The translations under genes were made by a program, and so were the position numbers. From Candidatus Multivoradales bacterium (GTDB lineage Bacteria > Acidobacteriota > Thermoanaerobaculia > Multivoradales > JAHEKO01): a stretch of DNA of 64,000 bases. Numbering within the stretch: position 1 is the first letter of the stretch; every line of letters starts with the position of its first letter. Below are positions 1 to 64,000 of the stretch, one piece after another. The stretch is from positions 225,879-289,878 of the forward strand of contig CBDCXM010000002.1 of NCBI GenBank assembly GCA_965223855.1. The letters are read 5' to 3'. The notes under the pieces are model-generated. The model had not been told where the DNA came from, ran no database searches, and saw only the letters and a program-made list of their open reading frames with translations.

Positions 1-417
1 AACGATCTCCTCATGCCGCCGATCGGCATGGCGCTCGGGTCGGTGGAGTTCGAGGACTCCTTCTGGCTGCTGCGCGACGGCGATCCCGCTGCCCCCTACC
101 GAACGCTCGAGGCGGCCCAGGAGGCGGGGGCGGTCACCGTCAACTACGGCGTCTTCGTCAACAACGTCATCTCGCTGCTGTTCGTCGGTCTGGCCCTCTT
201 CGTGATCGTCCGCCTCGTCAACCGGCTCGACAGCGCGATGGACGAAGTCATCGACCACGAGCCGGTGCCCGAGGGCGAGCCGGCGCACAAGAAGTGCCCC
301 TACTGCCGCTCGCAGATCGCCTTTCGCGCCGTGCGGTGCCGCGAATGTACATCGAGACTCGAGGGGTTCGAGCAGGTGGCGCTCGAGACGGCGGGGCCGA
401 CGACCGAGGCGGGCTGA
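1..417 (+). CDS. mscL: Large-conductance mechanosensitive channel (5' end outside window) with C-terminal CxxC...CxxC tail
   Basis: Frame opens NDLLMPPIG; NYGVFVNNVISLLFVGLALFVIVR is TM2-like; tail KKCPYCRSQIAFRAVRCRECTS. Confidence 0.9.
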   Translation, partial: NDLLMPPIGMALGSVEFEDSFWLLRDGDPAAPYRTLEAAQEAGAVTVNYGVFVNNVISLLFVGLALFVIVRLVNRLDSAMDEVIDHEPVPEGEPAHKKCPYCRSQIAFRAVRCRECTSRLEGFEQVALETAGPTTEAG

Positions 418-843
418 CCCGGCGGCTCCTCGATCGCGGAGAAGGCCCCCGGTGGCTGTTCGAGCAGTCGGTGTGAAGGGACTCGGGTAGGGAAGAGGCC
501 CCGGGCACGTTTCTCTCGGAGTCTTCGGGCAAGCCCGGGTAGTTCGAATTTGGGACGTCGCGAGAGGAGGCCTTGCTCCAGCGGCCCGCTCCGGTCGCAT
601 GTCTCGCGGAGGGTCGGTCGTGCAGGAGTGGGGTCGGAGCGAGGCTCGTGGCGGCTCTTGCCCTACCTGGAAAGCGTGCGTGGCGGGCCTGCCAACGGTT
701 CATGAACGCCTGGGACCTCGGCGATTCCTCCGTCAGCGTAGATCGTCAAGGCGTTCGGCAGCACCGAGGACGGACGGCGGCTCCGCACTCGACCACTCAC
801 TCGGTCTCGTAGAATCGATCTCGTGAGTTCACTAAAGGGCAAT

Positions 844-1788
844 ATGTCGGGGCGCAGGCGTGGCCGCGTTCGCGGAGGCCTGCTTCTGGCGCTGGCGGTT
901 GCCGCTCTGATCGCCGCGAGTCCCGGGACCGTCGTCGCCGCCTGGGAAAGGGTCGTCCGGTTTTTCTCCGTCAGCGGCGACCCCATCCCCACGGGCCCGC
1001 CCGTCCTGTCGGACCACGAGATCGAGCGGATCGCGGAGATGGAGCCACAGCAGCAGGCCGAGACGCTCCTGAAGCGGTCGATTCACGGGTTCGCCGGAGC
1101 GCGAGAGCTTCTCGAAGCGGAGCTGCCGAACTGGCTCGGTGCGATCGAGATGACCCCCGAGCTTCGGAACGTCTACTGGATGGCGATGAACGCCCCGAAT
1201 CTCAGGACGAGGGCCGCGGGGATCGAGGTCTACCTGGCGGCCTACCGGTACGCGAAGACGACCGAAGAGATCGACGTGCTGATCGACCGGATCGAGGACT
1301 CCCCGGAGGGCCGTCCGAGTCGTCTCTCCGTGCTCGGGCTCCTGGCGAACCGCGGGGTCGAGCCGGACCGGGCGTTCGAGACGCTGAGCGCATTCGTTGG
1401 GTCCGGCACTCGCGACGAACGCTACTGGGCGGTCCAGGGACTCGCCTACTCGGGCGACGTGCGCCAGATCCCGGTGCTGCTCGAGGTCTTCCGCAGCGAT
1501 CCGGATCCGACCGTCCGGGAGCGCGCGGCCTGCAATCTTGCCCAATCGGGGATGCTGCAATGGGCTGATCGATGGAAGAGCCTGCCCGGCTTGCTCGCCA
1601 TGGCCGAGGATTCCGGGATCGTCGACCCGACGCGCAAGTGGGTCTTCCAGGCACTTCGGGACATCACCGGAGAGAGCTTCCAGCGGGACGCATCGCGATG
1701 GCGCGAGTGGTGGGAGAACGGAGGTCGCGAGCAGCGGCCGGAGGGTCGGGCGGGCGAAAGGGCTGGACCAACATTGGGACGGGCGTAG
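844..1788 (+). CDS. Membrane-anchored or secreted HEAT-repeat protein
   Basis: N-terminal hydrophobic segment; HEAT-like ERYWAVQGLA...DPDPTVRERAACNL...ALRDITGE...WREWW; start chosen at ATG 844. Confidence 0.65.
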   Translation: MSGRRRGRVRGGLLLALAVAALIAASPGTVVAAWERVVRFFSVSGDPIPTGPPVLSDHEIERIAEMEPQQQAETLLKRSIHGFAGARELLEAELPNWLGAIEMTPELRNVYWMAMNAPNLRTRAAGIEVYLAAYRYAKTTEEIDVLIDRIEDSPEGRPSRLSVLGLLANRGVEPDRAFETLSAFVGSGTRDERYWAVQGLAYSGDVRQIPVLLEVFRSDPDPTVRERAACNLAQSGMLQWADRWKSLPGLLAMAEDSGIVDPTRKWVFQALRDITGESFQRDASRWREWWENGGREQRPEGRAGERAGPTLGRA

Positions 1789-2053
1789 CGAGACGAACCG
1801 ACTCAGGCCGGAGGACCGAGGGCGTGGCGTGCCGAGGCGCTCGACGACGGCGCCAGGGACGAGGCCGCGATCGTCGGGGAGAAGGATCTCCGGGCAGGAC
1901 GAGACGCAAGCCGGGAAACTCCCGGCTCGCTGAGCTGCCGCGGCCAACCCGATGGGCGCGGCAGCTGCCCACCCGTCTCCCAAGTTCTTCCTGCCTACCC
2001 GGACAGCGACGGTAGCGCTCAGGGAGAGGTTCGGGTGCCGATCCCGCCGTCCT

Positions 2054-3169
2054 TCAACCTCCGGCCGACAACGTCAGCAACGGCGCCGCGCTCGACGGCT
2101 CGGACTGCAGGGAGAAGAGGTATTTCAGCAGCCCGAAGCTGGTCTTCGAGTTGAGGTCGCTGTCGTCGAGGTAGAACCAGTGGCCGCGGTAGAGGACCTT
2201 GACGAAGGCGTTGGTCGGCATGTCGGGCGACGTGTGGACCCGGAGCAGTCTGCCGGAGAGTTCGTCCCAGTCGAAGCGGCTGCCGTCGGTGTGGCGGGTG
2301 ACGGTGACCCAGCCGGCTTCTTCGTGGGCGGATGGGACTTCGACCGATTGTGAAAGGAAGAACAGCGTGCCCATCAGCGAGCGGCCGACGACTCCGATCT
2401 CGCTCTCCCCGCGATCGAGGACGGCGTCGCTGATCTCGAACTCGGAAGCGCCGGTAGGCAGCTCGAGAAGCTCCCGAAGTCGCCGCAGCTTGCTCTCGAG
2501 CCCTTCGTAGCCCGCGGTCGAGGTGTGAGGAAGGAACGACAGCACGACCCGCTGCCCGCCCTCTCCGGCAGCGGAGCGCCGTCGGATCGTCGCCTGGATC
2601 CAGCCGGCGACCTGGAGCTCCCGCAGCAGCGCGCTCGCCTCCTGGAACTCGCGGTAGTGCGGCGGCTCGTAGGACGGCGTCGGCCCCGCGGCGCTCGGGG
2701 CGTTGCGCAGTCCGTTGATCTGATGGACACAGCACAACATCAGCCGCTCGATGCTCCAGCCCGACTGGGACAGCAACGTCAGCACCCGGGGCTCGAACGG
2801 CGCCAGCACCCGCTGGGCGAAGGCGGTGCCGTGGAGCGGGGTGTAGGAGATCGTCGGCGTCTCGGTGTAGGCGACACCAAGCGACGCTCCGGCACTGTCG
2901 CCGCCGGCGCCAAGATCGAAGTCGCCGCCGGCCCCCGCCGCCGCCTCGAACGTGAGCTGGGTGGTGACGCCGGCAACCTCGAGGAACTGCGGGTTGTCGC
3001 GATAGCGCAGCCTCACGAGGTTGAGGAGCATCTGCTCGTTCCACGAGCGTGAGATCGCCTCGTTGTAGCTGATCCGCGCCCCGGGCAACGACTTCGGCCC
3101 CAGGTGGGCTCCGCAGCCCGCCAGGGCGAGCGGTATCAGGATGAGGGTGAGTCGTCGGATCTTCGTCAC
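2054..3169 (-). CDS. Putative lipoprotein of unknown function
   Basis: GTG start, lipobox LALAGC, high-GC codon pattern; blocks EQMLLNLVRLRYRDNPQFL and YRGHWFYLDDSDLNSK. Confidence 0.7.
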   Translation of the reverse strand: MTKIRRLTLILIPLALAGCGAHLGPKSLPGARISYNEAISRSWNEQMLLNLVRLRYRDNPQFLEVAGVTTQLTFEAAAGAGGDFDLGAGGDSAGASLGVAYTETPTISYTPLHGTAFAQRVLAPFEPRVLTLLSQSGWSIERLMLCCVHQINGLRNAPSAAGPTPSYEPPHYREFQEASALLRELQVAGWIQATIRRRSAAGEGGQRVVLSFLPHTSTAGYEGLESKLRRLRELLELPTGASEFEISDAVLDRGESEIGVVGRSLMGTLFFLSQSVEVPSAHEEAGWVTVTRHTDGSRFDWDELSGRLLRVHTSPDMPTNAFVKVLYRGHWFYLDDSDLNSKTSFGLLKYLFSLQSEPSSAAPLLTLSAGG

Positions 3170-3330
3170 TTTTGGTCCTTTCGGGCAGGCGGGACGGCTG
3201 CTCTGGAACTCGCGAGCATGAGCTCCTCGAAGCCTCAGGCGTCGTACGGCTCGATTTGTCACCCGATGCTGGTCTCTGCCGGGAGAAGGTGCAAGTGCCT
3301 GGCACCCCCCGAGGGTGGCGGGTCCAGGCG

Positions 3331-4026
3331 TTACGGTGTGGGCTGGTCGTTGCTGAAGGCGTCGCTGCGCGGATCCCAGAACGGATCGTCGAGGCCCAGA
3401 TCGGCGAAGATCGCCACCATCTCGGCAGGATCGGGACGGCGGCTGTCGGGCTGCAACCGGGTCGAGTACCAGGTTTCGGCCAGGTGCCAGAGCTGATCCA
3501 TCGTGACCAGCGGGCGCTTCGGGTGATTCCCCGCTGTGCACCATTCGACGACCGCCTCCTCCGACCGGAAGAAGAGCATGTTGTGTCAGGTGAAGACGAG
3601 GTCGTCCCACCAGTGCGCGGCCGGGACGAGGCAGTGGAACAGCCAGTCGCTCGGCGGAGGGCCGTCGGCACCGACCTCGAGAGACAGAGGCTCGAGCGTC
3701 TGCTCGCAGCGCGAGCGCACCGAGCAGGATTGCTGCAGCGCCGCCGGGATGCCGAGCGCGTCCCAGGCACAGTTGGCGAAGTAACGGCGGTCCGCGGACT
3801 CGACGAAGTGCTGGGTCTCGGCGGCGGAGAACGGGGGTGCCATGCGAATGCGACGACCGCCGGCCTCGAGGTAGAGCACTCTGGCCACCCGGAGTCGACC
3901 GAATCCGGCGACGACGTCGTCCTCCACGACGCCGAGCTGCGAGGCGAGTTGGCGCGGGGTGGGTGCGTCGCCGGTGTCGGCGAAGTGCCGGTAGACGGCC
4001 AGCTTGAGATCGAGGTCGAAGCTCAT
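3331..4026 (-). CDS. merB: MerB-like alkylmercury/organometallic lyase, probable selenoprotein (UGA at 3586-3588 read as Sec, codon 147 of 231 aa)
   Basis: N-terminal HTH-like part, RMAPPFS, YFANCAWDALG (MerB CxxD motif), WWDDLVFT-UGA-HNMLFFRSEE continuing in frame into ORF 3331..3579; SECIS-like hairpin follows. Confidence 0.8.
3555..3574 (-). promoter_or_regulatory. Candidate bacterial SECIS element
   Basis: Minus strand CTTCTTCC-GGTC-GGAGGAGG: 8-bp stem (2 G-U), loop begins GG, stem starts 11 nt after the UGA. Confidence 0.7.
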
Positions 4027-4463
4027 CGGGAGCCTCGTCGTGCGAGGGTCGTGAGAACCGCGCCGTAGGAGACGACGACCGCTCCCTCCCACGCCGTCCA
4101 GAGGGTCGGCATGCCGGCGCGCAGGTCGATGACGAACAGAGTCGCTCCCAGCAGGCCGAACGCCGCTCCGATGTAGAGGATCACTGTGCGGAGCCGCTCG
4201 ATGTCGCCGGCGACCACCCAAAGCAGGCCGCCGAGCAGCGCGTAGAGGGCCGAGCTCGAACGCGCGAGGTAGTCGGCGATCGGCAGGTCGGGGTAGGCAC
4301 CGATGCCGAGCCGGTCGTGGATCGCCCGGAACCACGACGTCGGTGCCCAGACGAAGATCAACGCAGTCAGAGAGAGGGTGCCGATGGCCCGCAGCACGAA
4401 GGCGAGCAGGCGGTCGCTGCCGGCCGTGCTGGGTGTGCGAGTGTGTGCAGGATCTTCGTTCAC
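4023..4463 (-). CDS. Small integral membrane protein (about 4 TM), translationally coupled to the merB-like gene
   Basis: Four hydrophobic stretches; its TGA overlaps the merB-like ATG (ATGA); GTG start at 4463 inferred. Confidence 0.7.
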   Translation of the reverse strand: MNEDPAHTRTPSTAGSDRLLAFVLRAIGTLSLTALIFVWAPTSWFRAIHDRLGIGAYPDLPIADYLARSSSALYALLGGLLWVVAGDIERLRTVILYIGAAFGLLGATLFVIDLRAGMPTLWTAWEGAVVVSYGAVLTTLARRGSR

Positions 4464-4560
4464 CGGTGGCTCCGACGGACGGGAGGGTAGCAGGCGCGCG
4501 CCGGAGGCGACCTTCTCCCGACGATGGCCGGTGGGTCGATAAGCTCGCCGCCGCCACGCC

Positions 4561-6378
4561 ATGCGACCGGAACTGATCGAGCAGACTCGCCGCCTCCCGG
4601 ACAAGCCCGGGATCTACGTCTTTCGCGATGCCGAGGGGCGGCCGCTCTACGTCGGCAAGGCGAAGTCGCTGCGCAAGCGGGTCGCCAGCTACCGGCGGCG
4701 CGCGGACGACCTGCGCCTCGCGACGATGGTCGCCGAGGCGTCCGAGGTCGAGACGGTCGTTACCGGCTCCGAGGCCGAGGCGCTGCTGCTCGAGAACAAC
4801 TGGATCAAGAAGCATCGGCCGCGTTACAACGTGCTGCTGCGCGACGACAAGACCTACCCCTACGTGAAGCTGACGATGCGAGACGGCTACCCTCGGATCA
4901 CCTTCACCCGCCGCATCCGCCGTGACGGCGCCGAGTACTTCGGTCCTTTCCTCCCGGGCGGCCTGGCGCGCCGGGCGATCAAGCTGACGCAGAAGCTCTT
5001 CGGCATCCGGGTCTGCACGATCGAGATCGACGGTTCGTTGCCGCGCCCGTGCCTCTACTACGACATGAAACGCTGCTTGGGCCCGTGCGTCGACGGGCTG
5101 ACGACGCAGGACGCCTACGACGCGGCGGTCGAGGACGCGCGGCTCTTCCTCGGCGGCCGGACGCAGGAGCTGACCGCCCGCCTCAAGCGCGAGATGAAGG
5201 CCGCCTCCGAAGCCCTCGAGTTCGAGCAGGCGGCGCGCCTGCGCGACACGCTTCTCGACATCGACTCGGTGACCCAGCGACGCAGCCTCGCCTCGCTGTC
5301 GGGAGAGGACGTCGACATCTACGGCTGCCATCTGGCCGGCGGCAATGCGGCGGTCACCGTGCTGGTGATGCGGGGCGGCCGGGTGCTCGATCGTCGCGAG
5401 CTGTTCTGGGAGCGGCGCCCCGACCTGACCGCTGAGCGCCTGCTGTCCGAACTGCTGCCGCAGGTCTACGAGCGGACCACCTTCATCCCCAAGGAGATCC
5501 ACCTGCCGGTGGCGATCGACGGTGGTGACGCGCTGCTCGACTGGTTGAGTGAACGCAAGGGCGAGAAGGTCTACCTGCGCTGGCCGGTGCGCGGCAGCAA
5601 GGCGCAGCGGCTCGGGATTGCGCGCCGCAACGCCGAGCTCGCCCATCGACGTCGCTTTCGCACCGACCTTAACGAGATGCGGGGCGCCGAGGCGCTGGCG
5701 AAGGCGCTCCGGCTGCCGGAGCCGCCGCAGCGCATCGAAGGAATCGACATCTCCAACCTTCAGGGGACGGAGATGGTCGGCTCGCTGGTCGTGTGGGAGG
5801 GGGGGCGGATCCTGAAGAAGGACTACCGCAGTTTCAACATCTCGAACCTCTCCGGGCAGGACGACTTCGCGGCGATCGCGCAGGTGGTGCGGCGGCGGTA
5901 CACGCGGGTGCTCGAAGAAGTCGGCTCGATGCCCGACCTGGTGCTGATCGACGGCGGTCGGGGGCAGCTCAACGCCGCGCTCGAGGCGCTCGCCGAGCTG
6001 GGCGTCGAGGAGACGCCGATCGTCGCCCTTGCCAAGAAAGAGGAGGAGCTCTACCTGCCGGCAACGCCGGAACCGCTGCGGCTCGCGCGCTCGAACGCCG
6101 GTCTCAAGCTGCTGCAGCAGGTGCGCGACGAGGCGCACCGCTTCGCCGTCGATCGCCATCGCAGGCGCCGCTCCCGCACCGCCCTGACTTCGCGCCTCGA
6201 CGGGCTGCCGGGGATCGGCAGCTACCGGCGCAAGGCGCTGCTGAAGCGCTTCGGCAGCGTCGAAGGGGTCCGGCAGGCGTCGCTGGCACAGCTGCAGGAT
6301 CTCGTCGGGCCGGTGCTCGGTCACCGGGTCTTCACACTGCTGCGGGCCGAGGAGGAGAGTCGCGATGCCGACGCCTGA
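4561..6378 (+). CDS. uvrC: Excinuclease ABC subunit C
   Basis: GIY-YIG PGIYVF..LYVGKAKSLRKRV, YNVLLRDDKTYPY, IEGIDISN, LIDGGRGQL, RDEAHRFA, HhH. Confidence 0.97.
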   Translation: MRPELIEQTRRLPDKPGIYVFRDAEGRPLYVGKAKSLRKRVASYRRRADDLRLATMVAEASEVETVVTGSEAEALLLENNWIKKHRPRYNVLLRDDKTYPYVKLTMRDGYPRITFTRRIRRDGAEYFGPFLPGGLARRAIKLTQKLFGIRVCTIEIDGSLPRPCLYYDMKRCLGPCVDGLTTQDAYDAAVEDARLFLGGRTQELTARLKREMKAASEALEFEQAARLRDTLLDIDSVTQRRSLASLSGEDVDIYGCHLAGGNAAVTVLVMRGGRVLDRRELFWERRPDLTAERLLSELLPQVYERTTFIPKEIHLPVAIDGGDALLDWLSERKGEKVYLRWPVRGSKAQRLGIARRNAELAHRRRFRTDLNEMRGAEALAKALRLPEPPQRIEGIDISNLQGTEMVGSLVVWEGGRILKKDYRSFNISNLSGQDDFAAIAQVVRRRYTRVLEEVGSMPDLVLIDGGRGQLNAALEALAELGVEETPIVALAKKEEELYLPATPEPLRLARSNAGLKLLQQVRDEAHRFAVDRHRRRRSRTALTSRLDGLPGIGSYRRKALLKRFGSVEGVRQASLAQLQDLVGPVLGHRVFTLLRAEEESRDADA

Positions 6379-7270
6379 GCTGCTGCTGGTCGACGCCAGC
6401 CCCTACCTGTTTCGCGCCCACTTCGCGCTGCCGTCGTCGATCGTCGATCGCGAGGGGCGGCCCGCCAACGCGGTCTACGGGTTCATGACCTTCCTGCTGA
6501 AGTTGCTGGCTGAGGAGCGGCCGACCCATCTGGCGATCGCCTTCGACGCCAGCCTGACGACCAGCTTCCGGAACCGGCTCTACGCCGACTACAAGGCGCA
6601 GCGCGAGCCGCCGCCGGCCGAGCTCGAGGATCAGTCCGTGGCGGCCCTCGGGCTGTGCCGCGCCTGCGGATGGTGGGCGGGCGCCGTCGACGGCTACGAG
6701 GCGGACGACATCCTCGGCGCCCTGTGCGCGCGCCTCGTAGATCGAGCCGGCCGGGCACGAGTCAGGGCGACGGTGGTGACTTCCGACAAGGACCTCGCGC
6801 AGCTCGTCTCGGACCGGGTCACCTGGCTCGACGCCCGGAAGGGAGAGCGCTACGGCCCCCGCGAGGTCGAGGCTCGCCTCGGCGTGGCTCCCGGGCAGGT
6901 GGTCGATCTCCTGGCGCTGGCCGGCGATCCGGTGGACAACATCCCGGGCGTGCCGGGGATCGGAGCGAAGACCGCCCTCCGCCTGTTGGAGCTCTTCGGT
7001 TCGCTCGAGCGGACCCTGGAGCGCCTCGACGAGCTGCCGTCCAGCGGTCTGCGGGGTGCCGCCCGTCTCGCCGGGTTGCTCGACGAGCATCGCGATCAGG
7101 CGCTTCTCTCGCGACGACTCGCGACCGTGGAGCGGGAAGTCGAAGGCGCGACTCCGGCTCTCGAGGCGTTGCGGATCGGGCCCCCGGACGCGACCGCGGT
7201 CCGCGAGTGGTGCGATCGTCTCGGCTTCGAATCGCTCCGCGATCGGCTGCTGGCGGGGGTGATCCGGTAG
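6365..7270 (+). CDS. Stand-alone 5'-3' exonuclease / flap endonuclease (PolA N-terminal-like)
   Basis: LLVDASPYLFRAHF, NAVYGF, YKAQR, GYEADD, SDKDL, GDPVDNIPGVPGIGAKTA; no polymerase domain. Confidence 0.9.
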   Translation: MPTPELLLVDASPYLFRAHFALPSSIVDREGRPANAVYGFMTFLLKLLAEERPTHLAIAFDASLTTSFRNRLYADYKAQREPPPAELEDQSVAALGLCRACGWWAGAVDGYEADDILGALCARLVDRAGRARVRATVVTSDKDLAQLVSDRVTWLDARKGERYGPREVEARLGVAPGQVVDLLALAGDPVDNIPGVPGIGAKTALRLLELFGSLERTLERLDELPSSGLRGAARLAGLLDEHRDQALLSRRLATVEREVEGATPALEALRIGPPDATAVREWCDRLGFESLRDRLLAGVIR

Positions 7271-7315
7271 GGCCGGCAGTCCGCGGCCGGGCCGACCCGC
7301 GTGCTAGATTGAGGT

Positions 7316-8164
7316 ATGGCCTCAGAGGGTGACGAGTACCTGCATGGCACCCACGAGGAAGAGCGCCGACGGCTGGCTCGGCTCAACGAACTGTTGAACG
7401 CGCGGGCGTTGCGCGACCTCGCACTGGAGCCTGCGGACCGGGTGCTCGACGTCGGCAGCGGGCTCGGATTGCTGACCCAGGCGATCGCCCGTCGGGTGGG
7501 CCCGCACGGCTCAGTGCTGGGCATCGAGAAGGACAAGGTGCAGCTCGCCTCGGCGCTTCAGAGCTGCGAGGCGCCTTCGGAGCTCGCGGCGCCGGTCGAG
7601 TTCCGGCGGGGCGACGCCCAGAGTCTGCCGCTGCGACCGGGCGAGTGGGGACAGTTCGACGTCGCCCACTGCCGCTTCGTCCTCGAGCACGTCGCCGAGC
7701 CGCAGAAGGTGGTCGAGGGGATGGCGCAGGCGGTGCGACCCGGCGGCCGAGTGGTGCTCGAAGACGACGACCACGACCTCCTGCGGCTGTGGCCCGCGCT
7801 GCCCGAGTTCGAGCAGCTCTGGTCCGCCTACGTCGAGTCGTATCGCAGGCTTGGCTGCGATCCGTTCGTCGGCCGCCGGCTCGTCGATCTGCTGCAGCGC
7901 TCCGGCCTCGAGCCGACCGGCATGGAGCTGCGCCGCTTCGGGAGTCACGAGGGAGCAGCCGACTGGCCGACCTACATGGAGAACCTCGAGGGACTGCTGG
8001 TCGGTGCCGAAGAAGCGATCCGCGACGCGGGCGAGATCGACGCCGAGACGTTCGGCGCCGCGATCCGCTCGTTGAGGCGGTGGTCGGAGCGCCCGGGGGC
8101 GGCGCTGTGGTACGTCACCTGCTGGGCCGAGGGGCACCGCGGTCGGCGCGGGACGGCCGCCTGA
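7316..8164 (+). CDS. Class I SAM-dependent methyltransferase
   Basis: VLDVGSGLG motif I; FDVAHCRFVLEHV; VRPGGRVVL. Confidence 0.88.
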   Translation: MASEGDEYLHGTHEEERRRLARLNELLNARALRDLALEPADRVLDVGSGLGLLTQAIARRVGPHGSVLGIEKDKVQLASALQSCEAPSELAAPVEFRRGDAQSLPLRPGEWGQFDVAHCRFVLEHVAEPQKVVEGMAQAVRPGGRVVLEDDDHDLLRLWPALPEFEQLWSAYVESYRRLGCDPFVGRRLVDLLQRSGLEPTGMELRRFGSHEGAADWPTYMENLEGLLVGAEEAIRDAGEIDAETFGAAIRSLRRWSERPGAALWYVTCWAEGHRGRRGTAA

Positions 8165-8175
8165 GCCGGCGCTCG

Positions 8176-8988
8176 ATGCTGCGACGGGTCTGGAACCAGG
8201 TCGCGAGGCCGCTGAACCGCCACCGTCTGCGGGCTTTCCGTCCGGTGCTGTCGGGTCGCCTCGGCAGGGCTCGTGGGGTCGCTCCGGTGTTCGTCGTTGC
8301 CGTGTCGGGTACCGTGGGATGGCTCGAGCCGTGTCTCAAGCTCGTTCCCCCGGCGAGACCACTGTGGGTCTTCGACAACGGGCTGACGCCCGGTGAGCGA
8401 AAGTGGGTGCGCAGCCTCAAGCTCCCACGTGCGCCGCGACTCGTGCGCCTACCGGTGTTGCCGGCGACGCTCGCTCCTCATGGGACCGTGCTCGACTTGC
8501 TCTTCGCTTCCGCGGCCGGCGACTTCGTTCTGCTCGACCACGACTGCTACGTGCTCGAGCCTGCACTGTTCGAGCCGCCCGAATGGGACGAGAGGGAGAT
8601 GGTCGCCGGCATCGATCGTCAGGGCTTCGTGATGATCAACGCCGCAGCCGATCTCAAGTACCCGCGCTCTCATTTCCTCGTGGTCCGTGGGGACGCGGTG
8701 CGTGCGCTGATGAAGAGCCACGCCGTCGGTTGCGAGAAGGCGACCTCGACGCCCGCCCACCTCGCCTCGCTCGTGGGGTCGATCGGCATCGGGGACCACA
8801 ACTTCCCGCCACCTCATCTGGCCTTCTACGACACGCTGCAGTTGTTGTGGTCGGTCGGCTTCGCCGACGGCTGGTCGGTCCGCTGGAGAGCGGCCGACGA
8901 GGGGGCGATTTCCCATGTCGGCGGGACGACCCGAATGGCGAGGGAGGGCATGACCGGGGGTGCGGCCGAGGTGCGCCGGGCAGGTTGA
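8176..8988 (+). CDS. Hypothetical protein, possible GT-A fold glycosyltransferase
   Basis: VFDNG and DFVLLDHDCYV (DxD-like); start inferred at ATG 8176. Confidence 0.5.
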   Translation: MLRRVWNQVARPLNRHRLRAFRPVLSGRLGRARGVAPVFVVAVSGTVGWLEPCLKLVPPARPLWVFDNGLTPGERKWVRSLKLPRAPRLVRLPVLPATLAPHGTVLDLLFASAAGDFVLLDHDCYVLEPALFEPPEWDEREMVAGIDRQGFVMINAAADLKYPRSHFLVVRGDAVRALMKSHAVGCEKATSTPAHLASLVGSIGIGDHNFPPPHLAFYDTLQLLWSVGFADGWSVRWRAADEGAISHVGGTTRMAREGMTGGAAEVRRAG

Positions 8989-9020
8989 GGTAGCCTCGCG
9001 TCTCACGAGGGAGGAGAGCG

Positions 9021-9518
9021 ATGGCGATTCAGCGAGGCGCGAGAGTGCCCGACGTTACCCTGCGTCGGGTGGGGCCGGAGGGAGTCGAGGAGGTGACGAC
9101 CGGGAACTGGCTCGCCGGGCGGCGGGTGGTTCTGTTCGCCGTGCCCGGCGCCTTCACCTCGACCTGCTCGGACGTCCATCTGCCCGGCTTCGTCGCCCAG
9201 CGTGACGCCTTCCTCGCGGCCGGTATCGACGCGGTCGCCTGTACCGCCGTGAACGACGCCTCGGTGCTGGGAGCCTGGGGCCGCTCGACCGGCGCTCTCG
9301 ACCACCTCGCGATGCTGGCGGACGGCAACGGCGATCTGGCCCGCGCCCTCGGCCTCGAGGTCGACCTCAGCCGCTTCGGCATGGGGGTGCGCTCGAAACG
9401 CTGGGCGGCCGTGATCGACGACGGTGTCGTGACCTACCTGGGTGTGGAAGACGGGCCTGAGGTCTCGGTCAGCGGTGCCGAAGCCGTCCTCGCCGCTCTC
9501 ACCGCGGCCCGGGACTGA
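9021..9518 (+). CDS. Peroxiredoxin, Prx5-like/redoxin
   Basis: VLFAVPGAFTSTCSDVHLPGF, VNDASVLGAW, ADGNG, RSKRW; SD GGAGG upstream. Confidence 0.92.
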   Translation: MAIQRGARVPDVTLRRVGPEGVEEVTTGNWLAGRRVVLFAVPGAFTSTCSDVHLPGFVAQRDAFLAAGIDAVACTAVNDASVLGAWGRSTGALDHLAMLADGNGDLARALGLEVDLSRFGMGVRSKRWAAVIDDGVVTYLGVEDGPEVSVSGAEAVLAALTAARD

Positions 9519-9554
9519 GCTATCCGGGACTGAGCAACCACCAGGCCGAGTTCG

Positions 9555-10928
9555 TCAGCGCAGCGCCTCGACCTCGATGTCGGTCAGTACGACCTCGGAG
9601 ATCGGTCGGAAGTCTTCGATCGCCCCGGGGACGATCCGATCGACGCTGAACGGGCCTTCGCCGTCGATCCCCAGGTTTGCGGCGTCGAAGAAGAGAATGC
9701 CTCCGACCTCGCGATAGTTCGACAGCCGACGGAACCGCAGCCCGCCGCGCTCGGCGTCGGTGCCGAAGCTGTACGCGTACTGCTCCAGACGGCCGGTCTC
9801 GGGATCGAACCAGTAGGCGTACTCGTCGGAGGCGTCAGTGCTGCTGCCGGGGGCGAAGGTCACCTTGACCCGCCGTAGCGACCGGCCCTCCCAGCTCTCC
9901 AGCCCCTGATCGTCCGTCGTCACCGAGGGTGCCTCGAGGCCGTAGGGGAGAAACGGGAAGTAGACACGGGCGTTGACGAAGTCCCGGGCGCGCGACGCTC
10001 CTTCGTCGTCGAGTTCCACGGCGACGCCGTCGACCGACCGCGAGACCGTGTCGTTGGTGAGTCGGGTGATGCGCTCCGATTCGTCGCGCCGCTCGCGCAC
10101 GGTGTAATCGAAACTGCCGCCGTCACGGATGACCTCGAGGTCGAAGCCGCCGGACTTGGAGGTGACGGTCAGCCGGCTTCGGCTCGCCTCGTAGCGGGCT
10201 CCGCCGTGGCGCTCGATCGCCGCCGCGACGACGTCGGCGGCGCTGTCGCCGGGCGCCGAGCCTACTGCGTCCTCGGTCTCGGCGCCGGTCTCGCCCGCCG
10301 ACTCGCCGACCGGGGCGTAGCTATCCCCGTAGCTGCGCTCGACGACCGAGGAGTCGCCGTCCGAACGGAAGGTGACGAGGAACAGCCGGTCGTACTCGTC
10401 CTCCTCGATGCGGATCGGGTCGAAGGCGCCGCCGCCGAGTCGCCCGATCATCCGCGGCACGGTGTTGCTGTGGCCGACGACCAGCACGGTGCCGCCGGCG
10501 TGCTGCTCGAGGATCCAGGACAGGAGGTCGGCGGCGCTCGACATCGCCGGATCGAGGAAGAAGGTCACGCTTCGGATCGGGGGGTCGCACCCCTCGAGGT
10601 CGGCGCTGCTGCTGCCGGACGCCTGGACCGCGATCGGCACACCGATCGCCTGGGCGGTCGGCTCCGCGGTCTGGGCGGTGCGGCACAGATCGGTGGAGTA
10701 GACCGCCTCGACACCCCACTCCAGAGCGATGTCCCGCAGTGCCGCGGCGCGCTCGAGCCCTCGCTCGGTCAGGTCGGGGTTGCCGGCGTCGCTCTGCTTC
10801 TCGGCGTGTCGGGCGAAGAGGAAGAGCGTCTCTTCCGCACCGGCCGAAGGAAGGGAGCAGGCGAGGAGGGCGAGGGCGAGGACCGGGCCCCGGCGGAGGC
10901 GACGTGGGTCGAGCAGGCGGATCTTCAT
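9555..10928 (-). CDS. Secreted histidine-phosphatase domain fused to a DUF6503-like beta-rich domain
   Basis: Signal peptide; RHAE..LTERG..RTAQTA..VVGHSNTVP; second domain AAIERHGG..YFPFLPYGL..DEYAYWFDPETGRL. Confidence 0.7.
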   Translation of the reverse strand: MKIRLLDPRRLRRGPVLALALLACSLPSAGAEETLFLFARHAEKQSDAGNPDLTERGLERAAALRDIALEWGVEAVYSTDLCRTAQTAEPTAQAIGVPIAVQASGSSSADLEGCDPPIRSVTFFLDPAMSSAADLLSWILEQHAGGTVLVVGHSNTVPRMIGRLGGGAFDPIRIEEDEYDRLFLVTFRSDGDSSVVERSYGDSYAPVGESAGETGAETEDAVGSAPGDSAADVVAAAIERHGGARYEASRSRLTVTSKSGGFDLEVIRDGGSFDYTVRERRDESERITRLTNDTVSRSVDGVAVELDDEGASRARDFVNARVYFPFLPYGLEAPSVTTDDQGLESWEGRSLRRVKVTFAPGSSTDASDEYAYWFDPETGRLEQYAYSFGTDAERGGLRFRRLSNYREVGGILFFDAANLGIDGEGPFSVDRIVPGAIEDFRPISEVVLTDIEVEALR

Positions 10929-11007
10929 GAGTCGATGTTAGCCCGCAGCTGTCGCCGCCGCCGCCGCTGGCGTCCCGGCGCGCCGTCTGCGAAAGTGACG
11001 CCTCGCC

Positions 11008-11970
11008 ATGACCGAGGAGACCAGCCGACCCGCTCGCCGACCGGGAGCCGTCGTCCTCGCGGCGGCGGCGTTCGGCCTCTTCCTCGTCTGGAGCAACAGC
11101 TTCGTGGCGGTGGAGTACCTGCTGGAACCGCCGGCGGAGCGGTTCGACTGGCTGTCGCTGACGGTGGCGCGCTTCGTGCCGGCGGCGCTGGTGTGCGGTC
11201 TCTACCTCGGCTGGCGCCGCCGCCGGGAGGCGTGGCAGGTGGCGAGCGGTCACCCGCTCCGCCTGCTCGCCTGCGCCGCCCTCGCGGTGCCGCTCTACAA
11301 TTTCGCGCTCGGCTTCGGTCAGGAGCACGGAGTGCCCGCACCGATCGCTTCGCTGACGACCACGCTCGCTCCGCTCTTCATCCTCGTCCTCGCGACCGTC
11401 TTCCTCGGGGAGCGGCCCTCGCGCCGGATGCTCGCCGGCTTCGCGCTGGCGCTGGCAGGCATGGTCGTGCTGGCGGTGGCGCGATCGACCGAGGGCGCTA
11501 CCGGCTACGTCGCCGCGCTGGTCACCGCCGCCGGAGCGCCGCTCTCGTGGGCGTGCTTTTCGGTCCTCAGCAAGCCGCTGACCGAGCGGGTTTCACCGGT
11601 GGTGTGGAGTTACCTCGCCACGGCGCTCGGAGGAGTGATGGTGCTGCCGCTCCTTCCCGGCGCGGTTTGGGAGCAGTGGAGCCGGCTCGACGCTTCCGGC
11701 TGGGGGGCCCTGCTCTATCTCAGCCTCCCGTGCACCGTGCTCGGATTCGCGCTCTGGACCTGGCTGCTGCGCTACCTGCCGGCGTTCGTCGTCGGATTGC
11801 TGGTCTTCCTCAACCCGCCGCTGACGACGATCTCGAAGAAGGTCCTCGCCGCGTTGTGGCCGGCGACGTTCGACTTCTCGATCCTGCCGGGCGAATGGTG
11901 GGGAGGTGCGGTGGTGCTCGTCGGCCTGGCGGTGGCGCTCATCCGTCGGCCGGGCGCTCGACGTGCATGA
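11008..11970 (+). CDS. DMT/EamA family transporter
   Basis: About 10 TM, WSNSFVA, TTTLAPLF..FLGER, FLNPPLT. Confidence 0.88.
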   Translation: MTEETSRPARRPGAVVLAAAAFGLFLVWSNSFVAVEYLLEPPAERFDWLSLTVARFVPAALVCGLYLGWRRRREAWQVASGHPLRLLACAALAVPLYNFALGFGQEHGVPAPIASLTTTLAPLFILVLATVFLGERPSRRMLAGFALALAGMVVLAVARSTEGATGYVAALVTAAGAPLSWACFSVLSKPLTERVSPVVWSYLATALGGVMVLPLLPGAVWEQWSRLDASGWGALLYLSLPCTVLGFALWTWLLRYLPAFVVGLLVFLNPPLTTISKKVLAALWPATFDFSILPGEWWGGAVVLVGLAVALIRRPGARRA

Positions 11971-12442
11971 ACTGCAGCGCCAGCAGGGAGACGAGGCAGT
12001 AGGCGGTGAAGTAGTAGAAGCCCGGTTCGGCGACGGCGTCGAGCATGTCGGTCGCCTTGGCGGCGAGGTAGGCGACGTAGACTCCGACGACGAAGACGTC
12101 GGCCATCGACCACTTGCTGATCGAGCGGACGAAGCGGAACAGCCGGAAGCGCCGGGCGGCGTCGCGCAGCGCGAAGCAGACGAGCAGCAGCACCCCCTTG
12201 GCGACCGGCACGATGACGCTGAAGAGCAGAATCAGACCGGCGACGAAATCATTGCCGGACTCGTGGAGGTTACGGACTGTCTGAAGGATGCTGCGGGTCT
12301 CGCGGAACAGCTCCCGGGTGTTGCCCATGAAGTCGATCGATGCGGTGATGGTGAGGAGCGGCTGCGTGAGGCCGGGGACGAGCAGGCCGAACGACACGAG
12401 GATCAGTGCGATGGCGACGAAGTTGCGAGTACGGGCTGACAT
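11939..12442 (-). CDS. Paraquat-inducible protein A family membrane protein
   Basis: SILQTVRNL..LILLFSVIVPVAK..ISKWSMADVFVV..GFYYFTAY; ATG 12442 supported by TAGAAT 7 nt upstream. Confidence 0.82.
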   Translation of the reverse strand: MSARTRNFVAIALILVSFGLLVPGLTQPLLTITASIDFMGNTRELFRETRSILQTVRNLHESGNDFVAGLILLFSVIVPVAKGVLLLVCFALRDAARRFRLFRFVRSISKWSMADVFVVGVYVAYLAAKATDMLDAVAEPGFYYFTAYCLVSLLALQFMHVERPADG

Positions 12443-13841
12443 ACGGCGGATTCTACGCACGCTGGTGTGGATGGTTGCGGTAGGGGCCTCCGCTGCGGGC
12501 GCCACGGAGTTCGCTCCCGGTGAGCTGGTCGAGGAAGTCGTCTCGGTCGTCGATCCCGAGCACAGCTATGCTCTCTACCTGCCTTCGAACTTCAGCTCGG
12601 ATCGCTCGTGGCCCATCCTCTACCTCTTCGAAGCGCGGCGCCGCGGGGCCGAGTTCGCCCGCCGCCACCAGCAGGCTGCCGAGCGGCTCGGCTGGATCCT
12701 CGCGAGCTCCAACAACTCGGAGAGCGACGGCGACTTCGAGCCCAACCGGCGGGCGATGATCGCGATGTGGGAGGACACCCACAGCCGCTTTCCGATCGAT
12801 CCGCGCCGTCGCTATGCCGGTGGGTTCTCCGGCGGCGCCCGTGTGGCGGCGATCCTCGCGTTCACCCGCAAGGGAGAGGTCGCCGGTGTGCTCGGCTGGG
12901 GAGCGGGGCTTCCGCTGCAGTTCCGACCGGTCGAGAGCCGCCCGCCGTTCCACTTCTTCGGCGGCGTCGGTGACGCCGACTTCAACTACTCCGAGCTCGA
13001 CGAGCTGGCGACTCAGCTCGAAGCCGTCGGAGCGAAGCATCATGTCGCGGTGTTCGACGGCGCCCACGTCTGGCCTCCGATCGAGGTGGCGACGCAGGCG
13101 ATGACGTGGATGGAGATGCAGGCGATGCGTCAGGGGCTGCGCGACAACGACGCCGGTCTGGTGGCCGAAGTCGTGGCGGCCGCGACCGCACGGGCGGCCT
13201 CTCTCGAGGACGCCGGCGATCTGCTGGCGGCCGCGACCGAGCTTCGCTCGCTGGCCGAGCTGGTGGCGGGCTTTCACGACACACTACCGATCGAGGAGTC
13301 GATCGCCCGGCTCGAGGGGAGCGACTCCTGGGGTGCTCTCGAAGAGCGCAGGGAGGAAGCGCTCGCCTGGGAGAGCCGGACCTTCGAGCGCATCAAGCAG
13401 GCGTTCAACGCTACGGCGAAGGACGCACCGGTGCGCCTCGACCTCTCGGAGGTGCTCCAGATCGTCGACGTGGATGGGCTGCGACGGCTGAGCGAGACCG
13501 GTGAGCCGCGGGAGAAGGCGCTGGCCGCCCGGCGGATGCTCTCCCGCCTCGCGGGCCAGACCGCCTTCATGCTGCCGCAACTCATGACTCGGCAGGGGGA
13601 TCACGAGCGGGCCCTTCTGATGCTGGAGGTGGGCGTGCGGGTCGTGCCCGACTCCGCTCGGACCTGGGCCGAGCTGGGGCGGACGGCACTGCGCACCGGC
13701 GATTCGCATCGCGCGATGGACGCCCTCGAAAAGGCGCTCGACCTCGGCTGGGAGGGCCGCTCGGAGCTCGAGTTGGACCCGCTGTGGGAGCCGATCCGGG
13801 GCACCGCCCGCTTCGCTGCGCTGCTGGCCGGCGGCGGCTGA
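12411..13841 (+). CDS. Alpha/beta hydrolase (esterase-like) with C-terminal TPR repeats; start uncertain (12411, 12423 or 12471)
   Basis: YALYLPS, GGFSGGAR nucleophile elbow, FDGAHVWP, TPR-like C-terminus; signal-like N-terminus. Confidence 0.72.
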   Translation: MATKLRVRADIRRILRTLVWMVAVGASAAGATEFAPGELVEEVVSVVDPEHSYALYLPSNFSSDRSWPILYLFEARRRGAEFARRHQQAAERLGWILASSNNSESDGDFEPNRRAMIAMWEDTHSRFPIDPRRRYAGGFSGGARVAAILAFTRKGEVAGVLGWGAGLPLQFRPVESRPPFHFFGGVGDADFNYSELDELATQLEAVGAKHHVAVFDGAHVWPPIEVATQAMTWMEMQAMRQGLRDNDAGLVAEVVAAATARAASLEDAGDLLAAATELRSLAELVAGFHDTLPIEESIARLEGSDSWGALEERREEALAWESRTFERIKQAFNATAKDAPVRLDLSEVLQIVDVDGLRRLSETGEPREKALAARRMLSRLAGQTAFMLPQLMTRQGDHERALLMLEVGVRVVPDSARTWAELGRTALRTGDSHRAMDALEKALDLGWEGRSELELDPLWEPIRGTARFAALLAGGG

Positions 13842-13973
13842 TTCGGCCGCCGTCGCGGCGGAGGGATGGCGCTCGTCGTCCCCCGACTCGCCGGCGGCCG
13901 CCGGTGGCGTAGTCTTGCCCCCGGGCTCCGGCGGCGAGCGGCCGCAGGAGCGACCGGAAGAGGAGACCGAGGG

Positions 13974-15964
13974 ATGTCGAAGAGAGCCACGCCCGACGCG
14001 GTGCAGCCCGAGACCGCGGGAGCCGACGAGTTCGCCGAAGAGCCGCTCGACCTGGCGTCGATCTTTCTCGGCCCGAAGGGCGAGAACGCCGACTACTTCG
14101 AGCGACTGCTTCTCGAGGCGCTGCGCGATCACGTCTTCTGGCGTCGCAACTTCCACCCCGAGGACGGTTTCCTCGTCGGCGACCGCGGGAAGCGTAGCGA
14201 CGCCTATCAGCGCAGCCTCGCCGTGCTCTCGGAGGAGCTGCTGAACCTGCTCGGTGAGCTCAAGGCGGGCGTTCCGTTCTTCAGCCCGCGCTACATCGGC
14301 CACATGAACTCCGACCTGACGATGGCGAGTCTCATCGGCTACTTCGCGACGATGCTCTACAACCCGAACAACGTCGCAGCCGAGGCCTCGCCGGTGACGA
14401 CCCGCATGGAGCTCGAGGTCGGCCGGCAGCTCGCCGAGATGATCGGCTATCCGGTGGAGACCCACTGGGGCCACCTGACGTCGGGCGGCACCGTGGCCAA
14501 CTTCGAGGCGTTGTGGGCGGCTCGCAACGTCAAGTACCTCCCCGTCGCCCTGCGCGGGGCGGCGCGCTCGCTCGGACTCGACGATCTCGAGGTGGCGCTG
14601 CCGACGGGAGAGAGAGCGCGGCTGATCGACCTCGACCTGTGGCAGCTCCTCAATGTCGAGACAGGAGCGACCCTCGATCTGGCGGCCGACCTCGATGCGG
14701 CCGCCGGATCTCAGGAGGCGGCGGCCGAGGCGGTCGCCGAACACTCTCTCGCTCGCCTCGGCTACCAGGAGTATGCGCGTCGGCTGACGGCCGCTTTCGG
14801 CAATGCGCTCCCCGACAGCGTCGTCCTCGTGCCGTCGACGGCGCACTACTCGTGGGAGAAGATCTGCCAGTCGTTGGGGATCGGCTCTCACCAGCTCGTC
14901 CACGTCCCCGTCGACCGGCAGTTCCGCATGGATGCCGGGGCGCTGGAAGAGACCTGTCACCGTCTCGCCCGGACCCACCACAGCGTGATCGCCTGTGTCG
15001 CGGTGCTCGGCACGACCGAGGAGAGCGCGGTCGATCGGGTGGACCTGATCGCCGATGTGCGACGGCGCCTCGCCCGGGAGCACGGACTCGCCTTTCACCT
15101 CCACACCGACGGCGCCTGGGGCGGCTACGCGATCTCGGTCACCCGCGACCGTTCCGGTGCACGGCGCGAGCATGCCGCGGCGCTGGCGGACGCGCGGCCT
15201 CACGTCTGGCCGCGCGAAGGGGTCTACCGCGCGCTGTGTGCCGTCGAGCGCACCGACTCGACGACCATCGACCCGCACAAGCTGGGCTTCGTCCCCTATC
15301 CGGCGGGGGCGATCGTCTTCCGTGACCGGCGGGTGCGGGATCTCCTCGCGGTCGACGCCCCCTATCTGTTTCACCGCGGTGCTTCGGAGTGGGGGTACAT
15401 CGGCCGCTTCATCTTCGAGGGTTCGAAGCCGGAGCGGCGGCCGCCGGGGTCTGGATGTCGCACAAGGTGCTGCCGCTCGACGAGCGCGGCTACGGTCGAC
15501 TGATCAGCGAGACGTCGCGCGGCGCCCTGGCGCTGTGGCAGCACCTGCGCGAGCGCGACTTCGGGGCGTTCCGGCTCGTCCTGTTGCCGGAGCCCGACCT
15601 CAACATCGTCTGCTTCGCCGTCGCCCATCCCAAGCTGCAGTCGCTCGAAGCGGCCAACGCCTTCGTCGATCGCCTCTACGCCGCCATGAGCATCCAGCCC
15701 GAAAACGACAGCCGCCGCCTCGACTACTTCGTCACCAAGACGGTGCTGCGCTGCGGCGAGTACGGCAGCTCGATCGATCCGCTGGCCGAGGCGCTCGGCT
15801 TCGATGCGGCCGAATGCCTCGCGGCGGGCGGAGTCAGCGTGATCCGGTGCACCCTCATGGACCCGTTCGTCGCTTCGCGTCGCGGAGAGGTGGACTACAT
15901 CGAAGGCTTCGCCACCAATCTCGAGACGATCCTCACCCGCGAGCTGGACGCCGTCGCGTCCTGA
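13974..15964 (+). CDS. Group II PLP-dependent amino-acid decarboxylase (tyrosine-decarboxylase-like); single-base frameshift near 15430
   Basis: PRYIGHM, YNPNNV, GHLTSGGTVAN, HTDGAWGG, DPHK; EGSKP/GAAAAGVWMSHK joins ORFs 13866..15503 and 15389..15964 if one base is restored. Confidence 0.82.
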
Positions 15965-16290
15965 CCGTGCCGGGGTGGCTGCCCAGCGGGTGGAGGTCGA
16001 GGTGATGGACTTCGCCGCGGCGACCGCTCGGGCTTGCGGCTCCTCGCGGCGAAGGGCTTCCGGGTAGGCCGACGTTCCGGAAGGTCGCTCCGGCAGGGGC
16101 GTCGCGACAGGGCCCGTTGCGGGTCGGTCGAGAGCAAGGATCGGCCGGACTTCGCCGCTCTTCTGCTTGGCGAACCTCCAGGAAGGGGCTCGGAGGCCGC
16201 CGAGCGCCTTGCCGCACTGGGAGGGGAAGTCTCGTAACTCGCCCTTTTTCAGAGGTTTGATCTTCTCCCCACAATCTTTTTCGCGAATCC

Positions 16291-16321
16291 TGTAACGAAA
16301 CGTCGCGTTTTTGCGCCTATA
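16291..16321 (+). promoter_or_regulatory. Possible ECF-sigma-type promoter
   Basis: TGTAAC-N17-CGCCTATA in an AT-rich patch upstream of the small ORF at 16341. Confidence 0.3.
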
Positions 16322-16340
16322 CGGGTGAAGGGCGCAGGTA

Positions 16341-16598
16341 GTGAGTCCACTCGACCAGGTTTCCCGGTTTGCGACTCCGTTCTCGGACGGTGGCGGGCCG
16401 TGGCTCGTGGCTGTCGTCGTGAGTCTGCTGCTCGTACCGGTCGTGGCGGCTCTCGCGGCGCTGTGGAAGCGCAAGCTGCTGGCTGCGGATCCGTTCCGCC
16501 GTCTGGCTGCTCCTGCAGGGCCGCTGACTTTCGCCGAACCGCCTGCCAGTCAGGCGACGAGGGCGGCCATCGGGAGGATCTCCGACCGGCGCGCCTGA
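16341..16598 (+). CDS. Putative small single-pass membrane protein (85 aa)
   Basis: Hydrophobic WLVAVVVSLLLVPVVAALAALW followed by KRK; flanked by a promoter-like AT patch and a terminator. Confidence 0.45.
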   Translation: MSPLDQVSRFATPFSDGGGPWLVAVVVSLLLVPVVAALAALWKRKLLAADPFRRLAAPAGPLTFAEPPASQATRAAIGRISDRRA

Positions 16599-16647
16599 AT
16601 CCCAGAACAGAACCGACTCGACCGCCGTCCCTCAGTCGAGTCGCTTC

Positions 16648-16696
16648 GGTGGGTTGGTCGGGTCCCGGCCCCGGGGCGACCAACCCACCCTTTTTT
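16648..16696 (+). terminator. Intrinsic terminator
   Basis: GGTGGGTTGGTCG/CGACCAACCCACC 13-bp stem followed by C and T6. Confidence 0.8.
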
Positions 16697-16938
16697 CTGG
16701 GAGAAGTCCAGCCCGCTCACTTTGGGAGGTTCCTGTTGCAAGGCCGAAGGCCCGCCCTCTCGGGCCGTCCTCGCTCCGTGGCGTCGGGTACCCACTCCTC
16801 CGAGGCTCGTTGCCGCGGTCGGCACGATCTGACGGGCACTCAGACCCTTCGCGACGAGACCGGGTGAAGTGTCCGGGCAGGAACGATTCCAACCGAACGC
16901 GCCATCCGGTACTCTCCCCGGGCGAACAAGGAGGCTCG

Positions 16939-17940
16939 ATGTCGGAAGAAAAGGTCTGGTACGCAGCAGTCGGAGGAGAACAGCAGGGGCCCTACACCCT
17001 GGACGAGCTCAAGAGCGCGGTCTCTGGCGGCTCGGTGCCCCGGGACGCTCATGTCTACGGTCCGGGGATGAGCGAGTGGGAGCCGATGTCCGGCCGACCC
17101 GAGTTCGGCGCCGTTGCGCCTCCGCCCGCCCCTCCGGGGCCGGTGGGCGCGCACGAGATCGACTACGAGGTCATCGGCGAGGAGATGCAGTTCGTGGAGA
17201 TCACGCTCGACCCCAACGAGGCTTGTGTGGCGGAAGCGGGCTCCTTCATGTACATGGATCCGGGCATCGAGATGCAGACGATCTTCGGCGACGGCTCCGG
17301 CAAGGACGAAGAGGGCGGACTGCTCGGCAAGATGCTCGGTGGAGCGAAGCGCGTCCTGACCGGCGAGTCGCTCTTCATGACGCTCTTCGGCAACACCGGC
17401 AGCGGGCGTCAGAAGGTCGCTTTCGCGGCGCCCTATCCCGGCGGCATCATCCCGGTCGACCTCAAGAAGCTCGGGGGAGCGCTGCTGTGCCAGAAGCAGG
17501 CCTTCCTGTGTGCCGCCAAGGGGATCTCGGTCGGTATCGCCTTGCAGCGCAAGCTGGGAGCGGGTCTCTTCGGCGGGGAGGGATTCATCCTCCAGAAGCT
17601 CGAAGGGGACGGGCTCGCTTTCCTGCATGCCGGGGGCACGGTCGTTTCGCGAGAGCTGGCCGCAGGTGAGGTTCTGCGCCTCGATACCGGCTGTCTGGTC
17701 GCGTTCGACGCCGGCGTCGACTACGACATCCAGAGTGTGCCGGGGATCAAGACGGCGCTCTTCGGCGGTGAGGGGCTGTTCTTCGCCCGCCTCACCGGCC
17801 CGGGCACGGTCTGGATCCAGTCGCTGCCCTTCAGCCGCCTCGCTTCGCGGGTCTACGCCGCCGCGCCGCAGACGGGCGGCAAGCGCACCGGTGAGGGTTC
17901 CGTGCTGGGTGGCCTCGGCGACGTGCTGATGGGGGACTGA
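16939..17940 (+). CDS. TIGR00266/AIM24 family protein with N-terminal GYF_2-like domain
   Basis: WYAAVGGEQQGPY..GMSEW; GEEMQFVEITL, LTGESLF, GLFGGEGFILQKL, WIQSLPFSRLA; SD AAGGAGG. Confidence 0.9.
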   Translation: MSEEKVWYAAVGGEQQGPYTLDELKSAVSGGSVPRDAHVYGPGMSEWEPMSGRPEFGAVAPPPAPPGPVGAHEIDYEVIGEEMQFVEITLDPNEACVAEAGSFMYMDPGIEMQTIFGDGSGKDEEGGLLGKMLGGAKRVLTGESLFMTLFGNTGSGRQKVAFAAPYPGGIIPVDLKKLGGALLCQKQAFLCAAKGISVGIALQRKLGAGLFGGEGFILQKLEGDGLAFLHAGGTVVSRELAAGEVLRLDTGCLVAFDAGVDYDIQSVPGIKTALFGGEGLFFARLTGPGTVWIQSLPFSRLASRVYAAAPQTGGKRTGEGSVLGGLGDVLMGD

Positions 17941-17944
17941 TCCG

Positions 17945-18469
17945 GTGACCTCGACAACCGGGCTTCGCCCCATTCCGTGGTCACTCGCCCGGTGCCTGGT
18001 CGGCGCCCTGTCGCTCGTCCTGCTGGTGGTGGGAGGAGCGGTCTCAGGACCTTCCGCCGATGCGGATGCCGGCTCCAGGAGCTGGACCGACATCGCATGG
18101 TTCGACGACTCCGACGGCTACCGCGCCGGCTCGCAGCAGGCCTCCGAGAGCGGCAAGGCGATGCTGGTCTACTTCTACACCGACTGGTGCGGCTACTGCC
18201 GACAGCTCAACAACACGCTGCTGAACACGGCCGAGGTGCAGACCGAGATGGAGGGTCTGGTCGCCGTTCGCATCAACCCGGACAACGGCGAAGAGGAACG
18301 CGCGATCGCCGCCAGTTACGGTGTGCGCGGGTATCCCTCTCTGATCGTCGAGACGGCGGCTGGAAGAAGGCCGCTACGCCGGACGGTCGGTGCCGAGGGC
18401 GGGGTCCGGCTGAAGACGCCGGAAGAGTTCGCGGCCACGTTGGCGGCCGTCCGCGAGAACGCGGGCTAG
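17945..18469 (+). CDS. Secreted thioredoxin-fold protein
   Basis: Signal-like N-terminus; FYTDWCGYC; YGVRGYP. Confidence 0.82.
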   Translation: MTSTTGLRPIPWSLARCLVGALSLVLLVVGGAVSGPSADADAGSRSWTDIAWFDDSDGYRAGSQQASESGKAMLVYFYTDWCGYCRQLNNTLLNTAEVQTEMEGLVAVRINPDNGEEERAIAASYGVRGYPSLIVETAAGRRPLRRTVGAEGGVRLKTPEEFAATLAAVRENAG

Positions 18470-19599
18470 CGTTCCCAGCCGGCAACCAGCGGAATCCGGA
18501 ACTCGCGGATACCGTCGGAGTCGACTTCGAGTGCGGGCAGGCTGGACTCCCGCCCGCCGGCGCCCTCGGAGCAGGGTCCGAGGAGCAGCCAGCGGTCGGG
18601 TGGCAGTTCAAAGATGTGCTCGATCGGGAAGGCGGCGTTCGCTCCGCGCGGCAACTTCGCTTCGCTGCGCCAGGTGCCGTCGTCGCTGCGGCGGCTGAGC
18701 ACTAACTCCGGGGTAGAGCGGTCGCGGTCGTCGAACCACAGCAGGGGGAAGCTCGACCAGGAGAGCGACAGCACGCTGTCGGTCCAGTAGTCGCGGCCCG
18801 CTTCCCACAGCGTCACCCCGCGACGCTCGGTCGGCCACGGAGCCCAGCGCTCGCGACGCCAGGTGCCCCCCGCGTCGGTGGAGGTGAAGATCCGCGAGTC
18901 GGCGGTGAGGTAGAGGGCCGAGCCCGCGCGCTGATGGAGTTGCGCCCCGGAAGTGCTCGGCAGGGCGGGGAGTGCCGACAACCAGTACTCCGGGGGCTCG
19001 TCGGCGCGGAAGCGGCCGGTACCGACGAGGATCGAGGAGCGCCCATCCCGATCGGGGCGGGCTGCCGGCGTGCCGACCGCCTGCACTCGAAGGTGTCCCT
19101 TCGGGTGCCAGACGCCGTCCTCGAGCCTCCAGGCGTCGACACTGACGACTTCGGCCACCTCCGTCGCGCGATGATTCGTCAGCCATGGTGCCCCCGATCG
19201 GTCCCGTGCGAAGTGGACCGAGCCGGCGGCCCCAACCTCGACCGCCGGGCCGAGTGGGCTCCAGCCGTCGCCCGTCCACGAGAGGGGCTGCAGGCAGGTC
19301 TCGCCGCAGCCGTGGGCGGCGAGGAACGGTCCGGGGCCCGTCGACCCTCCGACGCGAGACCCCTTGAGGGCGTCCGGATACAGGGTCGCACGAGGGGGAG
19401 AGGCCGCCACCCGCAACAGCCACCCGCCGAGCTCGTCGCCGTCGGTGTCCATGGCGAACAGGAACTCGCTCTCGTTCGAATCGGTCGCGAGGAGGGTGAG
19501 AACACCGGAGTCCTCGCAGACTCCGGCCGACGCCACCCGCGAAGGGGTGAGGCACAGGGCGAAGGAGAGAAGCGGCAGGAGGCGGCTCAGTCGGGCCAT
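18466..19599 (-). CDS. Secreted hypothetical protein, possible beta-propeller (Asp-box)
   Basis: Signal peptide; STDAGGTW and SDDGTW Asp-box-like motifs. Confidence 0.55.
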   Translation of the reverse strand: MARLSRLLPLLSFALCLTPSRVASAGVCEDSGVLTLLATDSNESEFLFAMDTDGDELGGWLLRVAASPPRATLYPDALKGSRVGGSTGPGPFLAAHGCGETCLQPLSWTGDGWSPLGPAVEVGAAGSVHFARDRSGAPWLTNHRATEVAEVVSVDAWRLEDGVWHPKGHLRVQAVGTPAARPDRDGRSSILVGTGRFRADEPPEYWLSALPALPSTSGAQLHQRAGSALYLTADSRIFTSTDAGGTWRRERWAPWPTERRGVTLWEAGRDYWTDSVLSLSWSSFPLLWFDDRDRSTPELVLSRRSDDGTWRSEAKLPRGANAAFPIEHIFELPPDRWLLLGPCSEGAGGRESSLPALEVDSDGIREFRIPLVAGWER

Positions 19600-19940
19600 T
19601 CGTCTCCGTAATCGAAGGTGATCTCCTCGCCGGCTGCGATATCGCGCGCCGCGAAGAGCATGTAGCCGTCGAAGTAGGCGTTGGGGGTCTTGGAGTGGTT
19701 GAGGAACTTGAGTGGTGGATCTCCGTCCCGCGCACTCCAGTGGTCGCCCTCATCGACCCAGAGGACGTGGGTGCCGTCGACGTCCGTCTCCCTCCCGGTG
19801 TACTCGCCGATCCGCGAGTCGGCGGCGATCCCGTTGCGGGCAAAGACCCCCCGGCCGTGCAGCGGAGAGGGGCGAACGTCGACCTCGCCGGGGACTGTCT
19901 CGGCGCCGGCTCGGCTGCGCGCAGAGGGTGATCGGGTCAT
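19587..19940 (-). CDS. SET-domain protein (putative lysine methyltransferase)
   Basis: SPLHGRGVFA, IGEYTG, KFLNHSKTPN, ARDIAAGEEITFDY; TACGAT 6 nt before ATG. Confidence 0.88.
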   Translation of the reverse strand: MTRSPSARSRAGAETVPGEVDVRPSPLHGRGVFARNGIAADSRIGEYTGRETDVDGTHVLWVDEGDHWSARDGDPPLKFLNHSKTPNAYFDGYMLFAARDIAAGEEITFDYGDEWPD

Positions 19941-20006
19941 GAGCCGATCGTATCGGGTCGCCGCGGATCGGGCACGGCTCACCCGGGCGAGCCCCGGGGG
20001 GAGACG

Positions 20007-20035
20007 AAAACGGCCCCGCCGGAGAGGCGGGGCCG
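20007..20035 (-). terminator. Intrinsic terminator after the Hsp20 gene
   Basis: CGGCCCCGCC/GGCGGGGCCG 10-bp stem, TTTT on the minus strand. Confidence 0.7.
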
Positions 20036-20059
20036 GAAGGAAGAACGCTCGTCGGGGCG

Positions 20060-20512
20060 TCAGCCGATCTCGAGACGCCGCGGCTTGGCCTCGGCGGTCT
20101 TGGGAACCGCGATCTCGAGCACGCCGTTGTCGAACCGCGCGGTCGCCTGCGCGGAGTCGACGTTCGACGGCAGGTGGAAGGTGCGGCTGAACGAGCCGTG
20201 TGCGCGCTCGATCCGATGGTAGTGGGTGGACTCCTCGTCGCGCTCGAACTTGCGCTCGCCGCGCAGGCTGAGGCTGTTGTCCTCGAGAGTGATCTCGACG
20301 TCGTCCTTCGTCATGCCCGGCATTTCGACGAGGAAGCGGAGCGCCTCGTCGTCCTCGGAGATGTCGACGGCCGGCGCCCACGCCTCGCCGCCGGCCTGGA
20401 AGGCGGACTGAGCGGGGGCGAGGAAGTCGTTGAAGGCGTCGTCCACCAGGCGGCTCATGCGTGAGCGGATGAGGTCACCGGTGGGATTCCAGCGGATGAG
20501 AGAACGGGTCAT
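20060..20512 (-). CDS. Hsp20/alpha-crystallin small heat-shock protein
   Basis: WAPAVDISE, EMPGM, LRGERK, IERAHGSFSRTF, ARFDNGVLEI; SD AAGGAGG. Confidence 0.95.
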   Translation of the reverse strand: MTRSLIRWNPTGDLIRSRMSRLVDDAFNDFLAPAQSAFQAGGEAWAPAVDISEDDEALRFLVEMPGMTKDDVEITLEDNSLSLRGERKFERDEESTHYHRIERAHGSFSRTFHLPSNVDSAQATARFDNGVLEIAVPKTAEAKPRRLEIG

Positions 20513-20574
20513 GGGTTCCTCCTTGTGTTGAGTGGGTTGTTTCTCGGCATCGCCTCTTCGGCGACGTCTGGAAT

Positions 20575-20603
20575 ATGATGTTATAACGCGCAGATTTTGT
20601 CAA
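20575..20603 (-). promoter_or_regulatory. Sigma70-like promoter for the Hsp20 gene
   Basis: TTGACA-N17-CATCAT on the minus strand in AT-rich intergenic DNA. Confidence 0.5.
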
Positions 20604-20701
20604 GGGGGTTGAACCTGCGTCTTCGAATGTCAGATTCTATCGAGCCTGGTCCTCCTTCTCGACGGCGGCGAATCGAGCAAACTGCTAGAGTGCAAGTCCC
20701 G

Positions 20702-21556
20702 ATGACGGAGTCGAAGGGCTTTCTGGACCGGGAGATCGCGCGGCGCTTCGCCGACCGGATCTCCGAGTCGCTGGCGAGGGAGCCGGTGCATCTGCAGCCG
20801 GGCGCCCATCGCGAGCGCCTCAAGGCGCTGATGGAGAGCCTCGGCGATCTGACGTTCTACGAGCTGCTCGGAGTGCAGCCGGGTGCCGCCGAGGACGAGA
20901 TCCACCGCGCCTACAGCGACCTTGCCCGCGTGGTGCATCCGAGTCACGCCTCGAAGCTGGGCATGACCGGTAGCAAGGCGGCGCTCGAACTCCTGTTCGA
21001 GCGGGCTACGGAGGCCTATCTGACGCTCAACGATCCCGACCGGAGCCGGGTCTACCAGATGGCCACCGGCCACAAACCCGGACAGTCGATCCGTCCCAGC
21101 GCCGAGCAGCGCAGGGAGGAGCAGAAGAACCAGGGCGAGCGCTTCTTCAAGGTCGGCCGGCAGCTCGTTGCGGAGGCGCGCTACTACGACGCCGTGCAGA
21201 CTCTCGAGCAGGCGGTGAAACTCGACCCGAAACCGGAGTACTACGGCCTCCTGGGGGAGTGTCTTTCGCACAATCCCAACTGGCTGACGCGGTCGGTCAA
21301 GGCCTACCAGTCGGCGGTCGAGCTCTCGCCGCACGACGCGGAGCTCAGAGCGGCCTACGGGCTGGTCCTCGAGCGGGCGGGCAATCCCGCCGGTGCGAAG
21401 GAACAGCTCAACTTCGCCCTCTCTCTCGATCCCGACACGCCCGACGCCGAGGCGGCGCTGGAGCGGTTCCGGGCTCAGGAGCGCGAAGCGCAGCGGGCGG
21501 CGAGCCCATGGTTCCGGATCAAGGAGTTCTTCACCCGGCCTTTGAGCAAGTCCTGA
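20702..21556 (+). CDS. J-domain-like (HPS instead of HPD) plus TPR protein; start 20627 or 20702
   Basis: FYELLGV..EIHRAYSDLARVVHPS..FERATEAYLTL; TPR repeats AVQTLEQAVKLDP. Confidence 0.8.
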   Translation: MTESKGFLDREIARRFADRISESLAREPVHLQPGAHRERLKALMESLGDLTFYELLGVQPGAAEDEIHRAYSDLARVVHPSHASKLGMTGSKAALELLFERATEAYLTLNDPDRSRVYQMATGHKPGQSIRPSAEQRREEQKNQGERFFKVGRQLVAEARYYDAVQTLEQAVKLDPKPEYYGLLGECLSHNPNWLTRSVKAYQSAVELSPHDAELRAAYGLVLERAGNPAGAKEQLNFALSLDPDTPDAEAALERFRAQEREAQRAASPWFRIKEFFTRPLSKS

Positions 21557-21583
21557 TCCGCCGGGGTTGGTACAATCCGTCGG

Positions 21584-21983
<400 letters not shown>

Positions 21984-21985
21984 GT

Positions 21986-22939
21986 TTGACTCTCTCTCCG
22001 TCTCTTCCGCCTCCGCTGGTGCCCGGCAGCAAGGTCGGAATCGCGGCGCTGTCCGGCGCCGTGGAGCCGGGGAGACTCGATCGCGGTCTCGAGCGGCTGC
22101 GGTCGCTCGGCTACCGCCCGATTCCGGCGACGAATCTAGGGCTGATCGACGGTCTGTTCGCGGGCAGCGAGGAGGAGAGGCTCGACGGCTTCTTCCGCCT
22201 CGTCGATGACGAAGACATCTCCGCCATCCTGTTCGCGCGGGGTGGCCACGGCCTGCTCCCCCTGTTGCCCCGCATCGACTGGGAGCGGCTCGGCCGGCGC
22301 GCCCGCTGGTACATCGGCTATTCGGACGTCACTCCGTTGCTCAACGAGGTCGTGCGGCGCCTCGGATGGGTCACGCTTCACGGTCCCATGGCGGCGGTGG
22401 AGTTCGCCGACGACGGCCCGTTCGACGAGGAGTGGTCCTCCCTGGGTGGGATCCTCGAGCGGGGTGAGGCGCCGGTGCTGGCAGCGGAAGGGATGGAGGG
22501 CTCCTGGTCCGAGGTCGAGGCGCCGCTCTCCGGCGGCTGTCTCAGCCTGCTGGCGGCGACCCAGGGGACCGAATGGGCGTTCCGCGCGGCCGGGACCGTG
22601 TTGTTCCTCGAGGATGTCGACGAGCCGCTCTACCGCATTGATCGCATGTTGCAGCAACTCCGTCTCGCCGGCGCGCTCGAGGGTGTCGCCGGGGTACTCG
22701 TCGGCGACCTGAAGGCCGCCGACCTGGAGAGTGCCGGCCGGGAGGGCTCAGACCTGCCCGAGTCGCCTAGGACCACGGTGCTCGACCGTCTGCGGGAAGC
22801 GCTCGGTCCCGGGGTGCCGATCGCCTGGGGGTGTTCCAGCGGCCATTGCAGGCCCAATCTGACGGTTCCGCTCGGTGCGACCGTTCGGGCGGCAGCCGGA
22901 GGGTCGACCCTCGAACTGGCGCTGCCGGATCTGGCATGA
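21986..22939 (+). CDS. ldcA: LD-carboxypeptidase (peptidase S66)
   Basis: ARGGHG, GYSDVT, HGPM, GGCLSLL, LFLEDVDEPLYRIDRML, GH. Confidence 0.88.
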   Translation: MTLSPSLPPPLVPGSKVGIAALSGAVEPGRLDRGLERLRSLGYRPIPATNLGLIDGLFAGSEEERLDGFFRLVDDEDISAILFARGGHGLLPLLPRIDWERLGRRARWYIGYSDVTPLLNEVVRRLGWVTLHGPMAAVEFADDGPFDEEWSSLGGILERGEAPVLAAEGMEGSWSEVEAPLSGGCLSLLAATQGTEWAFRAAGTVLFLEDVDEPLYRIDRMLQQLRLAGALEGVAGVLVGDLKAADLESAGREGSDLPESPRTTVLDRLREALGPGVPIAWGCSSGHCRPNLTVPLGATVRAAAGGSTLELALPDLA

Positions 22940-23020
22940 TCCGTGCTCCCCAACTGCGGAGACGAGCGAGGCCGGCCGGGTGATTGGTGGCCATTTCGGC
23001 CTGCTAGGGTCAGCGACGGA

Positions 23021-23797
23021 ATGAGCGAGGGACACAAGAGAGCGAGCTCGGCGTCCGAAGACGCGGTCAGGCGCTACGCGAGGGGCGAGGTCGTCTTCAG
23101 CGAGGGAGACCTCGGTACCGAGATGTACGTCATCCACGAGGGCCAGGTCGAGATCCTGCGCACGGTGGCCGACGAGCGGCGCCAGATGGCCGTTCTCGAG
23201 AAGGGTGACTTCTTCGGCGAGATGTCGCTGCTCGAGGAGCTGCCTCGCTCGGCAACGGCGCGTGCACTGGTCGACACGACCCTGATCGAGATCAACGGTG
23301 CGCTCTTCGATCGCATGCTGCGGCGCAACCCGGAGATCGGCGTCAGGATCATGCGCAAGCTGTCGAAGCGGGTACGGGAAGCCGACGAGTACTTCGGCCA
23401 GGTCGACTTCGAGGCGGCCGATCCGCTGCAGGTGACGACGAGTGTCGGCTCGGATGCCTTTTTCTGTCGCCTCCGCCACGCCACGTCCGGCGTCGAGTAC
23501 CAGCTCAACCTCGCCAATCCGGCGACCGTGGGTCGCATCGATCCCGTGACCGGCATTCAACCCGACCTCGATCTCAGTGCCCTCGATACCGAGCGATCGA
23601 GCAGCCGGCGCCACGCGAAGCTGCTGCTCGACGAGGGTGAGGTCTACGTCACCGAGGAGATCGGCACGCTGAACGGAACCTTCGTCAACGGCCGCCGGCT
23701 GCGGACCGCCGTGCCTGAAGAGGTGGTGGACGGTGACAAGGTCCGCTTCGGTCTCGTCGAGTTCGTCTTCGCGCTCGGTGCTCGAGAGGCCGACTGA
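23021..23797 (+). CDS. Cyclic-nucleotide-binding domain plus FHA domain protein
   Basis: GEVVFSEGD..GDFFGEMSLL..PRSATA; VGR..SRRHA..GTLNGTFVNG..DGDKVRFG. Confidence 0.88.
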   Translation: MSEGHKRASSASEDAVRRYARGEVVFSEGDLGTEMYVIHEGQVEILRTVADERRQMAVLEKGDFFGEMSLLEELPRSATARALVDTTLIEINGALFDRMLRRNPEIGVRIMRKLSKRVREADEYFGQVDFEAADPLQVTTSVGSDAFFCRLRHATSGVEYQLNLANPATVGRIDPVTGIQPDLDLSALDTERSSSRRHAKLLLDEGEVYVTEEIGTLNGTFVNGRRLRTAVPEEVVDGDKVRFGLVEFVFALGAREAD

Positions 23798-23856
23798 GTC
23801 GCCGCACGCTGTCGAGAGCCCCGGGCCGGAACCCGCCGACTCCCGGGGTCGTCCCC

Positions 23857-25925
<2,069 letters not shown>

Positions 25926-25929
<4 letters not shown>

Positions 25930-27119
25930 GCGGCTCGAGGAACGGCGGGCTGCGGGTGCTCCTCGTGGCCAACACCCTGCCCCCGGACGACCTTTCGGGG
26001 GTGGGGGAGCAGGTGATGCAGCTCGCCCGCGGGCTCCGGGAGGCGGGGCACGAGGTCGAGATCCTCGGGCGGGGGCCTCGGGGAGCGCGCGGCTCGAAGC
26101 TGCTCTTCCCGTTCACGTTGCTGCCCGCTTTCCTGCGGGCCCGCCGACGCTTCCGTCCGCACGTCGTCCAGGTGCACGAATCCGACGGCGCCGCGGCAGC
26201 CTTTGCGACCTCCGCCTTCCGGCAACTTTGGCAGCCGATCCCGGTACTGATCGCGTTGCTGCAAGTGAGCTACGTCGAGGAGATGCGTGCCGTGCGGCCG
26301 CTGAGGGATGGCAAGCGGGTGCTGGGACGCCCGGGCGGCGTGGAGCGCCGCTTCCTCTGGACCAAGGCGCCTCTGCAGGTCCTCCTCGGATGGCTCACCG
26401 GCTGGTGCGCCGATTGCGTGCTGACGCCGAGTGTCCGGACCGGCGAGGAGATCCGTCGCGACTACGGTGTGACGGCGACTTCGGTCCTGCCGAACGTCAA
26501 GGCCCGGATCGGCGAGAGATCCCCGCGCGACGAGGACGACGGCACCTTCCTGTTCGTCGGCAGGCTGCGGATCCGCAAGGGTGTCGAAGTGCTGTTCGAT
26601 GCCCTGAGGCGACTGCGGAGAGGCGATTCGAACCCGCGACTCACGATCGTCGGCGACGGTGAGCATCGCGCTGCGCTCGAGGCGACTGCGAGGTCGATGG
26701 GGGTGGAGAGATGCGTCGACTTCCATGGGAGGGCGGATGCCGACGAAGTCCGCGCCATGATGCGCGGAGCCCGCGCCCTGGTCGTGCCGTCGACCTACGA
26801 GGGGATGCCGCTCGTGGTTCTCGAGGCGATGGAAGAGGGACTGCCGGTGATCGCCAGTGCGGTCAGTGGTATCCCGGAAGTGGTCTCGGATAGAGTCACC
26901 GGCTGGCTGGTGCCGCCGGAGGACCCGACGGCGCTCGCGACGGCTCTGGAAGAGGCGTGGAGGGACGGAGCCGAGGCGCGGCGGCGCGGTGCGGCCGGAC
27001 GCCGCCGCCTCGACGAGTGCTACCGTCCGCGTCACGCCGTCGAGGCCTGGCAACGACGAATCGAAGCGTTGCCGGCGAGCCACCGACCAGCCGAGACCGA
27101 AGGAGACAGTGACCGATGA
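25926..27119 (+). CDS. Glycosyltransferase family 4
   Basis: FVGRL..KG, VGDG, PSTYEGMPLVVLEAM, GIPEVV. Confidence 0.9.
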
Positions 27120-27619
27120 TGGGCCGTTCGTTGTTGATCGTGGGCGCGCTGGCGACCGTCGGGTTGCTGGTGACGGCGGTGCTCGGCTACCAGTTGGCGG
27201 AGCCGTTCGACATCGGCAGCGTGTCGAATCACCTGATCGCGGCGGTGATCACCTCACTGCTGCTGCTGTTCTCGCACTGTTGGATCCTCTTCTACCTGAT
27301 CGGGACGGGGAAGGCGTTGAAGGACGCGGTGGCGGAGCACGGCCTCGAGTCGGAGATCGTCGAGCGGACGAAGGACTTCAAGCGCCGCTCGAGCGGACTG
27401 CTCACGCTGGCGATGCTGCTGGCGATGGCGACCTTCGTCGTCGGGGGCGGCGTCGCGACGGCGGCGATCGAGTCGTGGGTCCATCACACGCTCTTCCTTC
27501 TTGCCGCGGCCGTGCAGGTCTGGGCGTTGTGGGTCGAGGCTCAGGTGCTGACCGAGAACGAGCGATTGCTGCGCAGCGTCGACTCGCGCCTCAAGCGCCG
27601 CGCCGGCGAGGAGGGTTGA
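27116..27619 (+). CDS. Hypothetical 4-TM membrane protein with His residues in helices
   Basis: Four hydrophobic segments; coupled to the upstream GT4 gene. Confidence 0.7.
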   Translation: MMGRSLLIVGALATVGLLVTAVLGYQLAEPFDIGSVSNHLIAAVITSLLLLFSHCWILFYLIGTGKALKDAVAEHGLESEIVERTKDFKRRSSGLLTLAMLLAMATFVVGGGVATAAIESWVHHTLFLLAAAVQVWALWVEAQVLTENERLLRSVDSRLKRRAGEEG

Positions 27620-27623
27620 CGTC

Positions 27624-28643
27624 ATGGGGGAGCGCAGGACGGTCGTCTCCGGGATGCGGGCCACCGGCCCGATGCATCTCGGCAACTACTTCGGCGCAGT
27701 CAGGAACTGGGTCGAGCTTCAGGACAGCTACGACTGCCACTACTTCGTCGCCGACTGGCACGCGCTGACGACCGACTATGCCGATCCGTCGGAGGTGACC
27801 GCCAACTCGCTCGAGGTGATCGCCGACGGCATCGCCGCCGGGCTCGACCCGGAGCGCTCCGTCCTCTTCCTCCAGTCGGCCGTTCCGGCGCACGCCGAGC
27901 TCCATCTGCTGTTCTCGATGATGACTCCGCTGGGATGGTTGGAGCGTGTTCCGACCTACAAGGACCAGATCCGGCAGCTCGAGAAGAAGGATCTGACCAC
28001 GCACGGGTTCCTCGGCTATCCGGTGCTCCAGGCGGCGGACATCCTGATCTATCGCGGAGAGTACGTGCCGGTCGGCGAGGACCAGGCGAGCCATCTCGAG
28101 CTGACCCGGGAGATCGCCCGCCGGTTCAACCACTTCTACGGCGACACCCTGCCGGAGCCGAAGGCGCTCTTCACTCCCACCGCCAAGGTGCCCGGCATCG
28201 ACGGCCGCAAGATGTCGAAGTCGTACGGCAACGGGATCTATCTCGGCGACTCGCCCGACGAGATCCGGAGGAAGTGCAAGAGCATGTTCACCGACCCGAC
28301 GCGGTTGCGCCGGGACGACCCGGGCCATCCCGAGACCTGCAACCTCTACCAGTTCCACGAGCTGCTGTCGCCGCCGGAGGTTCAGGAGCGGGTCGCTCGC
28401 GAGTGCCGGCTGGCGCAGATCGGCTGCGTCGACGACAAGGGGCTGATCGCCGACCAGATCATCGCCTTCCTCGAGCCGTTCCGGACGAAGCGCGAGGAGC
28501 TGATCGCCGACAAGGGAGAGTTGCTGCGGATCCTCGAGGAGGGCTCCGCCCGCGCGGCAGAGATCGCCGGCGAGACGATGGACGCCGTTCGCGGCGCCAT
28601 GAAGCTCGACTACCGTGCTCTCGCCGGGGGTGGCTCCGCTTGA
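27624..28643 (+). CDS. trpS: Tryptophan--tRNA ligase
   Basis: SGMRATG..HLGNY, GYPVLQAADIL, VPVGEDQ, KMSKS. Confidence 0.97.
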   Translation: MGERRTVVSGMRATGPMHLGNYFGAVRNWVELQDSYDCHYFVADWHALTTDYADPSEVTANSLEVIADGIAAGLDPERSVLFLQSAVPAHAELHLLFSMMTPLGWLERVPTYKDQIRQLEKKDLTTHGFLGYPVLQAADILIYRGEYVPVGEDQASHLELTREIARRFNHFYGDTLPEPKALFTPTAKVPGIDGRKMSKSYGNGIYLGDSPDEIRRKCKSMFTDPTRLRRDDPGHPETCNLYQFHELLSPPEVQERVARECRLAQIGCVDDKGLIADQIIAFLEPFRTKREELIADKGELLRILEEGSARAAEIAGETMDAVRGAMKLDYRALAGGGSA

Positions 28644-29431
28644 CCGCCGCCGCTCCCGTCAACGCCGGCCTGCCGGCGGAGTGGCACGTCGCCCTGCCGG
28701 AGTTCGAGGGGCCGCTCGATCTGCTGCTCCATCTGGTGAGGGTCAACGAGGTCGAGCTCGTCGACATCCCGGTGGCGACGATCTGCGATCAGTTTCACGC
28801 GACGCTGGCGCTGATGGAGCAGCTCAACCTCGACATCGCGGCGGAGTACATCTACGAGGCCGCTCAGCTCATCTTCCTCAAGAGCCGGATGCTGCTGCCG
28901 CGACGCAAGGACGAATCCGGGGAGGACGTGGAGGGAGACCCGCGCGAGGAGCTGGTCCAGCGGCTCGTCGAGTACCAGAGGATCAAGGAGGCGGCGCAGT
29001 CGCTCGCCGAGATCCACAATCTCAGGAGGGGCGTGTGGACGCGCCGTCCGCAGCCGATCGACACCGGAGCCGAGGAGGGGGTCGATCTCGGCGAGGTCTC
29101 TCTCTACGACCTGCTGACCGCCTTCAAGACCGTGCTCGTGCGCTACGACCACGAGCACCCCGACCCGATGCTGCTGCACGCCGAGACCTTCTCGGTACGG
29201 GATCAGTTCGAGCGTCTCCTCCATCGCCTCGATCCGAAGAAGCCGCTCGACCTCGTGGCCGATCTCAAGGGGCGCGGCAGCAGGGGAGAGGTGGTCGCCG
29301 CCTTCCTCGCGGTGCTCGAGATGGTCCGACTCGCCGTCGTGAGGCTGCACCAGACCGACGGTGGGGACCTGCTCCTCTACCGCACGACCCGTGAGCTGGC
29401 GGGGCACGAGCTCGAGGCGATCCAGGGATGA
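28640..29431 (+). CDS. scpA: Segregation/condensation protein A
   Basis: FEGPLDLLLHL, KSRMLLP, DPREELV, FLAVLE. Confidence 0.93.
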   Translation: MTAAAPVNAGLPAEWHVALPEFEGPLDLLLHLVRVNEVELVDIPVATICDQFHATLALMEQLNLDIAAEYIYEAAQLIFLKSRMLLPRRKDESGEDVEGDPREELVQRLVEYQRIKEAAQSLAEIHNLRRGVWTRRPQPIDTGAEEGVDLGEVSLYDLLTAFKTVLVRYDHEHPDPMLLHAETFSVRDQFERLLHRLDPKKPLDLVADLKGRGSRGEVVAAFLAVLEMVRLAVVRLHQTDGGDLLLYRTTRELAGHELEAIQG

Positions 29432-30027
29432 CCGAGCGCTCCGAGATCGAAGCGGCCGTCGAGGCGGTGCTGTTCGTCGCCAACGAGCCGATCGCCCGCG
29501 ACAAGCTGCTCGAGATCTTCGGCCAGCGCGATCGCGCGGCGGTCGAGGAGGCGATCGACACCGTCCTCGCGCGCTACGACGGTGGCGAAGGGAGAGGGGT
29601 CGTGGCGGAGACGGTGGCCGGCGGCGTGCGGCTGGCGACCCGGCCCGAGTTGGGCGGCTACCTGCGCAAGATGTTCGAGGTCACCGGTCGCAACAAGCTC
29701 TCGATGGCGGCGCTCGAGACGCTGGCGATCGTCGCCTACCGGCAGCCGATCACGGCGCCGGAGGTACAGGAGCTGCGCGGTGTCAACTCGAAGGGAGTTC
29801 TGTCGACGCTTCTCGAGCATCGACTGGTGAGACTCGCCGGGCGCCGGAAGATCGTCGGCAACCCGTTCCTCTACCGCACGACCAGGGAGTTCCTCGCTCA
29901 TTTCGGTCTGGAGAGCCTGAAGGACCTGCCGCCTCTCGAGGAGTTCGAAGAGCTTCTCGGTGTCGATCTCGGCGGGGCGAACCTGCCGCTGCCGCTCGCC
30001 GGGGAGAGCGACGGGGAGGAGGAATGA
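29428..30027 (+). CDS. scpB: Segregation/condensation protein B
   Basis: LSMAALETLAIVAYRQPIT..RGV..YRTT..FGL..LP. Confidence 0.95.
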   Translation: MTERSEIEAAVEAVLFVANEPIARDKLLEIFGQRDRAAVEEAIDTVLARYDGGEGRGVVAETVAGGVRLATRPELGGYLRKMFEVTGRNKLSMAALETLAIVAYRQPITAPEVQELRGVNSKGVLSTLLEHRLVRLAGRRKIVGNPFLYRTTREFLAHFGLESLKDLPPLEEFEELLGVDLGGANLPLPLAGESDGEEE

Positions 30028-30785
30028 GTACCGAGCGGCTGCAGAAGCTACTCGCGCGGGCGGGGTTCGGCTCGCGGCGGGCGAGCGAGGAGATCATCAG
30101 CGCCGGCCGCGTCACGGTGAACGGCAAGGTGGCCGAACTCGGAACCAAGGCGGACCCGGCCAAAGATGCGATCAAGGTCGACGGCAAGCGTCTGGTGCTG
30201 CCGACCTCGCACCGATATCTGGTGCTCAACAAGCCCAAGGGGTACATCACCTCGAAGAGCGATCCCGAAGGGCGCCCGACGGTGATGGAGCTGGTGCCGC
30301 TGCCGTGGCGCAAGACCCTGGTTCCGGTGGGCCGCCTGGACTTCAACACCGAGGGGTTGCTGCTGCTCACGAGCGACGGTGCGTTCGCCCAGCGTGTCGC
30401 GCATCCGTCGCACGGCTGCCGGAAGCGCTACGCGGTCAAGGTCAAGGGCGAACCGAGCGAGGAAGCGATCGGCCAGCTTCGAGCTGGGATGGTCATCGAC
30501 GGCCGCAAGACCCGGCCCGCCGGCGTACGGCGGTTGCCGACCGGCCGGCGCAAAGAGGCGAACTCGTGGTGGAGTGTCGAGATCGGGGAGGGGCGGACCC
30601 GCCAGATCCGCGAGATGTTCTTCCGCGTCGGGCATCCGGTGCAGAAGCTAAAGCGTTACGCGATCGGCTCTCTCGAGGACGGTCGCCTCAGGCCCGGAGA
30701 ATGGAGGGAGCTGCATCAGGGCGAGATCGATGCGCTGATGTCGGGCTCGTCGAGGAAGCGGCGCCGAGCGAGGAAGCCGCGGTGA
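30024..30785 (+). CDS. rluB: rRNA pseudouridine synthase (RluB/RsuA family)
   Basis: ERLQKLLA..SRR, NKPKGY, VGRLDFNTEGLLLLT, EGRTRQIR. Confidence 0.9.
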   Translation: MSTERLQKLLARAGFGSRRASEEIISAGRVTVNGKVAELGTKADPAKDAIKVDGKRLVLPTSHRYLVLNKPKGYITSKSDPEGRPTVMELVPLPWRKTLVPVGRLDFNTEGLLLLTSDGAFAQRVAHPSHGCRKRYAVKVKGEPSEEAIGQLRAGMVIDGRKTRPAGVRRLPTGRRKEANSWWSVEIGEGRTRQIREMFFRVGHPVQKLKRYAIGSLEDGRLRPGEWRELHQGEIDALMSGSSRKRRRARKPR

Positions 30786-31459
30786 GTGCCGCGCCCCTGA
30801 TCGTCGCCATCGACGGGCCGTCCGGCGTCGGCAAGTCGACGGCCGCGAGGCTGCTGGCGCGGCGCCTCGAGGTGCCCTATCTGGAAACCGGAGCGATGTA
30901 TCGCGCTCTGGGCTATCGGTGCCTGGAGCAAGGGGTCGATCCTGACGACGGCGACGCCGTCGAAGGACTGCTGAGCGACCTGGATCTGGATGTCGACTTC
31001 ACCGACGACGGCGAGATCGTCGTTCTCCTGGGGGGCCGGGACGTTCGTCCGCTGATTCGCGGCGCCCGGGTCTCGAACGCCACGTCACGAGCTTCGGTCC
31101 ACGCGGCGGTCCGGACCTTCATGGTCGATCTTCAGCGGCGCTGGGCGGCGCGACGCGGGGCGGTGGTGGAGGGTCGTGACATCGGCAGCCGGGTGTTCCC
31201 CGACACGCCGCACAAGTTCTTCTTCGAGGCGGCGGCCGACGTCCGTGCCGCCCGGCGCTATGAACAGATGCGGCAGTCAGGCGATGCGTCGTCGACCTTG
31301 TCGGAAGTCCTCGCCGCGGTCGAGGAGCGGGACGCGCGGGACGCCGGGCGGAGCGAGTCGCCGCTGCGCAAGGACGACAGCTACCACGTCATCGACACCG
31401 GCCAGGCCGGCCCCGATGAGGTGGTGGCCCGGATGATCGACCTGATCGAAGCTGGCTAG
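30782..31459 (+). CDS. cmk: Cytidylate kinase
   Basis: AIDGPSGVGKST, TGAMYR, EGRDIG. Confidence 0.95.
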   Translation: MSAAPLIVAIDGPSGVGKSTAARLLARRLEVPYLETGAMYRALGYRCLEQGVDPDDGDAVEGLLSDLDLDVDFTDDGEIVVLLGGRDVRPLIRGARVSNATSRASVHAAVRTFMVDLQRRWAARRGAVVEGRDIGSRVFPDTPHKFFFEAAADVRAARRYEQMRQSGDASSTLSEVLAAVEERDARDAGRSESPLRKDDSYHVIDTGQAGPDEVVARMIDLIEAG

Positions 31460-31501
31460 CCGAACTTCTCGCGACGCTTCAGCGATGCACTGCTTCGGAG
31501 G

Positions 31502-32611
<1,110 letters not shown>

Positions 32612-32804
32612 CGCTGGAACCTCCAGTCGGAACAGGCTGCTCGAGCTGCGGCCTGTGTCGGGTGGTTGGAAGAGGAGCCGGTCTCGCTCCGACGTCCGGG
32701 AGGGGCAAAGGGCCGTTGCCGGCTCGCTTCGGTGCGCTAGATTGTAGACGAGCCCCGGTAGCCCATCAAACCGGCCTCGAGCCGGCCGGGGGAGTGGTGT
32801 CGGG

Positions 32805-33953
32805 ATGCTGGAAGAAGACGCGACAGAGCCGAGGACACGCTCCGAGCACCTGGTGAGCTGGGCGCTCGAACTCGGCTTTTCGCGCGCCGGAGTCGCGCCC
32901 CTCGGAGCCGCGCCGACCGGGGAGGCCTATCTCGAATGGCTCGAGCGCGGCGATCACGCTGGCATGGCCTACATGGACGAATCCCGGGAGGCGCGTCTCG
33001 ACGGTGGTGCCACCCTCGAGGGCGCCCGCAGCGCGGTCTGCGTGGCACTCGACTATCCGGCCGAGGAGTCGGAGGGTGACCTGTGGCCCGGCGTCGCCCG
33101 CTACGCCCGGGGTCGCGATTACCACAACGTCATGGGGCGCAAGCTCCGAAAGCTCGCCCGTCGGGTGCGGGAGGCCTACCCGGGCGCAGCGACGCGCACA
33201 TGGGTCGATGCCGGCCCGGTACTGGAGCGCGACCTTCACACCCGAGCCGGCCTCGGCGCGATCGGCAAGAACACGATGCTGCTCCATCCCGAGGCAGGCT
33301 CGCTCTTTCTGCTCGGCGAGGTTCTCACCACCCTGGAACTCGAGCCCGGGACGCCGCTCGGCGACCCGTGCGGCAGTTGCACGCTGTGTCTCGAAGCATG
33401 CCCGACGGGCGCGCTCCCGGAGCCGTATCGCCTCGACGCCCGACGCTGCATCAGCTACTGGACGATCGAGCATCGGGGAGCGATGCCGGCCGATGTGAGA
33501 GAGTGGGTCGGCAACTGGGTGTTCGGCTGCGACGTCTGTCAGGAGGCCTGCCCTCACAACGAAGGGCCGTTCGAACTGCAGCCGGGGCGCGACTCACCGT
33601 TCGTCGTACCCGAGTCTCGCCGGCACCTCGATCTGGAGGCTCTGCTCGGACTCGACGAGGAGGCCTACCGGGAGCTGTTCCGCGGCAGTCCGATGCAGCG
33701 CGCGAGGCTCGAGGGGTTGCGGCGCAACGCCGCCACGGTGATGGGGAACAGCGGTCGCCGGGACTACGTATCGGCACTTGCCGGAGCGCTCGAGGCTGCC
33801 GACCCGGCGGGCCTCCACGCGGCCTGGGCGCTCGGGCGGCTGGGCGGTGAGGAGGCTCTGCGCGCCATCGACGCGGCGCTCGAGCGCAGGCCTTCCGACC
33901 CACTCCGCCGGGAGCTCCTGCAGGCGAGAGAGGAAGTGCTGAAAGCGCCGTGA
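32805..33953 (+). CDS. queG: tRNA epoxyqueuosine reductase
   Basis: ARYARGRDYH, GKN, CGSCTLCLEACPT, CISYWTIE, FGCDVCQEACP, C-terminal HEAT. Confidence 0.95.
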   Translation: MLEEDATEPRTRSEHLVSWALELGFSRAGVAPLGAAPTGEAYLEWLERGDHAGMAYMDESREARLDGGATLEGARSAVCVALDYPAEESEGDLWPGVARYARGRDYHNVMGRKLRKLARRVREAYPGAATRTWVDAGPVLERDLHTRAGLGAIGKNTMLLHPEAGSLFLLGEVLTTLELEPGTPLGDPCGSCTLCLEACPTGALPEPYRLDARRCISYWTIEHRGAMPADVREWVGNWVFGCDVCQEACPHNEGPFELQPGRDSPFVVPESRRHLDLEALLGLDEEAYRELFRGSPMQRARLEGLRRNAATVMGNSGRRDYVSALAGALEAADPAGLHAAWALGRLGGEEALRAIDAALERRPSDPLRRELLQAREEVLKAP

Positions 33954-33971
33954 AACAAGGCGTTTCCGGCA

Positions 33972-34001
33972 TTGACACCCGCAAAGAGCGATCCCTATAC
34001 T
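33972..34001 (+). promoter_or_regulatory. Sigma70 promoter of rpsA
   Basis: TTGACA-N18-TATACT. Confidence 0.75.
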
Positions 34002-34128
34002 CTGACCCCTTCGGGCGAAGTCAGCGCCTCGAGCGCCACCCGATCGCCCTCCCGTCCAGGGAGGGCCACAGGCGGAAGCCTGAAACCAGGGCGGAAGCCT
34101 GAATCCCACGACCAGGAGGTTTGTTTCA

Positions 34129-35862
34129 ATGGAGTCCACGGAAGAGCAGCTCGGTAGTTCGCAGGGAGCGGCCGACGAAAGCTCTCGCGACAGCAAGACC
34201 GAGTTCAGCTACGACGAGATGGTCGCTCTCTATGACGAGAGCATGCGCCATCTCACGGAGGGGGAGATCGTCACCGGGACGGTCATCGCCCTCACTTCCA
34301 ACCACGTCGTCGTCGACGTCGGTTACAAGTCCGAGGGCTTGATTCCGGTCCAGGAATTCACCTCCTACGACGGTGTCGTCAACGTTTCGGTCGGCGATGA
34401 CGTCGAAGTGCTCCTCGAGCGGGCGGAGGACTCGGAAGGTCACGTCCTCCTGTCCAAGCGCAAGGCGGAGCGGCTCAAGGTCTGGACCGAGATCGAGGCG
34501 TCCTATCAGGCCGGCGAGACGATCAAGGGCCGGGTCATCGATCGCATCAAGGGTGGCCTGACCGTCGATATCGGCATCCGGGCATTCCTGCCGGGTTCGC
34601 TGGTCGATATCCGCCCGATCAAGCATCTCGAATCGCTCAAGGGCGAGGAGCTCGAGTTCAAGGTCATCAGCATGGACAAGCGCCGCAACAACGTGGTGCT
34701 GTCCCGCAAGGCGATCCTCGAGAAGGAGTTCGAGGCGAAGAAGGCGGAGACGCTGCAGAACCTGCGCGAAGGGATTCGCATGCAGGGCGTCGTCAAGAAC
34801 ATCACCGACTACGGCGTGTTCATCGACCTCGGCGGTATCGACGGCCTGCTGCACATCACCGACATCTCCTGGGGCCGGGTCAACCATCCCTCGGAGCACT
34901 TCGCCGTCGGCGACGAGGCGGAAGTCGTCATCCTCAAGTTCGACCCCGAGAGCGAGCGGGTCTCGCTGGGCTACAAGCAGCGCAGTGAGGATCCCTGGGT
35001 TCTCGTCGACAAGAAGTACCCGCTCGGCGCGCGGGTGCGCGGCCAGGTGGTGAGCCTGGTCGAGTACGGCGCCTTCGTCGAGCTCGAAGAGGGGGTGGAG
35101 GGCCTCGTGCACGTTAGCGAGATGTCGTGGACGAAGAAGGTCGTCAACCCGTCGAAGATCCTCAATCCCGGCGACGAGGTGGAGGCGATCGTCTCCGAGC
35201 TCGATCTCGACCAGCGGCGCATCAGCCTGTCGCTGCGTCAGGCCGAGAGGAATCCGTGGGAGGAGCTGCTGGTCTCGCATCCGGTCGGCTCGGTCGTCGA
35301 AGGCCAGGTGCGCAACCTCACCGAGTTCGGCGCCTTCGTTCAGATCACCGACGAGGTCGACGGCCTCATCCACGTCTCGGACATGAGCTGGACCAAGCGG
35401 GTCAAGCATCCGAGCGAAGTGCTCAACCGCGGCGACGAGGTCAAGGCGCGGATCACCAACATCGACGTCGAGAACCAGCGCGTTTCGCTGTCGATCAAGG
35501 AGTTCCTGCCCAACGAGTGGAGCACCTTCGCCGAGAACCACGAGGTCGGCGACATCGTCACCGGCCCGGTGGTGAACGTGACCGACTTCGGCATCTTCGT
35601 CGACATCCACGAGGGTCTCGAGGGTCTCGCTCACGTCAGCGAGATCGACGTCGAGGGAGTCCTCGAAGAGGCGTTCCCGATCGGCACCTTCGTCAACGCG
35701 CGGGTGCTGCGGATCGAGGAAGAGGACAAGAAGGTCGGGCTGACCATGCGAGGCGTCGATCAGCCGACCGAAGAGGAGCTGGCCGAGCTCAAGAGCGAGC
35801 TCGAAGCGGCGCTGGGCGCGCTGACGGCGGAGGCGGACGCCGCCGACAGCGAGGAGGAGTAG
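34129..35862 (+). CDS. rpsA: 30S ribosomal protein S1
   Basis: Six S1 repeats (DVGYKSEG, AFLPGS, YGVFIDLGGIDGLLHITD, EGLVHVSEMSW); SD AGGAGG. Confidence 0.98.
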   Translation: MESTEEQLGSSQGAADESSRDSKTEFSYDEMVALYDESMRHLTEGEIVTGTVIALTSNHVVVDVGYKSEGLIPVQEFTSYDGVVNVSVGDDVEVLLERAEDSEGHVLLSKRKAERLKVWTEIEASYQAGETIKGRVIDRIKGGLTVDIGIRAFLPGSLVDIRPIKHLESLKGEELEFKVISMDKRRNNVVLSRKAILEKEFEAKKAETLQNLREGIRMQGVVKNITDYGVFIDLGGIDGLLHITDISWGRVNHPSEHFAVGDEAEVVILKFDPESERVSLGYKQRSEDPWVLVDKKYPLGARVRGQVVSLVEYGAFVELEEGVEGLVHVSEMSWTKKVVNPSKILNPGDEVEAIVSELDLDQRRISLSLRQAERNPWEELLVSHPVGSVVEGQVRNLTEFGAFVQITDEVDGLIHVSDMSWTKRVKHPSEVLNRGDEVKARITNIDVENQRVSLSIKEFLPNEWSTFAENHEVGDIVTGPVVNVTDFGIFVDIHEGLEGLAHVSEIDVEGVLEEAFPIGTFVNARVLRIEEEDKKVGLTMRGVDQPTEEELAELKSELEAALGALTAEADAADSEEE

Positions 35863-35902
35863 ACTCACCGGCAGCGAGGATTTCGGACCGGGAAGGGGGA
35901 CC

Positions 35903-36205
35903 GTGGCGAACAAGAGCAGGATGACGAAGGCCGAGTTGGTGGAGCACGTGGCGAAAGACACGCTGCTGACCAAGAAGCACGCGGAGATCATCGTCAACAC
36001 GGTCTTCGACAGCATCGTCGAATCGCTCAGAGGCGGCGACAAGATCGAGCTTCGAGGCTTCGGCAGCTTCAGGATCCGCCATCGCGGTCCCCGGATCGGG
36101 CGTAACCCGAAGACGGGGGCGAGAGTCGACGTTCCCCCCAAGCGCATCCCTTATTTCAAGCCCGGCAAGGATCTGCGGGAGCTGTTGAACGAGCCCGGCG
36201 ACTGA
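35903..36205 (+). CDS. ihfB: Integration host factor beta / HU family
   Basis: MTKAEL..IELRGFGSF..GRNPKTG..PYFKPGK; directly downstream of rpsA. Confidence 0.85.
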   Translation: MANKSRMTKAELVEHVAKDTLLTKKHAEIIVNTVFDSIVESLRGGDKIELRGFGSFRIRHRGPRIGRNPKTGARVDVPPKRIPYFKPGKDLRELLNEPGD

Positions 36206-36230
36206 TCCGCGGATCGAGTCCGAACACCGA

Positions 36231-36662
36231 GTGAGCGAGACCCCAGAGCCGACCGAGGGCTCGGCCCCGGCCGAGCCCAAGGAGACCGTCGATCCGGGAC
36301 TCCGGCCCTGGCTGGCCGGAGCGCTCGCTTTCGTGATTCCAGGAGCGGGGCACTTCTTCGTCGGCCGCGTCGGCAGGGCTGTGCTCTTCGCTTCGCTGGT
36401 GGTCTTCTGTGCCGTTACCGGATGCTATCTCGAGGGTCGTCTCGACATCCTCGAGGACAACAATCCGCTCAGCGTGATCGCCACCTTCGCTTCGATGGGA
36501 AGCGGAATCATCTACCAGTTGCTGCGCCACGTGGTCGACTACGAGGGGCAGGTCATGGCTGCCAGCTACGAGTACGGGACGACCTTCCTGAGAACCGCAG
36601 GCATCCTCAACCTGCTGCTGGTGCTCGACGCGTTCGACATCGCTCGCGGGCGCAAGAGCTGA
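36231..36662 (+). CDS. Membrane protein (DUF6677-like)
   Basis: IPGAGH..YEYGTTF..AGILNLLLVLDAFD. Confidence 0.7.
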   Translation: MSETPEPTEGSAPAEPKETVDPGLRPWLAGALAFVIPGAGHFFVGRVGRAVLFASLVVFCAVTGCYLEGRLDILEDNNPLSVIATFASMGSGIIYQLLRHVVDYEGQVMAASYEYGTTFLRTAGILNLLLVLDAFDIARGRKS

Positions 36663-36663
36663 G

Positions 36664-36855
36664 ATGAGTCACTTCCTGCTCATGACGCTCTACGCCGCGG
36701 TACTTGCGGTGTTCTTCGCCGCCCTGTGGAAGCGCCGGCGCAGCGACCAGGTCAGGCTCTTCCTGCAGATCTTCCTCGGCATGATGGGGGCGGCGCTGGC
36801 CCTCGCCTGGCTGATGTACCTGTTCCCCTCGGCACCGCCGGCGCCGATTCCGTGA
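36664..36855 (+). CDS. Small 2-TM membrane protein
   Basis: MSHF..two hydrophobic helices..WLMYLFP; packed between neighbours. Confidence 0.7.
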   Translation: MSHFLLMTLYAAVLAVFFAALWKRRRSDQVRLFLQIFLGMMGAALALAWLMYLFPSAPPAPIP

Positions 36856-37994
36856 CGCAGGTGGACGACGCCGCGATCGACCTGCTGGTCGTGGCGGGAG
36901 AGGCCTCGGGCGATACCCACGCCGCGGAGGTGGTGGAGGAGCTCGTCCGCCGCCAGCCTCGTCTGCGCACGTTCGGTCTGGGGGGCGACCGGTTGGCGGA
37001 GGCCGGCCTGGAAAAGGTCGCCGACTCCTCCGAGATCTCTGTCGTCGGGCTGACCGAAGTGCTGCGCGTGCTGCCGAGAGCGAAGCAGATCTTCCGAGCA
37101 CTGCTGGAAGAGGTCGATCGGCGCCAGGCTCGGACCGCGCTGCTCGTCGACTTTCCCGAGTTCAATCTGAGGCTGGCGAAAGCGCTCAAGGAGCGCGGCG
37201 TCTCGGTGCTCTACTACGTCAGCCCGCAGATCTGGGCGTGGCGTCGGGGGCGAGTGCGCGCGATCGCCGAGCGAGTCGACCGGATGCTCGTTCTGTTCCC
37301 GTTCGAGAAGGAGTTCTACTCCGACCATGCCGTCGACGTGGTGCACGTGGGGCACCCGATCGTCGACCAGGTGCCCGAGATCCGGCGTCCCGAGCCCGAG
37401 CGCGACGATGGAGCGCCGCTGAAGATCGCTCTGCTTCCCGGCTCGCGGCGCAGCGAGGTACGGACTCACCTGCCGGTGATGGCGGACGCCGTCGCCCGCC
37501 TGCAGCAGGATCGCGAGGTCGAGCCGTGCTGGATCCGAGCGGGAAGCCTCGACCGCGAGGAGTTCACGCGGGCGCTGCCGCGCGGCGCGCGGCAGGTTTC
37601 CGGTGTCGGCAGGTTCGAGCAGATCGCAGCCGCCGACATCGCCTTGTGCGCTTCGGGCACGGCCACCCTGGAGGTCGGCCTGCTGGGGACGCCGATGGTC
37701 GTCGTCTACCGGATCAGCACGCTCACCTACTTGCTCGGCCGCTGGCTGGTCGACCTGCCGCACATCAGTCTCGTCAATCTGGTTCTCGGCCGGGGTGCCG
37801 TTCCCGAGCGCGTCCAGGGGCGGGCGACCGGGGCGGGACTGGCCGCCGAGCTCGAGGAGATCGTCGACGATCCTCGCCGGCTGGCTAGAATGCGTCGAGA
37901 CCTTTCCGAGCTGCGGACGCGACTCGGTCGCTCCGGGGCGAGCCGGAGGGCGGCCGACGAGATCGAGCCGTACCTCGAACGGGAGACGGCATGA
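36852..37994 (+). CDS. lpxB: Lipid-A-disaccharide synthase
   Basis: AGEASGD, DFPEFN, YYVSPQIWAWR, FPFE, LLPGSR..E, SGTATLE. Confidence 0.96.
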   Translation: MTQVDDAAIDLLVVAGEASGDTHAAEVVEELVRRQPRLRTFGLGGDRLAEAGLEKVADSSEISVVGLTEVLRVLPRAKQIFRALLEEVDRRQARTALLVDFPEFNLRLAKALKERGVSVLYYVSPQIWAWRRGRVRAIAERVDRMLVLFPFEKEFYSDHAVDVVHVGHPIVDQVPEIRRPEPERDDGAPLKIALLPGSRRSEVRTHLPVMADAVARLQQDREVEPCWIRAGSLDREEFTRALPRGARQVSGVGRFEQIAAADIALCASGTATLEVGLLGTPMVVVYRISTLTYLLGRWLVDLPHISLVNLVLGRGAVPERVQGRATGAGLAAELEEIVDDPRRLARMRRDLSELRTRLGRSGASRRAADEIEPYLERETA

Positions 37995-38869
37995 GGAGCA
38001 TGACGGGATACGGGCGCGCGACCGACGAAAACGAGCGGTTTCGTGTGACCGTATCGGTGCGGGCGGTCAATCACCGGTTTCTCGATCTCGTGCTCAGAAT
38101 GCCCGAGGGGGTGCGTGAGATCGAGCGTGAAGTCCGCTCGGCAGTCAGCGAGGAGTTCGCGCGCGGCAGGGTCGAGCTGCGAGTCGGGCTCGATGAGGTC
38201 GGCACGACCGAGGGCTCGGTCTGCCTCGACTCGCGCCTGGTGCGGGAGCTGCTCGACGCGATCGGTCAGTTGGAGGACGAAAGGCTGGAGGCACGACAGC
38301 TGACCCCGGCCGACCTGCTGGCGGTGCCCGATCTCGTCAGCGTGCGCCGGGAGGCGGCCTCCCTGGAGGCCGAGGACCGGGCGCTCGTCCTGGACGTCGT
38401 CGTCGCGGCTCTGCGGGACGCGGGGACGATGCGCGCCGAAGAGGGCTCCGGGCTCGAGCGGGCGCTCGCATCGCGTCTCGACGAGCTGGAAGCACTGACC
38501 GGGAAGCTCGCCGCGCGTCGGCAGGAGGTGCGGGACAGCCTGCTGGCCGGTGCCCGGGAGCGGCTTCGCGAACTCCTGGACGACGTGGAGGTCGACGAGG
38601 TGCGTCTCGCCCAGGAGGTGGCGCTGCTCGCCGAGAAGTCCGACGTCCAGGAGGAGCTCGACCGGCTGGGCGGCCATCTCGGACATGTCCGCGAGGCGAT
38701 GAAGGGGGAGGGTGCGCTCGGCCGCCGGCTCGACTTCCTGGCACAGGAGATCCATCGCGAGCTCAACACCCTGGGCGCGAAATGCCGCAACCTCGAGATG
38801 GCCCAGTGGGTGGTCGACGCCAAGGTCTCGTGCGAGCAACTCAGGGAGCAGGTGCAGAATGTCGAGTGA
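37991..38869 (+). CDS. YicC/YloC family endoribonuclease
   Basis: MRSMTGYG, VNHRFLD, EELDRL, GRRLDFLAQE..RELNT, EQLREQVQNVE. Confidence 0.95.
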   Translation: MRSMTGYGRATDENERFRVTVSVRAVNHRFLDLVLRMPEGVREIEREVRSAVSEEFARGRVELRVGLDEVGTTEGSVCLDSRLVRELLDAIGQLEDERLEARQLTPADLLAVPDLVSVRREAASLEAEDRALVLDVVVAALRDAGTMRAEEGSGLERALASRLDELEALTGKLAARRQEVRDSLLAGARERLRELLDDVEVDEVRLAQEVALLAEKSDVQEELDRLGGHLGHVREAMKGEGALGRRLDFLAQEIHRELNTLGAKCRNLEMAQWVVDAKVSCEQLREQVQNVE

Positions 38870-39641
38870 TCGGCGGAAGGATCGCAGCCGTTCCGACCGG
38901 CGCGGTGACCTGTTCGTGCTGTCGGCCCCCTCCGGGACCGGCAAGACGACCCTGGTCCGGTATCTCGACCGCCATCCGTGGCCGCACGGCGAGGCGCCCG
39001 AGTTCTCGGTCAGCCACACGACCCGAGAGCCGCGCAGCGGCGAGGTCGACGGGGTGCACTACCACTTCGTCGACACGTCGACGTTCGACTCCATGGTCGA
39101 AGCCAACGACTTCCTCGAGTGGGCAATGGTCCACGGTCAGCGCAAGGGGACCGCACGGTCCGAGGTCGCGGACAGGCTGGCCGACGGGCGCGACGTGCTG
39201 CTCGACATCGACGTGCAGGGTGCGGCGAACGTGCTCGAGGCTCACCCCGACGCATGTGCCGTCCTGGTGCTCCCGCCGAGCTACGGGGAGCTGGCGGAGC
39301 GGATCGCTGGGAGGGGGGCTGACACCGCGGCGGACATCGCCAGGCGGCTGTCCGTATCTCTCTGGGAAATCGAGCGTTACACGATCTACGACTATGTTAT
39401 TATCAACGACGAGGTGGATCGTGCGGGCCGCGAACTCGCCGCGATCATCACCGCTCGCAGGGCCACGCGCGAACGGCGTGAGGCGGATGTGGAGCGGATC
39501 CTCGAGGACTTCCGCAACTCGATTCCCGGCACCACCAGCGGAGCCAATCCCGAACCAAGCAGCACCGAGCCAGTCAGCCCCGAACCAGTCCGTCTCGAAG
39601 AAGACAGCGTCGGCAGCGCCGCCGGCGACGAACCCACCTGA
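38859..39641 (+). CDS. gmk: Guanylate kinase
   Basis: SAPSGTGKTT, SHTTR..GEVDG..YHFV, FLEWA, DIDVQGA; low-complexity C-terminal extension. Confidence 0.95.
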   Translation: MSSDRRKDRSRSDRRGDLFVLSAPSGTGKTTLVRYLDRHPWPHGEAPEFSVSHTTREPRSGEVDGVHYHFVDTSTFDSMVEANDFLEWAMVHGQRKGTARSEVADRLADGRDVLLDIDVQGAANVLEAHPDACAVLVLPPSYGELAERIAGRGADTAADIARRLSVSLWEIERYTIYDYVIINDEVDRAGRELAAIITARRATRERREADVERILEDFRNSIPGTTSGANPEPSSTEPVSPEPVRLEEDSVGSAAGDEPT

Positions 39642-39684
39642 ACAGCCTCGGCGAGCCTCACGAGCGCCGATTGGAGCCACGCCC

Positions 39685-39903
39685 ATGGACCACATTCCCG
39701 ATCGAATCGACAGCCGCTTCCGCTACGTCCTGTTGGCGGCCGAGCGCGCCGAGCAGCTGATGCGCGGTGCCAGCCCCAAGATCGAGACCACGGCGATCAA
39801 GCCGACCCGGATCGCGATGGACGAGATCGCTACCGACCTCATCGACTGGGACTACGGCCCGGCGCCCGAGGTCCAGGAAGGCGACGAGTCCGCCGAGAGC
39901 TGA
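39685..39903 (+). CDS. rpoZ: RNA polymerase omega subunit
   Basis: DSRFRYVLLAAERAEQL..KPTRIAMDEI; follows gmk. Confidence 0.9.
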   Translation: MDHIPDRIDSRFRYVLLAAERAEQLMRGASPKIETTAIKPTRIAMDEIATDLIDWDYGPAPEVQEGDESAES

Positions 39904-39997
39904 TCGCGCCGCGGCGGTCACGCCCGGGCCGCAGGGCCCGGCTCGCTGTTGGTGCCGCTCGCGATCCTGAACCGCAGCTCCATCGCATCTGCCGGTC

Positions 39998-40867
39998 ATG
40001 AAGACGCCCGACGGCGAGTCCGCTCGCTGGTTGGAGTACTTCCGGGATCTCGGATACTCAGAGCTCTGGTCGGCCCCCCAGGGCCGGCCGGCCAACGAGC
40101 CCGAGCCGCCCGTCGAGGAGCGTCGCACCGAGGCGGAAGGCGACCAGCGGCGTGGAGCTGCCGCAGGAGCCGAGAGAGGCGTCGCATCGGCTGCGGGGCC
40201 TCCTGTGTCTGCACCGCCACTTACGCCGGCAGCGGACCCGCATCCCGGGAAGGGCGCGGGGGCGGAACCGCCAGAGGTTGCGGACTCTCTCGAGGAACTG
40301 CAGAGCCACGCGCTCACCTGCACCGCCTGCGCTCTCGCTGAAGGGCGGCGAAAGGTCGTGTTCGGCAGCGGCGATCCGAAGGCGCGGCTGATGCTGATCG
40401 GCGAGGGTCCGGGGCAACGGGAGGACGAGCAGGGGCTGCCCTTCGTCGGCCCGGCGGGCGAGCTGCTCACCCGCATCCTCGGGGCGATCGATCGAAGCCG
40501 CGAAGAGGTCTACATCACCAACGTCGTCAAGTGCCGCCCGCCGCGCAATCGGGATCCGGAACCTGCGGAGGTGCAGGCGTGCCGAGGCTTTCTGGAACAG
40601 CAGATCGACTTCATCCAGCCGGACGTCATTCTCGCCCTGGGGAGAGTCGCGGCGCAGTCACTCCTCGGCACCGACCGCCCGCTCGGCAGGCTGCGCGGAG
40701 AGTGGCACTCCGTTCGCGGTGTTCCCACCCGTGTCACCTACCATCCCGCCGCCCTCCTAAGGAACTCTTCCTTCCGCGCGCCGACCTGGGAGGATGTCCA
40801 GATCGTGCGGGATCGACTGGACGAGGGGAAGGGCGGGGCGAACGAAGCGGAAGGGAGTCCGAGCTAG
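39998..40867 (+). CDS. Uracil-DNA glycosylase family 4
   Basis: CTAC, IGEGPG..ED..PFVG, NVVKCRPPRNR, TYHPAALLR. Confidence 0.93.
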   Translation: MKTPDGESARWLEYFRDLGYSELWSAPQGRPANEPEPPVEERRTEAEGDQRRGAAAGAERGVASAAGPPVSAPPLTPAADPHPGKGAGAEPPEVADSLEELQSHALTCTACALAEGRRKVVFGSGDPKARLMLIGEGPGQREDEQGLPFVGPAGELLTRILGAIDRSREEVYITNVVKCRPPRNRDPEPAEVQACRGFLEQQIDFIQPDVILALGRVAAQSLLGTDRPLGRLRGEWHSVRGVPTRVTYHPAALLRNSSFRAPTWEDVQIVRDRLDEGKGGANEAEGSPS

Positions 40868-40877
40868 AATGCATGCG

Positions 40878-41861
40878 ATGGAGCGTGTGAGCGAGGAGGC
40901 AGCGGTCGCGCCGCGACCGGCGGAGACGACTTCGCCCGAGATCAGCGTCGTCATTCCCGTGCTCGACGAGGAGGGGACGATCGAGGAGCTCTCGGAGCGG
41001 ATCGCGACCGCTCTTGACGGGATCGGGAAGAGCTTCGAGATCGTCTTCGTCGACGACGGCTCGACCGACTCGACTCCCCAGCGGGTGGCGACGGCCCACG
41101 AGGTGGACCCGCGCGTCAAGTTCGTCCGGCTGCGACGCAACTTCGGGAAAGCAGCCGCTCTCTGCGCCGGCTTCGAGGCTTCGAGCGGAGCGATCGTCAT
41201 CACCATGGACGGCGATCTGCAGGACGAGCCTCGTGAGATCCCCCGCTTCCTCGAGAAGCTCGATGAGGGTTTCGACCTCGTTTCCGGGTGGAAGAAGCAC
41301 CGCAAGGACCCGGTGAACAAGCGATGGCCGTCCAAGCTCTTCAACTGGGCGACCCGTCGCCTGGCGCAGGTCGACCTGCACGATTTCAACTGCGGCTTCA
41401 AGGCCTACCGTCGCGAGGTGCTGGACCAGATCGCGCTCTACGGTGAACTCCATCGCTACATCCCTGTGCTGGCCAGCCGGCGCGGTTTCCGGGTCGGCGA
41501 GCTGGCGGTCGAGCACCACCCTCGGACCAGCGGGGTCAGCAAGTACGGCTGGGATCGCTACTACAAGGGTCTGCTCGACCTGATCACGGTGCTCTTCATC
41601 ACGAAGTACACCCGCCGGCCGCTGCATCTCTTCGGCGCCATCGGCCTCGGATGCGTCGGTGTCGGCTTCGTCATCAACGCCTACCTCGCGATTCGCTGGA
41701 GCCTCGGCGAGTCGCTCTCGAACCGGCCGCTGCTGCTGCTCGGCGTACTCCTGATGCTGGTCGGGATTCAGGTCCTGACGACCGGTCTGATCGGCGAGAT
41801 GATCACCTTCAAGAACTTCCGCCGCGAGGACAGCTACAGTGTGCGCGAGCGCATCGAGTAG
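40878..41861 (+). CDS. Glycosyltransferase family 2 (DPM/ArnC-like)
   Basis: VDDGSTD, RNFGK, MDGDLQD, HDFNCGFKAY, two C-terminal TMs. Confidence 0.92.
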   Translation: MERVSEEAAVAPRPAETTSPEISVVIPVLDEEGTIEELSERIATALDGIGKSFEIVFVDDGSTDSTPQRVATAHEVDPRVKFVRLRRNFGKAAALCAGFEASSGAIVITMDGDLQDEPREIPRFLEKLDEGFDLVSGWKKHRKDPVNKRWPSKLFNWATRRLAQVDLHDFNCGFKAYRREVLDQIALYGELHRYIPVLASRRGFRVGELAVEHHPRTSGVSKYGWDRYYKGLLDLITVLFITKYTRRPLHLFGAIGLGCVGVGFVINAYLAIRWSLGESLSNRPLLLLGVLLMLVGIQVLTTGLIGEMITFKNFRREDSYSVRERIE

Positions 41862-41867
41862 GACGCG

Positions 41868-43079
41868 GTGAGAGTCCTTTTTCTCACTCAGACCTTCCCC
41901 CGAACTCCCGTCGACACCTCCGGTCCCTTCATCCGGGATCTTGCCAAGGGGCTCGTCGAGCTGGGCGACGAGGTGACGGTCCTCACGCCGCATGCCGACG
42001 GGGTCCGCGACCGGTGGGACGAGGGGGGTGTCGAGGTGCGATCGTTCCGCTACGCGCCGGAGCGCGCCGAAGTGCTCGGCTACAGCAGGAGCCTGAATGC
42101 CGACGAGAAGGTGCGTTTCCTGGCGGGCTTCGTCACCCCGCTCTATCTGCTGGCGGCTCGCCGGGCGGTGGCGAAAGCTCTCGCCGGAGGCTCGTTCGAC
42201 GTGCTGCACGGCCACTGGGTGGTGCCGAACGGGCTGATCGCGGCGCGCTTCTCGGGCAGGCTGAAGGTCGGTTCCGGCCTTCACGGCAGCGACGTCTTCA
42301 TGGCCGAGCGCCCGGTCGTACGGCGCTGGGTCGGTCGGGCGCTCGCACGCAGCGACTTCCTCACCGGCTGCTCTCCCGAACTGGTCGATCGAGTGCGCGC
42401 GCTCGGTTTCCCGGAGGAACGCTCGACGGTCATCCCCTACGGCGTCGATGTCACGACGTTCGCCCCCACGGGTGATGGGCGCGACGACGGCGGGTGGCGC
42501 CGGCGGCTCGGGGTTCCGGACGATGGCGTACTCCTGCTGTCGGTCGGGCGGATGGTGTCGAAGAAGGGATACCAGGTCCTGCTGCCGCAGCTCCCGGAGC
42601 TGCTGGCGAGGCACCCTGAGCTCCACGTGGTGCTGGCGGGGGAGGGTGACCTGCTCGAGGAGTTCCGGCGCGAGACCGGTTCGCTCGAGCGGCTCCATCT
42701 GCCGGGAATCGTCCTGCGCGACACCCTGCCCGACCTCTACAGGGCGGCCGACCTGTTCGCACTGCCCGCCGTGCACGATTCGAAGGGCAACGTCGACGGG
42801 CTCCCCAACGTGATTCTCGAGGCGATGGCCAGCGGCCTGCCGGTGGTCGCCTCCGGCATCTCGGGCATCCCCCTCGCGATCACCGATGGTGTTCACGGTC
42901 GGCTGGTTCGGGAGCGCGAGCCGGAGGAGCTGACTGCGGCGATTTCGGAGCTGGTCGGCGACTCCGATCTGAGGGCCGCGATGGGAAGGGAGGCGCGCTC
43001 CAAAGCGACCGCGGAGCTCACCTGGCGCGCCGTCGCCGGTCGCTATCGCGGCGCCTACGAAGCCGCGCTGGCCGGATGA
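41868..43079 (+). CDS. Glycosyltransferase family 4
   Basis: HWVVP, HGSD, VGRMVSKKG, DGLPNVILEAMASG. Confidence 0.9.
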   Translation: MRVLFLTQTFPRTPVDTSGPFIRDLAKGLVELGDEVTVLTPHADGVRDRWDEGGVEVRSFRYAPERAEVLGYSRSLNADEKVRFLAGFVTPLYLLAARRAVAKALAGGSFDVLHGHWVVPNGLIAARFSGRLKVGSGLHGSDVFMAERPVVRRWVGRALARSDFLTGCSPELVDRVRALGFPEERSTVIPYGVDVTTFAPTGDGRDDGGWRRRLGVPDDGVLLLSVGRMVSKKGYQVLLPQLPELLARHPELHVVLAGEGDLLEEFRRETGSLERLHLPGIVLRDTLPDLYRAADLFALPAVHDSKGNVDGLPNVILEAMASGLPVVASGISGIPLAITDGVHGRLVREREPEELTAAISELVGDSDLRAAMGREARSKATAELTWRAVAGRYRGAYEAALAG

Positions 43080-44233
43080 GCGCGGCTTCGTCGCCTTCTC
43101 TCGCGGAGTGTTTGCGCTGTTCGCGCAGCGGCGAGACCGCTTCTCTCGACCGGGCGAGCTTCCTCTCGCCGGTGGGCGCACCCTGGCTCGTGGACTACCG
43201 GCTCGGCGGAGTCGATGGGGACGAGCTGGCCGCTCGCTGGCGCGCCCGGCCGTGGTCGATGTGGCGCTACCTCGAGCTGCTGCCGCCGGTGGCGGAGGCG
43301 CGGCGGATCGACCTCGGCGAAGGAGGGACGCCGCTGGTTCGCCTGTCGAAGTCGGCACCGGAAGGGGTCGAGGTCTGGTTCAAGGAGGAGGCGGGCAATC
43401 CGACCGGCTCGTTCAAGGACCGTGGACTGTCGATGGCGGTCAACCGCGCGGTCGAGCTCGGGGCGCCTGGAGTGCAGCTTCCGAGCGCCGGTAATGCAGC
43501 TCTCGCCCTGACCGCCTACGCTGCGGCGGCGGGTCTTCCGGCGCGCGTCGCCGTGCCCGAAGACACCCCCGCGACCGTCCTCGAGCGCTGCCGCGGCTAC
43601 GGTGCCGAGGTGCTGACCGCACCCGGGACCCTTCTCGACGCGGCACGTCGGTTGGAGGAGTTCGATGACGGCTTCTGGACCCTGGCGACGATGAAGGAGC
43701 CGTACCGCGCCGAGGGCAAGAAGACCATGGGCCTGGAGCTGGCGGACCAGTGCGACTGGAATCTCCCCGACTGGATCGTCTATCCGACGGGCGGGGGGAC
43801 CGGCATCATCGGCATGCAGCGGGCGTTCGACCAGCTCGAAGAGCTCGGGTTGCTGACCGGAAGCAGGCCGCGCTTCCTGGCCGTACAGATGGAAGGGTGC
43901 GCGCCGATCGTCGAGGCGTTCGAACACGGTCGGCCGGTGTCGGAGCCGTGGAAGGACGCTGCGACCGAGGTGTGGGGCCTGAGGGTGCCGAAGGCGATTG
44001 GTGACTTCCTGATCCTCGATGCGCTCGTGTCGAGCGGCGGAGCCGCGGTACGAGTCGAAGAGGCCCGCATCGAACCGACGCTGGCGTCCGTCGCCAGACG
44101 CGACGGGTTGCGATTCGGGCCCGAAGGAGCGGCCTGTCTGCTGGCGATCGAGCAGGGGGTCGAGCGTGGGCTGATCCGTCGAGGACAACGCGTCGCACTT
44201 TTTCAGACCGGCCACCCCGACAACTACCGGTGA
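43076..44233 (+). CDS. thrC: Threonine synthase (PLP)
   Basis: MWRY, LGEGGTP, NPTGSFKDRG, SAGNA, EGKKT, YPTGGG. Confidence 0.85.
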   Translation: MSAASSPSLAECLRCSRSGETASLDRASFLSPVGAPWLVDYRLGGVDGDELAARWRARPWSMWRYLELLPPVAEARRIDLGEGGTPLVRLSKSAPEGVEVWFKEEAGNPTGSFKDRGLSMAVNRAVELGAPGVQLPSAGNAALALTAYAAAAGLPARVAVPEDTPATVLERCRGYGAEVLTAPGTLLDAARRLEEFDDGFWTLATMKEPYRAEGKKTMGLELADQCDWNLPDWIVYPTGGGTGIIGMQRAFDQLEELGLLTGSRPRFLAVQMEGCAPIVEAFEHGRPVSEPWKDAATEVWGLRVPKAIGDFLILDALVSSGGAAVRVEEARIEPTLASVARRDGLRFGPEGAACLLAIEQGVERGLIRRGQRVALFQTGHPDNYR

Positions 44234-45246
44234 AGCAGCGACTCCAGTCCGTCGTCGACGAGCTCGTCGCGTCCGGAGACGCGGTCGCGGCTGCCGCCGT
44301 CGTCGGCTCTGCCGATGCGGTGTGGGCCGAGGTTCGCGCCGGCTTTCGGGATCCCGGGAGGAGCCGTCGACTGGGACGGTGGAATCGCTTCGACCTGGCG
44401 TCGCTCACCAAGCCGTGGCTTGCCACGCTGGCGCTGGTCGACGACGACGAGCTCCCCCTGTCGACGCCGCTCGGCGATCTGCTGGGGGCGACCTCGGACC
44501 TGTGGCGGGATTGCTCTCTCGAGTCGTTGCTGCGCCATCGATCCGGGCTCCCGGCATGGCGTCCGCTCTACCGGATGGCCCGCACTCCCGAGGCGGCGAT
44601 GCGTCGCCTCGCCGCGATCGAGACGACCGCCCGGGTGCCGACCTACAGCGACCTCGGATTCATCCTCTACGCACGCGCGGCCGCGGACGCCTTCGGCGAG
44701 CCGATCGAGATGCGACTTCTGCGCCGCGTCGCCGGTCGCCTCGGGCTGCGCACCGTCGGCAGCCGACCGCCAGCGTCGACTGCGGTGGCCTGTCCGCTGA
44801 CGAACGCCGTCGAGGTCGAGCTGGCGCGGGAGGCTGGATTCCGCGTCGCGGCCGCGGGATCTCCCGAGGTCGGTATCGTGCAGGACGGCAACGCTCGCTT
44901 CCTCGGTGGAGTGGCGGGACACGCGGGGCTGTTCGCGCCGGCCCGTGCGCTGTGGAGGCTGGGAGCGGAGTGGCTTCGCCCGGGGCGTCTGTTGATGCGC
45001 GAGCAGGTCGAGCGAGCGCTTTCGGGGCCCGGGCGGTATCGCCTCGGCTGGTGGCGGCCCGGCGCGGCGAAGCGTGCGACGCGTGCCCTCGGCAGGGAGT
45101 CGTTCGGCCACCATGGCTTCACCGGCGGCAGCCTGTGGGTCGATCCGGAGGCGGGCTGCGTCCTCGTGCTCCTGGCGCACCGCTCGTCGGTCGACGTCGA
45201 CATGGACCGATGGCGCAACCGCTTCCACCGCACCGCTCTGGCCTGA
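44230..45246 (+). CDS. Serine hydrolase, beta-lactamase family
   Basis: FDLASLTK (SxxK), YSD, GHAGLF, GHHGFTG. Confidence 0.88.
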   Translation: MKQRLQSVVDELVASGDAVAAAAVVGSADAVWAEVRAGFRDPGRSRRLGRWNRFDLASLTKPWLATLALVDDDELPLSTPLGDLLGATSDLWRDCSLESLLRHRSGLPAWRPLYRMARTPEAAMRRLAAIETTARVPTYSDLGFILYARAAADAFGEPIEMRLLRRVAGRLGLRTVGSRPPASTAVACPLTNAVEVELAREAGFRVAAAGSPEVGIVQDGNARFLGGVAGHAGLFAPARALWRLGAEWLRPGRLLMREQVERALSGPGRYRLGWWRPGAAKRATRALGRESFGHHGFTGGSLWVDPEAGCVLVLLAHRSSVDVDMDRWRNRFHRTALA

Positions 45247-45378
45247 GGGTCCCAGCGGCTCCCCGCTGCAGGACCGTGTCCGGCAAGCGGAGGCCTGGTG
45301 AGAACTCGAGTCCAGGCACATGGTAGAAACCAGGTGCGGAAACTACCGCCGGCCTCGCGCCGGCTCTGGAGACTCTTG

Positions 45379-46560
45379 ATGACTCAGGAACTGGTTCTCG
45401 TCAACGGAGCGCGCACGCCGATGGGAGAGTTCGGTGGCTCGCTCGCCCGAACCTCCGCTCTCGAACTGGGCGCTCATGCCGCGAAGGCGGCGCTCGAGCG
45501 CAGCGGCTACGAAGCCAACGAGATCGACCACACCGTGGTCGGCAACGCATTGCAGACGTCGGCCGACGCGATTTACGGGGCGCGGCATGTGGCGCTGGGC
45601 GCCGGTGTGCCGATCGAAACGCCTGCGGTGACCGTCAACCGGCTCTGCGGTTCCGGGATCCAGTCGATCCTGTCGGGTGTCCACCTGATCCTCGCCCGAG
45701 AGGCGACGACCTGCCTGGTGGGCGGGATCGAGAACATGAGCCAGGCGCCCCACTGCATCTGGGGAGCCCGAGAGGGGTTCAAGCTCGGTCAGGGCAAGCT
45801 GGAAGACCTGTTGATGGCTGCGCTCTACGACCCCTACTGCGGCTGCTTCATGGCGCAGACCAGCAACAACCTCGCTCACGACTTCGGCATCACCCGCGAG
45901 GAGCAGGACGCCTTCGCGCTCGGGAGCCAGCAGAAGGCGGCTGCGGCGATCGAGGCGGGGCGGTTGGCGGAGGAGATCGCGCCGATCGAGGTCGGCAAGG
46001 GCAGGCGGGCTCGGGTCGTCGATACCGACGAGCATCCGCGACCGGAGACCACGGCGGAGGTGCTCGCCGGGCTGCCGGTGGTCTTCGGCGAGGACTCGTT
46101 TGTCACCGCGGGCAACGCTTCGGGCATCGTCGACGGCGCCGCCATGATGGTGCTCACCACCGCCGAGGCCGCTGCCGCCCGGGGCGTCGAGCCGCTCGGC
46201 CGCATCCGCTCCTGGGCGGTGGTCGGTGTCGAGCCGTCGCGCATGGGTATCGGTCCCGCGCCGGCGATTCGCAAGGCGCTCGAGCGCGCCGGCATGGAGC
46301 TGTCGGATCTCGACCTGATCGAGATCAACGAGGCGTTCGCCGGCCAGATCCTCGCCGTGGTGCGCGATCTCGATCTCGACCCCGACAGGCTCAACGTCAA
46401 CGGCGGAGCGATCGCTCTCGGGCATCCGCTCGGTGCAACCGGCACCCGCATCACCCTGACGCTGCTCATGGAGCTGCGCCGCAGAGGAGGAGGCGTGGGA
46501 GTCGCTTCGGCCTGCATCGGGGGTGGTCAGGGCATTGCTCTGATCGTCGAGAGCGCCTAG
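45379..46560 (+). CDS. Acetyl-CoA acyltransferase (thiolase)
   Basis: NRLCGSG, TAGNASG, EINEAFA, GHPLGATG, CIGGGQG. Confidence 0.95.
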   Translation: MTQELVLVNGARTPMGEFGGSLARTSALELGAHAAKAALERSGYEANEIDHTVVGNALQTSADAIYGARHVALGAGVPIETPAVTVNRLCGSGIQSILSGVHLILAREATTCLVGGIENMSQAPHCIWGAREGFKLGQGKLEDLLMAALYDPYCGCFMAQTSNNLAHDFGITREEQDAFALGSQQKAAAAIEAGRLAEEIAPIEVGKGRRARVVDTDEHPRPETTAEVLAGLPVVFGEDSFVTAGNASGIVDGAAMMVLTTAEAAAARGVEPLGRIRSWAVVGVEPSRMGIGPAPAIRKALERAGMELSDLDLIEINEAFAGQILAVVRDLDLDPDRLNVNGGAIALGHPLGATGTRITLTLLMELRRRGGGVGVASACIGGGQGIALIVESA

Positions 46561-46842
46561 TCGGGCGAGGCCTTCGGACTCCGGGAGGGCCGAAGGCGAG
46601 GACGGTGGGCGGCGAGGGGCGCCCTCAGGCAGAACATCGTTGCCTTGGGAAGCTGCTGAGCGGCAGTTGTCGGTAGGTGGATGGTCTCGGTCCGGGTGCT
46701 GCGCCTTCGCGAAGGACTTCAGGTAGGGGGTTGTCGATGGGTGGGCTTGCCGGGTAGGTGTACTCGAGTTTGACCGTACCCGGAGAAGGGTGAGCGCGTG
46801 CACCGTTCGGAGGAGGCAGCCCTCGAAGCGGCCGGATTGCCT

Positions 46843-48384
46843 TCAGGTGGACTCGCCTCTCAACAGAGGGAGTCGGGCCCGGACCTCGTCCCGCTCCAGA
46901 CCGAGCTTCGCCGAACGTTCGACGAGGACGTCCAGATCGACGGGCACCGCGCCGGTGCGGAGGTACCGGTCGAGGCCGGCGATGTCGATCGGGGCGAGGC
47001 GATCGAGGGTCGAGCTTACGAGCTGTGCGGGATCCTCGCGGTAGCGCTCAAGGTCCGTGACGAGCGTCCCGAGGAGTGGCTCGCACAGCGGGTCTTCGCA
47101 GCCGAGGAAGCCTTCCCAGGCGGGCGCCTCGGGCGAACAGAGCCTTTCGCGAGCTTCGGACCAGCTCACGACGGCGAAGTAGACCGCCGCGACCGCCTGG
47201 AAGCTCTCGAGGCTCGGGGTGGTCCGATACGAGGTGGACACGAGAGCATCGATGGCGTCCGCCTCTGCGGCGAGGAGGCGGGCGTAGTGCTCCACCGACC
47301 TCGGTCCTCCTCGAGGGAGGTCGCGAGTCACCAGGTCGGCTACCCTTTCGACCGCTCGTAGTGTCCACGCGATTCCGGTCGAGAACAGCGGGTCGATGAA
47401 GGTGTAGGTGTGGGGGAGGGCCAGCCATCGCCGGCCGGCCGCCGCCGCCAGTCGATGCTGAACCCGCTCGACGGCGGCGAACGCACGTGTGGGGCGCGCT
47501 CTCCCGTAACGGGCCTGCAGGTGCGGATAGCGGGCGATGAGTTCTGCCCAGACGCCTCGGGGCTCAGCGGCCTCGCCGACCTCACCGGCCTCTTTCAAGG
47601 GCCACTGTCGCAGGAGCGCCCCGGCGCTGACACGACCGTCGTCGAATCTGAGCTCGTAGATCCAGCCTTCTTCGATCAGGTGATGCACCGCGGACCATTG
47701 CGGCGGGTAGGGGAGCCCTCGATCGGTCGATGGCTCGCCGACGCCCTCGAAGTGGGAGTAGACGAGCGACGAGCGGGTTCGCAGCCCGTTGGCGTCGCCT
47801 TCGACGAGCCCGAGTCGTCGCGCGAGCTGCCGGCGTCCGGTGGCATCGATCCACCAGGGGGTGGCAACCTGTCGCTCACCTTCCGCAGACCTCAGCGTCA
47901 GGACGGAGTGATCGTGCCGTTCGTCGATCGCGACGATCGCGGTGCGCTGTCGCACCTCCACCCCTTCGGCGAGCGCCCGTTCGACCTGACGGGCATCGAA
48001 GTCCGATCGCATCCAGTGGGTGTCCGCCACCTCGTCGTTCGGGCTCGCGGCGACGGCGAGCACTCTCGGCGGGCCGGCCTCGCCGGGGACGTGCTCGCAG
48101 AAAGTGAACCCGCGCTTGAGCCCGCAGCGCAGCTCGGGGGAGTTGCGCTGCCATCGGCCCCAGGTGGCGTGGCCGTGCAGGTCACCGAGGCCGTAGTCGG
48201 CCGCCAGCCGCTCGAGGCTCAGCGCGGCGAGGGGTGTGGAGGACTCGCCGAGGGCGAAGCGTGGGTGCTCTCCCTTCTCGACGAGCAGTACCCGGCGGCC
48301 GCGGCTCTGGAGCGCGCGGGCGAGGATCGTGCCGCCGAAGCCGCTGCCGGCGATGACGACGTCGTAGCGGTCCGCGGCGGACAT
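46843..48384 (-). CDS. Flavin-dependent halogenase-like oxidoreductase
   Basis: GSGFGG, HPRFALGES, GLKRGF (Lys), RSDFD, DATGR, GWIYELRF, FIDPLFSTG. Confidence 0.8.
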   Translation of the reverse strand: MSAADRYDVVIAGSGFGGTILARALQSRGRRVLLVEKGEHPRFALGESSTPLAALSLERLAADYGLGDLHGHATWGRWQRNSPELRCGLKRGFTFCEHVPGEAGPPRVLAVAASPNDEVADTHWMRSDFDARQVERALAEGVEVRQRTAIVAIDERHDHSVLTLRSAEGERQVATPWWIDATGRRQLARRLGLVEGDANGLRTRSSLVYSHFEGVGEPSTDRGLPYPPQWSAVHHLIEEGWIYELRFDDGRVSAGALLRQWPLKEAGEVGEAAEPRGVWAELIARYPHLQARYGRARPTRAFAAVERVQHRLAAAAGRRWLALPHTYTFIDPLFSTGIAWTLRAVERVADLVTRDLPRGGPRSVEHYARLLAAEADAIDALVSTSYRTTPSLESFQAVAAVYFAVVSWSEARERLCSPEAPAWEGFLGCEDPLCEPLLGTLVTDLERYREDPAQLVSSTLDRLAPIDIAGLDRYLRTGAVPVDLDVLVERSAKLGLERDEVRARLPLLRGEST

Positions 48385-48389
48385 CCGCC

Positions 48390-49427
48390 TCACGACCGAC
48401 AGTGCTCGCAGGACACCGGAGGCTCGACCCCACCTGAAGCGTTCATCGCCTCGAGCCGGCGGCGCCGGGTGTCCCTGCAGGCACCCGTGGCGCACGACCG
48501 CGGACCCGGCACCGACTCGAGATCCCAGGTGTCGAGGGTTACGACGAAGCTCGCGTCGCCGAGAGTGAGCGCCTTCTCGAAGGTCCTCTCGAGGCCCTCG
48601 AGGGTCGGAGGGGCGACTCGGCCCGCTCGCACCAGGGCTCGGATCGGAGCTTCCGACGCCCGCAGGGGGACGATCGAGACCTGGTGCACTCCCAGTTCGC
48701 GCGCGAAGCGAATCGTGGCCAGGGTCGCGGCCTCGGCCTCTTCGGGCGGAACGCCGGGTGCCGGGTGGAGAACGAAGGTGCGGACGCGCAGACCGTTGTC
48801 GAGAGCGAAGGCGGTGCTCCGGCGGATGTCCTCGAGGGTCATCTTCTTGTTGAGACTCGCCAGAGCCCCGGCGTGGGTCGTCTCGAGACCCAGCGCCAGC
48901 TCCAGCCGATGGGGGCTCGTCTCGCCGGGTGCCGGCTCGTCAGGTGCCGGCTCGTCAGGTGCCAGGCGCCTGGCGAAGTCGAGGCAGCGCTCGTCGATCA
49001 GGCGGGGATGGCACTCGACGATCACCCGCTCGAACGATGCCACCAGACGGGCGATCTCCGGCAGGTCGGCGGTGGGGACCGCTCTGCCGTCGAAGAAGTT
49101 GCTCGCGTTGTAGAGCTTGAGGTCGGTGACGTTCTGCGGAATGCCGTCGAGGCCGTCACGGATCTGCGCGGGGAGGGCGCTCTCCGGGGTGAGCCCGTCG
49201 ACGGTGTAGCGCCACAGGTCGCAGTACGTACAGGCGAACGGGCACTCAGCGCCGGTGAGGAAGAGCGTCCGCACACGGCGCCGGCCGTCCGCAGTGCGCT
49301 CGAGCTCGTCGCTCGTCCCCTGCAGCTTCCACGGGTCGAGCCTCGCTCTGGCGCTCACCGCCGGCCGCGCCTGGCGGACCGCGGAGTCGTCCCACCGCCG
49401 AGGCGGCGGCGCTTCGGACCGCGTCAC
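48390..49427 (-). CDS. Radical SAM protein (TIGR01210/RaSEA-like)
   Basis: CPFACTYC, KLYNASNFFD, VECHP, ALGLET, LNK; GTG start overlaps the upstream stop. Confidence 0.82.
   Translation of the reverse strand: MTRSEAPPPRRWDDSAVRQARPAVSARARLDPWKLQGTSDELERTADGRRRVRTLFLTGAECPFACTYCDLWRYTVDGLTPESALPAQIRDGLDGIPQNVTDLKLYNASNFFDGRAVPTADLPEIARLVASFERVIVECHPRLIDERCLDFARRLAPDEPAPDEPAPGETSPHRLELALGLETTHAGALASLNKKMTLEDIRRSTAFALDNGLRVRTFVLHPAPGVPPEEAEAATLATIRFARELGVHQVSIVPLRASEAPIRALVRAGRVAPPTLEGLERTFEKALTLGDASFVVTLDTWDLESVPGPRSCATGACRDTRRRRLEAMNASGGVEPPVSCEHCRS
48928..48963. repeat. 15-bp tandem repeat (2.4 copies) inside the radical SAM gene
   Basis: GGTGCCGGCTCGTCA x2 plus GGTGCC; encodes APDEPAPDEPAP. 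Confidence 0.85.
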
Positions 49428-50755
49428 CCGGCCGAATGGAGCGCCGCGAAGTGGCGCCGATAGGCGCCCTCGTCGTGCGCGAACAGTCGGGCGAAGGTCG
49501 AAGACTCGACCGCACCCTCCTGAAACCGACGCTTCGGGTAGATCGGCATCCGCCGGCCGAAGTGCGCCTCGATGCCGCGTCTCACCACCTCGCCCTTGAG
49601 CTCGTACAGCTTCTCGTGGGAGCCGCCGGTGAGCGTCTTGAAGGGGATCGCTTCGGCGACGGCGATCACCTGCGGCTGGGTGAAGGGACTGAAGCCCTCG
49701 AAGCCGAAGTGTCGCGCCGGAGCGTAGGTCCTCACGCAGCCTCGGGAGTAGCCGCCACTGTAGGTGAGGGAGTGCTTGATCGAGTGCACGCCCCAACCCT
49801 CCTGATAGAGCATCGAGTTGTTGACGACGCTACGGATCGTGAGCTCAGCGTTCTCCTCGATCGGGTAGTCCTTGAGGTTCTCGTCGCCACCGTCACCGTC
49901 GACGAGCAGCTTCCACTCCGGGTAGCGCTGCCGGAGCGCCTCGAGCAGCGCCAGATTCACGGTCGCACATTCGACGTCTCGCGGCTTGTAGTCCTCGATC
50001 GTGGCGACCGCCGCCATCGGGTCGAGCGCGCTCGACGGGACCTCGACAGCCTCGCCGAGAAAGTCGAGGTCGAGTTCGCGCAGGAAGGCGCGCGCCTGTT
50101 CGAGATCGGGCCCTCCGCCATCGACCGCGAGGGTGAACGCCTTGAGGCGTGCCGCGCTCCGGCCGGAGGCGAGAAGGAGTTCGTGCAGCGCCACCAGCAC
50201 GGCGCCGCTGTCGGCACCGCCGGAGAACAGGACCCCGATCGGCTCGTCGTCGTCCTGGCGCTCCAGCCACGAACGAAGGCTCTCTGCCAGCGCGCCGACG
50301 TAGCGTCGGCCGATCTCGTCGAGGTCGGCCGGCAGCGTCGCCATCTCGGGATCGAAGTACTTGGTGTACGTCGGGTTGGGGTCGGGGCACCCGAGCAATC
50401 TGAGCTGGGTGACGTAGTGGGCTGGAGCCATGCGGGTGTAGGCGGGATGAAACTGGTCGCCGTAGCCCTTCTCCTCGAGGAAGGCGGCGATGGCGTCGAT
50501 CCGGTCGGCGACGACCAGGAGCGGGCCCGCCTCCTGCTTGGCGAGGAAGTAGCGCAGCGGCCGATCGAGACTGCGGGCGAGCAGCACCCGCTCGCCGTCG
50601 CGCGCGACGAGAGCGTACGAGCCGCGCGCCTCCCTCAGGCGATCGACGTCGCCGTCGAGCATCGCCTGCTCGAGCTCCGAGCGTTCGCCGTCGAGAAGCC
50701 GGTCGGAATCGGGGTTCAGCAGCGACACGAGGTCGTGGATCGGGGCGGTCTTCAT
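49424..50755 (-). CDS. Asparagine-synthetase-related ATP pyrophosphatase
   Basis: PP-loop FSGGADS, DGDGGDE, SPF..K..KRRFQEG; no N-terminal Cys; SD AAGGAG. Confidence 0.85.
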   Translation of the reverse strand: MKTAPIHDLVSLLNPDSDRLLDGERSELEQAMLDGDVDRLREARGSYALVARDGERVLLARSLDRPLRYFLAKQEAGPLLVVADRIDAIAAFLEEKGYGDQFHPAYTRMAPAHYVTQLRLLGCPDPNPTYTKYFDPEMATLPADLDEIGRRYVGALAESLRSWLERQDDDEPIGVLFSGGADSGAVLVALHELLLASGRSAARLKAFTLAVDGGGPDLEQARAFLRELDLDFLGEAVEVPSSALDPMAAVATIEDYKPRDVECATVNLALLEALRQRYPEWKLLVDGDGGDENLKDYPIEENAELTIRSVVNNSMLYQEGWGVHSIKHSLTYSGGYSRGCVRTYAPARHFGFEGFSPFTQPQVIAVAEAIPFKTLTGGSHEKLYELKGEVVRRGIEAHFGRRMPIYPKRRFQEGAVESSTFARLFAHDEGAYRRHFAALHSAG

Positions 50756-50864
50756 GTTCGGTGGGCTCCTTTCGGACGGCGGTTCCGCGCGGGGAGGCTA
50801 GCAGATCCCGGTTGAGCCGAAGCGGCGGCTCCGGGGGCATGAGAGGGGCGACGCAGCCGCCGAA

Positions 50865-53063
50865 TCACTCGATCGGTGGGAGGGGAGAGGAGCGACGCCA
50901 CCAGCGCCGTTGAGGGGGCCGGGACTTGCGGTGAAAGAGGAACCTCTCGGCGCCTTTGCGCTCGCGGGCGAGCCGGAGGCCGGTCCCCACGTCGACCCAG
51001 TGCTCGACGACCGAATCCGGTCTGCGGGGGGACCAGGGGCCGAGGCGTGGCGCGGCATCCTCGACGAAGGCTCTCCAGATCGGGGCGGCCGCTCGCGCCC
51101 CGGAAAGGCCCAACGGGCTCGCGTCGTCGAGGCCGACCCATACGACCGTCACGAGTTGCCCGGAACCGCCCGCGTACCAGGCGTCTCGCAGGTCGGACGA
51201 CGTGCCCGTCTTGCCGAAGGTCACCGCCGCACCCTCCTCGCGGGCGAGGAGGTCGACCACGAGATAGGTGGCTGCGGGCGAGGCCACCTTGCTGGTACCC
51301 GAGTCACGGAGCCAGATGCGGCGGCCGGCCGGTGTCCAGGCGCGGTGGGCAACGTCGGGTCGGCGGATCCGTCCACCGCCGAGGAGCGCGGTGTAGGCGG
51401 TCGCAAGCTCCAGAGGGCTCGTCTCGATCGCTCCGAGGACGAAAGAGGGCGGCGGATCGGGGGGCAGGGCGAGTCCGGCCCGCCGCAGTCGGCGGGCGGT
51501 GGCGTCGAAGCCGCACCATCGGGCGAGGCGGACGAGCGGGACGTTGAGCGATCGTTCGAGAGCGTCGCGCACCGTCACCACACCCCGGAACTGGCGGTCG
51601 TCGTTCTGAGGCGACCAATCTCCCGCCGGCAGCTCGAGGGTCAGCGGCTCGTCACGAATGCGTCGCGATGGGAACACCGCGTCCCGTCGGCCGCAGGCGT
51701 CGAGAGCCTCGAGGGCGACTAGCGGTTTGAGGGTCGAGCCGGGTTGGCGACGGGCGTTGCGGGCGCGATCGAACTCTCCAGGCCTGGCCGGGTCACCGCC
51801 GACGTAGGCGACCACCGCGCCGGTCGTGGCATCGAGTGCGACGAGGGCGGCCTGGAGCTCCCGGCCGCGTAGTCCGCGATGGTCGCGGCGCAGCCGCTCG
51901 AGGCCGTCTCGCACCGCCTCCTCGGCGAGACGCTGGAGCGCCGGATCGAGGGTCGCCTCGACCCGCGCCCCCCTCTCCTCGGCGCCGAGCTCGGAACCGA
52001 GCCAGCGTAGATAGTGCCGGGCGGGTGGCGGCTCGATCCGGCCGGGGCGGACGGGAGGAAGCCGCCGGCGGGCGCGTGCCAGCTCCGCCGGGTCGATCCA
52101 GCCTTCCGCTTCTGAAGCCTCCTCCTCGAGCTTGTCGAGGACCCTGCGATAACGCGGTTCGACCGCCTCGGGACTGCGCAGCGGCGACATGCGGTTGGGA
52201 GCCTGCACGATCGCGGCGAGCACCGCCCCTTCGGCGAGGCTCAGCTGCCGGGGCGACTTCGAGTAGTAGGCGCGTGCCGCGGCGGCGAGGCCGTAGAGAC
52301 TTACGCCGTCGACGTGCCCGTAGTAGACCGAGTTGAGGTAGGCCTCGAGGATCTCCTCCTTGGTGTGTTCCGCTTCGAGAGCGAGCGCCCTGACCGCCTC
52401 CGACGCCTTGCGCCCCAGCGAGCGGCGCGGTGAGAGGTCGCGGAGCTTGATGAGCTGCTGGGTGATCGTGCTCCCACCCTGGACGACTCCACCCGACCTG
52501 ACGTTGGCCAGCAACGCCCTGGCGATGGCCCGGCCGTCGATGCCGCGATGCTCGAAGAAGCGGGCATCCTCGATCGCGAGGAGCGGTCTCCAGACATGCT
52601 CCGGGATGCGGTCGAAGTCGATCCATCGCCCCTGGAAGCGAGATTCGTCGAAGCTCGTTGCGAGCAGCTCTCCCTCGATCTGGAACCGTTCGAGGCGCTG
52701 CTCGGAAGCCGATTCTCCGGGCTCCGATCGAAGGCCGACGACGGTTCCATGAGGGCGCTCCAGTGCGAGACCGAGCAGCCGGGCGTCGCGGCCCGGCGAA
52801 GCCCGCCGGTAGACCCAGAAGTTGTCGTGCCCCCAGAAGAACTCGCCCGGGCTCGAGGGGAGCTCACGGACCCGGGAGTATCCGAGGGCCTCCAACCGGC
52901 CTGCGAGATCGAGATCGCCGACCCGTGCGCGGGGAGGGGCGACCAGTGGCGTCGAGTAGACGCGGACTTCGTTGCGCCCGAGGCGGTCGCGCAGCGACTC
53001 CGCCGCCATCGGGCCGGCCGAGGAGATCGCGAGCGCAACGACGAGCGGCAGAGGGCGGATCAT
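50865..53063 (-). CDS. mrcB: Bifunctional transglycosylase/transpeptidase (PBP1b-like)
   Basis: UB2H-like region, EDARFFEH, QGGSTITQQL, RQPGSTLK, SLN, KTG; TACAAT 6 nt before ATG. Confidence 0.85.
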   Translation of the reverse strand: MIRPLPLVVALAISSAGPMAAESLRDRLGRNEVRVYSTPLVAPPRARVGDLDLAGRLEALGYSRVRELPSSPGEFFWGHDNFWVYRRASPGRDARLLGLALERPHGTVVGLRSEPGESASEQRLERFQIEGELLATSFDESRFQGRWIDFDRIPEHVWRPLLAIEDARFFEHRGIDGRAIARALLANVRSGGVVQGGSTITQQLIKLRDLSPRRSLGRKASEAVRALALEAEHTKEEILEAYLNSVYYGHVDGVSLYGLAAAARAYYSKSPRQLSLAEGAVLAAIVQAPNRMSPLRSPEAVEPRYRRVLDKLEEEASEAEGWIDPAELARARRRLPPVRPGRIEPPPARHYLRWLGSELGAEERGARVEATLDPALQRLAEEAVRDGLERLRRDHRGLRGRELQAALVALDATTGAVVAYVGGDPARPGEFDRARNARRQPGSTLKPLVALEALDACGRRDAVFPSRRIRDEPLTLELPAGDWSPQNDDRQFRGVVTVRDALERSLNVPLVRLARWCGFDATARRLRRAGLALPPDPPPSFVLGAIETSPLELATAYTALLGGGRIRRPDVAHRAWTPAGRRIWLRDSGTSKVASPAATYLVVDLLAREEGAAVTFGKTGTSSDLRDAWYAGGSGQLVTVVWVGLDDASPLGLSGARAAAPIWRAFVEDAAPRLGPWSPRRPDSVVEHWVDVGTGLRLARERKGAERFLFHRKSRPPQRRWWRRSSPLPPIE

Positions 53064-53137
53064 CGGGCGATTGTAGTCAGCCACGGTGCGCCTTTCGGAA
53101 GGGTCGAAGGAGCTCCGCTGTGAGAGCGAGAGCGGGG

Positions 53138-53872
53138 ATGACGTCCTCATCTGTGAGGAAAGACTTGGGAGAGACCCGGACAGCCAACGGATCACGCTCG
53201 CTCCTTCGTGAGCTGGCGGCGGACGAGAGGCCTCGCGAGCGGCTGTTGCGACGGGGGTCGGAATCGCTGAGCGAAAGCGAGCTGCTGGCGATCCTCCTGC
53301 GAACGGGAGGGCCGGGCGCCTCGGCCGTCGACATGGCGCGACAGATCCTCCGTCGCTGTGGCGGGCTGGTCGGGCTGCCGGCCGCCTCGGCGGACAGCCT
53401 GCGTTGCCGCGGCGTCGGTCCGGCGAAGGTTGCGACGCTGCTCGCTGCGGTGGAGATCGGCCGCCGGCTCGCCCGCGCGCGTTTGCCTGCCCGCCGACCG
53501 CTCGACAGGCCCGAGATGGTGGCGGAGTATCTGTCGCTGCGCTATCAGTGCTCCGATCAGGAAGTGATGGGAGTGCTGTACGTCGATACCCGGCAGCGGC
53601 TGATGGGCGACCGGGAGGTGTATCGCGGGACGCTCAATCGTGCCGCCGCGGAGCCACGGTCCCTCCTGAAGACCGGTCTCCTGCGGGACGCCGCTGGGCT
53701 GATCCTCTTCCATACCCATCCGAGCGGGGATCCCAGTCCGAGCCCGGAGGACCTCGCCTTCACCCGTCGGATGGCGGAGGCGGGGGACATCGTCGGAGTG
53801 AGACTCATCGACCATCTGATCCTCGGCAGCGCGGGAAGATGGGTCTCCTTGCGGCAACGGGGTGCGTGGTAG
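53138..53872 (+). CDS. radC: RadC/JAB domain protein
   Basis: RPRERL, ELLAILLRTG, GVGPAK, HTHPSGDPSPSPED, DHLI. Confidence 0.93.
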   Translation: MTSSSVRKDLGETRTANGSRSLLRELAADERPRERLLRRGSESLSESELLAILLRTGGPGASAVDMARQILRRCGGLVGLPAASADSLRCRGVGPAKVATLLAAVEIGRRLARARLPARRPLDRPEMVAEYLSLRYQCSDQEVMGVLYVDTRQRLMGDREVYRGTLNRAAAEPRSLLKTGLLRDAAGLILFHTHPSGDPSPSPEDLAFTRRMAEAGDIVGVRLIDHLILGSAGRWVSLRQRGAW

Positions 53873-53917
53873 GTTTCCGCAGCAACGCGGCGCTCGCCGC
53901 CCTTCCCCCTCCTCGAG

Positions 53918-55828
53918 ATGAAGCCGTTCTACGTCACGACACCGATTTATTACGTCAACGCGCGGCCTCACATCGGCCACTCGTACACGACGGTCGTCTG
54001 CGACGTTCTCGCCCGCTATCAGCGTTCGGCGGGCGCGCCGACGCACTTCCTGACCGGCACCGACGAACACGGGCAGAAGATCGAGCGCGCCGCCATCGAG
54101 CGAGGGATCGCGCCGATCGAGCTCGCCGACGAGGTGGTGGAGTCGTTTCGCTCGCTGTGGGAAAAGCTCGGTGTCGAGCCCGACGACTTCATTCGCACGA
54201 CCGAAGAGCGGCACAAGGCGGGGGTGCGCGAGGTGGTGCGTCGCATCGCCGAGGCCGGCGATCTCTACGTCGGCCGTCACGACGGCTGGTATTGCACCTC
54301 GTGCGAGCTCTTCTACACCGACAAGGAGCTCGACGAGGAGGAACGCTGCCCGATCCATGGTGAGAAGGCGGAGTGGCGGTCGGAGGAGAACGTCTTTTTC
54401 CGTCTGTCGCGCTTCGAGAAGCCCCTTCTCGAATGGCTCGAAGAGAACCCTCACGCCGTCCGGCCGGAGAGTCGCCGCAATGAGGTGCGAAGCTTCATCG
54501 AAAGTGGGTTGCGGGACCTCAGCGTAAGTCGCGCCGGCCTCGAGTGGGGCATCCCGTTCCCTGAACACGAGGGGCAGGCGGTTTATGTCTGGCTCGACGC
54601 CCTGACGAACTACATCAGCGCACTCGGCTTCGGCAGCGAGGATCGCTCGCTGTGGGAGCGTTTCTGGGCCTCCGACGACTCCCGCCGGGTGCATGTGATC
54701 GGCAAGGACATCCTCCGCTTCCACACGGTCTACTGGCCGGCGTTCCTGCTCTCTGCCGGGCTGCCGCTGCCGACGACCGTCTGGGTCCACGGCTGGTGGC
54801 TCGCCGACGAGCACAAGGTCTCGAAGTCGAGTGGTCGGATCGTGCGTCTCGACGGACTGATCGAGCAGTTCGGCACCGACGCCGTCCGCTACTTCCTGCT
54901 GCGCGACATGGTCTTCGGCCAGGACGCTTCGTTCTCGGACGAAGCCTTCATCGAGCGCTACAACAGCGAGTTGGCCAACGGCCTCGGCAACACCCTGAGC
55001 CGACTGGTGACGCTGTCGGGGCGCGCCTTCGACGGCAAGACACCTCCGGTCCCCTGCGACGACAACCCGCTGATCGAGCGGGCCGCGGTCGCCGTGGAGG
55101 CGTATCGCGAGGCGATGGGCAACCTGCAGTTCGACCGGGCGCTGAGGGCGGTAGCCGGGCTGATCAGCGACGTGAACCAGTACCTGGTCGAGCGGGAGCC
55201 CTGGAAGCACCTGCGCGACGAGGAGCAGCGGGTGTGGCTGTCGCGGGTGCTGTGGAACGGCCTCGAGGCGGTCCGGATCGCCGCCACCTGCCTGGTTCCG
55301 GTCATGCCGACGTCGGCACCGGCCGTGCTGGCCGCGATCGGTGTCGATGGACAGGCCGACCTCTCGACCCTGGGTTGGGGCGGGCTCGCCAACGATCGAC
55401 CGCTGCCGAAGACCGAAGCCCTGTTCCCGCGCATCGACAAGGAGAAGTACCTCGCCGAGGCGCAGGCCGCCGCCGACGAGGCGAGCGGCGATGCCGCGGA
55501 GGAATCGATGATCACGATCGACCAGTTCTTCGAGACCGAGCTCAAGGTGGCGACCGTCACGGCCGCCGAGGCGATTCCCAAGTCGACCAAGCTGCTGAAG
55601 CTGACGGTGGATCTGGGGGGTGAGGAGCGGACCATCGTCGCCGGAATCGCCGAGACGTACGCGCCCGACGAGCTCGTCGAGCGTCAGGTGGTCATCGTCG
55701 CCAACCTCCGGCCGGCGAAGCTGATGGGCGTCGAGTCGCAGGGGATGGTGCTTGCCGCTTCGGTGGACGGCAAGGCGAAGCTGGTCGCTCCGAGCGAGCC
55801 GGTGCCGAACGGCACCGTCGTGCGCTAA
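53918..55828 (+). CDS. metG: Methionine--tRNA ligase
   Basis: TTPIYY..HIGH, TGTDEHG, GKDILRFH, KVSKS, C-terminal tRNA-binding domain. Confidence 0.97.
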   Translation: MKPFYVTTPIYYVNARPHIGHSYTTVVCDVLARYQRSAGAPTHFLTGTDEHGQKIERAAIERGIAPIELADEVVESFRSLWEKLGVEPDDFIRTTEERHKAGVREVVRRIAEAGDLYVGRHDGWYCTSCELFYTDKELDEEERCPIHGEKAEWRSEENVFFRLSRFEKPLLEWLEENPHAVRPESRRNEVRSFIESGLRDLSVSRAGLEWGIPFPEHEGQAVYVWLDALTNYISALGFGSEDRSLWERFWASDDSRRVHVIGKDILRFHTVYWPAFLLSAGLPLPTTVWVHGWWLADEHKVSKSSGRIVRLDGLIEQFGTDAVRYFLLRDMVFGQDASFSDEAFIERYNSELANGLGNTLSRLVTLSGRAFDGKTPPVPCDDNPLIERAAVAVEAYREAMGNLQFDRALRAVAGLISDVNQYLVEREPWKHLRDEEQRVWLSRVLWNGLEAVRIAATCLVPVMPTSAPAVLAAIGVDGQADLSTLGWGGLANDRPLPKTEALFPRIDKEKYLAEAQAAADEASGDAAEESMITIDQFFETELKVATVTAAEAIPKSTKLLKLTVDLGGEERTIVAGIAETYAPDELVERQVVIVANLRPAKLMGVESQGMVLAASVDGKAKLVAPSEPVPNGTVVR

Positions 55829-55847
55829 CCCGTCCGGCCAGGACCGG

Positions 55848-56615
55848 TCAGACCGGATTCGGCACGTCGACGAACTCGACCGACAGGCCGTGGTCGGAGG
55901 CGATGCGCTCGCCGAGTGCTCTGACCCCGAGGCGTTCGGTCGCGTAGTGGCCGGCGGCGAAGTAGTGGACCTTCGCCTCTTTCGCGACGTTCATCACCCA
56001 CTCGCTCACCTCGCCGGTGACGAAGGCGTCGAGCCCGGCGTCGATCGCCTGGTGGAGCATTCGTTGAGCGGCACCGCTGACGAAGCCGGCGGTGCGGACC
56101 GGACCCGGCCCGGAGAGGAAGGCGAGGGGGCTCTGCCCGAAGACCTCTTCGCAGCGGGCCTCGAAGGCCGCCGGCTCCAGTGGTCTGGCCAGAGAGCCGG
56201 CGAAGCCCAGCGTGACGCCGTCGTATTCGCCGAAGGGGCTCGGATCTTCGATGCCGAAGGCTCGCGCCGCCAGCGCGTTGTTGCCGAGGGTGGGGTGCCG
56301 GTCGAGGGGCAGGTGGTAGGCGTAGAGGTTGACGTCGGCCTCGATGAGCCATGCGATCCGGCGGCGCTGGAGCCCGACCACCCTCCGGGAGTCGCCCTTC
56401 CAGAAGAGCCCGTGGTGAACGAGCACGGCATCCGCCTGCCTGGCGATGGCCGCCTCGAAGAGCGCCTCGCAGGCGGAGACTCCCGTCACCACTCGCGAGA
56501 TGGAGGGCTTGCCCTCGACCTGGAGGCCGTTCGGGCAGGCGTCTGCACCCTCGTTGACGACGAGCTCGTCGAGGTAGGCGGTCAGGCGATCGCGTTCGAG
56601 AACTGGCTCCGTCAT
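55848..56615 (-). CDS. Nif3-like dinuclear metal centre protein
   Basis: NGLQVEG, VHHG, YHLPLD..GNN, TGE, GHYATE. Confidence 0.93.
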   Translation of the reverse strand: MTEPVLERDRLTAYLDELVVNEGADACPNGLQVEGKPSISRVVTGVSACEALFEAAIARQADAVLVHHGLFWKGDSRRVVGLQRRRIAWLIEADVNLYAYHLPLDRHPTLGNNALAARAFGIEDPSPFGEYDGVTLGFAGSLARPLEPAAFEARCEEVFGQSPLAFLSGPGPVRTAGFVSGAAQRMLHQAIDAGLDAFVTGEVSEWVMNVAKEAKVHYFAAGHYATERLGVRALGERIASDHGLSVEFVDVPNPV

Positions 56616-56764
56616 GGGGGCTCCCGGAGAGAGGGTTCGGGTGAAGTGGCTTCGGTGAGGTCGTTCGGGGGTTTCGCCCGGCACGCAGAGCTTACCCGTG
56701 CGAGAGGGCCGCTCTGCCTTGCGGGGGCGCGGGCCGGCAACCGGGGGAGGCGAAGTCTGGAACG

Positions 56765-56803
56765 AGAAAGACCGGGTGGGGCTCGAAGCCCCGACCCGGT
56801 CTT
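56765..56803 (-). terminator. Intrinsic terminator after pnp
   Basis: AAGACCGGGT..GGGGCT/AGCCCC..ACCCGGTCTT hairpin, T-rich tail on the minus strand. Confidence 0.7.
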
Positions 56804-56834
56804 GCCGGTCTGCGGAAGCAGCGCCGAGGTACGA

Positions 56835-59054
<2,220 letters not shown>

Positions 59055-59191
59055 CTCCACTCTCTTCCTGTCTGCGCCCACCCTCGCGCGCACCCCGATC
59101 GCTCTGACGATCGTGTGGCCTGTCGACGCCGCCTCCGAGCCGTCAGGCGTCGGAAGGCGTCTCGTGAAGTCGGGCTGTTGGGGTGGGGGAA

Positions 59192-59461
59192 CTACTTGCG
59201 GATCGACAACCGCTCGATGGTCGTCTTGTAGCGCTCGACGTCCTGCTTCTTCATGTAGTCGAGCAGGCGACGGCGGCGGCCGACGAGCTTGAGCAGCCCG
59301 CGCCGGCTGTGGTGGTCCTTGGCGTGGGTCTTGAAGTGCTCGGTGAGCTGGTTGATGCGCTGCGTCAAGAGCGCTACCTGCACCTCAGGCGAACCGGTGT
59401 CGCTTTCGTGGGTGCGATAGTCCTCGATGACTTGTGCCTTGACGGCTTTGACCTGTGACAA
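59192..59461 (-). CDS. rpsO: 30S ribosomal protein S15
   Basis: [21 protein letters not shown]; TTG start gives 89 aa; SD AGGAGG. Confidence 0.96.
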
Positions 59462-59570
59462 TTCCAAAATCCTCCTGACTCTTTCCTGTCTTTCTCGTCG
59501 CGCGGAGACTAGCACAGAACCCCTTGATTTGACAGGGATTTGAGGGGTTTCGGTGGGCTCGATCGCGCGC

Positions 59571-60483
59571 TCAGGAGAAGACGATTCGAGGCTGCAGAAC
59601 GCCGACGTCGCGACCGATCCGCTCGCTGACGCTGGCCACGGCGACGAAGCGGCTGCGGGGGTCGAGGAGCTTGAGCCAGTCTCCCTCCTCGGCGTCGAGA
59701 CCGCGCACCAGCACCGTCTGGCCGTGGAGAATCCGACCGGCGTCCGGCGCGTCGAGAGTCACCTCCGGGAACGGGAGCCGGATGGCGTCGAAGGGCACCC
59801 AACCCGGGCCGTCCGTCGGTGCGTCGCTCTCGGCGAGCGCCTCGAGCGACACGGCATCTTCCACGTCGAAGTGGCCGACCCTGGTGCGGCGCAGCGAGGC
59901 GAGGTGAGCGCCGACTCCCGCCGCACGGCCGAGATCGTGCGCCAGGCTCCGGACGTAGGTGCCTGAGGAGCACTCGAGGCGCAAGCCGATCCGACCGTTC
60001 TCGAGCGCCGAGGTCGTCTCGAGGGAGTAGACCGTGATCTCCTTGCGTGCCTCGGGGACCTCCTCGCCCTTGCGCGCCAGTTCGTAGTACTTGCGACCGT
60101 CGATCTTCTTGGCGCTGTAGGCGGGAGCGACCTGTTCGTAGGTACCGACGAAGCGCGGCAGCAGCTCCTCCACCTCCGCCGGGTCGAGGCCATCGATCGG
60201 ATGCTCCTCGACGACGTTGCCTAGGGCGTCGTAGGTGTCGGTCACAGCGCCGAACTGCACGTCGCCCTCGTAGACCTTGGGCGCCTGGATCAGAAAGCGG
60301 GTGAGCCGGGTCGCCTTTCCCACGGTGAGCACCAGAAGGCCGGTGGCGCCCCGGGTCGAGGGTGCCGCAGTGGCCGATGCGGCGCTCGCCGAGCGCCCGT
60401 CGTGCCCGCTGGACGACGTCGTGGGACGTGCAACCGGTCGGCTTGTCGACCAGCAGCAGTCCGGAAAGCGAAGGGGCGCTCAA
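59571..60483 (-). CDS. truB: tRNA pseudouridine(55) synthase; +1 homopolymer indel near 60350
   Basis: [39 protein letters not shown]. Confidence 0.92.
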
Positions 60484-61458
60484 TCGAGAGCCTGCCGCAG
60501 CGCGTCGACCACCGCCGCCTTGAGCGGCTCGAGCGGTTCTTCCGTTTCGAAACCCGCTGCGTTCTTGTGCCCGCCACCGCCGTAGGAGCGTGCGATCCTC
60601 TCGACGTCGACGTTGCCGCGACTACGCAGCGAGCCTTTGTACTCGTCGGGACCCTGCTGCCTGAGCAGGGCGACCGCATCGACGCCGGCGATCGATCGCG
60701 GGTGGTCGACGAGGTCCTCGGCGTCGGCGGCCGTCGCCCCGGCGCGTTCGAACATCTCCGTCAGCAGAGTCACTGTGGCGATCCGGCCGTCGTGATGGAG
60801 CTCGAGGCTCTGGAGCATCTCGCCCAGCAGCCGCACCGATGCTTCGGACTGCGACTCGTAGATCCAGTGACTCACCTCTTCCGGGCGCGCGCCGTCGCGG
60901 ACGAGCTCCGCCGCCGCCTCGAACGCCTCGGCCGTCGCGTTGGCGAATCGGAAGCCGCCGGTGTCGGTCATCACCGCGGTGTAGAGAGCGGTGGCCGTGT
61001 CGCCGTCGATCTCGACGCCCAGGGCACCGGCGAGTCGATGCATCATCGCGCCGAGGGCGGGCGCCCCCGAGTCGATCCAGTTGACCTCGCCGTAGAGCTC
61101 GTTGCCGAGATGGTGGTCGAGGTTGAGGATCGGCAGTTGCGGACAGGGCGTCCGCGAGGCCGGTCCGCTCGAGGTTCGGACACTCGCAGCAGATCGAGTA
61201 GTCGAAGCCGTCCGGGAAGTCGTTCGGCGACTCCGTGCCGACGTGGATGCGGTCGGCGCCGGCCAGGTTGGCGTAGGCCGGCGGCATCTCGTCGCGATTC
61301 CAGACGACGGCACCCTTGCCCGTCTGGCGCAGGATACGGGCGAGCCCGAGGGCCGAGCCCAGCGAGTCGCCGTCCGGGCGTCGGTGCCCGGTGAGGATGA
61401 AGCGTTGGCCGTTGCGCAGCGCCTGGAGGAGCGCTTCGGGGGGAGGGACGGTACTCAT
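60480..61458 (-). CDS. nrnA: DHH family phosphoesterase (NrnA-like); indel near 61140
   Basis: [30 protein letters not shown]. Confidence 0.85.
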
Positions 61459-61795
61459 GAGAGGTTCTCCAGCAGATCGTGAATTCTCTGGCTGTGTTCG
61501 GCGCCGCGGTCGATGCGGAAGGTGAGCTCGGGGACCCGTTTCATGTGGCGCAGTCGGCCTGCGAGGCGCGAGCGGAAGAAGCCCGCCGCCTTCGCCAGGG
61601 CCGCCTCGACCTCGTCGCTTTCGTGCTCGCTGGTGATCGTCGAGACCCGCACGCGGGCACTGCCGAGGTCGGGGGGACAGATCGACCCCGACCACCTGAA
61701 CCCCTTCGAGACGGGGGTCGCGGGTCCCCCCGCAGCAGGAGGTCCGAGAGTTCGCTCCTGAGCAGGTCTTCGACTCGATGGACGCGGCGGCTCAA
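61455..61795 (-). CDS. rbfA: Ribosome-binding factor A; several homopolymer indels around 61670-61735
   Basis: RRVHRVEDLLRSEL, RDPRL, VDLSPDL, AAGFFRSRLAGRL..RVPELTF. Confidence 0.88.
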
Positions 61796-61799
61796 CGAC

Positions 61800-62090
61800 T
61801 CAGTACTCCATCTGGTGTTCGTCCCAGCGGGTGACGATCGCTTCGGCCCGCAGATCGACGATGTGCCGCAGCCTGTCGGTCAGCTCCCGGAGGTGGGCGC
61901 CGTCCGGGGCGACCATCGCGACACCGAGCTCGACCCGCTGCAGCAGATCGTGGAGGTCGGTTTTCCGCGATCGAGGCGTGCAGGCGCCGGGCGATCCGAT
62001 CCTTCAGGCTCTTCACGGTGCTTCGCTTCTGCTTGAGGCTCCGGGCCTCGGGAAGGTGCAGCTCGAGAAAACGACGACGACGACGACCAT
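61800..62090 (-). CDS. DUF503 family protein; indel near 61962
   Basis: LELHLPEARSLKQKR..SIAETD.HDLLQR; position between infB and rbfA. Confidence 0.8.
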
Positions 62091-62144
62091 GCTCGGCGTA
62101 GCGATCCGACGGCCACGCGACGGCGCCGACACGGAGTGTCCAGG

Positions 62145-64000
62145 CTACAGTGTCGGCGCGACCTCTTCTTCGACGAACGCCTCGATGATGTCGCCGGGCT
62201 TGACGTCCTGAAACCCTTCGAGCCCGATGCCGCAGTCGAAACCGCTTCGAACTTCGCTCGCATCGTCCTTGAAGCGCTTGAGCGACGAGATCCCGCCCTC
62301 GTAGACCACTACGTTGTCGCGCAGCAGCCGCGCGTTGGCGGAGCGGGGAATGACCCCCTCGACGACGTGGCAGCCGGCGACCTTGCCGGTCCGTGGAACC
62401 TTGAAGACCTCGCGGACTTCAGCCCTCCCGCGACTGACCTCGCGGTAGGTCGGGTCGAGCAGGCCTGCCATCGCCTTCGTCAGCTCGTCGGTCAGCTCGT
62501 AGATCACGGTGTGGAGGCGGACGTCGATCTCTTCCTTCTCGGCGAGATCGACGGCGTTGCGCTCCGGTCGGACGTTGAAGCCGACGATGATCGCCTGCGA
62601 CGCCGAGGCGAGGAGCACGTCGTCCGTCGTGATGCCGCCGATGCCACCGCGGATCACCTGGATCTTCACCTGATCGGTGGAGAGCTTCGACAGGGGTGTC
62701 CTTGAGCACTTCGAGCGAGCCCTGGACATCCGCCTTGAGGACGACCGGCAGCTCCTTGACGTCCCCTTCCTTGATCTGGTCGAAGAGCTGCTCGAGCGAG
62801 ACCTTGCCGATCGAGGGGCCGAGGCTCGTGCTCCGGGCTTCCTCGGCGCGGAACTCGGCGATGCTGCGCGCCTCCGCCTCCTTGGCGACGACCTGGAACG
62901 CGTCGCCCGCCGCCGGCAGGTCGTTGAAGCCCATGACCTCGATCGGGGTCGAAGGGCCGACGCTCTTGGTGCGCTCGCCCAGGTCGTTGGTCATCGACCG
63001 GACCTTGCCCCAGGTGGCGCCCGCCACGAAGACGTCGCCCACCGAGAGGCTGCCGTTCTGCACCAGCACCGTGGCGACGATGCCGCGGCCCTGCTCCTTG
63101 CGCGCCTCGACGATCACGCCCTGGCCCGCCACGCTCGGGTTGGCCTTGAGCTCGAGCATCTCGTTGGTGAGCGAGATCATCTCGAGCAGGTCGGTCACCC
63201 CCTCGTTGTTGAGCGCCGACATCGGAACGGCGATCGTCTCGCCGCCCCAGTCTTCGACCAGGAGTCCGTGGTCGGAGAGGTCCTTCTTGACCCGGTCAGG
63301 GTTGGCGTTGGCCTTGTCGATCTTGTTGAGCGCGACGAGGATCGGGGCGTTGGCCGCCTTGGCGTGGTCGATCGCCTCGATCGTCTGTGGCATCACGCTG
63401 TCGTCTGCCGCGACGACGAGCACCACGATGTCGGTGACCGCCGCGGCCCCGAGCACGCATGCGTGTGAACGCCTCATGACCCGGGGTTGTCGAGGAAGAC
63501 GATCTTCGAGTCGTTGAATGGCACCTCGTAGGCACCGATGTGCTGGGTGATACCGCCGAACTCGCCCTCCGTCACCCTTCGACTTGCGAATCGTGTCGAG
63601 CAGGGTCGTCTTGCCGTGATCGACGTGACCCATGATCGTGACGACCGGAGCTCGCGGCTCGCGCGCCTCCTCGGCGTCGTCTCCGGCGAGCTCCTCCCGG
63701 AGCTGAACCTCTTCCTCGAAGGTCACCGTCATCGCTTCGGCACCGAGGCTCTCGGCGATTTCGATCGCCAGCTCCTCGTCGATCACGTGATTGACGGTCG
63801 CCATCAGTCCGCGGTCCATCAGCAGCGTGATGAGGTCCTTCGCCTTCATGCCGAGCTTCTCGGCGAAGACCCTGACGGTCATCCCCTCGGTGACCGTGAT
63901 CGGTTCGTCCGGGATCGACTCGAGCTGCGGAGTCGGACCGCTCGTCTTGCGGGCCGCGCGGCGCTGGCCGCGTGCCGACGGCGGTTCGGGCTCGCGCCGA
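62145..64000 (-). CDS. infB: Translation initiation factor IF-2 (5' end outside window); several indels
   Basis: [64 protein letters not shown] across frames. Confidence 0.96.

Follow-up and report, generated by a model that had tools for sequence, protein, structure and literature searches.

Three adjacent genes, encoding an AsnB-like ligase, a radical SAM enzyme and a flavin-dependent halogenase-type enzyme, form an inherited unit that is kept across several phyla and that probably makes an undescribed halogenated molecule. They were found in a 64,000-nucleotide stretch of DNA (hereafter the window) from a Candidatus Multivoradales bacterium. A metabolite, a cofactor and an RNA or protein modification were all considered as the product, and the evidence leans to a small molecule. 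Tentatively, the trio can be understood as a tailoring module that ligates an amine donor, cuts a C–N bond by radical chemistry and halogenates a small aromatic compound. A preceding sequence-only reading had proposed a compact pathway of amide formation, radical chemistry and flavin-dependent halogenation or oxidation; the analysis supports this proposal, and the enzyme labels given there stand with the refinements described below.

Organization and inheritance of the three-gene unit

The positions of the genes and of the signals in front of them are listed in Table 1. The ligase and radical SAM genes overlap by 4 bp (GTGA, 49424-49427), and the radical SAM and flavoenzyme genes are separated by 5 bp (48385-48389). 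The shared strand, both junctions and the Shine-Dalgarno sequence, all reported earlier, were confirmed in the sequence. The -10-like box reported with them is also present, but it does not hold as a family feature: TGnTAnnnT was found upstream of 3 of 69 homologues versus 3.05 in shuffled sequences, i.e., with no family-wide enrichment. The 9-mer itself recurs upstream of the homologue at locus L004 at a similar distance. A promoter and terminator scan gave no signal above chance, and no Rfam match was found between positions 45000 and 54000 of the window. The upstream neighbour is a PBP1-type gene on the same strand, 109 bp away, and the other neighbour is a convergent thiolase gene. As had been noted before, no transporter, regulator, NRPS/PKS or precursor gene adjoins the trio in the window.

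Table 1. Features of the three-gene locus (positions in the window)
Feature	Position	Strand	Remarks
Ligase gene (AsnB-like ATP pyrophosphatase / amide ligase)	49424..50755	minus	443 aa, open ORF
Radical SAM gene	48390..49427	minus	345 aa, GTG start, open ORF
Flavin-dependent halogenase-type gene (PltM/CtcP class)	46843..48384	minus	513 aa, open ORF
Shine-Dalgarno sequence AAGGAG	50766-50771	minus	10 nt 5' of the ligase ATG
Extended -10-like box TGCTAGCCT	50795-50803	minus	possible promoter, unproven; from sequence

Co-conservation of the trio had been named in advance as a test, and the trio passed it. Among 55 related loci with 3 kb or more of downstream sequence, 50 hold both partners of the ligase in order, and the trio was complete and in order in 18 of 20 further regions. 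The gap between the ligase and radical SAM genes did not exceed 20 nt in 47/57 cases, and that between the radical SAM and flavoenzyme genes in 41/45. This linkage is far beyond chance. Some loci lack a nearby flavoenzyme (4/55) or radical SAM enzyme (2/55), which counts against the tailoring module. The sequence search returned at least 573 confirmed matches from hundreds of species of soil and marine bacteria. The carriers include a cultured bacterium, Maioricimonas sp. JC845 (locus L077).

Clustering of the genes around trio loci revealed no fourth obligate gene, and the modABC, SusC/SusD, AhpD-like and PBP neighbours were local only. No conserved substrate-supply gene, transporter or reductase was found nearby, which also speaks against the tailoring module. 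The search for trio fusions gave only three long matches, apparently two over-extended starts and one frameshift-joined gene call, and the absence of fusions is weakly supported. No viral copies of the radical SAM enzyme or the ligase were found; plasmids carried no ligase, two full-length distant radical SAM proteins and one weak partial match.

In the class of the host, 80 of 201 genomes have the ligase; nearly all members of some families carry it, and in other families it was not found. An orthologue of the flavoenzyme accompanies it in 73/80 ligase-positive genomes, compared with 1/121 ligase-negative ones. The trio is usually single-copy; for instance, all 29 genomes of family f4 carry it once. 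At the phylum level its occurrence was patchy (8/201, 17/201 and 14/171 genomes). Genome G162 is the sole carrier in family f12, and the neighbours on its trio contig are 58-68% identical to Gemmatimonadaceae proteins; this contig may be bin contamination and was therefore left out as evidence of co-transfer.

Properties of the three enzymes

The ligase was attributed to the AsnB-type ATP pyrophosphatase superfamily (PF00733, E 7.4e-11, 42.7 bits, cut-off 21), whose fold it shares. Its PP-loop SGGADS (178-183), the DE motif GDGGDE (287-292) and Lys408 at the catalytic position are conserved, SGGxDS, GDGGDE and K408 being invariant in 72/72 sequences. It had been stated that the enzyme keeps the PP-loop and lacks the N-terminal glutaminase Cys; this proved correct, and the Cys is absent from the window ligase and from 71 homologues (72/72). 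Beta-lactam synthetase (BLS) and CarA are likewise not known to carry this residue. The score against glutamine-hydrolysing asparagine synthetase B (TIGR01536) was 37.6 bits, the cut-off being 267.1. Two canonical AsnBs, both starting with MCG, are encoded elsewhere in the same genome, and the ligase has an invariant NLKDYPIEEN segment where they carry LFCGY. The intact adenylation motifs, the lost glutaminase end and the separate AsnBs favour the tailoring module. With BLS, CarA, asparagine synthetase B and TsnB9 the ligase shares a two-domain AsnB fold, the PP-loop, G[DE]G[AG]DE and a late Lys at the catalytic position; it differs from them in the deleted start of the Ntn domain, the NLKDYPIEEN segment and an identity of at most 21%. 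Its model begins at chain residue 37-41 of the matched folds, and the Ntn domain is short by ~36-40 residues at its start.

The radical SAM enzyme contains CxxxCxxC at C62/C66/C69, invariant in 120/120 sequences, which together with a partial TIM barrel fold places it in the radical SAM superfamily, and its family shares a C-terminal CxxC...CxxC motif of four Cys. In each of the three family members scanned, the highest-scoring radical SAM family was RaSEA (TIGR01210): the window protein scored 42.4 bits (E 4.9e-11) and two homologues 47.3 and 60.4 bits, against an equivalog cut-off of 212.15. Two other bacterial RaSEA-like proteins reach 172-177 bits versus 42-60 for the trio enzymes. The matches to MnmL (TIGR01212) were weak and far under the cut-off. 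Judged by these profiles, the enzyme is a distant relative of RaSEA and MnmL. The best 27 fold matches were all radical SAM enzymes, and RaSEA did not appear among the fold matches; QueL (6p78; Z 16.6, rmsd 3.3, 220 residues aligned) was at the top, tied with MqnE (16.1) and BioB (15.8), and HydE-type enzymes and PylB were also in the tied group. The enzyme differs from QueL and MnmL/YhcC in its low identity to QueL (16%), its C-terminal four-Cys motif and its fixed ligase and flavoenzyme partners. The rank of RaSEA, the additional MnmL match and the place of QueL favour the tailoring module; the weakness of the RaSEA match and the tie of QueL with MqnE and BioB, which have other chemistry, argue against it.

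RaSEA is described as converting preQ0-Lys to archaeosine after lysine transfer by ArcS (PMC11298593), and MnmL/YhcC as stripping cmnm5 to nm5 (10.64898/2026.05.18.725915). Further RaSEA-like enzymes occur in a biosynthetic-looking Streptomyces cluster, so the family extends beyond tRNA pathways. The ArcS-RaSEA system of Euryarchaeota resembles the trio in combining an amine-transferring enzyme with a RaSEA-family radical SAM enzyme carrying CxxxCxxC. However, ArcS is TGT-like whereas the trio ligase is AsnB-like, the hosts of the trio are bacteria, and the trio adds a halogenase-type gene.

The closest solved relatives of the flavoenzyme are the tetracycline 7-halogenase CtcP (E 1.1e-35) and the phloroglucinol halogenase PltM (E 1.7e-33), with which PrnC can be grouped. 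The flavoenzyme keeps their GxGxxG, GxKxGF lysine and FxDPLFSxG. As expected for two-component flavin-dependent halogenases, GxGxxG and the tunnel motif FxxPxxSxG were each found in 50 of 51 sequences, and K90, aligned with the lysine of PltM GIKLG (K87 segment), in 51/51. These sequence features assign the flavoenzyme to the PltM/CtcP class; the solved members of this class use free small aromatics as substrates. PltM K87A is described as inactive and PltM as halogenating free phenolics and anilines (PMC6424973). Pathway genes for polyketides, phloroglucinol or tryptophan were not found near the trio. A profile search detected no RNA-binding families in the three proteins, and their median pI is 5.8-6.2; together with K90 and the tunnel motif, this favours the tailoring module.

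Proposed chemistry and alternative readings

The data show the gene unit, its co-inheritance, the folds and the catalytic motifs; from these we infer the individual chemical steps and their sequence, together with donor, substrate, halide and product, as follows. As a self-contained cytoplasmic module, the trio would take a core-metabolism substrate and turn it into a small halogenated compound. The ligase would adenylate a carboxylate and couple it with the nitrogen of an amine, the donor being probably an amino acid but not glutamine. The RaSEA-like enzyme would then take a hydrogen beside this nitrogen and cut the C–N bond so that the nitrogen stays on the substrate, as in ArcS-RaSEA. Finally, the flavoenzyme would halogenate an electron-rich ring of the phenol, aniline or pyrrole type, using FADH2 from a reductase encoded elsewhere. 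Two objections should be mentioned: the use of two enzymes for a plain amide looks wasteful in comparison with a glutamine-dependent AsnB, and clade-wide single-copy retention resembles a housekeeping modification more than a specialised metabolite. A search of the literature gave no published pathway that combines such a ligase, radical SAM enzyme and flavoenzyme, in agreement with the sequence-only reading. The trio also does not look like a lasso or other RiPP system: no precursor, RRE/PqqD or peptidase was found among conserved neighbours (ORFs of at least 50 aa), and the trio proteins matched no RRE or SPASM family.

A halogenated small product could also retain its amide or lactam, the radical SAM enzyme carrying out C–C bond formation, a ring change or decarboxylation. 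This is a rather unlikely alternative. The top fold match of the ligase is beta-lactam synthetase (Z 25.6), and both the tie among the radical SAM folds and the low RaSEA score leave room for other chemistry. However, the beta-lactam synthetase match ties with human ASNS (Z 24.7; Z 20-26 across AsnB-fold matches), so that the modelled ligase is equally near to both enzymes, and RaSEA remains the best sequence family in all three proteins scanned. The search against PDB sequences gave no match of the ligase to beta-lactam synthetase, and no clavam or carbapenem genes were found among the conserved neighbours of the trio.

By analogy with ArcS-RaSEA, the trio might modify a tRNA or rRNA base, which would be halogenated or oxidised; we regard this as unlikely. 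In favour of this reading, tRNA is the target of RaSEA and MnmL, several families carry the trio universally and as a single copy, and the ligase shows unusual conservation, with a mean column identity of 67%. ArcS itself is described as also taking a nucleoside-sized substrate (PMC11298593). The acidic trio proteins without a detected RNA-binding family, the small-molecule substrates of solved PltM/CtcP-class enzymes and the patchy presence at the phylum level argue against this. The 7-deazaguanine version fails on queC, which was matched in 35/80 ligase-positive genomes and in none of the other 45; the trio is thus neither dependent on QueC nor a substitute for it. Genome G000 (92% complete) gave a single TGT-family match and none to QueC. 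The role of RaSEA with ArcS on preQ0-Lys tRNA, which needs a preQ0 supply, thus does not fit the trio.

It is also quite unlikely that the trio serves the secreted CRTAC1/ASPIC-UnbV propellers, either by providing them with a cofactor or ligand or by maturing them; these propellers would act together with multiheme cytochromes and, in some cases, a vanadium haloperoxidase. In the class of the host, at least two matches to PF07593 (ASPIC and UnbV) were found in 80/80 ligase-positive versus 16/121 ligase-negative genomes, and in the phylum of genome G202 a match was found in 16/17 versus 61/184. At locus L127, the ligase gene directly follows genes for a CRTAC1 protein and an RnfD-like protein, with overlap. 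A vanadium haloperoxidase also occurs at some Gemmatimonadota loci; it was found in the regions of L125 and L128 (match to 4cit, E 1.8e-63), and L029 has a weaker relative. The protein-cofactor maturases QhpG, LodB and GoxB are among the top five NCBIfam matches of the flavoenzyme, but at E 1e-14 or weaker they lie far below PltM/CtcP. Moreover, kin genomes are not independent and lifestyle could account for the co-occurrence, and physical linkage is nearly restricted to Gemmatimonadota; no propeller, RnfD-like or haloperoxidase gene lies in the trio neighbourhood in the window. No single obligate partner emerged. The RnfD/UnbU-like gene does not track the trio (2/29 genomes of f4 versus 22/48 of f12). 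A tetraheme cytochrome was found in 18/201 genomes, 16 of them carriers; it is nested in trio carriers, yet it is not required, being present in only 16/80 positives. The 642-aa CRTAC1 subfamily, with three close copies in G000 (51-54%), had no orthologue in 4/4 carriers and 5 non-carriers tested, and the ligase was seen in 5 of 80 metagenomic loci of this subfamily. In 26 CRTAC1 proteins, the conserved residues were almost all repeat Asp/Gly/Asn, and a modification site was not obvious.

The flanks of Gemmatimonadota trio loci resemble two known arrangements. Like the enediyne UnbV/UnbU (E4/E5) cassette, they contain PF07593 propellers and an RnfD-like (UnbU/E5-type) membrane protein, but no enediyne PKS was seen; this cassette reportedly has a role in iodination. 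Their 4cit-like haloperoxidase recalls SusC/SusD-propeller-vanadium haloperoxidase loci.

A halogen-free product, with the flavoenzyme acting as a hydroxylase or oxidase, is quite unlikely as well and could be combined with any other reading. WxWxIP, described as a proposed block to monooxygenation (PMC10696468, PMC12871659), was found in 0/51 flavoenzymes; it is altered in 51/51, mostly to WxY/WxL(R/P)F, the second Trp being Tyr in 41/51, and this alteration also weakens the tailoring module. Nevertheless, the change is a conservative one (W.[WY].L[PR]F in 49/51), the catalytic-position Lys and tunnel motif are kept, and in a profile search against PDB (E 1e-75) 13 of the top 14 matches were halogenases, the other being labelled flavoprotein/dehydrogenase. 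Halogenases with FxxPxxSxG are counted in one source 'with or without' WxWxI (PMC12871659).

Finally, it is improbable that ArcS-RaSEA-like ligation and cleavage by the trio yields a halogenated (possibly Br/I) cofactor or ligand, so far undescribed, for an expanded secreted machinery of CRTAC1/ASPIC-UnbV propellers, multiheme cytochromes and haloperoxidase. Such a system would be an unrecognised halogen-handling one in Acidobacteriota, Gemmatimonadota and Planctomycetota, distantly tied to enediyne UnbV/UnbU.

Significance of the trio

The trio is an orphan three-enzyme pathway, fixed in whole families and found in hundreds of species that belong to abundant bacteria of soil and sea. As the unit spans 3.9 kb and has no conserved extra gene, it is directly testable by expression. 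The link to ASPIC/CRTAC1 propellers may offer a way into this large protein family, whose function is obscure. If the trio is indeed a tailoring module, the ligate-then-radical-cleave logic of archaeosine would extend outside tRNA and archaea, the flavoenzymes would form a new clade of halogenases in which WxWxIP is altered, and the trio would point to a widespread natural source of organohalogens in poorly cultured phyla.

Organization and distribution of the trio

The three genes encode an AsnB-like ligase, a radical SAM enzyme (the radical enzyme) and a halogenase-type flavoenzyme. All three ORFs were found to be open on the minus strand and placed as in the sequence-only reading; the overlap (GTGA), 5-bp gap, SD and -10-like box that it had named are also present in the sequence. 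The GC content of the trio is close to that of the remainder of the window, and its neighbors are a same-strand PBP1-type gene upstream and a convergent thiolase gene downstream. The promoter scan found no site for the box, although it recurs letter for letter in locus L004. The pattern TGnTAnnnT was found upstream of 3/69 homologues versus 3.05 in shuffles, and the box is an unproven candidate promoter. Elsewhere in the window, a truB-like gene is seemingly split over two frames (59509-60483), with the N-terminal motif in ORF 59509-60483 and the rest in ORF 59571-60332, possibly owing to a frameshift or an assembly error.

Features of the operon in the window
Feature	Position	Strand or location	Status
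Ligase ORF	49424-50755	minus	open, 443 aa
Radical enzyme ORF	48390-49427	minus	open, 345 aa
Flavoenzyme ORF	46843-48384	minus	open, 513 aa
SD AAGGAG	50766-50771	upstream of ligase	present in sequence
-10-like box TGCTAGCCT	50795-50803	candidate promoter element	present in sequence

A GTDB scan confirmed at least 573 ligase relatives and returned 80 loci from Thermoanaerobaculia and other Acidobacteriota, Gemmatimonadota, Planctomycetota, one Bacteroidetes record and one record titled Deltaproteobacteria. Co-conservation, the check proposed by the sequence-only reading, was borne out: among 55 loci with at least 3 kb downstream, the radical enzyme was found in 53, the flavoenzyme in 51 and both in 50, with order and strand kept, and all three genes were present in 18/20 further regions. 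With gene starts picked by our own rule, the intergenic gaps were ≤20 nt in 47/57 and 41/45 cases, most of them 4-bp overlaps. No conserved fourth gene was found among the neighbors of these loci.

Within the host's class, the ligase was found in 80/201 genomes (carriers), with a single match each except for one split gene. By family, it was present in f4 (29/29), f1 (5/5), f14 (19/27) and f17 (13/19), and was rare or not found in f12 (1/48), f15 (0/28) and f18 (0/20). A flavoenzyme orthologue (our threshold, E<1e-100; five genomes with weaker paralogues only were removed from the 79 listed) was detected in 73/80 carriers versus 1/121 other class genomes, and the seven carriers without it are assemblies of 120-470 contigs. 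Occurrence at the phylum level was patchy, with close radical enzyme matches in 8/201, 17/201 and 14/171 genomes around G201, G202 and G205, respectively, the centre genome included. The tallies take in the unpublished genomes G004, G103, G134, G174, G178, G583 and G628; the first two are among the 80 carriers and are the source of loci L088 and L083. In the ligase tree (43 rows), Acidobacteriota and Gemmatimonadota were intermixed on supported branches, which fits, but does not prove, transfer and long retention. The search found no viral copy of the radical enzyme or the ligase. On the ligase contig of the sole f12 carrier (L084, G162:C91), the SusD gene and large ASPIC genes share 58-68% identity with proteins of Gemmatimonadaceae, indicating either bin contamination or recent transfer.

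Properties of the ligase and the radical enzyme

The ligase passed PF00733 and failed the AsnB equivalog cut-off. Its structure model (pLDDT 88) was matched by beta-lactam synthetase (Z 25.6; 377 aligned, rmsd 3.8-4.1), tied with human ASNS (24.7), followed by E. coli AsnB (24.3), CarA (22.3) and TsnB9 (20.1), with no other match above Z 10.6. The model starts at residue 37-41 of the matched AsnB-fold chains, so the glutaminase N-terminus is deleted rather than mutated. SGGxDS, GDGGDE and K408 do not vary among 72 sequences and have counterparts in the two MCG-starting AsnBs of the host genome. NLKDYPIEEN follows DE in the ligase in place of the LFCGY of these AsnBs, which suggests a distinct, strictly conserved substrate pocket. 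AsnB-type enzymes form an acyl-adenylate, which is then attacked by an amine, and the ligase would be expected to do likewise.

The triad C62/C66/C69 of the radical enzyme was found in 120/120 homologues and the C-terminal CxxC...CxxC in 114-118/120 per position; the window's enzyme has Cys312 instead of 314. The best family was RaSEA, with 42.4 bits versus a cut-off of 212, and two homologues scored 47 and 60 bits on this profile. A Streptomyces plasmid protein and a protein of genome G312 scored 172-177 bits, and the former aligned with the trio's family over 306 columns (99.6% probability). These scores and this alignment place the trio enzyme as a divergent sister to RaSEA. The predicted fold (pLDDT 91) was matched by QueL (Z 16.6), MqnE (16.1) and BioB (15.8), which were tied. 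QueL is a C-N bond cleaving enzyme. RaSEA converts preQ0-Lys to archaeosine and complexes with ArcS (PMC11298593), and MnmL/YhcC converts cmnm5s2U to nm5s2U (10.64898/2026.05.18.725915).

In Streptomyces plasmids pFRL3 and pFRL5 (L101:15001-26147 and L102:15001-26145), the RaSEA-like gene (172.6 bits on TIGR01210 in L101) is first in a cluster with genes for a P450, SHMT, GT9 glycosyltransferase, carbamoyltransferase, GDSL hydrolase and heptose adenylyltransferase, where the family looks to be put to biosynthetic use. In G312 (L111:208-2386), the RaSEA-like gene (177 bits) lies immediately 5' of a dimethylargininase/arginine-dihydrolase-fold gene.

Proposed chemistry and alternatives

No supply gene or exporter was found near the trio, so its substrate is probably a common metabolite. 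Since, in addition, no RNA-binding family was detected in the trio proteins, we tentatively adopted a reading in which the ligase would join an amine donor, the radical enzyme would cut a C-N bond and the flavoenzyme would halogenate a small aromatic. It is unlikely that the product instead keeps an amide or lactam. RNA modification is less probable again, the missing RNA-binding family and the acidic nature of the proteins arguing modestly against it. A 7-deazaguanine/QueC link was rejected: queC was found in 35 carriers and not found in 45, so the trio is neither dependent on QueC nor a substitute for it. The host genome (92% complete) contains tgt and queA, with no match for queC; only 1/49 other genomes of its order had queC, as a sub-cut-off match, which suggests order-wide precursor salvage.

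It is also rather improbable that the trio makes a cofactor linked to the secreted CRTAC1/ASPIC-UnbV (PF07593) propellers or matures them. At least two PF07593 matches were found in 80/80 carriers versus 16/121 non-carriers (at least one in 49/121), and around G202 a match was found in 16/17 carriers versus 61/184 others, but these counts draw on kin and hence are not independent. In Gemmatimonadota, the trio lies amid SusC/SusD, large FG-GAP/ASPIC proteins, multiheme cytochromes and an RnfD-like gene; in locus L127, a CRTAC1 gene and an RnfD-like gene run into the ligase, and L125 and L128 contain a vanadium haloperoxidase (4cit, E 1.8e-63). UnbV/UnbU are reportedly tied to enediyne iodination. 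However, a flanking propeller gene was found in 30/100 loci, almost all Gemmatimonadota-like, there is none beside the trio in the window, and three candidate partners do not track the trio.

The host genome has 20 PF07593 matches, the majority in a single cluster on a different contig from the trio. The region C9:1856000-1888000 is a cluster of roughly twelve FG-GAP/ASPIC-UnbV and TPR genes that, as labelled by eye, also encloses FeoB-like and metal-regulator-like genes; three copies share 51-54% identity with a CRTAC1 protein encoded close to the trio in Gemmatimonadota. At C3:11311-15235, a membrane-anchored multiheme cytochrome gene (cytochrome in 18/201 class genomes) overlaps a CRTAC1/ASPIC gene; in several Gemmatimonadota, the same pair is found on the flank of the trio. 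A two-piece AhpD-like (TIGR01926) gene is a recurrent neighbor of the trio in this phylum (L026:13745-14323, L126:6942-7529); in L026 the first piece ends in CVF, then TGA, beyond which the frame seems to run on, suggesting a putative selenocysteine CxxU. Roughly 4 kb upstream of the trio, G535 (L127:5824-9834) has an apparently unrelated lasso-type set, in which a 643-aa AsnB-like gene starting without Cys and PqqD-like, B2-like and nucleotidyltransferase-like genes were labelled by eye.

The flavoenzyme and the novelty of the trio

The nearest solved sequences to the flavoenzyme were tetracycline 7-halogenase and PltM. Its invariant K90 aligned with the lysine of PltM GIKLG; the K87A variant of PltM has no activity, and free phenolics serve PltM as substrates for chlorination, bromination and iodination (PMC6424973). 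FxxPxxSxG was found in 50/51 flavoenzymes and WxWxIP in 0/51, with W.[WY].L[PR]F instead in 49. WxWxIP has been proposed as a block on monooxygenation, with unclear residue roles, and one annotation scheme admits members without it (PMC10696468, PMC12871659). The missing WxWxIP would allow a non-halogenating flavoenzyme, which could coexist with the other readings, but K90 at the catalytic position and FxxPxxSxG make this rather improbable. The flavoenzyme is a putative halogenase, and halogenation is likely.

All three enzymes fall within known superfamilies, yet none passes the test that defines the named family nearest to it. No description of the trio was found in the literature searched (few subscription journals, without supplements, so that a table entry could have escaped notice), in agreement with the sequence-only reading, which could match the trio to no characterised pathway. 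The trio presents known biosynthetic logic in a new form, in a combination that matches no pathway found, and it is a real, widespread, compact and directly testable unit.
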